Below, piece by piece: positions 1 through 64,000 of a stretch of 64,000 nt of DNA (positions within the stretch are counted from its first letter, which is position 1; the number at the start of each line of letters is the position of its first letter). Origin of the DNA: a virus. The stretch is taken from the IMG/VR virus record IMGVR_UViG_3300029374_000001, positions 160,001-224,000 of that record; one strand, written 5' to 3'. Position numbers and translations under genes: made by a program. The notes under the pieces are model-generated. The model made no database searches. It saw nothing but the letters and a program-made list of their open reading frames with translations, and had not been told where the DNA came from.

Positions 1-434
1 TCTTCTTGGAGATTACACAAGAATTCTTTTCTGTCTATTCTTTGCAGAAACATTTTGTCATCGATCAGATGTCTCATTAAGAATACTCTGTCTATCGGAT
101 CTATATTATAGAATCTAGGATCATATTCTACATAGTCTTTGATTACTTCTGCACTATAGAATTGATGTCTCATATCCTCATAGCGTTCTTTATTCTTCTT
201 ACCAAAGATACGTATGGATATATCATCAGAATCTTCTTGTTGAGAATAAGGCATTTTTAAGAAGCGATTATAATCCATCTCCAAATCATTCGGTCTTTTA
301 TAGGAAGAATATAAGAGAGTGATATTAGAGCTTAGCCTCCAGTCTTTGACTTGTTTATCTTGTTCAGACAGATCAGCATTGCTATTTCTTATTTTAAAGG
401 CTTCATTAAATGGATCGTTGTTTGTTGAATTCAT
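1..434 (-). CDS. hypothetical protein, 3' part (partial, extends beyond window start)
   Basis: Open frame on minus strand from ATG at 432-434 running off the window start; no stop in window; codon usage like neighbours. Confidence 0.4.
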   Translation of the reverse strand, partial: MNSTNNDPFNEAFKIRNSNADLSEQDKQVKDWRLSSNITLLYSSYKRPNDLEMDYNRFLKMPYSQQEDSDDISIRIFGKKNKERYEDMRHQFYSAEVIKDYVEYDPRFYNIDPIDRVFLMRHLIDDKMFLQRIDRKEFLCNLQE

Positions 435-451
435 CTATTGATCACCTCTGA

Positions 452-1120
452 TTATTCTTCCAAATCATCATAGATTTCAATATCTTCTACATTTTCGAAG
501 AATCTGGATCTACGAAGAGATTTTTTATTCATAGCAAAGTATCCCATTGATTGGTCTTCCATAATAACGATATCAGAAGAATGACCTTCTAATAAATCAG
601 AAGCTTCCTGATTAGAGATTTGGGTATATCGATTTGCCAATTCCGGATTAACCAGATAGATAAACTTATTTAATACAGTATAAGCATCATTTTCTATCAT
701 GGCTCTCATCTCATTGAAGTTAACTTCTTGAAAATCTTCGTCAAATTCGATTTGATTATCTTCCAAGAGATACTTACCAGAGATGGTTTCATATATAAAT
801 TCTCTTGGTACTTCTGTATCTACAGAGTTTAAAATAGTCATCAATCTCTTATTGGGATCTTTACCCATATACTTAAACATACGAACATTTTTATCTTTGA
901 GATAATCAGAAGATATTTTTCGCAATACACCATCATTATCTGTAGTGATAATATTGTCCGTGATCATATCATCTTGTACACAATACTGAGGTCTAAGCAT
1001 AGTAGGAGACTGTAATTTAGAAACAAAGATAACATTGGTTGTTCCTATAGGACCTCCTATTCCAGCTAACCCCATAGTTTCGTTTATTTTACTCATTTTC
1101 TTCTCACCTACTTTACCCAT
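452..1120 (-). CDS. hypothetical protein (222 aa)
   Basis: Six-frame ORF; overlaps downstream gene start by 13 nt (translational coupling). Confidence 0.5.
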   Translation of the reverse strand: MGKVGEKKMSKINETMGLAGIGGPIGTTNVIFVSKLQSPTMLRPQYCVQDDMITDNIITTDNDGVLRKISSDYLKDKNVRMFKYMGKDPNKRLMTILNSVDTEVPREFIYETISGKYLLEDNQIEFDEDFQEVNFNEMRAMIENDAYTVLNKFIYLVNPELANRYTQISNQEASDLLEGHSSDIVIMEDQSMGYFAMNKKSLRRSRFFENVEDIEIYDDLEE

Positions 1121-2382
1121 CCATCAAACTTAATTTCATTTTTCTTAAGTTTACATTTTTCATGTACAATCTTATTCAAATTAGTAATTATAGCACTATA
1201 AGAGAGCTTATCTTTTACGTTGATCGTATACTTACCATCTTTAATAATAAATCTTTTAGCTTTTAGGAAATAGAATTGCTCCGATTTGTATTCATTCCAC
1301 CAATCTGGATCTATATGTAGAGTATCTTTTACATATAATGGAGTAGCTCCATGAGTACAGAGATATAAAGCATAATACAGTGCTTTCTTCTTATCATCGA
1401 AGCATTCTATTTGTTCTATCTTTCTCATAGGAATATCAAATACTCCATTATGATAGGGATATATAAAATAGACTTCATCGACTTGGTTATAATCATACCA
1501 CTGATCGTCATCTATTTCTGCTTTCAGATTAGGAATAAATCCAGATACTACTTTATCTGTACCTAAGATATTTCGAATAGATTCATGATGTATATCCGTA
1601 CTTTCATTAATTTTGATAATTGCTTTTCTATTATCATTAGAATCATCTAACAATTGCATTTTATATTCATACATGAATTCTAAGAGTTGATCGAATTGAT
1701 TATTGGTCAAACGAATATAGTTATATTCTCCCATATTCGTAATCATTTTTTCTTTAGCTACTTGTTTAGCTCTATATTCTGGCATACGAGTTTTATTGGG
1801 ATTATTTCCACCATCTTTAATATCTCCTACTAAATTAAATGGAAGTAATAAGAAGTCTAATATCCAGAAATGTTTTTCGCCTTTATATTCATATTCCAAT
1901 GTAGGTCCAGGCATCATAATATCATCCGGATCCATATGAAATACTTTATCTAAGAACTCTAAGAATTTCTTTTCATATGAGCCTGTATATTCTTTAATCT
2001 TACCATTATCAAATCTATATATACCAGAAATACCTCGATTGGCTAACATCTTTTTCTGATGTTCTGGATCATCCAATATGGTTGTCTTACCATAGACCTT
2101 CATCATATTGTGTTTATACATGCTACGCAGTTTGTCTCTACATTCTGATCTTCCACAGAGTCTTTTATATTTCTGAATATTTTCATCCCATTCGGTTCTG
2201 CGTTTACATACTACACAAGTACCATGATTCTTATGATGAATAAAATCAAATAATACTCTGGCTGCACTATAGTTTTCTGGAATCATATCTTCATGTTTAT
2301 GATCAATATGATCAATTATTTTATCTTTGGTTTCTCTATAGGTACAAAAAGGGCATTTTATTTTTCTATCAGAAGCCATCAT
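1108..2382 (-). CDS. hypothetical protein with N-terminal Cys/His zinc-ribbon-like motifs (CPFC...H..H, CVVC..C..C)
   Basis: 424 aa ORF; Cys/His clusters in first 90 aa. Confidence 0.5.
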   Translation of the reverse strand: MMASDRKIKCPFCTYRETKDKIIDHIDHKHEDMIPENYSAARVLFDFIHHKNHGTCVVCKRRTEWDENIQKYKRLCGRSECRDKLRSMYKHNMMKVYGKTTILDDPEHQKKMLANRGISGIYRFDNGKIKEYTGSYEKKFLEFLDKVFHMDPDDIMMPGPTLEYEYKGEKHFWILDFLLLPFNLVGDIKDGGNNPNKTRMPEYRAKQVAKEKMITNMGEYNYIRLTNNQFDQLLEFMYEYKMQLLDDSNDNRKAIIKINESTDIHHESIRNILGTDKVVSGFIPNLKAEIDDDQWYDYNQVDEVYFIYPYHNGVFDIPMRKIEQIECFDDKKKALYYALYLCTHGATPLYVKDTLHIDPDWWNEYKSEQFYFLKAKRFIIKDGKYTINVKDKLSYSAIITNLNKIVHEKCKLKKNEIKFDGWVK

Positions 2383-2526
2383 TGTCCTCCTTTATAATCG
2401 TCTTTTCAGTTTAATTAGATGTTTTCGAGCTACTATAATAAAAAATAAACCATCTATAAACATAGAGATAAATATAGACTCCGTGGAGCGGCAGAGTCTA
2501 TATTTATGAGACTATGTTAAGAAATA

Positions 2527-2757
2527 TTATTGATTCTTCAATAAGATATCTTGTGCATTTATGATATTTCTCATAAATACATTCTTGAGACTAAGTAACG
2601 ATTCTTTATTTTCATCAGTCTCTTCAATTTGGCTTAGGCGGTCTAAACCAATCTTCAGATCAGATGAGAACCATTTAGCATAATCTACAGAATAAATATC
2701 TTGTGTCATTATGCCGCTCCTCCTTTCTTGTATATCTAAATCCATGATATACTCCAA
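2527..2757 (-). CDS. hypothetical small protein (76 aa)
   Basis: ORF downstream of conserved promoter motif at 2805-2842. Confidence 0.4.
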   Translation of the reverse strand: MEYIMDLDIQERRSGIMTQDIYSVDYAKWFSSDLKIGLDRLSQIEETDENKESLLSLKNVFMRNIINAQDILLKNQ

Positions 2758-2804
2758 AAATAAATATACAGAATTTGAGAGAGACTAATATTAGTCTCTC
2801 TCAT

Positions 2805-2842
2805 CTATATAATATATCATTTCAGAAGATTTAGATTACAAG
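2805..2842 (-). promoter_or_regulatory. conserved sigma-A-like phage promoter (TTGTAATCTA-N-TATATTATATAG)
   Basis: Motif ctatataatatat...tagattacaag shared with at least 6 other intergenic regions; faces gene 2527..2757. Confidence 0.5.
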
Positions 2843-2894
2843 AACTCATTTTTAATTATATTCAATGCCTTCAACACCATAGTAAGCATTTTTA

Positions 2895-3344
2895 ATGTTT
2901 TTAGGGGATATGAAAGCTGGTGATAAAGTGAATGTAAATTTGAATACAGTTGCATCTCAAATCAATAATAGATATTCAGAATATAATCTCTCATTGGATG
3001 AATTCAACAGACCACAAGTAGATACCGGAGTTAAAGCAGTTATAGATAAGATTATTATGCTGATCATGATGAAACCTGGTACATATCCGACCAGACCTAA
3101 TATGGGTGTAGGTCTTGTTGAGAACTACAGATATACATTTATGGACGATCTGGGAAGACTGAAAGATGAAGTCAATACCCAGAAGAATATATATCTGCCA
3201 GAATTTCGTTCTGTTGATGTAGAGTTTGATACAGTGGACGAATTACAAAAGAATCTGTATATCTATATTACGATAAGAAAACGGATGTATGTATTACTAT
3301 TGGATACTGAAACCAAAACTTTATCATGGTTACAGAATACCTAA
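2895..3344 (+). CDS. baseplate wedge protein, gp25/GPW-like
   Basis: Motif VIDKIIMLIMMKPGTYPTRPNMGVGLVENYRYTF resembles the gp25/GPW family core (I..IL.T..GER...P.FG..L). Confidence 0.5.
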   Translation: MFLGDMKAGDKVNVNLNTVASQINNRYSEYNLSLDEFNRPQVDTGVKAVIDKIIMLIMMKPGTYPTRPNMGVGLVENYRYTFMDDLGRLKDEVNTQKNIYLPEFRSVDVEFDTVDELQKNLYIYITIRKRMYVLLLDTETKTLSWLQNT

Positions 3345-3366
3345 ATTTTAAGGAGGAATATTTACG

Positions 3367-5136
3367 ATGCAGGAAAAAACAATTTCTTTAGATGATTTGA
3401 TTAAGAATCCGCAGACAACTGCTGAGGAAATCAAAGAAGAACCTGTAAAAGTAGAAGAGGTTAAACCGGAGACTGTTGTAGAAACAGACCCTGCTACTGA
3501 AGTACAGATAACTAAAGAAGAAGGGAAACCTATTATCTTAACACCTAAGATGGTAGGAACAAAAGCGTCTGCTGAAATGAAAACGGTTCATGCAGGAGAT
3601 ATCAAACCGTTTACAGAAGAAGTATCTGCTGCTAAGAAGTTTGAAGAAGAGATGTATGATAGAATTGATGAGAATATCGAACGTACCAAGAAAGAAATGA
3701 TGCACGATAGAATTCAGCCATATATTGATAAATGTAAAGAATTGGCAGAACAAGCAGAATTTAATGGACAAATTGAAGCCAGAAGTATGAATGATATGAT
3801 TAATCCTAATGCGACCACTAAACAAGCAGAATCTGAACTTGGAGAAGGAGATATTACCAATATTCGTCCAGAAGCTAAGTCGGTAGAATCTGATAAGAAG
3901 ATTGAAGAAAAAGTGTCAGATTCTTTAGATGCTATTAAAGAATTGGATGTAAATGAAGATGATTTTTCTTCTATAGAAGATGCAGATATTAATGCGGATG
4001 AAGATTTAGAAAAAGAAGTAAAAACAGATGAAGATAAAAAGGAAGAAGAAAAGATTACTTTCGATAAGTTTAAATCTTTCCAGAAAGTAGTTAAGAAGAC
4101 AATTGATCCTACGGAATCTATTGATTTGACTGGATTTACTATGTCTGGGACTCCTTTGAATATCAATACGGCTATTGGATATGTAGCTAAGACAGATAAA
4201 TCTTTTACAGAATCTCAGTCTGTTCCTCTTTTTAATACAGGACGTCTGATTCATTTCACCCCATTGACCGGTTCTGATATTGTTAAACTTTCTTCTGAAA
4301 GTTATAATTCTCAATTAGATCATCTGAAGAAAGTATTTGCTACAATGTATGCTCATGATGTAACTCCAAATAAACCAGCATCGTTTACTGCATGGATGAA
4401 ATCTATCGATGCAGGAGATTTAGATCAATTGTACTTTGGGTTATATAAGGCAACATTTAGTGGATCTAACTATATTGGCTATCAGAAACCTGAATCAAAA
4501 GAGTTTATGATGGTTAAATGCAATATGGAAGACATGTATGAGTTTGATGAATCTGCTAAAGACGAAGATAAGAAACGTTTTGAAGATATCATTAAACATG
4601 GAGAAGTAGAAGATAACTTTGCTTCTAGAAAAGAAGATTATATTTTATCTGATAACTATGCTATTACTCTTCGTCCAAGATCCCTCTATAACTTAATTGA
4701 ATTAGAATACTTGGATGATGAATTTAGACAGAAGTATGAATCCGTTTATATTATCTCCAGTTACATTGATCGGGCATTCTTTATTGATAAGAAACGTAAA
4801 TTACTTCGTCCGATTGATTTCAAAGCAGATAAGAATTCTGTAGTTAAATCAATTAAGAATAAGTGTCTGGTTATATATAAGATGATTTCTTCTATTACTC
4901 CAGATAACTATTCTATGTTTAACGGTAAACTCTCTTACTTTACTTATAGAGAAGTGGCAGCAAACAATTTGATCAAGTATCATATTCCTGCACAAGAATT
5001 TGAAGATGAATATATTGAAGGGCCGCAGAAGGGGACTAAGTTTATGAATCATATTGATGCAGAAGCAATGTCTCCCTATCAGTTGCTTTTTACACGTCAT
5101 CAATTGGCAATGCAGAGCACCTGGCGAATCGACTAA
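3367..5136 (+). CDS. virion/baseplate-associated hypothetical protein with acidic E/K-rich N-terminal low-complexity region (589 aa)
   Basis: Strong RBS aaggagg; follows gp25-like gene in same operon. Confidence 0.5.
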   Translation: MQEKTISLDDLIKNPQTTAEEIKEEPVKVEEVKPETVVETDPATEVQITKEEGKPIILTPKMVGTKASAEMKTVHAGDIKPFTEEVSAAKKFEEEMYDRIDENIERTKKEMMHDRIQPYIDKCKELAEQAEFNGQIEARSMNDMINPNATTKQAESELGEGDITNIRPEAKSVESDKKIEEKVSDSLDAIKELDVNEDDFSSIEDADINADEDLEKEVKTDEDKKEEEKITFDKFKSFQKVVKKTIDPTESIDLTGFTMSGTPLNINTAIGYVAKTDKSFTESQSVPLFNTGRLIHFTPLTGSDIVKLSSESYNSQLDHLKKVFATMYAHDVTPNKPASFTAWMKSIDAGDLDQLYFGLYKATFSGSNYIGYQKPESKEFMMVKCNMEDMYEFDESAKDEDKKRFEDIIKHGEVEDNFASRKEDYILSDNYAITLRPRSLYNLIELEYLDDEFRQKYESVYIISSYIDRAFFIDKKRKLLRPIDFKADKNSVVKSIKNKCLVIYKMISSITPDNYSMFNGKLSYFTYREVAANNLIKYHIPAQEFEDEYIEGPQKGTKFMNHIDAEAMSPYQLLFTRHQLAMQSTWRID

Positions 5137-5195
5137 TTCATCTGCAGTCGGCTTTTAGAAGAGGATTTGACATTATCTCTGCTAAAGACCAGCCA

Positions 5196-5507
5196 ATGGG
5201 ATTTATCCATGCTCTGTACTATTATCAAGTACAGAAATCCATAGATGATGCTAAGAAAGAAAAAGAGAAGAAACAAGAAGAAGAACGATCTAAACGTCCT
5301 ATCACAAATTATAAGATAGGAAATCAGAATAGATCTGATGTAGATATGAAGTATGGACATATCTCAGATCATTCTCCCTCTTCTATAATAGAACAAAGAA
5401 GAATGAGAGAAGAATCTAGACGGAATCAGAATTCTTCGAGTACAACCTCCTCAAATGTCAGTGATGTAGATATGGAAGAAGCTTTTGAAGATGTAATGGG
5501 AGGGTAA
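5196..5507 (+). CDS. hypothetical protein (103 aa), S/R-rich C-terminus
   Basis: ORF in operon. Confidence 0.3.
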   Translation: MGFIHALYYYQVQKSIDDAKKEKEKKQEEERSKRPITNYKIGNQNRSDVDMKYGHISDHSPSSIIEQRRMREESRRNQNSSSTTSSNVSDVDMEEAFEDVMGG

Positions 5508-5509
5508 TT

Positions 5510-5824
5510 ATGACATTACCACAATTTGCCAAGATGTTAGACATTTCTGGCAAACCAGAAAACATTGGTAATCACTTTGAATCCTGTGTTGCTGTATATA
5601 GAATACTCAATCAGTATTTCAGTCAGGATGAAATTGAGATTGCTATTGAATCTATGGAAGCTTCCAAAGAGATATTTAAAATTAAGATTATTCCAGTTAA
5701 AAATATAGAAGACTTATTGAAGCTGTATGAGAATATACAATTAGAACTATTCTCCACCCAGGTTCATATATCTTCTAAGATTACAAAAAAGAAAGAGCTT
5801 ATTATTAAAACAATTAAAAAATAA
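5510..5824 (+). CDS. hypothetical protein (104 aa)
   Basis: ORF starting 2 nt after previous stop; followed by terminator. Confidence 0.35.
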   Translation: MTLPQFAKMLDISGKPENIGNHFESCVAVYRILNQYFSQDEIEIAIESMEASKEIFKIKIIPVKNIEDLLKLYENIQLELFSTQVHISSKITKKKELIIKTIKK

Positions 5825-5856
5825 AAGAGACTCATACGAGTCTCTTTTATTTTCTT
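5823..5856 (+). terminator. rho-independent terminator (agagactcatacgagtctct + T-tract)
   Basis: Perfect GC-clamped hairpin followed by tttattttcttt. Confidence 0.7.
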
Positions 5857-5869
5857 TGACCGATATGGA

Positions 5870-6247
5870 TTATGAATTCATTGCTTTCAAATCCATCTTC
5901 AATCTCGTATTCTCGAGGTCGAGTTCGCCGAGCTTTTCGTTAAGTTCGGTATTTTCCTTATCGAGCTTTTCAACATCTCTATCAAGTCCCTCGATATCGT
6001 CTCGAAGTAAACGATTTTTCTCTCTGAGCTGGTTGATCTCATTGGCCATCTTTCTACTTTGGTCATTCCGCACTTCCTGGTCGTTAATCATTTCACGGAA
6101 TGTGGTAACAATGTTCATTACATCCTTACCATTTTGAACCATTTCTTCGACAGTCATTTCGACGTTAACTTCATCTAATTTGAAGTCAAGATTAACGCCC
6201 TCGATATTCTTGCCGTTGATTGTAAAACCTTTTAATGTGAATTTCAT
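5870..6247 (-). CDS. hypothetical coiled-coil protein (125 aa)
   Basis: RBS aaaggaggactacacatcATG; heptad-like E/K/L-rich C-terminal half. Confidence 0.5.
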   Translation of the reverse strand: MKFTLKGFTINGKNIEGVNLDFKLDEVNVEMTVEEMVQNGKDVMNIVTTFREMINDQEVRNDQSRKMANEINQLREKNRLLRDDIEGLDRDVEKLDKENTELNEKLGELDLENTRLKMDLKAMNS

Positions 6248-6349
6248 GATGTGTAGTCCTCCTTTTGTTTGACCAAATTTTTCCAGGTATCATAGAAAAT
6301 TTGATAACTGGCGATATGCATTTCATGATTATACATATCCTTTTCTCAC

Positions 6350-6387
6350 CTATATATTATATAATTTAGAAAAAGTTAGATTACAAA
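6350..6387 (-). promoter_or_regulatory. conserved sigma-A-like phage promoter
   Basis: ctatatattatataa-N12-tagattacaaa; faces gene 5870..6247. Confidence 0.5.
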
Positions 6388-6452
6388 ATTGGATTTTTGA
6401 TGAATTCTACATTTAGGTAATGTAAGGTTAGTATATAAAGGAGGTCTTATCG

Positions 6453-7968
6453 TTGGCTGAACAAAAAGATTTTTTGTCTATTAAGCCGTTGGATATAGAT
6501 AAATTTATTAAAGTAAATGAGCTCAAACAGATTACAAATCCGATCTTTTTTGTTTCTAATAATTCCCCCACTCCGGATGGGTTATTATCAAACGAAATCT
6601 TTGGGATTACGATGCAAGATCGGGCTAATACATTTGCTTATATCAATTTGGGTGGGCCTCATTTTATCCATCCATTGTTCTATTCTATATGGCAGAAGAT
6701 AGATCGTAACTTACCTCAGTGTGTACATGGTACTACATACTTCAAATTAACAAAAGAAGGATATTTAGAACCATCTTCAGAAGAAGATGGTGGAGAAACC
6801 GGATTAAAATTCTTATATAAGAATAGAAACAATATTCATTTCAGACCGGGATCTAATTCTATAGATCGAAAGAACAATATTAAGTTCTTAGAACGTTTTA
6901 GAGAATTTATGTTTATTCAGAATTATCCAGTTATACCAGCATACTACAGAGATGTATCTACACAGGATAGACATGTAGGAGTTGGAGATATCAATATGCT
7001 GTATGCTTCTCTATTACGTACAGCTAATTCTTTAAAAGAATATGACGAATATGGATTAACATTGTATGATTCTGTTATAGGACGTATTCAAGATATTTTA
7101 CTAAATATTTATGAATATTTTACTAAAGGTAATATCAATGGTGTTTCTACTGGATCTGGTATGGCAGGTAAATTTGGTGTTATACGTTCTGCCGTACAAT
7201 CTAAGACAGCAGATTATTCTTCTAGATTGGTTATTACAGCTCCAAATCTAAAAGTAGAAAATAGAGACGATATGTTGACAGATCTAGATCATGCATCTGT
7301 TCCATTAGCATCTGTTATTGTCAATTATTATCCATATATTTTAACATATGTAAGAAACTTTTTCTCTAATGAATATACATCGCAACCCGTTAGAGATTAT
7401 ATTATTAGAGATAAAAATGGTAAGCCAATTAAGACTGTAAAGGTTAAATTAAAAGATTTCAGAATATCTTTTTCTGATGATATTCTAAGAGAAGAATTAG
7501 ATCGTTTTGTACATGGTGTAGCAGATCGATTTAGACCTATTAGAATGCCCACGGAAGATAGAAAATATCCAGATGTTGGTATATGGTTTAGAGGCAATCT
7601 AATACCACCAGAAAAGATTAGAGATGAAACAGGATTCTTAACTCCTGATGAGAAGATGCCTATTTTAGAACGTCCTATGACGTGGTGTGATTTATTATAT
7701 TTAGCAGCAATGGAAGTTATTCAAGATAAGATGATATTGATTACCAGATATCCAATAGATAGCTGTTATAATCAATTTCCGTGTGGTATCAATGTAAGTT
7801 CGACTGTTAAAACAGAACCTATGTTAGTTAACGGTAAATTATATAAACATTACCCATATATTCGTAAAGAACTTATTGGAACGAATACAACAGACAAATT
7901 TATAGATACTCTAAATATGAGCAACCTCTATTTGTCCTCCGTGGGAGGAGACTATAGATCCGATCCTT
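6453..7968 (+). CDS. multisubunit RNA polymerase beta-prime subunit, N-terminal fragment, exon 1 (annotated ORF reads through into intron to 7985)
   Basis: Matches bacterial beta-prime landmarks: DGLLSNEIFG (cf DGLFCARIFGP), AYINLGGPHFIHPLF (cf GHIELASPTAHIWF), VIPAYYRDV...GDINMLYASLLRTANSLK (cf VLPPDLRP...SDLNDLYRRVINRNNRLK), KTADYSSRLVITAPNL (cf KRVDYSGRSVITVGP). TTG start with RBS aaaggaggt. Confidence 0.7.
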
Positions 7969-8321
7969 GCAAACTTAACATTTAAATATATGTTAGTATA
8001 TTTAAGCATGTTACATCCATTGTAGTCTTCTTTAACAAAAACCTGTTGAACTGCGGGAAAACGCATAAGAATATATAAACCAAGTTATGGTAGTAATACA
8101 CATAATGGCACTCAGTAATGATGAGTGGTATGGTAAAATCTATATATTTGCACAATCCGCAACCAAGCATCCTATGCTTAGTAGGATGAAGGCTCACAGA
8201 CTATCGAAAAGCAATATTAAATAATATTGAACCGAGTAGAGTAGGGAAACCGAAGTGGCAGGATATACTTTTAAGTATATATGATATAGTCGAAAGTTTG
8301 TAATTATTATTACAAAATATG
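7969..8321 (+). ncRNA. group I self-splicing intron (ORF-less) inside RNAP beta-prime catalytic motif
   Basis: Conserved group I core elements readable: P ctgcgggaaaacgc (~8049), Q caatccgcaacc (~8153), R cacagactatcg (~8196), S gatatagtcgaa (~8283). R/S can form P7 (gacta/tagtc). In-frame stop immediately inside. Putative omega-G at 8321. Joining exon 1 and exon 2 gives YRSDP|DGDQVTV, aligning to YNADFDGDQMAV. Exact 5' splice site uncertain (7966-7985). Confidence 0.7.
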
Positions 8322-8528
8322 GATGGAGACCAAGTTACCGTTAAACCTGTATATTCTATTGAAGCCAATGCTGAACTTAGAGAACAATTAAATTCTAAGA
8401 GACATTATATCACGTTAGCTGGTATGAATATTGCTCAGACTACTAATGAGGGTGTTATGGCTCTATATAGTTTAACTATGAATGGTACTGAACTGGGACA
8501 AATTAAATTTAATGATCCTGAATTTTAA
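8322..8528 (+). CDS. RNAP beta-prime N-terminal fragment, exon 2 (DGDQVTV...)
   Basis: Frame continues the catalytic DxDGD motif after intron; no credible RBS of its own. Confidence 0.6.
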   Translation, partial: DGDQVTVKPVYSIEANAELREQLNSKRHYITLAGMNIAQTTNEGVMALYSLTMNGTELGQIKFNDPEF

Positions 8529-8539
8529 TTAGATTATAT

Positions 8540-8573
8540 ATTATATATCCGAGTACTATATAGTACTCGGATA
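8540..8573. promoter_or_regulatory. 34-nt perfect palindrome atatatccgagtactatatagtactcggatatat (terminator/operator)
   Basis: Perfect inverted repeat between beta-prime exon 2 and HEG gene. Confidence 0.5.
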
Positions 8574-8599
8574 TATAATAGTAAGAAAGAAGGATTGTT

Positions 8600-9487
8600 A
8601 TGTATACTAGGTCAGAAACACTAATAGGAAAAACAATTGGAAAATATAAAATATTAGGTATTATTGGAAAATCAAAAAATGGCCAAACTTTGTTTAGTAC
8701 ACAATGCTTAAAATGTGGATATGTAGATACGACTAATGGTATGACGGCTGCAAGTTTGCGCGCATTATCTTTGAAAAAGACATCTAAATGTCAGCATATT
8801 CATGTTCCAGATGAATATTATATTGGTAAAGTTATAGGAAAATATAAAATTATTGAAGTGATTAAAGATCATTCAAGACCTAATCGTAAACTATATGTAA
8901 CTCAATGTCTTAAATGCGGATACATTGAGAAAAAAGGTATGACCTTATCGACTATTAATAAAGCAATAAATACTCAAAAATGCGAGCATGTGTACTGGAA
9001 ATCTCAAAGATTACGTCATATATTCAAAGGTATAAAACGTAGATGCTATAAAGAAGGCAGACGAGATAATAAATGGTATTATGATAAAGGAATTAGAGTG
9101 TGCGATGAATGGTTAAAAGAACCATGGAAATTTCAAGACTGGGCATTTTCTCATGGATATGAAGATGATTTATCCATAGATAGAATAGATCCTGATAAAG
9201 ATTATTCCCCAGAAAATTGTAGATGGATTACCATGAGTGATAATAATAGATTCAAATCTAGTGCTCATATTATTGAAATAGATGGTATTAAAAATACCAT
9301 ATTAGGTTGGGGTCTATGCATCGGGTATACTCATTCTACTTTATATGAAAAAATGAGAAATTATATAATTAATCATCCAGGTTCTACAATCAAAGATGGA
9401 GAAGATTATGTTAAAGAATTCATTTGTTCTAAGCTTAAGAAGCGTCCTTTAATAGAAGCAGTTATGTTTAAAAATAGATATCGTTAA
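8600..9487 (+). CDS. free-standing HNH-family homing endonuclease with duplicated N-terminal Cys-containing modules
   Basis: C-terminal LSIDRIDPDKDYSPENCRWITMSDNNRFK matches phage HNH (HNH_3-type) signature; two ~60-aa repeats IGK(T/V)IGKYKI...TQCLKCGY; RBS gaaagaaggattgttATG. Confidence 0.6.
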   Translation: MYTRSETLIGKTIGKYKILGIIGKSKNGQTLFSTQCLKCGYVDTTNGMTAASLRALSLKKTSKCQHIHVPDEYYIGKVIGKYKIIEVIKDHSRPNRKLYVTQCLKCGYIEKKGMTLSTINKAINTQKCEHVYWKSQRLRHIFKGIKRRCYKEGRRDNKWYYDKGIRVCDEWLKEPWKFQDWAFSHGYEDDLSIDRIDPDKDYSPENCRWITMSDNNRFKSSAHIIEIDGIKNTILGWGLCIGYTHSTLYEKMRNYIINHPGSTIKDGEDYVKEFICSKLKKRPLIEAVMFKNRYR

Positions 9488-9499
9488 TACTCATAAAAA

Positions 9500-9527
9500 T
9501 ACTCAGAGCACATATGTGCTCTGAGTA
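9500..9527 (+). terminator. hairpin terminator tactcagagcacatatgtgctctgagta
   Basis: 28-nt perfect palindrome after HEG stop, followed by T-rich tract. Confidence 0.6.
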
Positions 9528-9528
9528 C

Positions 9529-9566
9529 TATGTAATCTATATTTTTTTGAATTATATATTATATAC
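9529..9566 (+). promoter_or_regulatory. conserved sigma-A-like phage promoter upstream of Transposase_20-domain gene
   Basis: tatgtaatcta-N12-ttatatattatatac, same consensus as other 6 copies. Confidence 0.5.
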
Positions 9567-9651
9567 ATGAAAGAGCTTACTATTTTAATAGCTCTATTAG
9601 TAGTTACATTTCGTTTAAAGTTAAGTCGAAAACAAAAGGAGGACTACAAAA

Positions 9652-18207: not shown

Positions 18208-21200
18208 TTAGTTAATCATTGTAATCTTGAAGATTTCACTCTGGATGAAATCTCTGAACTTGACTTTGATTACAGCATAGAAAATCTTATTCAGTTCATA
18301 CTGTTCATCTTCAGCATATTCTACACCAATTTCTTTGAACTGGCTCTTATAGCGGTTGAGAACAGCTTCTACGTCAGCTTTATATCTGAGCAGATCCTGA
18401 CCATCGAGGAATGTATAACGATTCTTCGGGCACTGTTTACGGATTTCATGAATAATCTTCTGAACAAGCAGAACATTGTTAATCCAGGACAGCTGAGTAT
18501 ATTCAGTCTGAGATGTATATTCAGTATCCAGTGTAGGAATACCAGAATAGTAAGCGATGTAGTTCAGACGTTCATTATCAAACCATTCTTTCTGGTTGTA
18601 TGTCTGAGCATTTTCATCAGTCTGCGGAGTACGTTTCGGCGAGAAGTTAATGGTACCAGGAATGATATCATTTTCAAAGGTAACTCCATAAGCCTGTCCG
18701 CAGAACGGACGGTTAACGCCATTCAGATAATGACCAACGAAACGTGTTACCAGGTTGTACATAATGGTTACGTTAACCTGTTTTCTGTAATACGGTTCAA
18801 TGACATCATAGCTATTGATGTAGTTGGCTACGAACTTATTCTTCTTATAAGTATCGTTAACAGCTTCAATTTCATTAAGTGTGGTCAGACCAAGTCCGAA
18901 ATCACGGAAGAAGAAGCAGTCTTCACGGAATGTAACCAATTCATGGATAGCATCTTTAATATCTCTCTTATAGTTGGCATCAAAGATGGCATCAATTCTT
19001 GTGTTGTCGAGATCATAGATATCGTCAGCGAAAGAACCATTGAATACTCTGAGAACCTGATTATCATAGAGAGACATGCCTGTAGAATCTCCAACAGAAT
19101 TAAGGATTTCCGGAAGAGCAATCGGATAATCACCAAATGCGCCGTTATCACCATTTTGGAGAAGAATACCATTTTCTACAGAGAGATTATCGCCAGCCGG
19201 ATCAATGCCTACAGCATTAGATACTTTACCGTAGCGATCGAAGGCAAACAGAATATCCATATGAGCTACTTCATTCTTAGTCAGTTTAGACTTTTCAGAA
19301 ACATCATCTACGAATTTATTCCATTCGCTTTCATAATATTTACAACGAATATTTCTGGAGTTCTGGTTAATAACCTGATCTACAGCTTTGTTCTTAGCAT
19401 TAGCAGCACTACCATCAGAGGATTCAACAATCAGATTGTCAAATGTGAAGTAATGAGTTTCAAGCTCTTTATTACCTTCCAATACTTTCATTACGTATTT
19501 AATATATCTAACCGGTCTACGAACAGATGTATCAGCATAAATACGAATCTTCTTATTAGAAATACCACGGCCTGTATCAGTCAGAGTGAAGAGAACATAG
19601 TTCTTTTCTCCGGTTTCCGGAACAACCAGTGTATCTTTAGTTTCTTCTACTGTAGCTACTACAGAGTTGAATACTTTATCAATATCATCTGTATTGTTAA
19701 TCTGTTCTGTCAGAGGAACAGCTTTCAAAGAATACTTGATCATAGCTGCATCAACTTTGATCGGTGTATTCGATATATCATTGGTCTTGGAGTCTGTGGT
19801 TTCTACCTGAACAGTTACACCAGGAGTTGTATCTACGCCAACTTCTGTACCAGTAATAGCCTGAGCCGCAGCATAATATTTGCCGCCATATACAACAAAC
19901 TTACCTACAGCATAGGCAGTGCCAGGAGCATAAGCAGGAACATTGATATCCCATACAATCTTATAGAGAGAAGTCTTTTCTACTTTAGCTTTGTAGTAAT
20001 GACTAGCTTCTTTAACTTTAGAACCTACAATATAGGTATCTACAGCAGCTTCGTTGTAGTTATCAATGGATTCCTGAACCTGTTTCTTAAGAGCTTTATT
20101 AGCAACCTTAGCTTTATAGAACTTGGTTTCAAACTTAACAACTGTTCCAACTGTATAAGTGCTAATATTAGCTACAGAATATTCCGGAACATGTTCATCA
20201 GGTACATCAATCATCAAAGGTTTATGAGCAACTTTAGCCTTATAGAACTTTGTGCCAGATTTAACAACTTTGCCTACACCATAGGTCGGTACATCAGTAT
20301 CGGAATATGCAGGAATAGTTGTATCCGGAACTTCTTTCATCAAAGGTTTATGAGCAACTTTAGCCTTATAGAACTTTGTGCCAGATTTAACGATTGTATT
20401 TACAGTATAAGTAGATACATTAGCTACAGAATATTCCGGAACGTTATCGTCAGGAACTTCTTTCATCAAAGGTTTATGAGCAACTTTAGCTTTGTAATAA
20501 GTAATTACAGCACCTTTAGTTACTTTAACCTTAGCGCCTACTGCATAAGTAGAAACAGCAGAGTCAGCATATTCTGTATAAGTGGAAGCATCAGACGGAG
20601 GCGTTACATTGTCACCAGTCTTTTCCCAAGAATCAGTATCAAGAACTTTAATCTTAGGCTGTGGTACTTCCTGCCAAGAAGCTGTATCTACAACTTCTAC
20701 CATAGGCTGAGAAATTTCTTCCCAAGACAGAGCGTCAACTGCTTTTACAGTCGGCTGAGGAACTTCATCCCAGGAGTCAGTATCAAATACTTCAATCATT
20801 TCGGGAGTATAATCCTCCCAAGCATCTGTATTGATATCTGTGGTAATTCTCTTAGTCTTGTAAGCATCAGGAATATCTGCTTCTTCTTTTACAGCCCAGT
20901 AAGTCTGATCAACTTCTGTTTTGTAATAGAGAGGTTTACCTTTAGCATTGGTTTTCTGAATTTTATCAGCTCTAACTGTAGCGATAAGAGCCAAGTTAGC
21001 CAGTTTAGAATCTGGAGCAACAACACGCTTTGCATACTGTAAACCACCAGCATTAGCAATAGCCGCTGCCTGTACGAGAGCCTGGCCATGTTTGAAATAA
21101 TTGGGATTGTCTCCATATAGAGCAAAGAAATCTTCTCCTGAAAGTTCCTTCTGGAATTTTTCCGGTCCTTTATCAGAGGAGAATACTGTCATAAGCACTG

Positions 21201-21288
21201 GGCGGTCTACACCATCATTTCCAACAGCAGTGTTGGGGTTAATAACGGATTGATCATCCCAGATAAATCTAGTATCTGGAGCTGCCAT
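18208..21288 (-). CDS. putative contractile tail sheath protein with internal tandem ~36-aa repeats (1026 aa)
   Basis: N-terminal region FFALYGDN...AKRVVAPDS resembles T4 gp18 FLQYGNDLRVVRAVDRD; gp25-like baseplate gene elsewhere in window supports myovirus; 4-5 repeats (F)YKAKVAHKPLMKEVPD... Confidence 0.45.
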   Translation of the reverse strand: MAAPDTRFIWDDQSVINPNTAVGNDGVDRPVLMTVFSSDKGPEKFQKELSGEDFFALYGDNPNYFKHGQALVQAAAIANAGGLQYAKRVVAPDSKLANLALIATVRADKIQKTNAKGKPLYYKTEVDQTYWAVKEEADIPDAYKTKRITTDINTDAWEDYTPEMIEVFDTDSWDEVPQPTVKAVDALSWEEISQPMVEVVDTASWQEVPQPKIKVLDTDSWEKTGDNVTPPSDASTYTEYADSAVSTYAVGAKVKVTKGAVITYYKAKVAHKPLMKEVPDDNVPEYSVANVSTYTVNTIVKSGTKFYKAKVAHKPLMKEVPDTTIPAYSDTDVPTYGVGKVVKSGTKFYKAKVAHKPLMIDVPDEHVPEYSVANISTYTVGTVVKFETKFYKAKVANKALKKQVQESIDNYNEAAVDTYIVGSKVKEASHYYKAKVEKTSLYKIVWDINVPAYAPGTAYAVGKFVVYGGKYYAAAQAITGTEVGVDTTPGVTVQVETTDSKTNDISNTPIKVDAAMIKYSLKAVPLTEQINNTDDIDKVFNSVVATVEETKDTLVVPETGEKNYVLFTLTDTGRGISNKKIRIYADTSVRRPVRYIKYVMKVLEGNKELETHYFTFDNLIVESSDGSAANAKNKAVDQVINQNSRNIRCKYYESEWNKFVDDVSEKSKLTKNEVAHMDILFAFDRYGKVSNAVGIDPAGDNLSVENGILLQNGDNGAFGDYPIALPEILNSVGDSTGMSLYDNQVLRVFNGSFADDIYDLDNTRIDAIFDANYKRDIKDAIHELVTFREDCFFFRDFGLGLTTLNEIEAVNDTYKKNKFVANYINSYDVIEPYYRKQVNVTIMYNLVTRFVGHYLNGVNRPFCGQAYGVTFENDIIPGTINFSPKRTPQTDENAQTYNQKEWFDNERLNYIAYYSGIPTLDTEYTSQTEYTQLSWINNVLLVQKIIHEIRKQCPKNRYTFLDGQDLLRYKADVEAVLNRYKSQFKEIGVEYAEDEQYELNKIFYAVIKVKFRDFIQSEIFKITMIN

Positions 21289-21400
21289 TATTATAATTCC
21301 TCCTTTAATAATAGTTAAAAATTAAAAACTCACCTTGATTTTATAGCAAGTAAAAAACAAAGTAAACTTTAATGATATGTTCTTATACGACTCTTTCACA

Positions 21401-22144
21401 TTATACATCTTCACCAGTTACGATTCTTTCCAGAGGACTCTGGACTTTATTATCGTTCAATGAAGCGTATATAAGAGCTTCATTTATGTTTTCAGATGTA
21501 ATAGCACTATAGGCACTAATCAATCTGGGAATTACTTTGATACTGATGGATTTGTAATTATTCATATCATTATCTTTAGAAAGTCTGAATGGAACGTTTA
21601 TATCCTTTTTACTTCTACAGAGTTCGGATATAATAATTCCAAACAACTGCAGAGAGATTTTATACTTAGCTCCGTTGTACGTACAATTGTCTACAATATA
21701 ATTTTGAATCTGATCATATGGTATTGTATTAGGAATGAAACCGTTAATAATAAACAGAGAGATCATATCTTCTGTATTATCTACACTTTGAGGGACTTTA
21801 GTTTCTACCAAGATAGCATCATCTTTTTTATAGCATAGAACTCTATAGTCCAATGGTTCAGATTCTTTAATTAATTTAATAGACTTCATTTTTTCTACTT
21901 TGAATGGTTTGGTCAATATTCTGGTTGGATAATTGAACTGTTTCAAAGCAGACATCTTTCCGTTTTCTTTCATAGCATAGCTCATAACTCCTAATGTAGA
22001 AATGTATTCTCCATTATAGTATGCTATATTTCTTTCAAAGTATTTTTCTGGGATATAAAAATAGAAATTTCCGTTGCCATTATATAAAATAGAATCACCT
22101 TTTCTTCTAAGAAATGGTGGTAATTGTTCATTCATATTAGGCAT
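21401..22144 (-). CDS. hypothetical structural protein (247 aa)
   Basis: ORF in tail gene block. Confidence 0.45.
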   Translation of the reverse strand: MPNMNEQLPPFLRRKGDSILYNGNGNFYFYIPEKYFERNIAYYNGEYISTLGVMSYAMKENGKMSALKQFNYPTRILTKPFKVEKMKSIKLIKESEPLDYRVLCYKKDDAILVETKVPQSVDNTEDMISLFIINGFIPNTIPYDQIQNYIVDNCTYNGAKYKISLQLFGIIISELCRSKKDINVPFRLSKDNDMNNYKSISIKVIPRLISAYSAITSENINEALIYASLNDNKVQSPLERIVTGEDV

Positions 22145-22230
22145 ATTTCCTCCTTCCTATGAGACTTACATAAATGTTTAAGCAGGCAAAACTGAATAAG
22201 AAGACTCTATATAGAGTCTTCTTATTTTGA

Positions 22231-23628
22231 TCAGCCACCATTATATACAGTATCGTAATTAGAAGTTAAGGGGTATCCCTGAACGGTTTTCCACCAAATA
22301 ATTACATCAATTAAGTTTCTATGATAATTAGGATAGATCTTAGGACACTTACAAATAATTTCTCCAGGTAAAGAAACAGATTCTGGACGAATAAAGCTAT
22401 CGGCATCTCCTAATTTAGTTGTACCACAAGTTGTTACTCCAGCTTCCGCTACACCACCATAGACAGTAGCTCCAACGATTGTATTTTCAATCTTTTTACC
22501 ACCTACAACTCTACCACCAGTTACAGTAGATTTCAGAGTTGTACCACCAGTAGTAATACCATTGATGATTGCATAGGGTTCTCCATCAATCAATCCAACA
22601 GCTATACCACCATATAAAGTACCACCTGTAATAGCGCCATTGTAAGCAATCTCTCCAATGACAGTAGCTCCTGTAGTAATCATATCTTTACCAGATCTCT
22701 TACCACCAGTTACTGTACTATTCTCTAATATAGGAGTAATTAATTTACCTTTATATGCTTTAGCCCCTACTACTTTACATCCAGTAGCAACAATTGTACC
22801 TTTCTTAGCAGTAAGCAAGCAATTGGTTGTTATTTTAGTTACTGGATCAGTTACTCCTCCAGAAATAGTAAACTCATCTACTTTACCAGAAGTGATTGTT
22901 CCAGAAACTGCTGTACCCATAATGATATGAGCTTTAGCCACCACAATCTCATGACCATTACCATTCATTCCTACAGCACAGGAATCTGTAATGATGCAAT
23001 TATCTTTATCTAAGACAGCATTGGTTAATGTACCTGCCGTAATATTGCCATCTTTATCAACTGTAGCAGAAGAAATGGAAAGATTGGTTACATCACCAGC
23101 TACTGTAGCTCCTGCCGTTCTTGCATTCAATATAGTGGTATCTTCATCAGCATACTGATTGTATTTAGAAATACCTCTAATATTAGACGTTCTAATATTA
23201 ACGACATTAGAAGCATAATCTACAGATGCATCTACTGTAATAATATAATCTTCTCCAGTGCAGCAGTTGCATGTGCATACCCCATTGGTATTTACTTTAC
23301 CAATACCAGTAACTACGCCGACAATAGAATTGATGACTCCATTATCTAAGTACTGAATTTTATACTTAGTTCCTTTACAAAGCTCTACTTTTTCAGATGT
23401 ACCATCAGAGAAAGAAATCGTTACAGTCAAAGATGTCTGACTCTGTACAGCTACATCAGTAACCATCAAAGCTACACTATGTTTTTTAATTTCATCCTGG
23501 ATGTTATACATAGGATTCCAGTTACATCCACAAATATGCTCTAAATGATATCCATTTTTATATGTAGTAATATAATTATTAGAATATAAAGACAGAGGAA
23601 AAGCTCCTTCTGAATAATGAATGGGCAT
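22231..23628 (-). CDS. Gly/Thr-rich tail fibre-like protein (beta-helix-like repeats)
   Basis: Repeated TGG(T/K)/GATV motifs (ITGGTLYGGIAVG, TVTGGRVVGGKK, TVTGGKRSGKD), typical of fibre/spike beta-solenoids. Confidence 0.5.
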   Translation of the reverse strand: MPIHYSEGAFPLSLYSNNYITTYKNGYHLEHICGCNWNPMYNIQDEIKKHSVALMVTDVAVQSQTSLTVTISFSDGTSEKVELCKGTKYKIQYLDNGVINSIVGVVTGIGKVNTNGVCTCNCCTGEDYIITVDASVDYASNVVNIRTSNIRGISKYNQYADEDTTILNARTAGATVAGDVTNLSISSATVDKDGNITAGTLTNAVLDKDNCIITDSCAVGMNGNGHEIVVAKAHIIMGTAVSGTITSGKVDEFTISGGVTDPVTKITTNCLLTAKKGTIVATGCKVVGAKAYKGKLITPILENSTVTGGKRSGKDMITTGATVIGEIAYNGAITGGTLYGGIAVGLIDGEPYAIINGITTGGTTLKSTVTGGRVVGGKKIENTIVGATVYGGVAEAGVTTCGTTKLGDADSFIRPESVSLPGEIICKCPKIYPNYHRNLIDVIIWWKTVQGYPLTSNYDTVYNGG

Positions 23629-23699
23629 TATAGAAACCTCCTTTAAATTTAAAAATCATTTAATAGAATGTTAAGACTAAGGAAGTTTATGGGAAAATA

Positions 23700-23727
23700 A
23701 TCTCCAGAGCTATATAGCTCTGGAGAT
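23700..23727 (-). terminator. hairpin terminator (tctccagagctatatagctctggaga), near-identical arms to 17277 hairpin
   Basis: Perfect palindrome followed on minus strand by T-rich tract. Confidence 0.6.
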
Positions 23728-23746
23728 CTTTATGATTGAAATATAA

Positions 23747-24034
23747 TTATTTCTGAGCTTCGAGAAGAGCAGATTCAAGAGCAGTCAGATCTTCTTCTTC
23801 ATCCTCTTTTTTATCTTTTTTCTCTTCGTCGTCTTCTTCTTTGTCTTTCTTAGATTTCTTCTTGCTCTTTTTGTCTTCAGAATCTTCGTCATCATCCTTC
23901 TTAGAATGTTTCTTGGATTCCTGAACAAGAGAGAATTCATATTCAGATTCTTCAATCATAGCTTCGAGTTCATCACAGGCAGCATTGTAGCCTTCTGCAT
24001 ATGATCTCTGGAGATCTTCTTCTGTATATAACAT
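23747..24034 (-). CDS. small acidic E/K/D-rich protein; N-terminus MLYTEEDLQRSYAEGYNAA paralogous to 30356..30586
   Basis: Shared N-terminal 25 aa with ORF 30356..30586. Confidence 0.45.
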   Translation of the reverse strand: MLYTEEDLQRSYAEGYNAACDELEAMIEESEYEFSLVQESKKHSKKDDDEDSEDKKSKKKSKKDKEEDDEEKKDKKEDEEEDLTALESALLEAQK

Positions 24035-24086
24035 AATTTGACTTCCTTTCTTAGGAGTATAATGATATGATGATTACCTTAATGTA

Positions 24087-24476
24087 TTAGATATCATTTT
24101 TAAGGCGATCAATCATTCTATTTCTCATAGCATGAAGCATATGCTTATCATACTTCTTTGCTAATTTAGGATGTTTTTCTAATGTTTTATCAATTCTTTC
24201 GCTAAGCTGCCCAGGACGGCTGTATCCTACATTCTTACTCTTATCATTAATTCCCAATTTATTATAGGGAACAGTATAAGATCCATCCTGTTTGGTAGCA
24301 GTCATACGAGCTACTGTTTTCAAACCAGCAAATCTCTGTTCTTTATCTGCTCCAGCTTTCTTAAGAACCTTATTGGTTGTTCTCATTAGCTTCTTATCTA
24401 CAGTCTCACTATAGATTTCGCATTCTTCTTGTAATGAAAATTCAAATTCTATATCTTCATCGTCGTCGAATAACAT
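24087..24476 (-). CDS. hypothetical protein (129 aa)
   Basis: ORF between terminase exon 2 and acidic protein gene. Confidence 0.45.
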   Translation of the reverse strand: MLFDDDEDIEFEFSLQEECEIYSETVDKKLMRTTNKVLKKAGADKEQRFAGLKTVARMTATKQDGSYTVPYNKLGINDKSKNVGYSRPGQLSERIDKTLEKHPKLAKKYDKHMLHAMRNRMIDRLKNDI

Positions 24477-24482
24477 AATAGA

Positions 24483-25322
24483 TTACTCTCCTCTCATATG
24501 ACCCGAATATTCTCCGGTATCAAAATTTTGGAAATTCATATTTTTAGCAATTTCTTTTTGTATACGTTCTTCTGGATCTTCTCCAAAAGAAGTAAATACA
24601 GAATCAGGAACTCTGAACTTATTAGACTTACTCATTCCTTCCAATTCAGATACAGGAATCTGTGTAGCTTTAGAATATGCTTCTCGTACTGCTTTATTTT
24701 GCAGCATATCCATAAGCATTTGTTGTTCATTAGCTCTTTGTTTTTGCACAAATTCATTGAACATCATGCCCATACCCATCTTCATCATCTTAAGCTGATC
24801 GTTCATTTGCTTAAGAGATTCAGATTGTTCTTCTGGAGGAAGTTTAAGTTCTTCTACAATTTCTGTATAGCGTTCTTCTAGTTCTCTACCAACAGAATCA
24901 TCTACAGAATCTTCTGTCTTAATAGTAGACTTATTAATACCAAAGTTTTCTTTTAGATTCTTTCCTTCATACCATACATAAAGAGCCATTAAGTAAGAGA
25001 ATACCAGATCGTCATGTGAATTGTCTGAGTGTTCCACTTTACCATTTCTCTTAACAACCATCTTTGATAATTCATCAAACATGACTGGAGAATATATTTT
25101 ATCTTTATGACGTTCCATACGTTCTCTTAATATCTCTATCAAGAGGTCTCGTACATCTTTGGATGAATCTAAACCATATACTTTTGTTCTTTGTTTACGA
25201 CGAATAGGTCTTCCCAAAGAATCAGAAGTTTCTTCTATAATACGATCTTTAATTTCGTAATATAAGTTTTCCTTAATACCACCAGGCTCTTTAAGCTTGG
25301 ATATTAACGATGCGCCAAAACC
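24483..25322 (-). CDS. terminase large subunit, exon 2 (C-terminal nuclease part incl. HDDLVFSYLMALYV)
   Basis: HDD motif = third acidic residue of terminase RNase H-like nuclease; frame open upstream only to a TGA at 25332-25334. Confidence 0.6.
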   Translation of the reverse strand, partial: GFGASLISKLKEPGGIKENLYYEIKDRIIEETSDSLGRPIRRKQRTKVYGLDSSKDVRDLLIEILRERMERHKDKIYSPVMFDELSKMVVKRNGKVEHSDNSHDDLVFSYLMALYVWYEGKNLKENFGINKSTIKTEDSVDDSVGRELEERYTEIVEELKLPPEEQSESLKQMNDQLKMMKMGMGMMFNEFVQKQRANEQQMLMDMLQNKAVREAYSKATQIPVSELEGMSKSNKFRVPDSVFTSFGEDPEERIQKEIAKNMNFQNFDTGEYSGHMRGE

Positions 25323-25619
25323 CAATCTGTTTCATTATAGACGCAACTCTATAACGCTTGGTCAATTCCAATGCACCTTCCATTACAGAACGTGTGCAGA
25401 TCATTTGTCATCCCTCTATAATTATTTATAGTAGGGCCAGGATTTTTCTTCCACCATATGCTTGTGGTTCTACTCTCCCGTCAGGAGATGATCGTTGAAC
25501 GTCTCATCTTAATTAAGATGCTTTCGCTGCTAAACAGAGGAGATTACTTTTGCTCCTCTTTCAAAGCAATTAACCCTGTTGAAATATATAGATTACTCTA
25601 TATACTGAGATTGCTGTTA
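25323..25619 (-). ncRNA. putative ORF-less group I intron splitting the terminase large subunit gene
   Basis: ~300-nt non-coding, locally GC-richer gap separates the first nuclease strand (IGVDVSGGYKRDYTAISVID...IERNGVA*) from the rest of the nuclease domain; contains GUUCAACGA (group I R-element-like) and AAUUGC (P-like) on the sense strand; in-frame stop right after exon 1; boundaries approximate. Confidence 0.5.
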
Positions 25620-27104
25620 AGCTACTCCATTTCTTTCGATATTAACTACCGCATTGGGCATCATTGTTTTAACCAACCATATTAATACTCTGGCTAAGTC
25701 AGGAATACTCATATAGTTACATTTGATTCCGCCAATAAATTTAGTAGTGGCAGAATCTATAACAGATATAGCCGTATAGTCTCGTTTATATCCGCCAGAT
25801 ACGTCAACTCCGATAATAGGAGGATTAATTGGAATACCGGTTACACTAACCGGAACCGTATCATAAATATTAAACGAATATTTGTTAAGAATAAGTAGTG
25901 AACGAATTGGTTCGTGTAGCATACCTCTAAGAGCTTCCAAATCATCTTGACTGAATGGGGAGTTCTCAGGAGTATCAATCCACTCCAACAAAATTTCTCG
26001 ACGTATGTCTACCATTTTCCAGAGCATACTCTTACACTGATTATAGAACCATTCTTCACCAAGTCCAAGCTGTCTATAGTTATACTTAATATATACAAAG
26101 ACAGAGTTCATATTGCTGGAAACAATATTCATAATCTGCTCATATGTCAGATCATACCATCTCTCAGAGAATGGTGTAGCATTGTTAATCATATCAAAAG
26201 CAAACTGGCCTTCATGAGAAGATAGTATACCTGCTGTTGTTGTGATTGTAATGCCATGAGGAACTCCTGCTGCTTTTGCATTTTCAAACGCTTTGGTCAA
26301 TGCAGGCATAGAGTTAATCATAATGGTTTGGTTATAAGCAGTAAATGCCCATTCGTCCGCCCACCATAACGTAACAGTCTGACCACGTAATAAGTTAGCC
26401 GCTGCTGTTTCATTACGAGCACCTGGTACGGTACGAATAATATTATGGTTAATCGGATGCTGGATATTGGTAACTGTAGACGGAAGTCTTTTCTTCTTAC
26501 CATTGACCATAGAAAATTCCTGGGACAATTGTAAGTATGTTGGCAATAGATCTCGTATCGCTTTAAATGATTCCAGGTTTCGTTTAGAGTCCTGGTTATT
26601 TTTATTCATGAAGATAATATTAGAGTTCGTTGAAGCAAAATTGTAAATATATAAATATCTTACATTGGCCGCCATCGTCTTACCAATCTGACGAGGCATT
26701 TCAAAGAAGAGATTTAAATTATACATTGCACAGAAGTTATATGCTAAGTTACCTCTGTTTAACTGATATGGTACACCTTTAGGATGACCGTTGGCTGTAA
26801 CTCTAACTACTTCTCTTAAGAAATACCAATAATTAATTTGTACTTCTTTAAGAATCTTAATCTTCATTTGCGTACTTAGCATAGGATCATATGGATCTAC
26901 TCCTGCTAAGTCAGGATCAAATAAAGCTAACATGAATCTATTATTTTTTATATCTTGAGACTTCAAAAAATAATGCATCTCTAAGAAAGACTTATTTGAT
27001 GTAGACATCTGATAATAAATCTGTCTGTTTGCTGGTCGAGGTTGTTGTAATGCTGGTACTGGAGTTTCATCAGGAAATAAAGCACTTCCTTGTAATGATT
27101 CCAA
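25620..27104 (-). CDS. terminase large subunit, exon 1 (ATPase domain + start of nuclease domain)
   Basis: C-terminal PIIGVDVSGGYKRDYTAISVIDS (first catalytic Asp strand of terminase nuclease) then ...VVNIERNGVA; large-terminase size and position next to structural genes. Confidence 0.6.
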
Positions 27105-27148
27105 TCTTAATACCTCCTTTCCAAATTATTAGTATGTCAAAAATATTA

Positions 27149-27176
27149 TCTACCACACCAAAAATGGTGTGGTAGA
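27149..27176 (-). terminator. hairpin terminator tctaccacaccaaaaatggtgtggtaga
   Basis: Perfect palindrome followed on minus strand by taatatttttg. Confidence 0.55.
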
Positions 27177-27198
27177 CTTATTATATAGATTAAATAGA

Positions 27199-29442
27199 TT
27201 ATTTTGCCTGTTGTTCGTTATTCTGTTCAGGAGTTTCTTCTTTCTTTTCTTCTGGTTTAGTTTCTGTTGTCTGACCTTCCTCGGGTTTTTCTTCAGGAAC
27301 TTCATCCAGTTTTTTGCGCTCTATTAAAGATTTAAGAATCTTGTTATAGTAATCATTATAGATTGCTTTCAATGCATCGCCTTCACAGCTAAGAATATTA
27401 TTAACTACTTTGGAGTAAATATTGAAAGCAGTTTCAAGAGATTTAATCTTCTTTTCAGCTTCCGGATTAGGAGCATTTTTCTTATCTTCCGATTTCTGCT
27501 GGTCATCATTCTTCTGATCTGACTGAGGATTATTACCAGTAGAATTATTTGCATTAGCCGGCGGAGGAGGAGTTCCAGCCTTATCATTATTAGGCTGTGG
27601 TTTAGTTTCACCAGCATTTGTATCTGGACCTTCATTATAAGATTCTATTCCATCAATATCATTAAAGTATTCTTCTAAGATCTTTTTGATATTTACAGAT
27701 TCTTGTGTTCCATTAGCCGCAGCTGGAGTCGTTTTAATCTTATTCAATTCCTGATCCTTATATCTCTGAGCAGCTTCTAATTTATTCTGAAGTTTATTAC
27801 CAAACTGTGCAGGAACTTTCAACTCTGCTATAGCATCAACCTGAGCAAAGAGTTTAGCGACTGTAGTTGTCTTCATATTTGCTGCTGTCAGTTTAGACAT
27901 AACATAGGTTACATTGTCATCTTTAATTTCTTTTACTTTGGTCAGATCATTGCCAGCAAAATAGTTCTTCAAATATCTCTGACAGGTTTTAGTATCATCG
28001 AGTCCTTCTAGATTATTCATTTCCGGAATAATAGCGGCAAGTAATTTCGGAACTGCTGTCTTTTCATCAGAAGTATTTTCATTAGACATAATCTTTTCAT
28101 AGAAGAACTGGAAGTCTTTCATATTCAGATTAACAGATCTGGATAATGCTGCATCTAAGTTGACAGATGGTACTTCAACTTCATATTCATTTGCAGTAGC
28201 GTCCAATGCTTTCTGCATATTGCCAAGTAAAGATTTATCGTTCTTAATATTCTGTAACTTCTTAGCAGCCATGCCAAAGAAATTAAGAATAGCTTCTTTA
28301 ATTTTAGCAAAGAGAGCTTTGATACGTTCCCAGATTGTTTTGCTGCTATTTTCATCTGCCTCATTAATCAGATCATATACAACCGTATTTGCAAATTCAG
28401 ATTCCAAAGCAATCAGTTGATTAGAATAAATAACATCTTTGGTTTCACTGAATGTATAGAGATCAGACAAATCTGTGTCTTCATCAATCAAAGCGTCTTC
28501 ATCGTCACTAATATCATAAGATTCTGTAATTTTAAACTGATCACAAATATAACTATCAGATTTATCTGGATTTAAGTATTCTGATAAAGCATCAGCTTTC
28601 ATAGAATAGATAATATTAGCATATTTGAGATACTTATTAAAATAAGAGCAAATTGTATTGGACAATTCCTGTTTTCTAAAATCAATCTGCCTACCCTGCT
28701 GATCATCCATTGCTCTATAATGAATAGCTAACTCTGATCTAATCTTATTCAATCTCTTGATAACATCGTTCAGAGAAGAATTATACAGAGCTACAGAGTC
28801 TGTAATTTTATCTATATTTTCTTTGATTTCACTCAGTCTGGATCCAATTTTATCGTCTGATGTCAACTGAATAATTTCAATCTTGTCTCCGCCTCTAAAA
28901 TGAGCATATGTTTTGGCAACCAAATCGGCATCTGTGACTTCATGACATCCGGTCATATCTCCAATGATTGTTCTTTTATCATCATTGATATGATGAATCA
29001 TTTCATTTAATGCGTCATAATAACTCTTAGCTTTATCAGATACTACACCTACTCCACTATAATTATTCATCATAGTTTCAATCTGTGTCAAGACCATGCT
29101 TAATTTCTTCAAGCAAGGAATGGGTTCAGATAAGTTTGTGTATTTGTAAGACTTACCATACATACCGCCATGATCCATTGTAAGAGACATTTGAAATCTG
29201 TATAGATCAAACAGTATTTTCTTAGAAATAATCTTTTCAGATTCTTTAATTCTATAGATCGCATCTTTATAAGAATCAGCTTGGTCAATCTTAACATCAT
29301 CATCAGCAATCAATACAGACTGCTTCATAATAGAAGTTGTCAAAGATGGGTTTTTACTCTCTTTATTGAATTTTACCCCCATGCTATTAGGAGTAAAAAT
29401 CTTTTGAGCCATATTATCAAAAGAGAAAGTAGTATTCTCCAT
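27199..29442 (-). CDS. large hypothetical morphogenesis-associated protein (747 aa) with C-terminal P/N/Q/E/K-rich low-complexity tail
   Basis: Immediately upstream of terminase; C-terminal ~150 aa low complexity. Confidence 0.5.
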   Translation of the reverse strand: MENTTFSFDNMAQKIFTPNSMGVKFNKESKNPSLTTSIMKQSVLIADDDVKIDQADSYKDAIYRIKESEKIISKKILFDLYRFQMSLTMDHGGMYGKSYKYTNLSEPIPCLKKLSMVLTQIETMMNNYSGVGVVSDKAKSYYDALNEMIHHINDDKRTIIGDMTGCHEVTDADLVAKTYAHFRGGDKIEIIQLTSDDKIGSRLSEIKENIDKITDSVALYNSSLNDVIKRLNKIRSELAIHYRAMDDQQGRQIDFRKQELSNTICSYFNKYLKYANIIYSMKADALSEYLNPDKSDSYICDQFKITESYDISDDEDALIDEDTDLSDLYTFSETKDVIYSNQLIALESEFANTVVYDLINEADENSSKTIWERIKALFAKIKEAILNFFGMAAKKLQNIKNDKSLLGNMQKALDATANEYEVEVPSVNLDAALSRSVNLNMKDFQFFYEKIMSNENTSDEKTAVPKLLAAIIPEMNNLEGLDDTKTCQRYLKNYFAGNDLTKVKEIKDDNVTYVMSKLTAANMKTTTVAKLFAQVDAIAELKVPAQFGNKLQNKLEAAQRYKDQELNKIKTTPAAANGTQESVNIKKILEEYFNDIDGIESYNEGPDTNAGETKPQPNNDKAGTPPPPANANNSTGNNPQSDQKNDDQQKSEDKKNAPNPEAEKKIKSLETAFNIYSKVVNNILSCEGDALKAIYNDYYNKILKSLIERKKLDEVPEEKPEEGQTTETKPEEKKEETPEQNNEQQAK

Positions 29443-29563
29443 TTATAATTCTCCTTTCTAACTAAAAAAGTATTTATTTAAATGTTTATGGGGAAGTTTA
29501 TGATATTCTTATAATAAAACATTTTATTAATTAAGCCTCTTTATGAAAGGAGAGTTGATTTAT

Positions 29564-30343
29564 ATGCCTGGAGTTGGTATTGTAAATAGACAAAGCCAAT
29601 TACTTGATCTAATAGAACATCGTTTAGGAACGAAACAATTAAATCTTCCAGATACTTTAAACAAAGATGTTTGGTTTGATAATGTTATATCTAAAGAAAC
29701 GTTGAATACATTTTCTAGATTTTTTCCCTATGAAATGACCTACTATCTGACAGCAGATAGAAGAAAAGGTCCATATTATTTAATTGATGAAAATGTATGT
29801 CCTTCTGTCAATATTATTGGTATAGGAGATATTGATTGGCATATCTTAAGTAAGAATATGCCTGCCTTTGGATTTGGTTCGGGATTCTATTCTACGTTTG
29901 ATTTCTTCTTGAATGGACTGGATGTTGAAGGTATTGCCATGCAGCAACAGATGGTAGACCATGCCAGTATCTTCAAAGCAGGAATCTATGTAGAGTTCAA
30001 ACCACCGAATATGGTTAGACTCCAATCTAATCTTAGTAACAATATGCTGGAAATGCTAAAAGCAATTCCAATTCATTTGTTCGTCGTTCATGCTCCTAAC
30101 TTGATGACTATTGAGCCTACTAAGATGGAGACATTTGAACAATTGGCGGTATCTGATGTAGCAATATTCCTTTATAATAATTTGAAGTACTATAATAATA
30201 TCAATACTCCATATGCTACAGCAGAATTACAAATTGATATACTTCAAGATTATGCTAATAGACGAGACGATATTGTACAGCAACTTCGTGACGGATACGT
30301 CTCAGCAAGCAATCGTTATCAGAATATTATGATTACAATTTGA
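29564..30343 (+). CDS. hypothetical protein (start likely at internal ATG with RBS aaaggagag)
   Basis: ORF track 29543 start lacks RBS; ATG at 29564 is 8 nt after aaaggagag. Confidence 0.45.
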   Translation: MPGVGIVNRQSQLLDLIEHRLGTKQLNLPDTLNKDVWFDNVISKETLNTFSRFFPYEMTYYLTADRRKGPYYLIDENVCPSVNIIGIGDIDWHILSKNMPAFGFGSGFYSTFDFFLNGLDVEGIAMQQQMVDHASIFKAGIYVEFKPPNMVRLQSNLSNNMLEMLKAIPIHLFVVHAPNLMTIEPTKMETFEQLAVSDVAIFLYNNLKYYNNINTPYATAELQIDILQDYANRRDDIVQQLRDGYVSASNRYQNIMITI

Positions 30344-30355
30344 TGGTGATATATT

Positions 30356-30586
30356 ATGCTATACACAGAAGAAGAATACAGACAGGCTTATAGACAAGGC
30401 TTTAATGACGCTGTACACGAATTTAATGAAGGATATCAGATTAAAGATAAGACGATGAATAATGCAACCTCTAGAATTGTATATAGACGTCATTTGCCTA
30501 AACTAAAGCCCGAAAAGGCTAAAGCTAAAATCTTTAAAAAGTCTGCTTATGAGAAATATAAAGACAAATCTTTAATAATCAAATAA
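30356..30586 (+). CDS. small basic protein; N-terminus MLYTEEEYRQAYRQGFNDA paralogous to 23747..24034
   Basis: Shared N-terminal motif. Confidence 0.45.
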   Translation: MLYTEEEYRQAYRQGFNDAVHEFNEGYQIKDKTMNNATSRIVYRRHLPKLKPEKAKAKIFKKSAYEKYKDKSLIIK

Positions 30587-30599
30587 AAAATAAAGATGA

Positions 30600-30635
30600 T
30601 ATTCCCATAGCCCATATAGGCTATGGGAGTCTATT
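30600..30635. terminator. bidirectional hairpin terminator (tcccatagcccatataggctatggga)
   Basis: Perfect palindrome between convergent genes. Confidence 0.6.
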
Positions 30636-30939
30636 ATGCGCTACATACTTTAAGAAAATCATCTTTAGATATAGTACAGATATATACACCATTATGTTTA
30701 TCTTTAATAAACAGTCTGTAATCTGTAGATGGCTTAAGATCTACAGATGAGGTATTATCTGTAATATAGATATCCAATCCATGTTTCCTAAGAGTTTGAA
30801 TATCTTCAGAGGTTAACATAAATTGTCCATCTTGATACAGAAAAGATTTTACAATTTCCCGAATTAATCCAGAATTATTATCCTTTGATATATATTCGAA
30901 TAGAAGTTGTAATTCTTTAATAAGTCCTTCATCAATCAT
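30634..30939 (-). CDS. hypothetical protein (101 aa)
   Basis: ATGA overlap with upstream gene. Confidence 0.45.
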   Translation of the reverse strand: MIDEGLIKELQLLFEYISKDNNSGLIREIVKSFLYQDGQFMLTSEDIQTLRKHGLDIYITDNTSSVDLKPSTDYRLFIKDKHNGVYICTISKDDFLKVCSA

Positions 30940-31652
30940 GATAATCCTCCAGACTTAGCAATAGCTGTTCTAATTAGATCATATGCATCATTAAGATCCA
31001 TTGTCTTTCTGTCTACATATGTTTCTAATGGAACTCGTAATGATTCTTTACAAATCATATCTAGTTCATCAAAAGCTTTTTCTTTAGACATTGGAATGTA
31101 GTATTTATTTACATTAGATTTAAGTTCTTCATAAGATAGATGTTGATATGTCTGATCAAATACCACAGGAACTTTTAATGCTTTAATCAAATCATTCTTA
31201 TGCTCTCTGATAAATAAGAGAGTATTGTACTTATTACCCAACTCAATATCTTTATAGTTTCTATATTGTATAGAATGTCTATTAAAAGTGTAAGTATTCT
31301 TAGCTTTATATTGATTCAGATGAGATAACTCATGAATAACTACTTCCGCTATGAATCCTCTCTGTCTGGGTAAATTGTTGGCAAATGCGAATTGTATATA
31401 TCTGACTATAGTATCTAAATAAATTGTAATCGTATTCAGATACATAGATGCATTATACCGAGTAACATATCCTTCAGTAGAATAAGACAATTCTGCACAA
31501 ATAATGAGTGGATTAATCTTTCCATTGGTATAATCGTAAGTATCATAGACAATATTCTTAATATCTTCTATAGATAATATTGTCTCTATTCCATATTCTT
31601 GAATTAAGGATGCATCCATATTACTTTCTCCTATGACATAAAGTATATGCAT
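30936..31652 (-). CDS. HExxH zinc-metallopeptidase-like protein (SprT/ImmA-like motif VVIHELSHL)
   Basis: Single HELSH motif in hydrophobic context; family assignment tentative. Confidence 0.4.
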   Translation of the reverse strand: MHILYVIGESNMDASLIQEYGIETILSIEDIKNIVYDTYDYTNGKINPLIICAELSYSTEGYVTRYNASMYLNTITIYLDTIVRYIQFAFANNLPRQRGFIAEVVIHELSHLNQYKAKNTYTFNRHSIQYRNYKDIELGNKYNTLLFIREHKNDLIKALKVPVVFDQTYQHLSYEELKSNVNKYYIPMSKEKAFDELDMICKESLRVPLETYVDRKTMDLNDAYDLIRTAIAKSGGLS

Positions 31653-31685
31653 AGCCTATATAGGCTATGCATACTTCTTATTATA

Positions 31686-32543
31686 TTAAGGAATATCAAC
31701 ACCTTCAGACTGTAATTGCTGTCTGATGATATTGATCTTATTAAAGTTAATTGTATTCAATTGTCTAAAGCTCAAACCAATAGCATATTCATTGAAATTT
31801 CTTCTAGAGAATTCATCACCAATCATCTTCAGATAGTGAATGATAGCCGATGTATCTAAGTTCTCCAAGATCAATAGAATCGTGTTCTTGATTTGCGCGT
31901 TATTTCCTTCTACAATAGGAGTTACCCAGGGTTCTTCTTTTTCTATACCTCGATCAATCGTTGTATCGAAGACAGTACCCATCAATAGAGCAGAAAACTC
32001 CTTAGAATAAAATACAGCATAAATATATCTTAGGTCTGCTATAGTCAATACAGACTTAGTAGACGTACACAAAGTAAAGTTTACTCTGGATACTCTTTCT
32101 ATATCATCCTTAATAGAATGGTTAGTAATCGCTAAGAATGTTAGAAGTTCATAATCAATATGCTTTAATGCTTTCAATTGATCAATCTCTTCTTTATTGA
32201 TTAGCTCTCCCAGCATGAAGATCAAACCTTTGATATAATTATCGGGATGTAAAGATGTGATGGCATAGTATAACAATGAATCACAGCACATCTTTAAGAA
32301 ATCATCTACATTGATTGTATATATCACTTGATAAAGTATAGAGATAAATCTAGAGTTCAATAAGAGCTGTGTATATCTATGTCTATTCTCATAGATCTCA
32401 AAGATAATATCTCCATACTTTTGTTTCATTGTATAAAAGATTTCAGAATCAGAGGATTCATCAATATGATCTAAAAAATCTATAATTGATGAATCAATAT
32501 AATCATTTGTAATCATATTAACGTAACCTCCTTTCCCTAACAA
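31686..32543 (-). CDS. hypothetical protein (285 aa), translationally coupled to tubulin-like gene
   Basis: Start adjacent to tubulin-like stop (32543/32544). Confidence 0.5.
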   Translation of the reverse strand: MLGKGGYVNMITNDYIDSSIIDFLDHIDESSDSEIFYTMKQKYGDIIFEIYENRHRYTQLLLNSRFISILYQVIYTINVDDFLKMCCDSLLYYAITSLHPDNYIKGLIFMLGELINKEEIDQLKALKHIDYELLTFLAITNHSIKDDIERVSRVNFTLCTSTKSVLTIADLRYIYAVFYSKEFSALLMGTVFDTTIDRGIEKEEPWVTPIVEGNNAQIKNTILLILENLDTSAIIHYLKMIGDEFSRRNFNEYAIGLSFRQLNTINFNKINIIRQQLQSEGVDIP

Positions 32544-33713
32544 TTAGAATTCTGGATCTACTGTAATGGTTTTGGTAAATTTGCCTTTTTCCGTTTTTAC
32601 TGTATCTCCAGTAAGTTCACTAAAGAAATCATCTTTAGCCAATCTGACATCTTCTGTAGATTTCTTACTACGAAGCGTATCAAATCCCGTAGAGTCTGTA
32701 ACAAATTCTTTAGAGAAGAAATCATCTTTAGATTTATCTACAGAATCAGAATTCTTAACAAATTCTTCATAAGCATTCTCAATATCTTCAATAGGCATTT
32801 TTAATCCGCTAATGATAAACTGAAGATAGTTGTGATCATGAAGTTTCTGAATATGAGAGAATGCTTCGAAGGGAAGACCAAATCTTTCTTTCAGAACTTC
32901 ATTATTATAGTCTACATAATCTGCTTCTTTATCTGAGATATTCAGAATAGTTCCTCTACGTTTACAGGTAGGTTCTACATTTAATGATTTGGAATCATCT
33001 ATAGCTTCAATCAATTTGGTATTATAAGAATCTACATTCTTTACTTTTCCCAAATCTACGTCTTCTATAACCATGAATCCAGGGGTGTTTACGAGCTTCA
33101 ATAAATCGGATTCGTCGATATTTTGACTTGACTCGGTAATAGTACCACCCAACAGTATTCTGATGCTCTGACAGAACTTTTTGTTTGCCATCTGTTCTGC
33201 TTTAGTTCTATTTCCATGAGCTTCATCTAAGAACTTAGCATTGGAAATAGATTCTACTGTATAATCGGAATCCAGCTCTTTAAACAAATCTACTGTATTC
33301 TTGATTCCTCTGACATCAGAGTTGAATCCGGTAAATACAAAAATATGAACATGGGTCTTATATACAGAACTAATATATTTAGCTAAGATTGGAGTAGCTC
33401 CGGATCCAGTACCACCTTCTGCTGATGTGACAATAATAGTCATGGCATCGTCTGGATCTGCCGGATAATCAAAATCTCCAGATTTTAAATTAGAAATCAT
33501 AATATCTCTGGCCACTGCTCGTTCTTTAGCACAGCCTTTATAATCTCCAACCAGTTCTACAGCATTTTCTCTATATTCGGTCGGAATATCTTTGAGTGTA
33601 GTATTGATTAGAATAATGGAGCTTGCTAATTCAGGAATCTCTTTCATCAATTCGATACCTGCTTTGTTGGCTCCTCCACCTAAGCAAAGTATTTTTGCTT
33701 TCAGTAACATCAA
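32544..33713 (-). CDS. tubulin/FtsZ-superfamily GTPase (PhuZ/TubZ-like) with acidic C-terminal tail
   Basis: T1 loop KILCLGGGANKAGIEL (cf FtsZ GVGGGGGNA) and T4 signature TSAEGGTGSGATPILAK (cf GGGTGSG/GGGTGTG); C-terminal duplicated KDDFFS(K/E) motif. Confidence 0.7.
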   Translation of the reverse strand: MMLLKAKILCLGGGANKAGIELMKEIPELASSIILINTTLKDIPTEYRENAVELVGDYKGCAKERAVARDIMISNLKSGDFDYPADPDDAMTIIVTSAEGGTGSGATPILAKYISSVYKTHVHIFVFTGFNSDVRGIKNTVDLFKELDSDYTVESISNAKFLDEAHGNRTKAEQMANKKFCQSIRILLGGTITESSQNIDESDLLKLVNTPGFMVIEDVDLGKVKNVDSYNTKLIEAIDDSKSLNVEPTCKRRGTILNISDKEADYVDYNNEVLKERFGLPFEAFSHIQKLHDHNYLQFIISGLKMPIEDIENAYEEFVKNSDSVDKSKDDFFSKEFVTDSTGFDTLRSKKSTEDVRLAKDDFFSELTGDTVKTEKGKFTKTITVDPEF

Positions 33714-34174
33714 TAATCATCTCCTTCATCGTCATAATAATTTTCATCATTGGTAGCAAGACACCCCTCAGTATCTTTGAGAAAGATATTAAACATTGCT
33801 TTATATTGCAGTTTATCTCTCTTAGATGCTTTGGTGAATTGACCTTTGATTGATTTGGTTTTTAGATAGGTATTTCGGTATATATTGACCCCATTGTGTA
33901 AACCGTAATACTCTATTTTTAAAGTGTTCTTCCCTAAATTGATAAGTAAAGTGGGAAGATGATCTTTTGTATTACCGTATACATATTTCTTAGGGCTTGT
34001 TTCCATATTTATTTGAAATTGGAAATTGTCTTGATTGGTAAAGTATAGAGGGTTTAGCTCGCCAACATTAATGTCGACTATATGTAAATATGGCATTCCA
34101 AATCCTACATCGATAGGCATTGATTTAGCCTTTTTATTCTTTATCTTTTTCTTATTCATTTGTATACCCTCCAT
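33710..34174 (-). CDS. hypothetical protein (154 aa)
   Basis: ATGA overlap with tubulin-like gene start. Confidence 0.45.
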   Translation of the reverse strand: MEGIQMNKKKIKNKKAKSMPIDVGFGMPYLHIVDINVGELNPLYFTNQDNFQFQINMETSPKKYVYGNTKDHLPTLLINLGKNTLKIEYYGLHNGVNIYRNTYLKTKSIKGQFTKASKRDKLQYKAMFNIFLKDTEGCLATNDENYYDDEGDDY

Positions 34175-34229
34175 AAAAATATAAAATCAAAACAGGTCTT
34201 ATGGCCTGTTTTGATTTATTTGTCGGATA

Positions 34230-34985
34230 CTACAATGCGTTAGTTGATCTATCCATAATATTGGATATTGCATATGGCCAATTTGGATCTGTTGCGTAAT
34301 TGGCATCTTTCATGGATTGCAACGTAGTATAACCATTATTATAGTAATGTTTTGCAATCCACTTGGCTCCATTAATAATTCCTTCTTCTATGGAGTCGCC
34401 CATAACAAAACCCCGACCAGGGTCTGCATCAATACAATTGATACCAAAATAATTGTGTTTAGTTCTGGCAATGTATGATGTTCCCCATGCGGATTCTATA
34501 GCAGCATGGGCTAGGATATAAATTGGGTTAAGTCCAGTTTCTTGAGAGGCCTTGATAAACACGTCTCCTTTGCCCTGAAAGTTGGATTGAACGCCCATAT
34601 GGAACACCCAATAGTCGATAATTTTATTCATATCCTTGGTTGTCAGTTTCATATCTACATTAGACAAATCGGAATAGTTATTATATCCCATATTTTTAAT
34701 GTAAGATACATTAGTTGCATGTTCTTCTAAAACTTTTTCCTGTTTTTGATCAATTTGTTTCTGGTTATCACGAATTTCGTATAACACATCTAGCACGTTT
34801 TCATTAGCTGTTTGTGCTTCGGTTAATTGTTTCTGCATGGCATTTACTTTAATGGAGACGTCCATTAGATTTCCCCATAATACAATATTTGACACACAAT
34901 AAACAATATACAAAAGTACGGCAATATACATCTTCTTAGCAATTCCCGTTCTTTTGGAGTTTTTCGTACAATACATACTTAGCAT
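34230..34985 (-). CDS. peptidoglycan hydrolase (glucosaminidase-family lysin) with N-terminal signal-anchor TM
   Basis: NPIYILAHAAIESAWGTSYIARTKHNYFGI matches Glucosaminidase/FlgJ motif (LAQAALESGWG...NNLFGI); N-terminal hydrophobic helix IAKKMYIAVLLYIVYCVSNIVLW. Confidence 0.7.
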   Translation of the reverse strand: MLSMYCTKNSKRTGIAKKMYIAVLLYIVYCVSNIVLWGNLMDVSIKVNAMQKQLTEAQTANENVLDVLYEIRDNQKQIDQKQEKVLEEHATNVSYIKNMGYNNYSDLSNVDMKLTTKDMNKIIDYWVFHMGVQSNFQGKGDVFIKASQETGLNPIYILAHAAIESAWGTSYIARTKHNYFGINCIDADPGRGFVMGDSIEEGIINGAKWIAKHYYNNGYTTLQSMKDANYATDPNWPYAISNIMDRSTNAL

Positions 34986-35297
34986 CTCCTTAAGAATTCG
35001 AATACGATAGTTGAAGTATATGTCAAAAAGAAAAGAGTTATACCCTTAGGTATAACTCGTTGTCTTTGTTAGTTTCCTTCATATAGAAGGTATAGAGATA
35101 AAATTAGAATAGACTCTCTTATTTCTTTTCTTTTTCTTTAGATTCTTGATAGGTCTTCTGATCTTTTTCAGATAGTTCTTCTACCATACCACCAAGATCG
35201 CCATCTTCGGTAATAACCGAGATCTTTTCTTCTTTATCACTCATGATATAATACCTCCTTTTTTAATAATTGGATTACTCATAAGTTTTGAATTAAA

Positions 35298-35675
35298 TTA
35301 CTTTTTAGATTTCTTAGCCTTTTTGGCTACAGGTTTAGTTACTTTCTTCTTAGCGGCCGGTTTCTTTACAACTTTCTTTGCCGTTTTCTTGGGAATATAC
35401 GGCTTATTCAGAAGCAGTTTATCTTCCATATGCTTTATTCTGTATGCTTTACCCCAAGCAATAGCATCTTTCTTTTCTGCATTCTTAAGCACTTTGATAA
35501 CTCTTACTGACAGATATTTTTCAGTAATTGTTTTGTCATAAAACCGAAGAGTATTGGTATCTACGGTAAGCTGTCTAGCAACAAATGCTTCTCTGTCTAA
35601 GGATGAAGCAGTAATTACATACTTCTTCGTTTTTGTGTTCATTACTTTGTACACTCTGTAATCTTTTTTATCCAT
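35298..35675 (-). CDS. lysine-rich histone H1-like DNA-binding protein
   Basis: C-terminal tail KKTAKKVVKKPAAKKKVTKPVAKKAKKSKK. Confidence 0.4.
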   Translation of the reverse strand: MDKKDYRVYKVMNTKTKKYVITASSLDREAFVARQLTVDTNTLRFYDKTITEKYLSVRVIKVLKNAEKKDAIAWGKAYRIKHMEDKLLLNKPYIPKKTAKKVVKKPAAKKKVTKPVAKKAKKSKK

Positions 35676-35746
35676 GTTCTTTTCTCCTTTTGGAATAAAA
35701 CGTCGTACCTAAATTTGGTACTCTTAATAATAATATATAACTCAAA

Positions 35747-36502
35747 TTAGCTTTCTCTATGAATCCTATTTTCTGTTCTCTTATCTACTGTATGTGGTAA
35801 ATAGTATCCTGTCATAATCAAATTGCTGGCTATACCAGCTCCAATCAAATAAGCATTGAATGTATTACGAGCAATAGAGTCTTGTTTAGAAACTTCTACA
35901 TCTTTTAAGGACACCATATTCTTTTCTGAAATGGTAGCATAAAAAGCATCTTTTGCTCTCATAGCATCTGCTCTATAAGTTGAAAACTCTCTCATTGTAT
36001 TGGGCAATCCCATTACAGCTAAGCATTCCATCTCTCTATCAGACATATTTCCATTCTTATCCTTATTGATCAGTCTACCATTCTTCATATTTCGTTCATC
36101 AATATTGATGGACATAGAGTTCTTCTTAGCTAAGAACTGCTTCATTTTCTTTATAGGAACATAGACAACCATAGCATCATAGTTAGTTTTAACTGGTCTG
36201 CCTTTATTGTCTGTGTATAAGAATGGCATATATAGTTTTTCCATTAGTGGTACATGAATGGTGTCTAAAGCTTTAGTAATCTGATCCATCTTTGGTTCGA
36301 TTTCAAATGTTCTCATTTGAAACTTCAATGGAAATTCTTGCTTAAAATACTCATAGAATTGATCATTGGTCATGCCTTTGAATTTATTCATATACCAGGT
36401 TTTATTCTGTTCTGTGGGGTCTAAAATATCCATTACTTTATAGATTAAGAGTTCTACTTCTTTACGTTGTTTGGATGTAATTGCCATATTAGCACCTCTC
36501 AA
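35747..36502 (-). CDS. hypothetical protein (251 aa)
   Basis: ORF. Confidence 0.45.
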   Translation of the reverse strand: MRGANMAITSKQRKEVELLIYKVMDILDPTEQNKTWYMNKFKGMTNDQFYEYFKQEFPLKFQMRTFEIEPKMDQITKALDTIHVPLMEKLYMPFLYTDNKGRPVKTNYDAMVVYVPIKKMKQFLAKKNSMSINIDERNMKNGRLINKDKNGNMSDREMECLAVMGLPNTMREFSTYRADAMRAKDAFYATISEKNMVSLKDVEVSKQDSIARNTFNAYLIGAGIASNLIMTGYYLPHTVDKRTENRIHRES

Positions 36503-36905
36503 GCCTTATATAACTATTATGAGTATGTTTTTATTCTAGATTTAGGTATGGAAAATATTGAAAAATACAAAAAATAATACATATAATTAAAGAGAAAGCT
36601 CACAGGAGGCAAGCTTTCTCTTGGACATATAGCCGTAAGAGCCTTATCACAAGACTCTAAAAGAATCATTACGATTCTAAGATGTAATCTTGTGTTTTCA
36701 CAAGATTGTTGAGAAATGCTATTTTCATTTTGTAATAGCATTCTTTGTTCTGATCTGTTATCGGGATTGACTCCAGATCAGATAGTGCTTTTCTAAGAGT
36801 ACTGATATACTCTTTAGCACTAATTGAATTATGCTTATTCATAATCCAAGTCCTCCTTTTTATAGGGATAAGAGAATATAGTTCCAGCTATATTCTCTTT
36901 CATCT

Positions 36906-36942
36906 CTATAGTATATAAATAAAAAGAACTTAGATTACAAAA
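36906..36942 (-). promoter_or_regulatory. conserved sigma-A-like phage promoter
   Basis: ctatagtatataaat-N10-tagattacaaaa; preceded on minus strand by terminator hairpin aacactggctcatatgagccagtgtt. Confidence 0.5.
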
Positions 36943-36977
36943 AATAAACACTGGCTCATATGAGCCAGTGTTCCAAT

Positions 36978-37331
36978 TTAACCATTCGCGTCTGTAGCAT
37001 AATGTGCTATATAGACTCTATTCTTAGTAGAAGATCCTCCGACAAATCCGCGTACAGCATCTTTGATGATCTTCTCAACTTTGGCTTTTGTATCTTTACA
37101 ATACTTGCCAACAGATTTATACGTCGTGTTGAGAATAACAGGATCATTCCATTCATCGACTGGTATCGTCATGATTTTAATAGATACTCTTGATGGTTTC
37201 TCTTCATTGTAGCAGACTGAGGCCTGATATCTACCAATGAATTCGTCGTCGATGATCAGATTGAATCTGTACATGTACTGAGTCAATCCGTTTGGGAAAA
37301 CCGTCTCTGTGAATGGTCTCAAAATAATCAT
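36978..37331 (-). CDS. hypothetical protein (117 aa)
   Basis: Downstream of promoter copy at 37393-37431. Confidence 0.45.
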   Translation of the reverse strand: MIILRPFTETVFPNGLTQYMYRFNLIIDDEFIGRYQASVCYNEEKPSRVSIKIMTIPVDEWNDPVILNTTYKSVGKYCKDTKAKVEKIIKDAVRGFVGGSSTKNRVYIAHYATDANG

Positions 37332-37392
37332 TATAGTCCTCCTTTTGACTAAAACAATTTAAGAAGTATTTGTACATTATACTTCTTTCCAT

Positions 37393-37431
37393 CTATATAA
37401 TATATAATCAAAAAAGAAATAGATTACAAAG
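37393..37431 (-). promoter_or_regulatory. conserved sigma-A-like phage promoter
   Basis: ctatataatatataa-N12-tagattacaaag; preceded on minus strand by terminator caaagagccattatggctctttg. Confidence 0.5.
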
Positions 37432-37463
37432 AGCCATTATGGCTCTTTGTAATTTTAAATGAA

Positions 37464-38537
37464 TTATTGAATATACTTAAACAGTTCATCTATACTGCTC
37501 ATAGAGAATCCTGCGGCATGAGGATGTCCTCCTCCACCCAGTTTTTCGCATAATTCATTTACTTCTACTCTATTTTCAGCACTATACATGCTGACTTTTA
37601 TATTTCCATACATATCCGGTCTATTGATCAGCATACAGAAATCGTACTTATTCAGATCGTCTCCAAATGCAATGGAATTGCCAAAACCGAACATATAGCA
37701 CACACGATAGATATGACCATCAATATGGAAAAGGCCTTTTCTATGAAAAGCTGCAAATTTGACTTTGTATTTTTGTTGTTGTAATTCATATAGTTCTTCT
37801 CCGACTTGTAAAGCTTCTTGCAAAAAATCCCTATTATATAATAGTTTATCCATAATATTAGAATTTACAAATAAACTGCTAGATTCCCAGCAATAGGTAT
37901 TCAAATAATCACAATTACGATAGTCGTTGATCTTACGATCCCAACGATCGTATTGGTCCACTAGGTCAATGGTCTTGGGATTGACCACATCAGAAATCTT
38001 TTTATTCTTATTCTTATAGTGGACATCTTTAAATAGATTATAGATATTCATAGCTCCACAACCCTTAACGTCAATATAAAATGCCAAATCGCCACGTTTC
38101 ATAATATCTTCATCACTGTCTATGAGATCTTTAAGAATCCCAATAGACGTCATATGATGATCGATAATCAGTATATTGCTGACTCTATGCAAAATATTCT
38201 TAATCTGGGATTCTGATAATGAAAGGTCAACGATGAATACTTCAGATCCTAACGGAATCTTATCAACCAAATCATATCCAGCTTGATAATTATATTCCAC
38301 ATAATGAATATCGATTTTTGGAGAATCAAATGTTTTCAATAATTCTCTAATCATTAGAGCAGAGAATATACCATCCATATCATTATGATGAACTATGGTT
38401 ATATTGACGGATGAACATTCTTCTGATTGAATGTTGTCTACGATAGAATGTATGATTGTTGGTGTTTGCTTAGACGCAATTAATTCTTTCTCTTTATATT
38501 CTACCAATTCTTCATTCATCTTTATTCTCCTTATCAC
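37464..38537 (-). CDS. DHH-DHHA1 family phosphoesterase (RecJ-core/NrnA-like)
   Basis: DHH motifs IVHHNDMDG, VFIVDLS, IIDHHMTS and DHHA1 GGGGHPHAAGF. Confidence 0.7.
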   Translation of the reverse strand: MIRRIKMNEELVEYKEKELIASKQTPTIIHSIVDNIQSEECSSVNITIVHHNDMDGIFSALMIRELLKTFDSPKIDIHYVEYNYQAGYDLVDKIPLGSEVFIVDLSLSESQIKNILHRVSNILIIDHHMTSIGILKDLIDSDEDIMKRGDLAFYIDVKGCGAMNIYNLFKDVHYKNKNKKISDVVNPKTIDLVDQYDRWDRKINDYRNCDYLNTYCWESSSLFVNSNIMDKLLYNRDFLQEALQVGEELYELQQQKYKVKFAAFHRKGLFHIDGHIYRVCYMFGFGNSIAFGDDLNKYDFCMLINRPDMYGNIKVSMYSAENRVEVNELCEKLGGGGHPHAAGFSMSSIDELFKYIQ

Positions 38538-38916
38538 TCAGCTGTCTTTTCAATATACAATCCAATGTCGAATAATGAAAATCAAAAAATGATAAAATCA
38601 CAATCATACCTGCATTATTGAAAATAATAGATGCACTATCGGGTGTTAGTTGCCTAATAAATCCTTCTTCGAACATCATTTTCATAGTTATATTCGCAGT
38701 ATCTATCAAATATAAACATTTATCTACAAATTCTTCATATGTCAATGTCTTATTGATATTGGTAGGAAAAGTTTCTGATTCGATTATATTCAGATTTTTA
38801 TAATATGTATATATATCTTTAATAGTAAATATTTCGTTATTTAAGTCAATGGAATCAGAGTTATACAATCCTTTAATCACTTTGAGTAAATATTCAGTAT
38901 TATTATTTTCGCTCAT
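38512..38916 (-). CDS. hypothetical protein (start at internal MSENNN with RBS ggagagg); tandem paralogue of 38975..39424
   Basis: Shared motif NNE(I/V)FTI(K/R)(D/N)IY with upstream neighbour. Confidence 0.4.
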   Translation of the reverse strand: MSENNNTEYLLKVIKGLYNSDSIDLNNEIFTIKDIYTYYKNLNIIESETFPTNINKTLTYEEFVDKCLYLIDTANITMKMMFEEGFIRQLTPDSASIIFNNAGMIVILSFFDFHYSTLDCILKRQLSDKENKDE

Positions 38917-38974
38917 ATTGTTATCCTCTCCAATATAAAAATAAAACAGGAGAGTTTGGTCTCCTGTTTTACAA

Positions 38975-39424
38975 TTACTTATACTTGTCTTCATACTTTT
39001 GTTCTGGATTAATATCGTGCATAAGCTCAGCAATGAATACTGCCAATATACTATTAGCTCCCAGCCGAGTAAAGATTGTAGATGTAACGGGGTTGCCAGT
39101 CTTTTTAGCATACCCATTATTGGTCATCTGTTCAAGCATCTTCTTATTCTTTTTGAGATAATCTGTGAACAACTTCTGAAACTTTTCAAATGTGGATAGT
39201 TTCTCACCCAGTGTAGCATTCAATTCGGCACTCTGCTCTTTTACATCCCACTGATTGTATATGTTTCTGATAGTGAAAACATCATTATTCAGATTAACAA
39301 TATATACTGGTTCATCACTATGAAGAACGTTTGCATGATGATTGCAACAACTGCCGCAATGGCAGTTTCCTTCAATCTTATTGGTATGTAAGATTGTTCT
39401 TTGTCTTTTAATATATGGTCTCAT
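38975..39424 (-). CDS. hypothetical Cys/His-rich protein (CHCGSCCNHH); tandem paralogue of 38512..38916
   Basis: Shared motif NNDVFTIRNIY. Confidence 0.4.
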   Translation of the reverse strand: MRPYIKRQRTILHTNKIEGNCHCGSCCNHHANVLHSDEPVYIVNLNNDVFTIRNIYNQWDVKEQSAELNATLGEKLSTFEKFQKLFTDYLKKNKKMLEQMTNNGYAKKTGNPVTSTIFTRLGANSILAVFIAELMHDINPEQKYEDKYK

Positions 39425-40101
39425 GTTCTATCACCTACTGCATCTTTCCATGGAGTATCAAAAAATCCATTAAATTCTTTATCATCCAAATCTCTAAATT
39501 CATAATACATTTTAACAGCAATATGATGAATACGTGAAGTTTCATCATTTAACGTAGAATATATATTCTGCTGCATAATGAACTTCAGCATATGGTAAAT
39601 TGTATATAAGGTATTCACCATAATTGTACGATCTACCGTCTCATCAGTTAAAGAATACTTATCCTCAACAATATCTTTCAATACAGATTCAAAGGATGGA
39701 GTTTCCTTAGATGTAAAGATTGTTCTCAGAGAAGCCAATGCTTTTTCTAGAATAGGATTATCATCCAGATAGTGCCCATTCAAATACCATTCTGGAACAA
39801 TATTAGCTAAGTATGCCTTAGAATATGCTGTATGCCAAATATAACGAGATAGCCGTTTATTTGATACAGCAACAGAGTTTGATTGTATAACATTGATAAC
39901 AAACTTCTCTTCTGTGTTTAATACAGGTCTATCCTTAACATTGTCTCTGATCATATATTCCAATATAGAAAATAGATAGGTCGGAGTAATAATACGCTCG
40001 ATAAACTTATCCATATTTCCTTTTTGACAATACACAACACCATCTCTATTCGTTACAATCTCTTTTAATTCTCTCATCTTCTCTTCATTGAAGTCAATCA
40101 T
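39421..40101 (-). CDS. hypothetical protein (226 aa)
   Basis: ATGA overlaps on both sides. Confidence 0.45.
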   Translation of the reverse strand: MIDFNEEKMRELKEIVTNRDGVVYCQKGNMDKFIERIITPTYLFSILEYMIRDNVKDRPVLNTEEKFVINVIQSNSVAVSNKRLSRYIWHTAYSKAYLANIVPEWYLNGHYLDDNPILEKALASLRTIFTSKETPSFESVLKDIVEDKYSLTDETVDRTIMVNTLYTIYHMLKFIMQQNIYSTLNDETSRIHHIAVKMYYEFRDLDDKEFNGFFDTPWKDAVGDRT

Positions 40102-41075
40102 TCTTCTGCTTCCTCCTTGGACTTAAATAATGTGGAATTCTTCACTTCTGCTAAAAGTAAAGAGAAATTGATCTTATTACGAAGTCCTTTGTTATATAGA
40201 TTTCCAATAGACTCTACACATGTCTCAATATTAACGAATGGCATCATAAAGCTATGCTTTTCATTCAATACTTTATAGAGACGATCCTTATCGATATTTG
40301 GTACATGCATCAGAATCCAAATGATCCCAGAGAAAAATGCGGTCTTAGTTCCTTTACCATTTATACCTCTATCATATTCGGACGATCTGGTCATATGCAA
40401 ATAAGTATGAGTTTCTTCCAGAATATTCTTAGCATAGTTGTACTGTTCTTCAGAAACTGTACAAGAGCCAGACTTAATACTACCCGTGGCACCATATCTG
40501 CTTTTATGATACAATCCCAATACTTGATAAATATTCTTAGCACCAAGATCCCAATATGTATCAAAGAGCTTCTTAATACGAATATAATTTTCATCTCCAA
40601 GCTCTGCATATGATGCAATATAATCGTATGGTTTCCAATTAGACGTAATGACATTCATAGCAATGCAATCATCTACATCTAATCCTGGCTGAATAATATA
40701 CTCTACCGGAAGATGAAGAGCTCGTAATGCTTGTAATCTACCCTGACCATCAATAACTTCCATGTTTTCATTAACAATCAGAGGGTTAGTAATATATCCA
40801 TGCTGTACAATAGAACGAGTAATCTTTAATACGCGTTCCGACAATACAGCACGATTTCCAACCAATACTTTGAAAATATTGTAATCTCTGGTGACATAAA
40901 TCTTCTTTTCAGATTCTGTCATGGTCTTAACAATTTCTTTAGCCTTTTTAATACGTTTGGACATATCGGCCATAGGTTTCTTCGGAATCTTATTTTGAGC
41001 TCTTAGTCCAATCAATACAGACTCCTTGATGTTTACATCTTCACTAAAACTTTCATTAACTAATTCTTTTTCCAT
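40098..41075 (-). CDS. ParB N-terminal (ParB/Srx) nuclease-domain protein
   Basis: NPLIVNENMEVIDGQGRLQALRAL matches ParB-N motif (vIDG.RR.rA). Confidence 0.5.
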   Translation of the reverse strand: MEKELVNESFSEDVNIKESVLIGLRAQNKIPKKPMADMSKRIKKAKEIVKTMTESEKKIYVTRDYNIFKVLVGNRAVLSERVLKITRSIVQHGYITNPLIVNENMEVIDGQGRLQALRALHLPVEYIIQPGLDVDDCIAMNVITSNWKPYDYIASYAELGDENYIRIKKLFDTYWDLGAKNIYQVLGLYHKSRYGATGSIKSGSCTVSEEQYNYAKNILEETHTYLHMTRSSEYDRGINGKGTKTAFFSGIIWILMHVPNIDKDRLYKVLNEKHSFMMPFVNIETCVESIGNLYNKGLRNKINFSLLLAEVKNSTLFKSKEEAEE

Positions 41076-41235
41076 TTTACATACTCCTTTGTTTTACTAT
41101 GCATATTTGGAAATTTGAATATATAATAACCTGGGTATATCCCAGGTAAATAGGGATAATCTTAACTATCCGCTTTCATGATATTCCATTACATTCATAA
41201 TACTTCCTCCTTTTGAAAATATAATAACTTCTCAG

Positions 41236-41275
41236 ATATATAATATATAACTAAAAAAGAAATAGATCACAAAAG
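41236..41275 (-). promoter_or_regulatory. conserved sigma-A-like phage promoter
   Basis: atatataatatataac-N12-tagatcacaaaag; preceded on minus strand by terminator gagatggtctatatagaccatctc. Confidence 0.5.
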
Positions 41276-41312
41276 ATTCAGAGATGGTCTATATAGACCA
41301 TCTCCTTTACTT

Positions 41313-43670
41313 TTATTCAATATCTTTTAATAATTCAGATTTGTCCGAATCAATTCTCCTGATTTCTTCGATTTCCTTGATGATATCGTTGGTTGTATAT
41401 CGAATCAAAGTTCTATTGAATTCAGGATGTAGAGCGGATATTCCCAATTCAGGAGCATCCATTTCACCCAACCCTTTAAAGCGTTGTAAACCTTTTGGTG
41501 TATATCTGTTGAATTCCTCCATCAGTTTATACAGACTTACTTTAACATCATTCAGAATATATCCATTAGGATCAGAATGCATAATGAATCGAGCAATTCG
41601 TTCATTACAGTCATTCAACATATTCTGATTGAATACGGCTGTTTGTACTTTATCGTTAGCTAGGCCATCTACTACTAAGATATGGTTCTCTTCTCTGACC
41701 TGTAAATACTTATACTGCTTCTTCAATTCTTTCTTGATAGAAGATATAGGTAATTGGTTCAGAATTAGACTATATAAGAATTCTAATAGGTTTGGCTCTA
41801 TCGCATAGTTCTGAGACAGTACGTTCATATTGAAGAGATAATCGATATTATCATTCAATAGTTGTACAACCTTAGAAGTTGGTAAAACAGATCCTGTAGA
41901 ACTCTTAATTACATTATGCTTAGCAAACTTAGTGTATACATAACGGATAAAGTCAGAACGATCTGTAAAGAATTCTTTAGCTTCTCCATTAGGTCCTTTG
42001 ATAGCAAACAATGGTGGTACTGCTGCATAAACTCTACCAGCTTCCACCAATGGTCTATAATATACCAAGAACATTTTCAACAACAATGTTCTGATATGAA
42101 GCCCATCTACGTCAGCATCTCCGAGGAATATGATCTTATCAAATTTACATTTGGATACATCACAACGTCTGCCTTCTCCACAATCTAGAAGAGTATATAT
42201 TGCTTTACATTCTTCGTTATTAAAGAATTCCTTCTTAGAACGAGTCATTGCATTCGATACTTTTCCTCGGAGTGGCATAATGCCCTGCTTTGTAGGATCA
42301 CATGCTTCTCGGCATGGAGACATAGCTGAGTCACCTTCGACCAGAATAAGCTCTAAATTCTTCTTACCAGATGGCTTCTGATACTTGGATGGTAATCCAG
42401 TAAATACAGATACAGCTGTCTTAGTTAATTGGATCTTTTCGCTATTAGTTTTCATACGTAGATTGCCAACGTCTTTGAAATATTTACATAGACGTTGTAG
42501 ATCATTTGCATTCGAACGACTCCATTCATCCAATCCTCTATCTACGAGGTCTTTAATAAATGGTTTAATATCTTCATTCGATAATAATTCTTTTGCCTGA
42601 CCAGCAAAGATCGGTTCCAGATGCATAACGGATACAACCGCTTTTAATCCGGCTCTGATATCGCTGTTGATTGTCGTTATCTTAGATTTATTCCCAAGAT
42701 AAATCTTGTTCATATAATTTCTAAAATAATTTGATAATGCATCGACAAAAGCTTGCGCATGAGTACTACCTGCACTAATGGTAGGACACATATTGGCAAA
42801 TGAATATACCGTGTCTTGTTCATCAAGACCGTTGGCATCATACGTGAAACTAATATCAGCCCTCATGGTTCCATTATCATCACTTAGATGAATTGGATTC
42901 ATGACAGGCTTGAATTGACTATTCATAAGATAGGTATCAATCCCATACTCATTCACTCTACGGATATTGATTTCTTTCCCATCTTTCTTCACTCCTTTGA
43001 AGTTAATAATAGCTCCAATTTTGAGTAAAGGCAGAATAATATCGATTAGACCCAATACTTCTTCACAAGTAACAGTAATCTTTCCCATGATTCTTTCTAA
43101 TGGGGTGAAAGATACTTTGGTTCCTTGGAAGTTCTCCTTATTGGGATAAGGAGTTCCAGATTTGTTTTCCGCAATTCCTTCATGGAAACTCATAGATAAT
43201 CCCATAGGTTTTCCTGTAGAACTATATTGCTTACAAATTCTGGATAATACTATAAAATCTTCAGACAATGCATTGGTTACTTTAGCACCTACCCCATGTC
43301 TGCCCGAAGAATAATTTCCTGCTGTTTTTACATAGTTAGACGAAGTATGTTCTTCTGCATAGATACGATGCATATCTTTAAACGGAATTCCTCGCCCATT
43401 ATCTGTTACTACGAACTGATGATTATCTTCATAGAACTCTACCCATACTTCTGTACAAGGAGAGTCTATCTTTTGAAGTTCATCGGTTGCATTCTGTAAT
43501 AATTCCCGACAGCAATTGATAAAACCTTTATTTCCAATACTGCCGATATACATACCAGGAGCTTGCTGAACTGCTTTAGCAAACTCTTTGATTGTTTTAA
43601 TACTTTTAGAATATTCTTGAATGTTCTTCTTAAAGTCTGTCAATTCAATACTCCTTTCTCTCATTAACAA
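41313..43670 (-). CDS. type II DNA topoisomerase large subunit (GyrB/ParE-like ATPase + TOPRIM; T4 gp39-like)
   Basis: GHKL motifs ELLQNATDE and VTDNGRGIP; TOPRIM ELILVEGDSAMSPCREA and IIFLGDADVDGLHIRTLLL. Confidence 0.8.
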   Translation of the reverse strand: MLMRERSIELTDFKKNIQEYSKSIKTIKEFAKAVQQAPGMYIGSIGNKGFINCCRELLQNATDELQKIDSPCTEVWVEFYEDNHQFVVTDNGRGIPFKDMHRIYAEEHTSSNYVKTAGNYSSGRHGVGAKVTNALSEDFIVLSRICKQYSSTGKPMGLSMSFHEGIAENKSGTPYPNKENFQGTKVSFTPLERIMGKITVTCEEVLGLIDIILPLLKIGAIINFKGVKKDGKEINIRRVNEYGIDTYLMNSQFKPVMNPIHLSDDNGTMRADISFTYDANGLDEQDTVYSFANMCPTISAGSTHAQAFVDALSNYFRNYMNKIYLGNKSKITTINSDIRAGLKAVVSVMHLEPIFAGQAKELLSNEDIKPFIKDLVDRGLDEWSRSNANDLQRLCKYFKDVGNLRMKTNSEKIQLTKTAVSVFTGLPSKYQKPSGKKNLELILVEGDSAMSPCREACDPTKQGIMPLRGKVSNAMTRSKKEFFNNEECKAIYTLLDCGEGRRCDVSKCKFDKIIFLGDADVDGLHIRTLLLKMFLVYYRPLVEAGRVYAAVPPLFAIKGPNGEAKEFFTDRSDFIRYVYTKFAKHNVIKSSTGSVLPTSKVVQLLNDNIDYLFNMNVLSQNYAIEPNLLEFLYSLILNQLPISSIKKELKKQYKYLQVREENHILVVDGLANDKVQTAVFNQNMLNDCNERIARFIMHSDPNGYILNDVKVSLYKLMEEFNRYTPKGLQRFKGLGEMDAPELGISALHPEFNRTLIRYTTNDIIKEIEEIRRIDSDKSELLKDIE

Positions 43671-43704
43671 TTTCTTATTAACAAGTTTCTAGTATCGTAG
43701 ACTT

Positions 43705-44136
43705 TTAGTTAGCATGTTTTAATCGTTCTTTGATTTCTTCCTCAGACATATTTTCTCCCAGATCATTATCGAACATAGAAGCAAAATCATTTTTGTGTTC
43801 TCGAACTTCTTTAAGTTTTGCTTCCATATCTTCCATAAAATCTGCTGGCAATGGTTGACCATCGGGCGTAGCGTCAATACCAGCTACGACAGTCTTAGTC
43901 GCCCTATGCACAATATCAAATCCTCCTATACGTCCACATAGATCTTTATGCATAATCAGAAGCATACTTGGATTTTTTATTGATGCATTGGCAATATCAT
44001 CAGGTATAAATACATTGACAAATTCTGCTATCATTTTAATTAGAGTTTCTTTATCGGCACAAGTCGCTATATCTAGATGAACAATTTCACCATTATCATC
44101 ACAGATATCATCTTTCTTTGACTTATCGTCATCCAT
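43705..44136 (-). CDS. hypothetical acidic protein (143 aa)
   Basis: ORF. Confidence 0.45.
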   Translation of the reverse strand: MDDDKSKKDDICDDNGEIVHLDIATCADKETLIKMIAEFVNVFIPDDIANASIKNPSMLLIMHKDLCGRIGGFDIVHRATKTVVAGIDATPDGQPLPADFMEDMEAKLKEVREHKNDFASMFDNDLGENMSEEEIKERLKHAN

Positions 44137-44257
44137 ATCGTTTACTCCTTTTTAAAAATTAATGAATCAAAGTCAAGGAAGAGCAGATTAGACTGCTCTT
44201 CCCATTCTTCGATTTGTGTATTTATAGTTGTGTATATTTAGAGGAAATTAATTAGAC

Positions 44258-45166
44258 TTATCCGACGTAAGTCTTGGTTTCTCCATTTTCAGGAGTTGCA
44301 ACTGTTACATTCTGTGTTGCAGTTGCAGGCTTCGGAACAGCTACAGCAGTATTTTCTACTACCTGACCACCAATGGGATTGGAAGCACCAGAGAATTGCT
44401 GTGCCTGATCTGCTCTATACTGCGGCATACCGGCCGGAGCATACTGAGGAGCAGGTGCCGGCTGCTGCGGATACTGCATCGGCGGCATAGGCTGCTGCTG
44501 AGGCATCTGGTTATACATCGGAGCCTGTGGCTGCATCTGCGGTGCAGGATACTGAGGTGCCATAGGAGCCGGATACTGCTGAGGCATCATCGGCTGCTGG
44601 AATCCTGCCGGATTAGCCATATAGGGATTCATACCGTTGCCGGAGAATACCTGGCTATACATACCGATGGTATTAAATCCATCATATCCACCCTGCATGT
44701 TCGGCTGAGCCTGCTGTGGTGCATAAGACTTAGCATAATCAGATGCAACTTTCCACATCTGAGGAATCTGACTCAGAACATAGAATGCCGGATAAATTCT
44801 CTTACCAGCTTCCGGATCGATACCACCATAATAGAACTTAATAGATTCTACGATGTCTTTCAGATCACTTATAGTCTGACTGATATCTGTTCCAGGTTCA
44901 ACTGGTTTAAAACGTTCACCACAAATAGTACATTCATACACACCGTCTCCGATATGACGAATTGTACCACGTCCATTGTCGTGGTGAACACACTTTGTCT
45001 TTAAGTTGTCAATAGGAGACATTGCTGTAAAGAACTCCTGTTTCTGCGGCGCTTTTTGCCGCAACAGTGCAATCTCTTCTGGGTTCAAAAGCTGATTGGT
45101 AGCGGGCGGTGTTGGAGCCTGCTGCGGATAAAATCCATACCCAGTCTGACCATAAAAATTCTCCAT
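44258..45166 (-). CDS. zinc-ribbon protein with long Q/P/M/Y-rich low-complexity (prion-like) C-terminal half
   Basis: CVHH...CTIC motif; ~150 aa of PQQ/PMM/QYPAP repeats; locally elevated GC. Confidence 0.5.
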   Translation of the reverse strand: MENFYGQTGYGFYPQQAPTPPATNQLLNPEEIALLRQKAPQKQEFFTAMSPIDNLKTKCVHHDNGRGTIRHIGDGVYECTICGERFKPVEPGTDISQTISDLKDIVESIKFYYGGIDPEAGKRIYPAFYVLSQIPQMWKVASDYAKSYAPQQAQPNMQGGYDGFNTIGMYSQVFSGNGMNPYMANPAGFQQPMMPQQYPAPMAPQYPAPQMQPQAPMYNQMPQQQPMPPMQYPQQPAPAPQYAPAGMPQYRADQAQQFSGASNPIGGQVVENTAVAVPKPATATQNVTVATPENGETKTYVG

Positions 45167-45268
45167 GTTTGTTTCCTCCTTAAAATAATTTTTAATCTCT
45201 CCATGGAAATATTAAAAGAGGCATAGAGCCTCATAGTAATATTATATAATTATAACAGTTTTTAAAAC

Positions 45269-45766
45269 TTACTTGTACGGGTTATCTATCGGTTTACCAT
45301 TTAAACCTTTATCGTACAGGTCCATGTCTGTAGCCGGACAAGTCTGGCTAACGTATTTATCAAAGATCTTTTTCTTTAATGCATTATTTAATCCTACCTG
45401 AGTAGCATCCACTCTGGCTTTAGCACCAGAATTTTGAATAGCATCAAACGAAGATTTCAGCGCATCTTTAGACAATAAGATCTTCATCTCCTGTATTTCT
45501 CCATAATCAAATGCAGACAATACAGCAGGTACAGATACATGATCTCGACCAATCATAGCCGGTGTCATGTTGCGAAGCTGGTTGTAATGATAATAGAAGC
45601 ATACTTCTTTAGCATCATCCCAAAACAGTTCACATTTACTGTCATCAATCCAGGCATCATTATCGAGTTTCAATACCATAGTAGGTACATGTTCTACCCC
45701 ATCAGATGTCTTGATCTTGATCTGTTCAAACACGTTACGAATAGCAATAACATACTGTTTATCCAT
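45269..45766 (-). CDS. hypothetical protein (165 aa)
   Basis: ORF. Confidence 0.45.
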   Translation of the reverse strand: MDKQYVIAIRNVFEQIKIKTSDGVEHVPTMVLKLDNDAWIDDSKCELFWDDAKEVCFYYHYNQLRNMTPAMIGRDHVSVPAVLSAFDYGEIQEMKILLSKDALKSSFDAIQNSGAKARVDATQVGLNNALKKKIFDKYVSQTCPATDMDLYDKGLNGKPIDNPYK

Positions 45767-45848
45767 AGAATCTCACCTCTAATCACAAATAACAAACAAA
45801 TACCCAACTAGAATGCAAATTCTAATTACATATTTGTTGTATTTGTAA

Positions 45849-46319
45849 TTAAATTGTATTCTTGTATGAGTACTTCAACGCGTTGGGTAATACTGTAATG
45901 TTATTGAGATCACCAGTTTTATTTAATGCGTAAATGCGCTCATAAATGATTCTATATGCATGATAACTTTCATTGGCTTCTGCTCTAACCCTAAGTGAAT
46001 TCTCATCGCCAGGATAAGTGGTACAATAAAGATTTAAAGCAGATAAGATAGTAGACTTTCTTACATATTCTTCATCTACAACTTCAATTAGCCAGAAATT
46101 GAATTGTGGTGTAAAATATCGTCCATACTTATTGATATTTACATTCCCATAGGCAATATCTTTAATTAACCTATGCATATCTCTTTTTAATCTGGCAATA
46201 GCCGCTGGCTCTGTGATATACTGTAAGAAGTTTTCGCCATACCTCTGAATATATCCTTCGAAGAACTTAGATGCTTTCTGTTGTTTCTTAGGTCTTTTGA
46301 ATGATTTGGAATTATACAT
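45849..46319 (-). CDS. hypothetical protein (156 aa)
   Basis: ORF. Confidence 0.45.
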   Translation of the reverse strand: MYNSKSFKRPKKQQKASKFFEGYIQRYGENFLQYITEPAAIARLKRDMHRLIKDIAYGNVNINKYGRYFTPQFNFWLIEVVDEEYVRKSTILSALNLYCTTYPGDENSLRVRAEANESYHAYRIIYERIYALNKTGDLNNITVLPNALKYSYKNTI

Positions 46320-46325
46320 TGAATA

Positions 46326-46835
46326 TCATTCTCCTTTCTTAATCATATATGTATATATAGCTTTGACTAACGATGCTGCTTGTTCATTGTATTTGGGCAA
46401 TAAATATGGATCATTCTGAAATTGATCGAAATTCTTTACCCAATATTTAATCAAACGTAATTCGAATTGAACTCGGTCTTTTGGTGGATCAAATATGGCT
46501 GTCAAATACATAAATTGCCATATTGGAGATCCCTCTTGACTTACTCGTATACATCTAGATACACTTTCTTCGAAAACTTTATCATTGTCTTTAGGTTTCC
46601 ATTCTATTTTTCCATGATCTTTATCATAGTCTGTTAATCGATATACATGATTTTTAATTTCAATAGTAATCAAATACGCATAGATCGCATATATTCTTTT
46701 ACCTTTGTTTTGTTTCGTTTTAACCTTAGGAGTATTGATCATCAATTCTTCTAAGGTTCCTGTATCTTCTGTGGAAAATGAATCTATCATAGAATCATAT
46801 ACAGCTCGTAGAAGAACTTGAGGTTGACTACTCAT
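46326..46835 (-). CDS. hypothetical protein (169 aa)
   Basis: ORF. Confidence 0.45.
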   Translation of the reverse strand: MSSQPQVLLRAVYDSMIDSFSTEDTGTLEELMINTPKVKTKQNKGKRIYAIYAYLITIEIKNHVYRLTDYDKDHGKIEWKPKDNDKVFEESVSRCIRVSQEGSPIWQFMYLTAIFDPPKDRVQFELRLIKYWVKNFDQFQNDPYLLPKYNEQAASLVKAIYTYMIKKGE

Positions 46836-46846
46836 CGTTATTCTCC

Positions 46847-47299
46847 TTAAATATTATGAGCCATATCTTTATCGTAGAATGTATCTAAATCGTCATCCGT
46901 ATATAAATGATGCTTTTCACAATACTCATTATATGCAGGATCTTCAGATATTAGATCAATCAGATCTTCATAGTTTCCTACATTAGGAAGTACAAAGTCT
47001 TCTGGCTTGGTTTCAAATACATACCTCATGAAGGAATAGAAACTAATTCCATTCTGAGGCGTAACTTTTTCGCTAATAATGGTCGACTTAAACCAATCAA
47101 TCGTACCATATTCTTCATAGAATACATAGATTCTATCTAATGCAGCTGCTCGTCCATCAACAATATCAAAGATTTGAATAGGTTCCCCCTTAGTCTCTTC
47201 TGTATAAACAAGCAGCAAATAACGTAATTCTTTTTCTTCTTGTTCCTGGTCTTCAACTGTCATTGCATTAACCAGGTTCTTTCTAAATATCATACTCAT
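46847..47299 (-). CDS. hypothetical protein (start at internal MSMIFRK with RBS aaaaggagga)
   Basis: ORF-track start 47395 would overlap a hairpin/promoter-like intergenic element. Confidence 0.45.
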   Translation of the reverse strand: MSMIFRKNLVNAMTVEDQEQEEKELRYLLLVYTEETKGEPIQIFDIVDGRAAALDRIYVFYEEYGTIDWFKSTIISEKVTPQNGISFYSFMRYVFETKPEDFVLPNVGNYEDLIDLISEDPAYNEYCEKHHLYTDDDLDTFYDKDMAHNI

Positions 47300-47388
47300 A
47301 AAAAATATCCTCCTTTTGAAATAAAAATATTCATGAGGTAACAATACCTCATGAATATAATATATCATTTCAACTAAATTTATAGAAA

Positions 47389-48588
47389 TTACCAATACTG
47401 TTTTCTGCTTCTAAGTACAAATGTACAATGTTTAGCAAATCGAGTGATACCTGTATAGTCTAAATGTTTCATAATATCGCCTCCCAGCCATTCTGAGATG
47501 TATATTCCATCATTATACTGGGAACCCTGTGATAAATGCGTTGTGATACAATAGGCAAGCTCAAACCGCTCTCCTCTCGTATATTTAGAGTTGCGTAAAA
47601 CGTCTTTTTTCTCTTTGGATGCATTGAAGTATTCAAAAGAACATTTTAGATCTATAAAGGTTCTATTAAAAGCAAATGGTTTAAAATTAATTTTAAACCA
47701 TGACCGATCTTTGGATATAGAAGCTACTGTAGGATAATTAACCACTGTACCGGTTAATCCATTTGCTAAACTGATTCCGTCTAAATCATATCTCCAATTG
47801 TTTTTTCTACATATGACTTTCTCTCCATGTTCTGGAATTTTTCGTTTAGGATCTATTCCTCTTAATTGTCTCATTTTTGTATTGTATTTATCTCTGGTAA
47901 CATTCTTACCACAGAGTATCATATCTGCATTCATCAGCATATCGTCTGTTAAGTCTTCTTGCTCTATGATATCTACGTTATCATATGTACCAGGATATAA
48001 TTCTTCTCCATTTAGAATCTTATGAGCAATCTGCACAATACCAGAATCTTTATCTTGTCTCATAATCTGAGTCAATTTAAAGATATCCTTTTCTATTAAG
48101 AATGCAGGATTATCTCCAACTGGTGGTAGTTGGTTAAGATCTCCACAACAAAGAATCTTTACACCTTTATCCAATAGCTTTTGTTTTAAGCTCATAGGAA
48201 CAAAGCTGGCTTCGTCGATACAGATTAACTTTACATCTGGTGGTAATTGTTTATCTACAAAGATAAGTTTTGTTTTATATCTATTCAGATAAGCGTCATA
48301 TTGTTCAGTGTCTCTAACAAATACAGGCTTAAATATCCATGAATGAATGGTTCTTGAATTGGTTAATCCCTTAGAACGCAATACCAAAGCAGCCGTACCA
48401 GTGTAGCACATAGGAGCTACTTCCCATTCATGCAATCCCAGTCGTCTGATTACTTCTGACATAACAACGGTTTTACCGCAACCCGCTTCTCCGGTATAGC
48501 TGGAGATGGGTTCTTTAGAATTCCAGAACCAATCAATAATACGATTGACCAGTTCTTCTTGTTGCTCGGTTAAGACGACATCATTCAT
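47389..48588 (-). CDS. SF1 DNA helicase, Dda/RecD/Pif1-like
   Basis: Walker A YTGEAGCGKTVV; motif II LICIDEASFV; motif III CCGDLNQLPPVGDN; motif VI ITTHLSQGSQY. Confidence 0.75.
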   Translation of the reverse strand: MNDVVLTEQQEELVNRIIDWFWNSKEPISSYTGEAGCGKTVVMSEVIRRLGLHEWEVAPMCYTGTAALVLRSKGLTNSRTIHSWIFKPVFVRDTEQYDAYLNRYKTKLIFVDKQLPPDVKLICIDEASFVPMSLKQKLLDKGVKILCCGDLNQLPPVGDNPAFLIEKDIFKLTQIMRQDKDSGIVQIAHKILNGEELYPGTYDNVDIIEQEDLTDDMLMNADMILCGKNVTRDKYNTKMRQLRGIDPKRKIPEHGEKVICRKNNWRYDLDGISLANGLTGTVVNYPTVASISKDRSWFKINFKPFAFNRTFIDLKCSFEYFNASKEKKDVLRNSKYTRGERFELAYCITTHLSQGSQYNDGIYISEWLGGDIMKHLDYTGITRFAKHCTFVLRSRKQYW

Positions 48589-49177
48589 CTTCTTTCTTCT
48601 TTCTGGGAACTTTAGGTCTCTTACTGAAATCAAACTTATCATAAGATTCCATATCCATTCGTCTTAGTTGATCATATTCAATAATCAAACCGTCATCCAA
48701 CATCAGAATCAAATCCATATATTTCAGACAGTCTCTATTATAAATATGACCATCTAATTCTGGCTTATTGAAATAAGCAATGAATGCATATCCCGGATCA
48801 TTCATCTTTCTATTGCTAATGCCCATAGATAAGACTTCATTATTCGTATCTATTCCTAATTGGTGAACCATAAACCATCCTAAGCATTGCTGCATAAGAG
48901 CCATATTATTATATGGGTCAAACAACTTAGTATCTTCTGCACGTGTTTCTGCTAAATCACAATATGGCTTCTTAAATGGCACATATTTAAATCCATCGAA
49001 TACAAAAGCCAATGGTTTCTGAGATTGGTAGTCTATAATATCTGGACAATATAAATATCCCGTTTGTTCGTCGATCTCTAGCCCTATTCGTTGGAATACA
49101 AAGTTAGAGAATTTCATTGCATTTTCTAATTTCACTTTTTCATAATACTCTTTGTTTAGTTCGTCGCGTACTGACAT
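48581..49177 (-). CDS. hypothetical protein (198 aa)
   Basis: ORF overlapping helicase start. Confidence 0.45.
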   Translation of the reverse strand: MSVRDELNKEYYEKVKLENAMKFSNFVFQRIGLEIDEQTGYLYCPDIIDYQSQKPLAFVFDGFKYVPFKKPYCDLAETRAEDTKLFDPYNNMALMQQCLGWFMVHQLGIDTNNEVLSMGISNRKMNDPGYAFIAYFNKPELDGHIYNRDCLKYMDLILMLDDGLIIEYDQLRRMDMESYDKFDFSKRPKVPRKKKEDE

Positions 49178-49265
49178 ACTAATCTCTCCTTAGTTTAACA
49201 ATACTATAATTGAACTTACTATAGATATAATATATATTTTCTTAACGATTTGGGGGTAAATACAT

Positions 49266-49613
49266 ATGGACGACTCCAGTGGAGTATCTACAACTGCCAT
49301 AGCCATATTGTTGGATACTTGTAATAAATATGAATGTGGTAAATTCCCATTCAGACTTAGTTCATTGGTTGGACTGAAAGATAATACAACGACAATTGCT
49401 CATGCCAGCTTATCTAAGAAAAATTTATTGAATAAAAATAAAGGCAGCATACCGATTGGAAATGTAAATACGGCATCAACCATTATGCTGGAAATACCTA
49501 CAGACGTAGCCAGAAAATATCCGGTCAAATTTATTCCCCCTGGAACAAGATTTATCGTTACATTTAATAGTGGTGATATTACTAAACCAGTTATTGTAGG
49601 AGGTGAATTCTAA
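49266..49613 (+). CDS. hypothetical protein (115 aa)
   Basis: ORF. Confidence 0.4.
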   Translation: MDDSSGVSTTAIAILLDTCNKYECGKFPFRLSSLVGLKDNTTTIAHASLSKKNLLNKNKGSIPIGNVNTASTIMLEIPTDVARKYPVKFIPPGTRFIVTFNSGDITKPVIVGGEF

Positions 49614-50080
49614 TGCCATTGGTCCCAAGTGCTTCTGGAGTAATTACAGATGGGCAATCTAATCCTATCTACTCTCATACATTGGATGAATTTATTATGG
49701 CTGGTAAGAACGCTAACAATAGAATTCCATCCTTTGATAAACTCAGCTATCAGATGACACAAGCCAATATCAAGTACATCGTAAAGAATGTGCTCGATGA
49801 TTACTTAGTAGAATTGAAACGACTGTGTATCTATATCAAATTATCAAAAGAAGAGCTCAAAAAGTATAATTACAATCCCAAACGTCTTTGTGCAGATATA
49901 TATGGGAATACAGAAATGTATTATTTGATTTTATTATTGAACGGTATATGCGATGTCAAAGAATTTCATGATATGAACCCGATTCGAATGCTGCCTATTG
50001 GGGTACTAAATGATGCATTGTCTGCCATTCAGATTAATGAATTGCCCAGTATTAACAGATATAATTCTATTCACACATAA
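49613..50080 (+). CDS. hypothetical protein (155 aa)
   Basis: ATG overlaps previous stop. Confidence 0.4.
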   Translation: MPLVPSASGVITDGQSNPIYSHTLDEFIMAGKNANNRIPSFDKLSYQMTQANIKYIVKNVLDDYLVELKRLCIYIKLSKEELKKYNYNPKRLCADIYGNTEMYYLILLLNGICDVKEFHDMNPIRMLPIGVLNDALSAIQINELPSINRYNSIHT

Positions 50081-50095
50081 AAAATAAAAAAGAAT

Positions 50096-50119
50096 ACGTG
50101 AGTCGATATCGACTCACGT
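50096..50119. terminator. bidirectional hairpin terminator acgtgagtcgatatcgactcacgt
   Basis: Perfect palindrome between convergent genes, flanked by A/T tracts. Confidence 0.6.
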
Positions 50120-51916
50120 AGTACTTATTGTGACATATTTGCTTAGGTCATCTAATTGTAATACTACACCATAAGATGATAAGAACTTTCTTAGATTTTC
50201 TACTCGAACTTCTTCTGGAGTAGATTCTTCATCGAATAGTGTAACCGCATCTACCAATTTACCAGCACTCTTTAATCCAGTTGCATAATTACCACCACTG
50301 AATCCAATATCTGCTAAAGACTTCTCTTTGATCTTCTGTGTTGCTTCATCTTTAGAGATATAGGTAACTGCTGAATTAGTAAACGTTGATGTATGTGGAT
50401 TAGAAGTCAATGACCGAACTCCTAATGTAGGTTTATTATAATCTTCTTGTAATTTGATCGGGCATTCTATTGAATAAGGTTGATAGAATGTATTGAATGT
50501 CGTATTTCCACCATATCTTCTCTTAACTGCTTTGAACCCCAAATATTTAATTTTCTTCTCTTGATCCATCCAGAATGGTACTAAGAATATTGAATAATCT
50601 AAGTTTTCATTAATCAGTCCAGACTCACCAATATAATAACTGTCAATGCTGGACATAACCTTATCATATTCTCCCGTATCTCTCTTAGGAATAATATCCT
50701 TAGACCCTTCTCTATTCAATTGTGATGCAGTAATGAATGAGAGTTGATAATCAATTGCAATTGCTCTAAATTCATTACTGATAACCCCTAATTTTAATCT
50801 TTCGTCATCTTCTCTAATTGAGGGCATAATACGTTTCATATAGTCTTGAATGACTGCAATTGTTTCATATCCCTCATCGGCAAATTGATCGATCTTATCT
50901 CTGATATACTGTGTAGTAACAGAATATACAGACTTATATATATATACAAACTTAATTCCATCTGGATCATTGAAAATGGAATTGTTCCACATATCTAAGA
51001 TCTGTTCTGCTGTATATCGTTGATCTCTAATATCAATATTATACCCAGCCATATTTAACAACAATTGCATATCTTCTTGCAATCTGTTTTCCATACTGAA
51101 GTATAACAATAAAGGTTTCTTAGTTTTATCTCTACAGATATAACCTTTATTATGCTTTAAGATATTGATAGCGATTTCTTTAAGAGTTGTCGATTTACCT
51201 TCCCCAGGTAATGCGAAGAAACAATATTCTCGAGATTGTTCAAAGCCTCCTCTCAATAATTCATTCAGCATAGTAATGCCCGTTTTTAATACATGAGAGG
51301 GTTCTCGGATTTCTTTGATACATTCTAATAGCTTAATATTTCGAACTTCATCATTCAATCCGATTTCGTTTTCTTCTTCGACTACTTTATGCTGAATTAA
51401 AGCCTTATGCGTTTCTGAGATTTCATCTCTTAATGCGTCAATATTTTGATCCATATTTTGTGTATTGGAAATCATAATATTGATGGCTAAGTCTTTCATT
51501 TTCTCAGCATGGTCGAATATATATAAATTATCCGCATACTTAGGGATAACTGTACTTTCAATATAATTAACGTCGTTGCTATTCAATTCTCTGAAAGAAT
51601 TGAAATCAATATCGGGATACTTATTTCCAGAAGCTCCCAATACTTCTTCTAAAACTAATTGTTTATTATTGATTCTGTGGTTAATCTTAGTATTAACGAT
51701 ATCTCTGCAAAGCAATAATCTTTCTTTGCTTGCAGGATCCGATTCATATTCTGTTTCATCTATATTCTCTACAATATTTCGTAGAGCAACTAAAGCGGAT
51801 GGTCTAATATGTTCATTTTCACTCAACGCATAAGTACAAAACCCATCTAACGTTGATAAGGATAATTTCAGAACTGTTTTACCATCCTTTTTGAATAGTT
51901 TCTTTTTCTCCTTCAA
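50114..51916 (-). CDS. DnaB-family replicative helicase (600 aa, with N-terminal extension)
   Basis: Walker A FALPGEGKST; LLYFSMENRLQ (SLEM-like); Walker B IAVIQDYMK; ITASQLNREGSKD (DnaB H3 SQLNR). Confidence 0.75.
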   Translation of the reverse strand: MKEKKKLFKKDGKTVLKLSLSTLDGFCTYALSENEHIRPSALVALRNIVENIDETEYESDPASKERLLLCRDIVNTKINHRINNKQLVLEEVLGASGNKYPDIDFNSFRELNSNDVNYIESTVIPKYADNLYIFDHAEKMKDLAINIMISNTQNMDQNIDALRDEISETHKALIQHKVVEEENEIGLNDEVRNIKLLECIKEIREPSHVLKTGITMLNELLRGGFEQSREYCFFALPGEGKSTTLKEIAINILKHNKGYICRDKTKKPLLLYFSMENRLQEDMQLLLNMAGYNIDIRDQRYTAEQILDMWNNSIFNDPDGIKFVYIYKSVYSVTTQYIRDKIDQFADEGYETIAVIQDYMKRIMPSIREDDERLKLGVISNEFRAIAIDYQLSFITASQLNREGSKDIIPKRDTGEYDKVMSSIDSYYIGESGLINENLDYSIFLVPFWMDQEKKIKYLGFKAVKRRYGGNTTFNTFYQPYSIECPIKLQEDYNKPTLGVRSLTSNPHTSTFTNSAVTYISKDEATQKIKEKSLADIGFSGGNYATGLKSAGKLVDAVTLFDEESTPEEVRVENLRKFLSSYGVVLQLDDLSKYVTISTT

Positions 51917-51955
51917 AGATAATCATCCTCTCCCAAATGTTAATTTGGTGTTGTA

Positions 51956-53086
51956 CTATAAATCATTTAGAATATCTACCAAATCTTTAGGAGTAATAAA
52001 GACTGTATTCATACATTGATTAATATACCGAGTGAGTTTTACTTCAGGAGATATATTTGGATCAAAGATGTAATTATATTCTTCATACTTCTCTTTGGCT
52101 TCTTCCATGGATTTGACTACAGTTTCATCTTTCGCTTTATTTAGAATGGATACATTCTTATTATTGCGATAGAATGTCTGTAGCGCATTGATAGTATCTG
52201 GATTGTTTTGAGTGATTTCTAAACGAATGAATTTAATTTGTTCATTTCGTACTCTATCCTCAATATAATCGATAATCTTCTTAGGATCTTTATGAATCAT
52301 ATCATCTAAATTCATAGTGATATATTTATCAGATATAATAGGCTCAAAGTCTAATGCATATCGATGAGTCGTTATATCTTGTAACAGAATATAAAATCCT
52401 TTTTCACCCTCATCTCCAAATGTCCACCGATAAGGTGAACCACAATAATAGAAATGAGAATCAAAACAAGCTGCTTGATGTACATGACCTGATATAATAG
52501 GACCCAAACAATATTGGAAATCTTCCATACAAAATACTGGTTCTCTTTGAGAATCTAAATCTGGAGAATTCTTTCCAAAGATAGCTCCTACATAAGTTCC
52601 ATGCATATAACAAGCATCATATAATCCAGAATTCCTTAAGAATCCATTATAGAATTCTTTTCCTTTACCATATAATTCTGGAATACATAGAATCTTCTTT
52701 CCTTTGACATATTCAAACTTCACATTTTCTATGATACGAATATCGGTATTAGATGATCTTTCTGCTAAAGGATAAAACAGTTTGATCTGATCCGCATCAT
52801 GAGAATATGTCCCAGCAATAATCATCAGAGTAGCATGTTTCTCTTCACATACTCTGATTAAGTCAGTAATAAAATAACAAGCTACAGATACAGCATCCGA
52901 GTTTGCCATAAATTTATGATGAAATATATCTCCGTTGACAGAAACTATATCCAGAATAGGCATAGCTTCTAGTTTAGATATATACTGCTCTTTTAAAATT
53001 TTGTATTGATATTTTGGATCTAATGCTCCAAAATGTAGATCGGCTATATGAGCCTCAATAAACATTCCATTTGGATTTAAACTCAT
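51956..53086 (-). CDS. Mre11/SbcD-like calcineurin-fold metallophosphoesterase
   Basis: Motifs HIADLHFG, NGDIFH, AGTYSHD, GHVHQ; RBS agggaggaa. Confidence 0.65.
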   Translation of the reverse strand: MSLNPNGMFIEAHIADLHFGALDPKYQYKILKEQYISKLEAMPILDIVSVNGDIFHHKFMANSDAVSVACYFITDLIRVCEEKHATLMIIAGTYSHDADQIKLFYPLAERSSNTDIRIIENVKFEYVKGKKILCIPELYGKGKEFYNGFLRNSGLYDACYMHGTYVGAIFGKNSPDLDSQREPVFCMEDFQYCLGPIISGHVHQAACFDSHFYYCGSPYRWTFGDEGEKGFYILLQDITTHRYALDFEPIISDKYITMNLDDMIHKDPKKIIDYIEDRVRNEQIKFIRLEITQNNPDTINALQTFYRNNKNVSILNKAKDETVVKSMEEAKEKYEEYNYIFDPNISPEVKLTRYINQCMNTVFITPKDLVDILNDL

Positions 53087-53195
53087 AGTTTTCCTCCCTA
53101 GATTTGGTTATGTTTTTGTTTATTAATGATTGTATTTCTAATATATAATATATCCTTGTAAATCTTTTAACTTAGTAAATAATATCCACTGGAGA

Positions 53196-53789
53196 TTACT
53201 CTCCAGTGGAATTCTTATTGGGTTTCTTAAACATCACTTGGTCAATTATTTCTGTATATACATACCACACATGATCTATGATTTCCTCTTTAAGCAATTC
53301 GATAATATCTTTTTTATACTTCATCAAAACAGATGGAGTATCTACTCGCATATACGTATCGGTACCCTCTCCAAATGAGCATACCAAATTGGTTAAGCAA
53401 GGAGATGTATTGATATTCAAATCGATACGAATACACATATGATTATCTCTGGAGCTCAATTGACATATGATGACAGTATTGTTATCTACCAAAGCATCTT
53501 TTTTAATAGTATAAATAAACTGGTTGGGTCTATTAGGATCATCATAAAACTTAGATATACCGGTTAATTGATTGACCGGTATCCGATGTGCATTATCCAT
53601 AAACATAATGAATTCGTAGATAAGCTCTTCTATAGAATCTATATGGAATATAATATCTAATAATTTCTGTCTCATTAACCAATAGAGGATTGGTCTAAGT
53701 ATATAATAAAAAGGTTTGCTCCATATATGTGTGATCATATAGTTTAGAGGGTATGTACATTTAACATATAAATCCATAAATGCCGTCAT
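53196..53789 (-). CDS. hypothetical protein (197 aa)
   Basis: ORF. Confidence 0.45.
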   Translation of the reverse strand: MTAFMDLYVKCTYPLNYMITHIWSKPFYYILRPILYWLMRQKLLDIIFHIDSIEELIYEFIMFMDNAHRIPVNQLTGISKFYDDPNRPNQFIYTIKKDALVDNNTVIICQLSSRDNHMCIRIDLNINTSPCLTNLVCSFGEGTDTYMRVDTPSVLMKYKKDIIELLKEEIIDHVWYVYTEIIDQVMFKKPNKNSTGE

Positions 53790-54583
53790 ACAATATCATC
53801 CCCATTACACATCGTTTTATATTCGTATTCTGAAGTAGACAATCTAAAATAAGAGTTCAATAATGAGAAGAATGTATCGGAAGCGTGTTGCATAAATTGA
53901 GCTCCATTAGGCGTATGCAGATCAATGTAATTGGATTCATAAGACCCATCAGTTTTAGATAGTCTTAAGATCATACAACTATCAATATCATATCCATAAT
54001 TCAAATTGATCAGATATCGATAAGCTGCTAATTGATAGAAATATTCTGGTTTGATTGCATTGGATGTTTTAAAATCCACCAGCATCTTTTCTCCATTGAT
54101 ATCCAAGAGAAGATCATAGGTTCCACCATACCATGGGCATGCCATTTTTTGTTCTTCTCCAATAACTTTGACCGTATACATTTCTTTTAATGAATCCCAC
54201 CAAGAATGGAAGGCAGCAATACAACTTTCAGATTCTTTGAGTTCTGTAATATCCTTAATATCATTTTGGATATAGTTCTCTATATAATTATGGGTTTCTG
54301 TTCCTATAGCGGCAGCAGCATTAAGAGCTTTATGATAACCAATATGCTTAAATCCTAAGCTATTGGCCCATGATGCAATTCCTGGTCTACCAATTGTTTT
54401 GTCTAATATAGAAGTTACTCTCGGCACGTTGACTCCATTGTATGTATATCTATCTGGTGCTTTTATTCCCTTAATATCTTTTAACGTAGGATAATCTTTA
54501 GAAATGAGATCTAATAATTGATCGGTTGTTTTGGTGTCCATAATAATCCTCCTTAAAACTCTTATGATAATGTATTTATACAA
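53786..54583 (-). CDS. RecB-family / Cas4-like PD-(D/E)XK exonuclease
   Basis: Motifs RVTSIL, GTETH, GGTYDLLLD...LVDFKTS, QLAAY (QxxxY). Confidence 0.6.
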   Translation of the reverse strand: MYKYIIIRVLRRIIMDTKTTDQLLDLISKDYPTLKDIKGIKAPDRYTYNGVNVPRVTSILDKTIGRPGIASWANSLGFKHIGYHKALNAAAAIGTETHNYIENYIQNDIKDITELKESESCIAAFHSWWDSLKEMYTVKVIGEEQKMACPWYGGTYDLLLDINGEKMLVDFKTSNAIKPEYFYQLAAYRYLINLNYGYDIDSCMILRLSKTDGSYESNYIDLHTPNGAQFMQHASDTFFSLLNSYFRLSTSEYEYKTMCNGDDIV

Positions 54584-54670
54584 ATAGATTGCTAATTAAT
54601 CTGGAAAACATACTAATAACTATTGAGTTTGTACAGAAACTAACTTAAATAAGAAAGGAAGACTGAAATT

Positions 54671-55618
54671 ATGTCAGACGTAAAATCTACAGCATCCCCA
54701 ATTACCAGTTGCTTTATATACAACAAGATGGCTGGATATACTAAGATTATGACTGATGCGATTATGCATGCAGAGAGAATCAATAAAAATACAGAAGCAT
54801 TTGTAGAAGATGTAGCCTTAGAAGTTAAGAGAGCCAATGTTCCTACAAACACTCTTAAGATTTTGAATTCTAAGAATACTCATTTGATTTGGCCTAAAGA
54901 TTCACTTCCCAGACCAATCAAAGTATTTGCAGCTAAAGATCTGAAAGGCAATAAAAAGATCAACGTATTTATTGATTGCACCAATGTTATTAAAACTGGT
55001 GCTAATGGAAGATATAAAGTTAATACGAATGTATTACTGGCTTATATTTATTCTGCAAAACTGAATATGATGTATTATGGTATTCCTGGCGTATTCTCTA
55101 AGAGATCTGCAGATACTACATTATATACAAGAGCTTATGCAAAACTCTTTACACATATTATAGACTATATCGGAAATATCTCTGTTATTCCAGATAATAG
55201 AGAAAAGATGATGTATATGGCTTCTAAGTTCTTCTTAAATTCTATATTAGCTATTTCCGATGAAGATAAGATTGAATCCATTGCAGTTAAAGCTGCTGGG
55301 ATTACTCAGTCTCAAGCCAATATATTTAGCATCCGTACAGAAGGATTAGATTTTGATTCTTTACCTGGATTTGTAGATACAGTTAAAGAAGTATTTAAAC
55401 TGGATAAGCTGACTATTGGTTTAGTTCTGGAAAAATGGATGTTCTTATATGGAGCTGGATCTATTTTGGGAATCGAATTCTTGCCATCATTCCTGACAAT
55501 GGTTACAGATGCATATTGCGGAGTTTATCTCAATAACCAGAAAACAATTGAGAAGATTCTGAATAAAGACTTAGTAGAAATGGGCAAGATTCTAATCTAC
55601 GAAAATACTAATATTTAA
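54671..55618 (+). CDS. hypothetical protein (315 aa)
   Basis: ORF. Confidence 0.45.
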   Translation: MSDVKSTASPITSCFIYNKMAGYTKIMTDAIMHAERINKNTEAFVEDVALEVKRANVPTNTLKILNSKNTHLIWPKDSLPRPIKVFAAKDLKGNKKINVFIDCTNVIKTGANGRYKVNTNVLLAYIYSAKLNMMYYGIPGVFSKRSADTTLYTRAYAKLFTHIIDYIGNISVIPDNREKMMYMASKFFLNSILAISDEDKIESIAVKAAGITQSQANIFSIRTEGLDFDSLPGFVDTVKEVFKLDKLTIGLVLEKWMFLYGAGSILGIEFLPSFLTMVTDAYCGVYLNNQKTIEKILNKDLVEMGKILIYENTNI

Positions 55619-55684
55619 TTTGATCATAAATAATTGGGTGAAGGTTAATGCCTTCATCCATTATTTTTAAGAAGGTGAGAATTA

Positions 55685-58600
55685 ATGGATTATGACGTTC
55701 TGATTAATTTACGATTCAGAAAGAATGAAGGATCAACAGATTTAGCAAAAACAACATGGAATTCCATGGTCATTCATAAAAACGTGCGAACAGAATCTAT
55801 CGATTATTCTGCGGCCGGAAGATTTACTGGGGAATGTGCATATTTTGATGGGGAAATTTCTCAGTTAAAGAAAATGAATGGTGGAAAGTTTACCATTAAT
55901 GGAACCACAGATATGACGATATCGGTATGGTTTAATAGTGATCCGACAGAATCCAATCTGAATCAATATTTTATCAATGGGAATAGTCTGAATAAGACAG
56001 ATAACAATTCCTTCTATATGAAGTATGATGACGTTCATCATACATTAAAATTAGTATTGGTAGATAGAGCGCATAGAAAAATAGAATCGAATGATATTTC
56101 CGCTTTATATAAGAAGAATGAATGGAATCATATTGCCGCTATCAGAAGTAATGGACAGACAGGATTGTATCTGAATGGGCAGTTAGTATCTACATTAAAT
56201 GGAGCTTCTGCTATCTATGAGTTTACTTCTTCTGTATGTATGGTTGGTAAAGGATATGATGAAGATCATTTGATCTTTGGAACAATGAAGGGATATCTGG
56301 ATGATTTAGTTGTTATGAGACATGCTCTGACAATTAATGCAGATAGTACAATTGATGTTCCTACCGACTATTTGATGAATATTATTGATCCTGCTTTAAC
56401 CGAAGAATCTCCAGAAAACATATGGACAGAAGATGAACGAGAATATTCCAGATATGATGATATTGTAAATACTATCGAATGGAAACGATTCAATACTAAA
56501 AGAGCCATTTATTATAGACAACATGGATTGATTCCTTATCGCTTAAATGAAGTTTATGAACCAATTGATACCAATATTCCCGACTGGATTAGACCTGTTA
56601 TACATGGAGCCTATTCTGTACTGGATAAGGTCTCTTATAATTCTGGAGATCTATATGCCAGCAATAAGAATAAGAATGATTCTATTCCAGGAACCAATAA
56701 AGATTGGACACAGATCGATTGGGCTTCTAACAATCACCCGACGTGGTCTCTAAGAAAAGCAATGTACAAATATATGCAGAAATGTATATATAAGAAGAGA
56801 GTTTATCAATCTCAGATTAACTATAACAAGGATGTACCTTGCTATTGGTTAAAAGTAGATGAAACTGAAGTGGATGTTCCTGAAGATACTCCAAAATGGA
56901 CTGACTACGATGTCTATAAAGAAAATGATTTGGTCAGATATAATGATATTGCTTATCAATCTACTATAGCTAATAATATTAATCATACTCCTGGAGATAT
57001 CTCTAAATGGAAAGAAGTTGGAGGAAGTCTGAGTTCTTTAGAAGACTGGTCTGAACCCAATCCATTTATGAAAGGTGATATTGTTAAACAAGATGGTGTA
57101 CTATACTATTCTAACGTAGATGATAATATATTTGAACCTAAGACTCATATCGTACAATGGACTCCATTCTTAGCCTGGAAGATGTGTACTTATACTAATA
57201 CATATCAAAAGGGAGATAAAGTAGATTATAATGGACAGACTTTTGTTTGTACTCAAAACGAATCTCATTTAGCCCCTGACGAATATAGAAGCAGATTCTT
57301 CTATAAATCTTTGGTTAATAATAATAAAGCCATTCCTGGAGCATCTTCTTCTTGGAAGAGAATCTATGAGTCCGATTTAACCGTAGATCAGATACAGAGA
57401 GCTTCTGAACATAAGAAAGGTGTTTCTTATAATAAAAATACATTGGTTAAAGTGACTGATGGAGATTGGTATCTGACAACCAATGCAGATATATATGCTA
57501 AAGACGGGGTCTTTGTTGTTAATAGAGACTATAATGCAATTGGTATTAGACTCTATAGTGCAGTAGATAATTTCTTCTTAAGCAATAATATCAATAGACA
57601 GAAGTTCAATATGAATTATCTGACAGCATATAAGACCAAATGGATTGGTGGATATATGCTGATGATCAATGGAAAATTTATTCCGTGGGAAGATATTAAT
57701 GTTGTACGATCTGATCGATATGTAACTTTGTTTGTATCTAAGCTGCCTAGACAAACTCAGATAAAAAAAGTAGATTTAATTCATATTCCATTTAGAGTAA
57801 CATATTCTGATCATGGATTTATTCCTGAGAAGGGTATTAAGTTATTTGGGTTTGAGAAAAATAAATCTTGTGGGAATGATTATATTATATCCACGACTAA
57901 TACCAATGTAAGATGCTTGGAATATTCTGGAACTAGATTTGATAATTTGTATTTAGATACAAATCTAACTCATAAGATTACCAAAGCCAATATCTATGTA
58001 TTCAAAGAAGATGGAACTCTAATTGATCAGGATAAATATACCATATCTGCCGCCAATATATTCAATATGACAACAGATGGTAAAACGAAATATAGAGTCA
58101 TCGTTATTTGGTATATCAATGAAAATCAGTCTGAAGATAATTTGTCTTTGATTCCAAATATGGAAGATGTCAGAAAATATGTTATCTATCCAGATACAGA
58201 TCAAGATAAAGCTCCTATCAGTTTACAATATTTAAAGACTGAATTTGATTTTGGTCATGTACATCAGAAAACCTTTGATGATAATATCGATACTTCTATG
58301 GGATATATCTTTGGATATAATAAGAACAAATACGATGAGGTTTATGAACACGTTAGACCAGTTAATATGGAAGAATACTCAGAAGAAACTATGAATTGTT
58401 TAAAGAGAACAATCAAAATTCTTTTGACAGAAAATGATCTAGACGTATTACTACATTCCTATGTAATGGTCAATGATTATACGTTGGTAGAATTGACTGA
58501 GCAGAATAAAAATAAGTTTTTGAATAAAACGATCTTTATGAAGCTTAGAAAAGAAATTCCTATTCGTATTACTTCATCAAATGTAAATAAACTGATTGGT

Positions 58601-61015
58601 AGTACAATTAAAGATGATACGTCTAAGTATGCTGTACAACTAACCAACGTTAATAAAGATAAATATATTGGCAAAGATGTTATTCTGAAAGGAATGAGCG
58701 TATTTAAGAATAATACATTCGTTACTGATCATATTATCATGAGTAGAGATATTTATGATAAGATGGATTATAAGAATAATACGCATGTCATTCTCTTTAA
58801 ACGTGGTATGCTTCCTAAATGGTATAATACTATTAAATATACCAATGATCAGTTTTATTTCAAAGATTTACCTAGATCTGGTGATAATAAAGTTACTTTT
58901 GTTCATACAGAAAATCAGACTATTTTTGCAGAGTGTAATGGTATGGTATACGATAGTAGAACGAATCCTGGCGGATTTATGACGGAAGATGGATCTGAAA
59001 TTAAAGTATGGGTTGTAGCTGATCCTGGATATTTTGCTGGCGAACCAAATATGACAGATGGTATTATTTATGAAAATACAAGTCTGTCTGCTACAGATGC
59101 TATTCCAATGATTAGAACAGTTAGAATTATTCCATCTGCCCATCAGACAATTCGTGTAACGATAGTAGGTAATGATATGAAGCCTGGTTCGGTTAGTCCT
59201 GGAACAGAATATATATGTAAAGATACAGAAGTATCGTTTACTGTTCCATATGCTACAAAGATTAAAGCATCCATTAGTGCGGATACTGGATATGATGTAG
59301 GTAAATTGAACTTAACCGAAGTAACTGTTAAAGCAGATACTACGATTAGAGCATCGGTAGCAAATCTTCATATATACAATATCGTATTACGCAATCTGGA
59401 TCCTGTCAATCAGGATTTCAAAGCAGTATGCAATGGTAAAACATATACCACTACATTTACTGGAACATATAGTCAGACATATACGTTATCTGCCACATCT
59501 AAGAAAAAAGGATATTCTCCTGGACGTATCACAGATCCTGGAAATGGAGTTATTACAAAAGATACTGTATGTACGGTCGGAGCAGTTATTCTTAAGGAAT
59601 ATACCATAAAGATTTTGCCCACTGATAATCAACTCTTAGAAGTTATTTATAAAGGCAAGACGTATTATGAACGAGACTCTTTCCATGTAAATTATGGAGA
59701 TACGTATAATGTCTCTGTAACTTCGGATAATGGATATAATGCAGGTAAACCTAAAGCATCCGATAATGGTTTAGGAAGTATTCATGTACAGAATGACAAT
59801 GAAAAGCAACGTCAAATCTTAACAGCTACTGGTACTGTAGGAGATAACGGAGAAATTGTTATTAGTGCAGAACCCGCTGTAAGAAAGATGTATACAATCA
59901 ATATTCAACAGTCCGATCATCAGACGATTGAAGTTGTCTATAATGGACAGCCACATACCAATACATTTGAAGTTCCATATGGAGCTGAAATTACTACAAG
60001 AATTGTCAATGTAGAAACTGGTTATAATGCTGGTAAAGTTAATATTGATAAGACAACTGTTACATCTAATATTACAATTATGGCTACACCGGCCGTACTT
60101 AACTGGTATACAGTTCATATCATTCAATCAGCACATCAGACTGTATTTGTAGAATCTGATGGTGCGGATCATACTTCAGATTATGGTATACGTGCTGGAA
60201 CACAATGGTATGCTCGAGTTATTCCAGAACAGGGATATCTCTCGCCTGGCTTAAATGGTCCATCTTCTGGAGTTATATCTTCAGATATAACAGTTTCTGC
60301 ACAAGAGGCTCAGATTGCTCCAAACAATAAGACTTTCCATATGCTCAAAGCTCGATATGATCGTGGAGCTGGATATTGTAGTTTCTATACTGACGATAGA
60401 TTAGAATATGGCGGAAGTATGATGGATGAAGTTGGATGGGTCGAACCTAATAGAATTTTGGAAAGTAATGGTTATAAAGTTTGTATAGAAGCATTTTATA
60501 GTAGAATGTACAACGGCTGGCGTCCGCCGAATGAATATAATTTATACCCGCAAGAATATAAAAAAACTGGAAAGCATAAATATACTGGAGGCTGGTGGGT
60601 ATATCGAACATATTTCAATATATCTAATGAAGACGGTGGTAAAGATGCATACCGAGTACAAAAAGTTAAAATTCATGCAGTTACTCCATTATCATCTTAT
60701 AATCATACAGATTTTAGCGATATTGTTATGGATAAATACTATGTGGATAAATTTAATAGAGAATGTGATCCGCTATATGATGAAGATAGAGTATATCATC
60801 GATTAGATCCTGCTTATCTTCGTACAGAGCGCGGCGGATATTGGGGCAAAATTTTCTATTATGATACGATTATTAAATTTGCTGGTTGGCCAGATCCATC
60901 GTCAAGAGATCCTTCAAAATATAGAGAAAATGGATTTAACTTATGGGGAATCGAGGGCATGAATCGCGATACCCTAATAGATACTCAATTTACATTTGAA
61001 TTATTTGGTATTTAG
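55685..61015 (+). CDS. giant tail fibre / host-recognition protein (1776 aa): N-terminal LamG/concanavalin-like domain, ~6 tandem Ig-like ~95-aa repeats, distinct C-terminal domain
   Basis: LamG-like region TISVWFNSDP...LYLNGQLVSTL...GYLDDLVVM; repeats YT(I/V)x(I/V)xQSxHQT(I/V)xV...PYG..I...GY(N/D)AGK.N. Confidence 0.6.
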   Translation: MDYDVLINLRFRKNEGSTDLAKTTWNSMVIHKNVRTESIDYSAAGRFTGECAYFDGEISQLKKMNGGKFTINGTTDMTISVWFNSDPTESNLNQYFINGNSLNKTDNNSFYMKYDDVHHTLKLVLVDRAHRKIESNDISALYKKNEWNHIAAIRSNGQTGLYLNGQLVSTLNGASAIYEFTSSVCMVGKGYDEDHLIFGTMKGYLDDLVVMRHALTINADSTIDVPTDYLMNIIDPALTEESPENIWTEDEREYSRYDDIVNTIEWKRFNTKRAIYYRQHGLIPYRLNEVYEPIDTNIPDWIRPVIHGAYSVLDKVSYNSGDLYASNKNKNDSIPGTNKDWTQIDWASNNHPTWSLRKAMYKYMQKCIYKKRVYQSQINYNKDVPCYWLKVDETEVDVPEDTPKWTDYDVYKENDLVRYNDIAYQSTIANNINHTPGDISKWKEVGGSLSSLEDWSEPNPFMKGDIVKQDGVLYYSNVDDNIFEPKTHIVQWTPFLAWKMCTYTNTYQKGDKVDYNGQTFVCTQNESHLAPDEYRSRFFYKSLVNNNKAIPGASSSWKRIYESDLTVDQIQRASEHKKGVSYNKNTLVKVTDGDWYLTTNADIYAKDGVFVVNRDYNAIGIRLYSAVDNFFLSNNINRQKFNMNYLTAYKTKWIGGYMLMINGKFIPWEDINVVRSDRYVTLFVSKLPRQTQIKKVDLIHIPFRVTYSDHGFIPEKGIKLFGFEKNKSCGNDYIISTTNTNVRCLEYSGTRFDNLYLDTNLTHKITKANIYVFKEDGTLIDQDKYTISAANIFNMTTDGKTKYRVIVIWYINENQSEDNLSLIPNMEDVRKYVIYPDTDQDKAPISLQYLKTEFDFGHVHQKTFDDNIDTSMGYIFGYNKNKYDEVYEHVRPVNMEEYSEETMNCLKRTIKILLTENDLDVLLHSYVMVNDYTLVELTEQNKNKFLNKTIFMKLRKEIPIRITSSNVNKLIGSTIKDDTSKYAVQLTNVNKDKYIGKDVILKGMSVFKNNTFVTDHIIMSRDIYDKMDYKNNTHVILFKRGMLPKWYNTIKYTNDQFYFKDLPRSGDNKVTFVHTENQTIFAECNGMVYDSRTNPGGFMTEDGSEIKVWVVADPGYFAGEPNMTDGIIYENTSLSATDAIPMIRTVRIIPSAHQTIRVTIVGNDMKPGSVSPGTEYICKDTEVSFTVPYATKIKASISADTGYDVGKLNLTEVTVKADTTIRASVANLHIYNIVLRNLDPVNQDFKAVCNGKTYTTTFTGTYSQTYTLSATSKKKGYSPGRITDPGNGVITKDTVCTVGAVILKEYTIKILPTDNQLLEVIYKGKTYYERDSFHVNYGDTYNVSVTSDNGYNAGKPKASDNGLGSIHVQNDNEKQRQILTATGTVGDNGEIVISAEPAVRKMYTINIQQSDHQTIEVVYNGQPHTNTFEVPYGAEITTRIVNVETGYNAGKVNIDKTTVTSNITIMATPAVLNWYTVHIIQSAHQTVFVESDGADHTSDYGIRAGTQWYARVIPEQGYLSPGLNGPSSGVISSDITVSAQEAQIAPNNKTFHMLKARYDRGAGYCSFYTDDRLEYGGSMMDEVGWVEPNRILESNGYKVCIEAFYSRMYNGWRPPNEYNLYPQEYKKTGKHKYTGGWWVYRTYFNISNEDGGKDAYRVQKVKIHAVTPLSSYNHTDFSDIVMDKYYVDKFNRECDPLYDEDRVYHRLDPAYLRTERGGYWGKIFYYDTIIKFAGWPDPSSRDPSKYRENGFNLWGIEGMNRDTLIDTQFTFELFGI

Positions 61016-61030
61016 GAGGTAGAAATATAA

Positions 61031-64000
61031 ATGTCAGATAAAACTTACAATTACTCTACCACTAATATCAAGGGGTATGAGGTTTGTTATTTCAGAAATA
61101 TCTGCAACGAAATTATTCCTTATCCTGTAGATGGGTTAGATTATCTGCCTATAGATAATGGATACTATTACATTGCACAAGAAGATATTATTCTTTATAC
61201 TACGGTTAAGGGCGAATATAATCTTTGCCCTATACCGTATACTATAGATGCTATTAATAATAAAATCATTCCTAAGAATCCTAAATATAAGAAGCATAAA
61301 TTGTATTATGGATCTCGTAATCAGTTTATCTATAAACGAATTCCTATTATGACAAAGACGATGTCTTTACCATTACCCTATGCTTTCCGTTCTGGATACA
61401 ATCCAAACAATTATTTCATATTCTTAAATGGAAGACTATTAAACTCTGTATTCTATAAGATTATGATTCCTTCTTTAGATAATAATTTGATTGATCAGAA
61501 GGCTATCTATTTTACATCTGAATTAACCCCTCAGGATACATTAGATGTCTTCTATATTTCGAATAACTCATTTAATCGTATGAATGGTTCTGGTGACCTA
61601 GTTGTCAAACCATTCAAGATTAAAGCTACAGAACCTATACAAAGAAAGTTCTTAATTCCTGCTCCATATAAAGAATATCCTGTTCATGATTATAATTCAT
61701 TTATAGTTATTGCTCATGGAATTAGAATGTCTACTGATAAATATCATATCGTTAACGAAGATGATAAGTATTATATTGAATTCCCTGATGCGGATGATTA
61801 TCTGATTTATGATGATGATTTGGTATTCTTGTTTCCGTATTATAGAGCAGATTGGGAAACAACAGACGCTTTGTCTAAATCTAATACGTTAAACTTCATT
61901 ACAACGTATAAGAAGATGCCTATCGATACAGTAGAAATGACATTTGATGTTACTTCATTAGGAGATATTGTCAGCAATAATTCGGTCTATGTATTTACAG
62001 GCACAAAGTTATTAAACTCTAATGAGTATACGTTTACTGCTCCTAATAAAATTCATTTTCGTCATGTAGTTCCTGCGAATACAGAAGTTGCATTGGTTAT
62101 AGAAACAGATAGAGATAAGATTGAAGATAATAATGCATTTGTTAATTATGTCAATCTCCCAGTAGTGACTGATGGACAATGGGCATTGCAATTACCATTC
62201 TCTGATAATCCGAAGTCATATATCTTCTTTAGAAAAGGAGAATTGATTCCTCAGTCTCATTACTCTATCGTAAATAATCAATTCATTTTAGGAAGAAACT
62301 ATAACAACTTACATGCTGGAGAAACTATAACTGCTATTTATACTACAGACGGTTCTGATAACTTCAATAATGTAAACTTCCATTCTTATGAATTGGTAGC
62401 TAAAGAAGACGATCAGATTCAAATCCCCAATGAAGTAAGTTTGAGATATTCTACTTCTAATATTTTTGTCTTTATTAATAATGGATTTGTATCTCCTGCT
62501 CATTATAGTATAGCTGGGAATACCCTGAAGTTTAAAGAGAAGAATATCTTAACTAAGAATGATGATATCAATATCTTCTTATTATATAAGACGATTAATT
62601 CTCTCAGAGTACCCTATAAAGTTTCTGATAAAGATCGTATACAGTTTGTAGAGCGTCATCAAGTAGCAGAAGAGGACAATCAAAAGACATTTGAAATTCC
62701 TTATCCCGATAAAGAATTGACTGGATATTCAGATGCTCCATATATGATCTTCTTAAGAGGATTATTTGTTCCGGAATCTCAATATACCCAGACAGAAAAT
62801 AAAGATACGGATAAAAAATACATTACCTTTATAGATGATCTGGATAGTATTAAACAAGGAGATCAGATTGATTTTGTATTCTGTTATACTCCAGGATATA
62901 CAACGATCACTAAGAAGGAATACAATACTGAATTAACCTATGAAGAAACTTCTTCTATTAAACTTCCCTATGTATATATAGAACCGATCAATTTATCCGA
63001 ACGAGTTATGCTATTCTATGGTGGATCTTATATAGATGCTTCCAGATATACAATAGATAGAAATACTCGTATCGTAAAATTCAAAGACTTACCTTATGAA
63101 AAAGATAAGAAAAGAACTATAACGGCCGTATTCTTCTATACTGGAAATACCAATATAGGTACTGTAGGGTATATTCCTCAGTCTGGTTATATTTATTTTG
63201 ATGACCATCAGATTGATCGTAATCTAAATAAAGAAATGCTAATGATCTTTGTTAATGGTTTATTGGTTCCTAAATCCAATGTATTTGATATATCTAATTC
63301 TGTTAAGAAAGTAACCAGAAATCTAAAGACAAGATATGATCTGAATATCATTAATTGTTCTCCATTGGTTACAGAATTTAAGAAGCTGTATGATCCTAAG
63401 AATAATGCGTTGCATTATACGGTAAAAGTCGTACAGACTCCTAATCAGAAAATTACTATATCCAGCACATTATCTGGTAAGAAATATCATACTTCTTTCG
63501 TAGCACAAGAAAAAGATAGTCTATATATGACTATAGAAGCAGATACAGGATATAAACCTGGTAAAACTATGATTAATGGAACTCCGGGATATTATTATAG
63601 TAATTTAAATAAAGATTTGGTTGTTACGGCCACACCAGCTACATCAGTACAAATGTATACGGTAACTGTAGAACAGACTCCAAATCAGATTATTTCTGTT
63701 ACATGTAATGGAAATGTATATGTAGATTCATTTAAAGCGCCTGCTGGATCTAAATTTACTGTTAAAGTAAGTGGATCCAGAGATGGATATATTCCTGGTA
63801 ATCCGAATATAAAATCTGGAACGGTCAATGGTAATATAACCATCAAAGCCAATCCGGCTACAGTTAAGACCTTTACAATAAAGATCTTAGATCTGAATTT
63901 GGATAAACAGAGAGTATATTTATCTATTACAGATCCCGGAGGCCACACCAACGAATTTAATGCTCCATGTACCGTAGAGGGCGTTAAATATGGATCTCAG
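61031..64000 (+). CDS. second giant fibre-like structural protein (partial, continues past window end) sharing the Ig-like repeat module in its C-terminal part
   Basis: Uninterrupted frame from ATG 61031 to window end; RBS aggaggtag; repeats YTVKVVQTPNQKITIS..., YTVTVEQTPNQIISV... Confidence 0.55.
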   Translation, partial: MSDKTYNYSTTNIKGYEVCYFRNICNEIIPYPVDGLDYLPIDNGYYYIAQEDIILYTTVKGEYNLCPIPYTIDAINNKIIPKNPKYKKHKLYYGSRNQFIYKRIPIMTKTMSLPLPYAFRSGYNPNNYFIFLNGRLLNSVFYKIMIPSLDNNLIDQKAIYFTSELTPQDTLDVFYISNNSFNRMNGSGDLVVKPFKIKATEPIQRKFLIPAPYKEYPVHDYNSFIVIAHGIRMSTDKYHIVNEDDKYYIEFPDADDYLIYDDDLVFLFPYYRADWETTDALSKSNTLNFITTYKKMPIDTVEMTFDVTSLGDIVSNNSVYVFTGTKLLNSNEYTFTAPNKIHFRHVVPANTEVALVIETDRDKIEDNNAFVNYVNLPVVTDGQWALQLPFSDNPKSYIFFRKGELIPQSHYSIVNNQFILGRNYNNLHAGETITAIYTTDGSDNFNNVNFHSYELVAKEDDQIQIPNEVSLRYSTSNIFVFINNGFVSPAHYSIAGNTLKFKEKNILTKNDDINIFLLYKTINSLRVPYKVSDKDRIQFVERHQVAEEDNQKTFEIPYPDKELTGYSDAPYMIFLRGLFVPESQYTQTENKDTDKKYITFIDDLDSIKQGDQIDFVFCYTPGYTTITKKEYNTELTYEETSSIKLPYVYIEPINLSERVMLFYGGSYIDASRYTIDRNTRIVKFKDLPYEKDKKRTITAVFFYTGNTNIGTVGYIPQSGYIYFDDHQIDRNLNKEMLMIFVNGLLVPKSNVFDISNSVKKVTRNLKTRYDLNIINCSPLVTEFKKLYDPKNNALHYTVKVVQTPNQKITISSTLSGKKYHTSFVAQEKDSLYMTIEADTGYKPGKTMINGTPGYYYSNLNKDLVVTATPATSVQMYTVTVEQTPNQIISVTCNGNVYVDSFKAPAGSKFTVKVSGSRDGYIPGNPNIKSGTVNGNITIKANPATVKTFTIKILDLNLDKQRVYLSITDPGGHTNEFNAPCTVEGVKYGSQ

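Follow-up and report, generated by a model that had tools for sequence, protein, structure and literature searches.

In a stretch of 64,000 nucleotides of a viral genome (IMG/VR record IMGVR_UViG_3300029374_000001, positions 160,001 to 224,000; hereafter the window), positions 6453..8528 very probably represent a single gene encoding the N-terminal β′-like subunit of a jumbo-phage multisubunit RNA polymerase, which is split between the Tyr and the second Asp codon of its DYDGD motif by a 366-nt group I intron (Table 1). Gene callers divide this essential subunit into an ORF of 510 aa whose tail is false (6453..7985, TTG start) and an orphan 69-aa ORF (8319..8528), which lie in the same frame and are collinear on PHROG 2986. 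In public databases, at least 12 of the 120 nearest protein clusters show the same annotation error. DYDGD is restored only when 7956..8321 is removed; the resulting protein comprises 569 aa and reads ...GGDY/DGDQV... (the slash marks the junction). A preliminary description of this DNA had interpreted the two ORFs as exons of one catalytic β′ N-terminal subunit and the interruption of DxDGD as a group I intron. Both are borne out by the collinear PHROG 2986 matches, by 106 of the 120 best homologue clusters without interruption, by an intron-less gene in a phage of 94–95% identity, and by covariation in the intron.

Table 1. Features of the split polymerase gene, its predicted intron and the adjoining endonuclease cassette
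Feature	Position	Strand	Remarks
Ribosome-binding site of the polymerase gene	6439-6446	+	AAAGGAGG
Exon 1	6453..7955	+	Codons 1-501; TTG start; ends ...LSSVGGDY; PHROG 2986 positions 9-489 of 539, E 1.5e-69
P1 5′ strand (exon side)	7947..7955	+	GGAGACUAU; 9 bp with GUAGUCUUC 8022-8030; U7955 in the U·G wobble at the 5′ splice site
Group I intron	7956..8321	+	366 nt; RF00028 match over 8002..8315
Read-through tail of the annotated ORF	7956..7985	+	RSDPCKLNI + stop; intron, non-coding; homologues go directly from GGDY to DGDQV
L1 insertion	7956-8016	+	Contains hairpin 7982-7990/7997-8005
P10 strand	8017-8021	+	CCAUU; pairs with GAUGG 8322-8326, the first 5 nt of exon 2
Internal guide sequence (P1 3′ strand)	8022-8030	+	GUAGUCUUC
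P3	8042-8047/8257-8262	+	
P4	8052-8057/8156-8161	+	
P5/P5a	8063-8077/8141-8151	+	
P5b	8084-8089/8101-8106	+	
P5c	8109-8114/8122-8127	+	
P6	8163-8164/8191-8192	+	
P6a	8168-8174/8182-8188	+	
P7	8199-8204/8286-8291	+	
P7.1	8212-8218/8223-8229	+	
P7.2 region	8232-8254	+	
P8	8263-8270/8273-8280	+	
P9	8297-8304/8309-8316	+	
omega-G	8321	+	Last intron base
Exon 2	8322..8528	+	Codons 502-569 + stop; DGDQVTVKPV...NDPEF; PHROG 2986 positions 486-535
Free-standing HNH-family endonuclease gene cassette	8526..9487	+	Inserted exactly at the polymerase stop codon; boundaries from the L003 alignment
Hairpin in the HNH cassette	8545-8578	+	
ORF of the HNH cassette	8600..9487	+	295 aa; PHROG 3377 and 374 'HNH endonuclease', E 8e-36 and 1.5e-35

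Using tblastn, the window protein matched genes annotated as RNA polymerase β′ in 250 phage records. The best matches in cultured phages (30–31% identity) were the approximately 500-aa β′ N-terminal genes of AR9-like Bacillus phages, Staphylococcus jumbo phages, and Listeria phage LPJP1; the match in Staphylococcus phage Madawaska is annotated as viral RNA polymerase β′ N-terminal. A megablast search of the locus against cultured phages gave no match. Pfam RNA_pol_Rpb1_1 reached only E 0.03 on the window protein, and PF04997 is precomputed on many of its homologues. The non-virion β′ of AR9 in the PDB matched only weakly (E 6e-5 with the window protein, E 9e-7 with the orthologue in Goe21). 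PDB alignments to the AR9 nvRNAP β′ and to cyanobacterial γ span the DGxxSxxIFG, DLNxLY, and KxxDYSxRxVI regions and place the DYDGD of the window protein on DYDGD of the former and NADFDGD of the latter. The β′ landmarks named in the preliminary description thus stand as far as homology is concerned (PHROG 2986, PDB alignments), but the strings quoted there are bacterial consensus and not literal matches. DxDGD is the Mg-binding motif in the DPBB-A domain (PMC7598289), and the subunit carries this domain with the Mg-binding loop. The spliced protein ends 65 residues past DYDGD, and the uninterrupted homologues listed through the motif have 544–589 aa. A polypeptide end shortly after DPBB-A is the split common to jumbo-phage N-β′ and cyanobacterial γ. 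The assignment of the phage to the jumbo phages of the phiKZ or AR9 kind, encoding its own multisubunit RNA polymerase, is supported; most likely, the polymerase would be the virion-type enzyme, as suggested by annotations transferred from homologues of about 30% identity.

The 5′ splice site is located after U7955, and with the junction 7955/8322, the ligated mRNA reads GAC UAU/GAU GGA GAC. The predicted spliced sequence across the junction is ...GGAGACUAU/GAUGGAGACC..., corresponding to the peptide GGDYDGDQVTVK. It aligns without gaps to the intron-less allele of a related phage, L003 (GACTAT/GATGGAGAC against GATTACGATGGAGAC). Among the best 120 homologue clusters, 106 are uninterrupted across the junction with a contiguous DYDGD or DFDGD, and a pattern search detected DYDGD in 101 of the 120 listed homologues. 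Uninterrupted homologues of 561–569 aa run straight through the end of exon 1, and one with 96% identity (P0001) is, at 569 aa, identical in length to the spliced model. Twelve further clusters among the best 120 consist of ORFs cut off exactly after ...GDY, all of which diverge at this very point. All 11 intron-bearing loci have U as the final base of exon 1 and G as the final base of the intron, and the omega-G proposed earlier (8321) was correct. The 5′ splice site had been placed 12 nt too far downstream, after 7967 (...YRSDP/DGDQV). Because the actual site is further upstream, the motif is DYDGD and not DPDGD, and the first ORF does not end just before the motif, as had been stated, but holds its residues DY followed by nine intron read-through codons (RSDPCKLNI*). 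A junction after 7967, which would result in an intron of 354 nt, also keeps the frame and lets exon 1 end on U. Nevertheless, we give this position practically no chance: it yields 573 aa instead of the 569 of the 96% identical intron-less homologue, RSDP between DY and DGD is absent from all 120 listed homologues, and, as judged by eye, the intron offers no guide complementary to GAUCCU, whereas a 9-bp P1 and an adjoining 5-bp P10 fit 7955/8322 and covary.

An intein was excluded because the insert contains in-frame stop codons and folds as RNA. It is also extremely unlikely that the subunit is split at the protein level, with a 510-aa and a 69-aa polypeptide that are translated independently, the second from the ATG at 8319, and assemble non-covalently. 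Although β and β′ of jumbo phages are naturally divided into several polypeptides (PMC7598289) and the second ORF has an ATG start, this start is not preceded by a Shine–Dalgarno sequence upstream of 8319 and is not conserved, as in other family members the Asp codon is preceded by an intron end of UUG or AUG. Moreover, the three Mg-binding aspartates would sit on two chains, and there would be no role for a ribozyme that is conserved, covaries, and pairs with both exons through P1 and P10.

The group I core elements reported in the preliminary description, P (UGCGGGAAA, 8052-8060), Q (AAUCCGCAAC, 8154-8163), R (CACAGACUAUCG, 8195-8206), and S (GAUAUAGUCG, 8283-8292), align to P4, P4′, P7, and P7′ of the Rfam model RF00028. 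The full model (1-253) was matched over 8002..8315 with E 5.6e-9 in a search of 601 nt; at 40.7 bits, it falls short of the curated gathering score, which is 50 bits. Detection of the match requires that the search be limited to a short stretch. With the whole window, neither the gathering score nor E ≤ 0.01 returned any Rfam hit, the intron being lost to the speed filters. It escapes Rfam at default thresholds. A related locus (L140) gave 39.6 bits (E 8e-9) with RF00028; when eight related loci were searched together, the match was lost likewise. A second intron, suspected between the terminase ORF 25617..27104 and ORF 24483..25325, was rejected: there was no Rfam match, and the second ORF has no family. 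The architecture of the intron is like that of subgroup IA, with P7.1 and P7.2 present. The introns of T4 td, nrdB, and sunY are small self-splicing group IA introns with P7.1 and P7.2, located in conserved codons of essential phage genes. The window intron differs from these in its host gene, its long P1-loop insertion, and the lack of an ORF; no ORF of more than 45 aa was found inside 7956..8321. The unusual insertion in the P1 loop (about 60 nt) is missing from distant family members.

An intron at the identical site was found in eleven loci from related phages, corresponding to nine distinct sequences. An exact 14-mer of the intron core (GGTATGGTAAAATC), tried for collecting the family, retrieved at least 120 apparently unrelated stretches of viral contigs and was dropped. 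Since a MAFFT alignment of the whole introns misplaced the 3′ half (P7.2, P3′, P8), the helix strands were extracted via conserved-motif anchors, which made no use of complementarity. In this alignment, which is not independent of the structural model because of the anchor-based extraction, 99.0% of 495 base-pair cells pair (ten helices, nine sequences), and 24 of 55 pairs display compensatory changes on both sides. None of 500 shuffles reached this result, and slid controls pair in 32–50% of the cells. Compensatory changes affect one to five pairs each in P3, P5a, P5b, P5c, P6, and P6a; P4 and P7 are invariant. P8 and P9, which were outside the covariation scoring, are hairpins in every family member. 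All nine sequences have the U·G wobble at the splice site. Covariation in P1 and P10 falls on exon codon positions that are synonymous: two P1 pairs change with the third codon positions of Gly (A-U, U-A, C-G) and Asp (C-G, U-A) across the nine sequences, and P10 shows a compensatory change from U-A to C-G in two loci (L136 and L137).

These data also bear on the reading that gene or intron is dead, i.e., that the subunit is inactivated, the ribozyme does not splice, and the ORFs are decaying remnants. The Rfam score below the gathering threshold and the approximately 60 extra nucleotides in the P1 loop would be compatible with such decay, which we nevertheless regard as very unlikely. All core helices are intact and are kept by compensatory changes across lineages, and at least five diverged lineages carry the intron at the same site with both exons intact. 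Exon 2 differs from the intron-less L003 by 16 synonymous and 2 non-synonymous codon differences (13 and 1, respectively, compared to L008), and is therefore still under purifying selection. No second β′ N-terminal homologue was detected among the 33 window ORFs scanned, 30 of which have at least 150 aa.

For a functional intron, the following route is proposed. The primary transcript would fold first, and the guide CCAUU-GUAGUCUUC (8017-8030) would pair with the 3′-terminal 9 nt of exon 1 (P1) and the 5′-terminal 5 nt of exon 2 (P10). Exogenous guanosine would attack after U7955, and the freed 3′-OH of exon 1 would then attack after omega-G8321, giving a ligated mRNA that would encode the 569-aa protein. 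Splicing is presumably autocatalytic and efficient.

Introns in RNA polymerase genes of jumbo phages are already known, and the window adds one more well-supported example. The arrangement is not unusual: intron-split RNA polymerase genes are documented in AR9, MarsHill-like phages, and PhiPA3, and an intron interrupting the same motif is annotated in MW349129. In the latter, the genome of Staphylococcus jumbo phage Madawaska, the intron lies in the viral RNA polymerase β′ N-terminal gene (CDS CPT_Madawaska_113; 10.1101/2020.12.14.422802), which is orthologous to the window gene (about 31% identity). The Madawaska intron is about 1.5 kb long and contains a homing endonuclease ORF, whereas the window intron has 366 nt and no ORF, and its junction, predicted from the protein alignment only, is located 6 nt further 3′ (ADFDG/D, after the Gly codon). 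Its end (...GAUAUAGUC...AAAUG/) resembles that of a group I intron. Rfam gave no match for the Madawaska intron, which is taken as group I because an S element and a terminal G can be read in the sequence. AR9 is likewise a jumbo phage and has two multisubunit polymerases; introns split several of its RNA polymerase subunit genes, among them a β′ N-terminal one, and the mature mRNAs were determined experimentally, as summarized in two reports (10.1101/2020.12.14.422802, PMC7598289). The split β′ N gene that the former names belongs to the non-virion enzyme. In the AR9-like phage Goe21, the window gene has an uninterrupted orthologue. MarsHill-like Staphylococcus phages also harbor introns in RNA polymerase genes (10.1101/2020.12.14.422802). 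In PhiPA3, gp210 is located in a putative group I intron of the virion RNA polymerase β gene gp211/209, and its HNH endonuclease acts on the allele without the intron in a competing phage; nicking and a competitive advantage were demonstrated experimentally (PMC11620839). Similar to the window intron, it is inserted directly behind conserved acidic residues, here two aspartates, in a polymerase subunit of a jumbo phage. In contrast to the window, the subunit is β rather than β′, and the endonuclease is encoded within the intron.

The intron is polymorphic among close relatives of the phage. It is present in the window, L008 (IMG/VR 3300045988_088320), and L009 (7000000238_000018) and absent from L003 (ENA ERZ28566528), L004, L006, L007, and L010 (88–96% protein identity). 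The HNH cassette, located 204 nt downstream of the intron, is present in L008 and absent from L003, L006, L007, and L010. Because relatives 94–95% identical to the window (L003, L004, L006, L007, and L010) possess neither intron nor cassette, and the cassette is confined to intron-containing genomes, both are recent mobile insertions. Homologues of the HNH protein were found by tblastn in 534 phage records, several of them annotated as HNH endonuclease. Pfam and NCBIfam returned no HNH family for the 295-aa ORF, and the HNH label is taken from PHROGs and the tblastn annotations only.

Two readings of this neighborhood were weighed. According to one, to which we assign an even chance, intron and HNH cassette are unrelated insertions that share only the ancestry of the window and L008, and the intron is now immobile or moved by recombination only. 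The co-occurrence count is just 2 versus 5, and the two genomes with both inserts (window and L008) are mutual closest relatives. The distant intron-bearing loci L131, L134, and L140 have no neighboring HNH gene, and the L136 intron carries a different ORF of 190 aa in P8, the product of which shows no similarity to the window HNH protein. On the other hand, the two inserts are only 204 nt apart, and both are missing from every intron-less close relative. In addition, sequence divergence between the inserts and next to them exceeds the background, which would be expected if a single conversion tract had brought in both: the 50 nt 5′ of the insertion site share only 52% identity with L003 and L007 (background about 90%), and the first 100 nt of exon 2 share 86–88%.

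The other reading, which is tentative and in our view rather doubtful, is that the ORF-less intron and the HNH gene constitute one collaborative homing unit, in which the HNH enzyme would cut or nick the DYDGD site of intron-less relatives and the intron would protect its own genome. By cutting intron-less alleles, the enzyme may, conjecturally, drive the spread of the whole segment. Comparable pairs have been described in cyanophage S-PM2, where an ORF-less psbA intron lies beside the free-standing F-CphI (collaborative or trans homing; PMC6083498), and in T4, where mobE accompanies the nrdB intron, which carries a defunct I-TevIII gene (PMC2790892). As in these systems, the window intron, without a working endonuclease gene of its own, adjoins a free-standing endonuclease gene, and both elements are optional; the pairing in the window, however, was observed in just two genomes, which are close relatives of each other. 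If the two elements did cooperate, the pair would spread by gene conversion during co-infection and cripple the polymerase gene of a competitor, as PhiPA3 gp210 does to PhiKZ, and the codons of the virion polymerase catalytic site would be a recurrent battleground among uncultured human-associated jumbo phages.

The finding leaves the knowledge of phage transcription unchanged. Three insertion sites are now apparent within about 21 nt of the DxDGD codons, namely after DY (window), DFDG (Madawaska), and DYDGDQV (P0031). The endonuclease arrangements at this locus vary as well, from none to an endonuclease inside P8 or a free-standing one downstream. The locus therefore provides a compact natural series for the association of introns with homing endonucleases and possibly for their roles in phage–phage competition.

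The window (33% GC) comes from the genome of an uncultured jumbo phage and encodes tail sheath, terminase, DnaB-like helicase, topoisomerase II subunit, SbcCD-like proteins, a tubulin-like protein, and virion proteins. Two ORFs in one frame match consecutive parts of PHROG 2986 ("RNA polymerase beta subunit"; ORF 1: profile positions 9–489 of 539, E 1.5e-69; ORF 2: positions 486–535, E 1.3e-5) and are separated by approximately 330 nt containing stop codons, which indicates an interrupted gene. In a PDB search, the polymerase protein aligned to AR9 non-virion beta-prime, cyanobacterial gamma, and bacterial beta-prime. Alignment extended over the beta-prime regions named in the preliminary description and also through the Mg-binding loop. 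What that description observed is real, and its interpretation, an intron-split gene for N-terminal beta-prime, was right except for the splice site.

Features in the window (window coordinates)
Feature	Position	Strand	Description
ORF 1	6453..7985	+	510 aa, TTG start, ribosome-binding site AAAGGAGG
ORF 2	8319..8528	+	69 aa, in frame with ORF 1
Exon 1	6453..7955
Intron	7956..8321		366 nt
Exon 2	8322..8528
HNH cassette	about 8526..9487		about 960 nt, exactly at the polymerase stop codon; hairpin and 295-aa ORF
TIGR-Tas-like ORF	9652..10527	+	291 aa; NCBIfam NF052498, E 4.8e-53
Periodic stretch	10590..12750		about 2.2 kb without long ORFs
Antisense ORF	17331..18185	+	284 aa
Antisense ORF	18448..21042	+	864 aa
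ORF next to terminase	24483..25325	−	no family
Terminase large subunit ORF	25617..27104	−	only ATPase-side profile positions matched
Tubulin/PhuZ-like ORF	32544..33713	−	PHROG 4733, E 5e-8; Pfam Tubulin, E 3e-6 (below cut-off)
251-aa ORF	35747..36502	−	PHROG 3233 "RNA polymerase beta subunit", E 2e-32; PHROG 23439 "hydrolase", E 2e-23

Exon 1 had been proposed to end after position 7967 (YRSDP|DGDQV), but three observations locate the 5′ splice site directly after U7955, and the last nine codons of ORF 1 (RSDPCKLNI-stop) therefore belong to the intron. The nine final bases of exon 1, GGAGACUAU (7947–7955), are fully paired with GUAGUCUUC (8022–8030) in P1, with the canonical U·G at the splice site. 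Directly upstream of this guide, CCAUU (8017–8021) pairs with the five bases that open exon 2, GAUGG (8322–8326), to form P10. Since both pairings adjoin, the two exons are aligned by a single guide sequence. Excision of the intron yields a protein of 569 aa with the sequence ...LSSVGGDY|DGDQVTVKP.... The best 120 of 1263 homologues include 106 without an interruption at the junction point and 101 with DYDGD according to a pattern search; the closest (P0001) is 96% identical and exactly 569 aa long. The polymerase gene is also uninterrupted in L003, a 252-kb metagenomic scaffold 94–95% identical to window positions 3874..15202, with which the spliced window aligns without gaps over the junction.

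Between exon 2 and its counterpart in intron-less L003, 16 codon differences are synonymous and 2 non-synonymous; against the closest relative of the window, L008, the figures are 13 and 1. Codon constraint of this kind would not be expected in a downstream piece lacking a ribosome-binding site unless it is joined to exon 1. The codon pattern is evidence that the split gene is probably still in use.

No Rfam match was obtained at the gathering score or in a search of the whole window. When the search was limited to 7850..8450, RF00028 (group I intron) matched 8002..8315 over the full model length with 40.7 bits (E 5.6e-9), which falls below the curated cut-off of 50 bits. The P, Q, R, and S elements noticed earlier coincide with the P4, P4′, P7, and P7′ strands of this alignment. 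P7 and P3′ are separated by an insertion comprising P7.1 and P7.2, which makes the layout subgroup IA-like.

Twelve of the 120 best homologue clusters are ORFs ending just past ...GDY. The DNA of seven of them, two further IMG/VR loci, and extra contigs yielded twelve loci with the intron in addition to the window; for ten of them, both splice sites and the intron length (268–897 nt) are defined. The insertion position is identical in every locus (after GAY-UAU, before GAY-GGN-GAY), an exon-final U always precedes it, and every defined intron has a terminal G. The strands of ten helices were extracted by conserved-motif anchors without a complementarity search, and pairs were counted on a gap-free alignment of nine distinct sequences. 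In this alignment, which was constructed around our own structural model, 99.0% of 495 cells held standard pairs and 24 of 55 pairs changed on both sides. None of 500 shuffles reached any of five measures, and sliding the partners by 1–3 columns gave 32–50% pairing and double changes in 0–3 pairs. P1 covaries with third codon positions of exon 1 (Gly: A-U, U-A, C-G; Asp: C-G, U-A) and P10 with the exon 2 Asp codon (U-A to C-G). This covariation links the ribozyme to precisely the splice sites given here.

Compared with five close intron-less relatives (L003, L004, L006, L007, and L010), the window contains two insertions, the intron and the cassette. The cassette ORF matches the phage HNH-endonuclease PHROGs 3377 and 374, and tblastn places homologues of it in 534 phage records, several of which label the gene HNH endonuclease. 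L008 carries both insertions; L009 carries the intron, but its sequence breaks off short of the place of the cassette. Over the 50 nt preceding the insertion site, identity to L003 and L007 is only 52%, against roughly 90% in the remainder of the gene; over the initial 100 nt of exon 2 it is 86–88%. This divergent flank resembles a co-conversion tract whose donor was more distantly related. No HNH gene adjoins the intron in the more distant intron-bearing loci. At L136:4477-5373, the P8 loop of the intron carries a 190-aa ORF (weak NUMOD4) unrelated to the HNH gene of the window, whereas the same intron in its sister contig is ORF-less (L137:4477-4753); in this pair, an intron-encoded endonuclease has been either gained or lost at the DY|DGD site. 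The endonuclease association is thus variable. The HNH gene of the window may plausibly act in trans, by analogy with F-CphI/psbA (PMC6083498) or T4 mobE (PMC2790892).

The DxDGD loop of DPBB-A in N-beta-prime has been described for both jumbo-phage enzymes (PMC7598289), and intron-split polymerase subunit genes are known from AR9, MarsHill, Madawaska, and Machias (10.1101/2020.12.14.422802). The orthologue in the Staphylococcus jumbo phage Madawaska is annotated as a two-exon join (GenBank MW349129); exon 1 ends with ...GADFDG, exon 2 starts with DMISIRS..., and GAUAUAGUC...AAAUG precedes exon 2. This insertion (L001:5339-6830), 6 nt downstream of the site in the window, appears to be a group I-like intron with a homing endonuclease ORF inside. 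The metagenomic homologue P0031 ends after DYDGDQV, a third insertion site. Insertions cluster in the catalytic-loop codons, a hot spot where the Madawaska and P0031 sites lie within about 21 nt of that of the window. In PhiPA3, a putative group I intron lies in the virion beta subunit gene, together with an HNH endonuclease that nicks the allele of the competitor PhiKZ (PMC11620839). The intron of the window adds one more case to those documented in jumbo-phage polymerase genes. What the analysis contributes is the exact junction, an intron family that is supported by covariation and missed by default Rfam searches, and an intron/HNH presence–absence pair.

The best cultured-phage matches (30–31% identity over 96–99% of the length) are beta-prime N genes of about 500 aa in Listeria phage LPJP1, Staphylococcus jumbo phages, and AR9/PBS1-like Bacillus phages; for PhiKZ-like phages, identity is 25–26%. 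Because the gene in Madawaska carries the annotation "viral RNA polymerase beta-prime subunit, N-terminal" and the solved AR9 non-virion beta-prime matches the window protein and the orthologue of the AR9-like phage Goe21 alike only marginally, we infer, at low identity, a virion-type N-beta-prime. AR9-like phages have an HD nuclease domain fused to the virion C-beta subunit (PMC7598289), to which the 251-aa ORF, here a separate gene, may correspond; a Pfam search of this ORF gave no match.

The two antisense ORFs, rich in I, S, F, and N, overlie minus-strand tail-sheath-like and virion-protein genes and are most likely non-coding shadow frames. The terminase ORF and the next ORF on its strand may represent another split gene; Rfam gave no match in the 290-nt gap between them. 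The tubulin/PhuZ-like ORF hints at a phiKZ-like intracellular organisation of this AT-rich phage. Directly after the HNH cassette, an ORF matches "TIGR-Tas system RNA-guided endonuclease" (180 bits, cut-off 100), a class already described (PMC12385481). It is followed by periodic units of about 36 nt, in which GTATCA/GTAACA alternate with GAATCA motifs. This stretch resembles an extended TIGR array carried by a jumbo phage, and both regions are approximately 95–97% conserved in L003 and L007.

Follow-up and report, generated by a model that had tools for sequence, protein, structure and literature searches.

A terminase large-subunit gene of a gut jumbo phage probably interrupted by a 303-nt group I intron without an open reading frame

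Why should the terminase large subunit of a gut phage be spread over two open reading frames? In the 64-kb stretch of viral DNA analyzed here (the window), a minus-strand ORF of 495 aa (ORF1, 25617 to 27104) ends in ...NIERNGVA and a stop codon, and a 280-aa ORF with a TTG start (ORF2, 24483 to 25325), which contains HDDLVFSYLMALYV, lies beyond an ORF-free gap of 291 nt (25326 to 25616). The original prediction proposed that the two ORFs are parts of one terminase gene, split within the nuclease domain by an intron of about 300 nt without an ORF that has a group I-like element. Our analysis leads to the same reading, to which we assign a probability of about 0.88: between the strand of the catalytic Glu and the HDD strand, the terL gene of the window would contain a group I intron of 303 nt, of the IA2 type known from phages and devoid of an ORF. 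We infer splicing itself, as well as the exact register of ligation, from comparison with relatives of the gene and of the insert. The parts of the gene are as follows.

25624 to 27104, minus strand: terL exon 1, with the ATPase domain and the first part of the nuclease, including D434 and E490
25321 to 25623, minus strand: putative group I intron, 303 nt, no ORF, IA2-like with P7.1/P7.2 (alternative register, 25322 to 25624)
24483 to 25320, minus strand: terL exon 2, with H596-D597-D598 and the C-terminal tail, stop codon counted in

Two halves of one terminase gene

ORF1 and ORF2 both match PHROGs families of the terminase large subunit (E=5e-49 for exon 1), and a single CDS holds both halves of TerL, contiguous, in AR9-like phages and in jumbo phages of Staphylococcus. 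The assignment of both ORFs to a split terminase thus holds, and they evidently are the halves of one terL gene. The phage itself belongs to an AR9/PBS1-like lineage of gut jumbo phages of roughly 260 kb, and its TerL is 38 to 40% identical to that of Takahashivirus. Exon 1 starts with a TTG codon at 27104, preceded by a GGAGG Shine-Dalgarno sequence (27117 to 27113).

Once joined, the exons encode an N-terminal packaging ATPase and a C-terminal RNase H-like nuclease with an acidic catalytic triad; D434, E490, and D597/D598 are invariant in 80 TerL homologues. Sequence searches of Pfam and the PDB with the joined protein returned no match because the family is divergent, and a fold search was therefore needed. 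The AF2 model of the uninterrupted allele (pLDDT 83) matches gp17 of T4 (3cpe, E=6e-20) and the nuclease of the G20c terminase (5m1o, TM 0.77). In this model, the break falls between the strand that carries the catalytic Glu and the next helix of one compact RNase H-like domain. Alignment with intact terminases, proposed as a check, showed that exon 1 and exon 2 rebuild the full nuclease domain, collinear with an uninterrupted TerL of 772 aa (P0001) that shares 99% protein identity with the joined exons.

The gap was described at the outset as locally GC-richer, which our counts bear out: its G+C content is 0.38 to 0.41, versus a window mean of 0.33, and it is the richest intergenic gap in the 64-kb window. 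An in-frame TAA (25619 to 25617) directly follows the GVA codons, as had been noticed, and the frame upstream of ORF2 is closed by a TGA at 25334 to 25332. The minus strand inside the gap contains neither a promoter-like nor a terminator-like site. The size first given for the gap, 297 nt, needs correction: the insertion measures 303 nt, and both ORFs run a few bases past the exon junction. Exon 2 begins 5 nt downstream of the TTG of ORF2.

Insertion polymorphism and fold of the insert

The extent of the insertion follows from close relatives of the gene. Four terL genes from gut metagenomes (L007 to L010) show 96.3 to 97.6% DNA identity to exon 1 plus exon 2 and align to terL of the window without gaps only after exactly 303 nt are removed. 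The closely related contig ERZ27278837 k141_95558 has the intron-less form of the gene. The differences between these genes and the exons of the window lie nearly all at third codon positions; because they are almost only synonymous, both exons appear to be under purifying selection. Since alleles with and without the intron evidently coexist within one phage species in gut metagenomes, the element most probably is, or recently was, mobile by homing.

An nhmmer profile of the insert recovered a family of about 100 IMG/VR viral loci or contigs, 48 of which carry the element at full length at the same TerL site, with the same exon flanks. Aligned with its relatives, the insert presents what we read as a complete group I core, P1 to P9.2, with the P3/P7 pseudoknot and with P7.1/P7.2 as in subgroup IA2. 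The elements of the fold are the following.

25607 to 25628, minus strand: P1 region, with the end of the 5' exon GGAGU (25628 to 25624), the intron start AGCUUAACA, and the internal guide sequence GCAAUCUC (25614 to 25607)
25583 to 25606, minus strand: P2 hairpin with a GUAA tetraloop
25500 to 25578, minus strand: 5' half of the core, with P3 (25578 to 25574), P4 (25569 to 25565 with 25531 to 25527), P5 (25559 to 25536), and P6/P6a (25526 to 25500)
25488 to 25500, minus strand: GUUCAACGAUCAU, running from the final base of P6 through J6/7 and the 5' strand of P7, which pairs with AUGAUC at 25404 to 25399 (3' strand of P7)
25336 to 25487, minus strand: 3' half of the core, with P7.1 (25487 to 25475), P7.2 (25467 to 25451), P3' (25442 to 25438), P8 (25436 to 25412), P7' (25404 to 25399), P9 (25394 to 25374), P9.1 (25371 to 25358), and P9.2 (25353 to 25336); this half shows the identity of about 72% to Twortvirinae sequences
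25321 to 25323, minus strand: GGG at the 3' end of the intron; the omega-G would be 25321 in the favored register or 25322 in the alternative one

This fold is backed by covariation. Over its 72 pairs in 14 helices, 96.7% of the cells are paired and 18 pairs are changed on both sides, versus 9.2 +/- 2 such double changes in shuffles (0 of 500 as good) and 1 to 4 when the partners are slid. In the 29-sequence alignment of the family, compensatory changes occur in 38 of 67 pairs and P7 is invariant. The 10 pairs of P2 are paired in all 29 sequences, nine of them with compensatory double changes, and the P1 region does not vary among the relatives in the window's own clade. P7 crosses P3 (25578 to 25574 with 25442 to 25438), forming the group I pseudoknot, and P7.1 and P7.2, which follow the 5' strand of P7 and precede the 3' strand of P3, each show compensatory changes in three of four pairs. 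The folding energy of the insert corresponds to a z score of -3.25. The element GUUCAACGA (25500 to 25492, minus strand), likened at first to a group I R box, proved to be J6/7 and the 5' strand of P7, invariant across the family; the longer GUUCAACGAUCAU is invariant both in the 6-sequence alignments and in 29/29 family members.

Group I and II intron models had been suggested as a further check, which here failed to inform. Rfam Intron_gpI (RF00028) has no match in the whole window at the gathering score, nor at the locus at E<=10; a search of the window at E<=0.1 found no group I match either, and the matches at loose thresholds are noise only (sraA at E=6, MIR7994). Rfam equally reports no group I intron in the control loci with split genes of SEP1, qdsa001, and MarsHill; its silence at terL is therefore uninformative, and the missing RF00028 match is a limit of the model, not evidence against membership. 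This silence is the sole reason to consider that terL is instead broken by a group II intron or an intein, by an inserted IS or MITE, or by a site of programmed frameshifting or bypass; nothing specific speaks in favor of these, and we give them next to no credence. Group II introns comprise six domains, including domain V, and usually exceed 600 nt; 303 nt is too short for one, and Rfam finds no group II family even at E<=10. The TAA at 25619 to 25617 and the TGA at 25334 to 25332 close both frames of terL, so there is no in-frame intein, and neither terminal inverted repeats nor a target-site duplication are evident on reading the sequence of the insert. The covariation-backed fold itself, including the P3/P7 pseudoknot, is that of a group I intron.

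A group I intron that has decayed and lost splicing would leave either a pseudogene or a terminase made as two separate polypeptides. This would fit the window clade lacking a canonical U.G in its most stable P1, as well as the absence of an endonuclease ORF from the window copy: the sense strand of the intron contains no ORF, and the only ORFs of at least 40 aa that overlap it are three of 44 to 75 aa on the plus (antisense) strand. However, the core helices and all invariant joining segments are preserved in the window-clade copies, which come from several independent metagenomes, TerL is essential, and the exons differ from the intron-less alleles almost exclusively at synonymous positions. 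For two polypeptides, the break inside one compact domain is unfavorable, as is the start of ORF2: no Shine-Dalgarno sequence was found upstream of it, as the original prediction had stated, and its start codon is only a TTG, which lies partly in the intron. We therefore consider loss of splicing very improbable and retain the group I intron, the existence of which is supported by the intron-less alleles, the covariation, and the homology to Staphylococcus phage sequences described below.

Predicted exon junction and splice register

Following the steps of the established group I mechanism, the whole of terL would be transcribed from upstream of 27104 and the intron RNA would fold into its P3-P9 core, with exon 1 held by its end in P1 through the internal guide sequence (25614 to 25607). 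Cleavage after ...GGAGU (25624) by an external guanosine would come next; the terminal G (25321) would then occupy the G-binding site of P7, followed by ligation of the exons. The product would be a 772-aa TerL with a continuous nuclease fold, in which the Glu490 strand is followed by helix 492-504 and later by His596-Asp597-Asp598.

Comparative P1/P10 pairing places the intron at 25623 to 25321, the end of exon 1 having been set from the comparison of P1 across the intron family. In this favored register, exon 1 ends with ...GAA AGA AAU GGA GU and exon 2 opens with U UUU GGC..., that is, (V)FGASLIS..., so that codon 494 would be GU|U, encoding Val. The join proposed initially, ERNGVA|GFGASLIS, is two residues too long, and uninterrupted homologues read ERNGGFGASLIS. 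A junction ERN|GFGAS, derived from distant homologues and implying 306 nt, was also rejected: the close alleles read ERNGGFG, and L011 has a C rather than a U at the corresponding position.

The 25 boundary variants from outside the window clade follow a common pattern, in which P1 is GGNGU/GCN'C with a U(-1).G wobble and three Watson-Crick pairs, and the third base of codon 493 (N) covaries with the guide. P10 comprises four of four Watson-Crick pairs in five covarying versions from the sister clades and in L018, and three of four in the window. The guide of the window clade departs from this pattern: it reads GC-AAUC-UC, and its lowest-energy P1 (-11.9 kcal/mol) has a U (25610) opposite the cleavage-site U, while a conformer with a 4-nt bulge keeps the U.G and is weaker (-4.6 kcal/mol).

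The same intron could also be ligated 1 nt upstream at both ends (25624 to 25322, or the equivalent 25625 to 25323), a possibility that we regard as the less probable one, although it deserves serious attention. The mRNA would then read GGA GGU UUU and TerL would keep Gly493-Gly494. Gly494 is present in all 108 uninterrupted homologues scanned, as ERNGG[F/Y]G, and is invariant in the 80-sequence alignment, which extends down to 47% identity. Moreover, the GG preceding the base before the Phe/Tyr codon, at the intron end, is invariant in 34/34 boundary variants while the bases before it vary, as expected if it consisted of the omega-G and a coding G. In the window clade, the ligated GAG|GUU would be fully complementary to the guide AAUCUC, with six contiguous pairs. 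On the other hand, the base before the cleavage site would be a G in a Watson-Crick pair, with the U.G wobble displaced by one position into the intron, at odds with how group I introns are established to splice; in the sister clades, the G of the guide would face the first G of exon 2, and P10 would have one to three of four pairs, versus four of four in the favored register.

Public DNA and protein collections gave no relevant match to the spliced junction. Its DNA pattern, GAAMGAAATGGWGTKTTYGGSGC, had no match in viral contigs and five in metagenome contigs; these five are fortuitous, and none falls in a terminase gene. A protein profile with Val494 returned only Gly-containing fragments and exon fragments, and no spliced Val junction. 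A more novel reading, to which we give about an even chance, has two forms. All copies of the family may lie in phase 2 of codon 494 and need an exon ending in ...GU, hence Val in place of Gly494; alternatively, the AAUC insertion in the guide of the window clade may direct cleavage after a base other than U, which would restore Gly.

The point of wider interest is that canonical pairing predicts a Gly-to-Val replacement at an invariant residue that adjoins the nuclease active site. If Val494 is correct, the intron would drag a substitution in an essential enzyme along by co-conversion; if Gly is restored through the AAUC insertion, the window clade would be a case in nature where group I splicing departs from the U.G rule. 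Either junction would be informative on how an intron and its host gene accommodate each other, be it by a tolerated substitution or by a noncanonical choice of splice site.

The intron family and its relation to known phage introns

Group I introns in phage terminase genes are of a well-known kind, and the present one is a real but ordinary finding. Indeed, terL is a known target of group I introns in Twort-like phages (PMC5618024). The Twort-like Staphylococcus myoviruses (Twortvirinae: Twort, K, SEP1, Silviavirus) include a terL intron carrying I-MsaI, and the window intron resembles the introns of this group by homology over the core of about 200 nt, P4'/P6 to P9.2, and by the HNH-type endonuclease ORFs of some members of its family. 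We take the Twortvirinae introns to have the same IA2-type layout with P7.1/P7.2. In contrast to them, the window intron resides in an AR9/PBS1-like gut jumbo phage and at another insertion site, its P1-P2 is unrelated in sequence, and the window copy lacks an ORF.

The td, nrdB, and sunY introns of T4 are the classical IA2 introns of phages and have canonical U.G pairs. As generally described for these introns, the family has a short P1, a P2 hairpin, and a core with P7.1/P7.2, loops its endonuclease ORF, where there is one, out of P6, and is inserted in a conserved catalytic region of an essential enzyme; it differs in its target gene and in the atypical guide sequence of the window clade.

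Closer in habitat are the gut "Jug" jumbo phages, in which terL is split by short ORF-less group I introns, with splicing confirmed by metatranscriptome reads, and in which free-standing and intron-borne HNH endonucleases are common (Sci Adv 2026, PMC12880540). The Jug phages have genomes of 360 to 402 kb, are associated with Bacteroides/Phocaeicola, and carry introns averaging about 206 nt, unlike the AR9-like phage of the window. MarsHill and AH12, two Staphylococcus jumbo phages with a TerL of the same family, also have the gene annotated in two pieces, about 600 nt apart; their interruption is located elsewhere, in the ATPase half near residue 215, and is not homologous by nhmmer (no match in L006).

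Within the family, L013 carries the same intron at the same site with a 173-aa HNH_3/NUMOD4 ORF inside the P6 loop, and L011 and L012 have an extra insert of about 50 nt in that loop. Beyond the gut phages, the core is about 72% identical (blastn; nhmmer E of about 1e-29) to sequence located in split genes of phages of Staphylococcus: in SEP1 it lies within the tail-lysin CDS, which is in two pieces, and in qdsa001 it is found between the ORFs of a split tail lysin. The family to which the window intron belongs is also present in Staphylococcus and Enterococcus myoviruses, which documents the exchange of selfish RNAs between distant Firmicutes phages.

For annotation, the two "hypothetical" ORFs are to be merged into one 772-aa TerL. 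TerL is a standard marker for phage phylogeny and completeness checks, and among the 120 closest database proteins there are at least 9 for which gene callers have split terL. The further suggestion that the genome is intron-rich was not substantiated, as the 64-kb window holds no second, paralogous copy of the family and Rfam finds none. As a separate observation, one other region of the window is suspicious, in which an HNH ORF comes after an ORF resembling RNAP beta.

One terL gene in two pieces

The terminase large subunit gene (terL) is represented in the window by two ORFs:

27104-25617, minus strand: terL ORF 1, 495 aa, ending ...NIERNGVA (stop)
25325-24483, minus strand: terL ORF 2, 280 aa, TTG start, containing HDDLVFSYLMALYV

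ORF 1 has a TTG start preceded by a strong GGAGG ribosome-binding site; none was found for ORF 2, in whose frame a TGA closes the reading 9 nt upstream. The ORF-free gap separating them measures 291 nt, not the 297 nt first given, and its G+C content (0.38-0.41 versus 0.33 overall) is the highest among the ORF-free stretches of the window; neither a promoter-like nor a terminator-like site was found on its coding strand. The original prediction had described the two ORFs, the missing ribosome-binding site, and the G+C-richer gap correctly. Further upstream, between a 747-aa ORF and terL, a 13-bp hairpin and the T-run after it (27148-27177) resemble a terminator on both strands; terL may therefore open a separate transcription unit or be reached by read-through.

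In PHROGs, each ORF has matches among the terminase large-subunit families; Pfam did not recognize this divergent TerL family. By tblastn, the two ORFs match neighboring segments of a single unbroken CDS in the Bacillus phages AR9, PBS1, Goe21 (at 103048-104403 and 104398-104769), and BpSp and in Staphylococcus jumbo phages, such as S6. Using the joined sequence as the query, we found in a large protein collection an uninterrupted, 99% identical TerL of 772 aa (P0001), encoded on contigs from the human gut as long as 259 kb. The P0001 genes of four contigs (L007-L010) are 96.3 to 97.6% identical in DNA to exon 1 plus exon 2 and align base for base with the window after exactly 303 nt are taken out. 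Since the differences lie almost wholly at third codon positions, both exons are under purifying selection. The two ORFs are one terL gene, and alignment with intact terminases, a check proposed at the outset, confirmed that the exons rebuild a continuous TerL collinear with P0001.

The AlphaFold model of P0001, the product of the intron-less allele (mean pLDDT, 83), matches T4 gp17 (E=6e-20) and isolated terminase nuclease domains (TM, 0.77). As anticipated, the interruption falls in the nuclease domain, between the strand bearing the invariant Glu490 (residues 486-490) and helix 492-504, with the invariant His596-Asp597-Asp598 located downstream.

A conserved group I fold and its family

A full group I helix set can be drawn on the 303-nt insert: P1; a P2 hairpin with a GUAA loop; P3, P4, and P5; P6/P6a; J6/7 and P7, corresponding to the originally noted R box motif GUUCAACGA; P7.1 and P7.2; and P8, P9, P9.1, and P9.2. 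P3 and P7 cross in the characteristic pseudoknot, and the presence of P7.1 and P7.2 is the mark of subgroup IA2. When the window was aligned with five relatives carrying the intron at the identical site (L011, L013, L015, L018, and L020; TerL 70 to 84% identical), 96.7% of the cells were paired and 18 of 72 pairs showed changes on both sides, a result equaled by none of 500 shuffles; only 1 to 4 pairs changed on both sides in the slid-partner control. Among 29 nonredundant family members, compensatory changes affect 38 of 67 core pairs, with P7 invariant. The insert therefore has a conserved group I fold backed by covariation. Together with the 303-nt allele difference and family homology, this supports the ORF-less group I intron proposed from the sequence. 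Rfam, the Infernal check suggested for it, returned no group I intron in the window at any threshold; since it likewise returned none at the split-gene loci of SEP1, qdsa001, and MarsHill, we give this negative little weight.

Following established group I chemistry, the terL pre-mRNA would fold, a guanosine would attack just past the end of exon 1, which P1 holds in place, the last G of the intron would then be exchanged into the P7 site, and exon ligation would yield a translatable TerL of 772 aa.

A search with the invariant 16-mer ACGTTCAACGATCATC across viral contigs, and then with an nhmmer profile, located family members at about 100 loci, 48 of which have the intron in full length between the same exon flanks. 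Over the 3' two-thirds of its core, the intron is ~72% identical (nhmmer E about 1e-29) to sequences of Twort-like Staphylococcus phages and some Enterococcus phages, lying within a two-piece tail-lysin CDS (SEP1) or between split tail-lysin ORFs (qdsa001). In qdsa001 (L002, KY779848.1), positions 4015-4094, between the halves of the split tail-lysin gene and just 3' of a 'transposase' ORF, strongly match the Rfam RAGATH-18 RNA (72 bits versus a gathering score of 44.9).

The P6 loop holds a 173-aa HNH_3/NUMOD4 endonuclease ORF in L013 and an additional ~50-nt insert in L011; the window copy has no ORF. Intron-plus and intron-minus alleles coexist in one phage species, and an ORF-less copy can spread only via recombination or via an endonuclease given in trans. 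Three family members at the same terL site (IMG/VR contigs L138, L126, and L130) carry a ~50-nt structured-looking extra segment in P5 (GGUUAGAGCC...GGAUUCC), which could be a peripheral P5 extension.

The exon junction

Uninterrupted homologues read ERNGGFGAS across the junction, which, with an insertion of exactly 303 nt, excludes both the originally predicted join, ERNGVA^GFGAS (^, exon junction), and our first guess, ERN^GFGAS. Because of repeated Gs, three registers are compatible with 303 nt. In 25 sister-clade boundary variants, the exon end GG(U/A)GU pairs with the guide GC(A/U)C; the final exon U supplies the U of the canonical U.G wobble, and codon 493 covaries with the guide at its third base. 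Perfect pairing also joins the Phe/Tyr codon and the base preceding it to the 4 bases that lie directly 5' of the guide G, in five covarying versions (GUUC/GAAC, GUUU/AAAC, UUAU/AUAA, UUUC/GAAA, and UUAC/GUAA). Such pairing is the textbook P1/P10 arrangement, with GGNGU preceding the 5' splice site and the second of the two invariant Gs preceding the 3' splice site. Under this favored register, to which we assign a probability of about two-thirds, the window divides as follows:

25624, minus strand: end of exon 1
25623-25321, minus strand: intron
25320, minus strand: start of exon 2

Codon 494 would then be GU^N, Val, in every intron-carrying allele; it is Gly in 108/108 uninterrupted homologues scanned and throughout an alignment of 80 sequences with identities as low as 47%. 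Ligation 1 nt upstream at both ends of the same intron would keep Gly494 and account for the invariance of both terminal Gs, and the ligated GAG^GUU is a perfect complement of the window-clade guide AAUCUC; a Watson-Crick-paired G, not a wobble U, would however precede the cleavage site, and we consider this register the less likely one. With the window-clade guide (GC-AAUC-UC), a U faces the cleavage-site U in the most stable P1 (-11.9 kcal/mol), and a weaker conformer (-4.6 kcal/mol) retains U.G. Searches for the spliced junction as DNA and as protein found nothing relevant. At CDS positions 1479, 1481, and 1482 (window 25626, 25624, and 25320), which hug the insertion site, each of the four intron-less alleles carries a base other than that of the window; the site reads GGT GGA TTT in these alleles versus GGA GT^T TTT in the window, the pattern expected if P1/P10 pairing, co-conversion, or endonuclease-site immunity couples the exon bases to the intron. 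This Gly/Val question is the sole unusual point of the intron.

The guide-region CAAUCU (25612-25607, minus strand) is perfectly complementary to AGAUUG (25328-25323), which immediately precedes the GG at the intron end; the two are paired in the minimum-energy fold, a window-specific feature not conserved in relatives. The exon 1 end (GAAAGAAAUGG) also resembles the intron 3' end (GAAACAGAUUGG).

Known terL introns and other interruptions

Group I introns of phages classically target terminase genes. A review counts terminases among the typical targets (PMC3984707). In Twort-like Staphylococcus phages, terL is split by an I-MsaI-encoding intron, the full protein being detected by mass spectrometry (PMC5618024), and in gut 'Jug' jumbo phages by short group I introns for which reads from metatranscriptomes confirmed splicing (PMC12880540). 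The window intron is of the same kind: it occupies a new site, is carried by an AR9-like gut jumbo phage, and has a core related to Staphylococcus-phage sequences; we regard the finding as of low to moderate interest. The initial observation is confirmed and its interpretation supported, the exact junction excepted. In the AR9-like Staphylococcus jumbo phages MarsHill (L006 2160-2763, MW248466.1) and AH12, terL is annotated as two pieces ~600 nt apart; unlike in the window, the break lies in the ATPase half, and the insert is unrelated to the window intron by nhmmer.

The further suggestion of an intron-rich genome is not established, no second copy of the intron family being found within the window. 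A separate plus-strand region contains:

6453-7985, plus strand: RNAP beta-like ORF (phrog_2986), directly followed by a 614-nt ORF-free gap
8600-9487, plus strand: HNH endonuclease ORF
9652-10527, plus strand: transposase-like ORF (phrog_4285)
10528-11646 and 12019-12948, plus strand: two ORF-poor stretches

This region (6453-13000) looks like another gene broken up by mobile elements and may be the 'first intron' implied by the original prediction.
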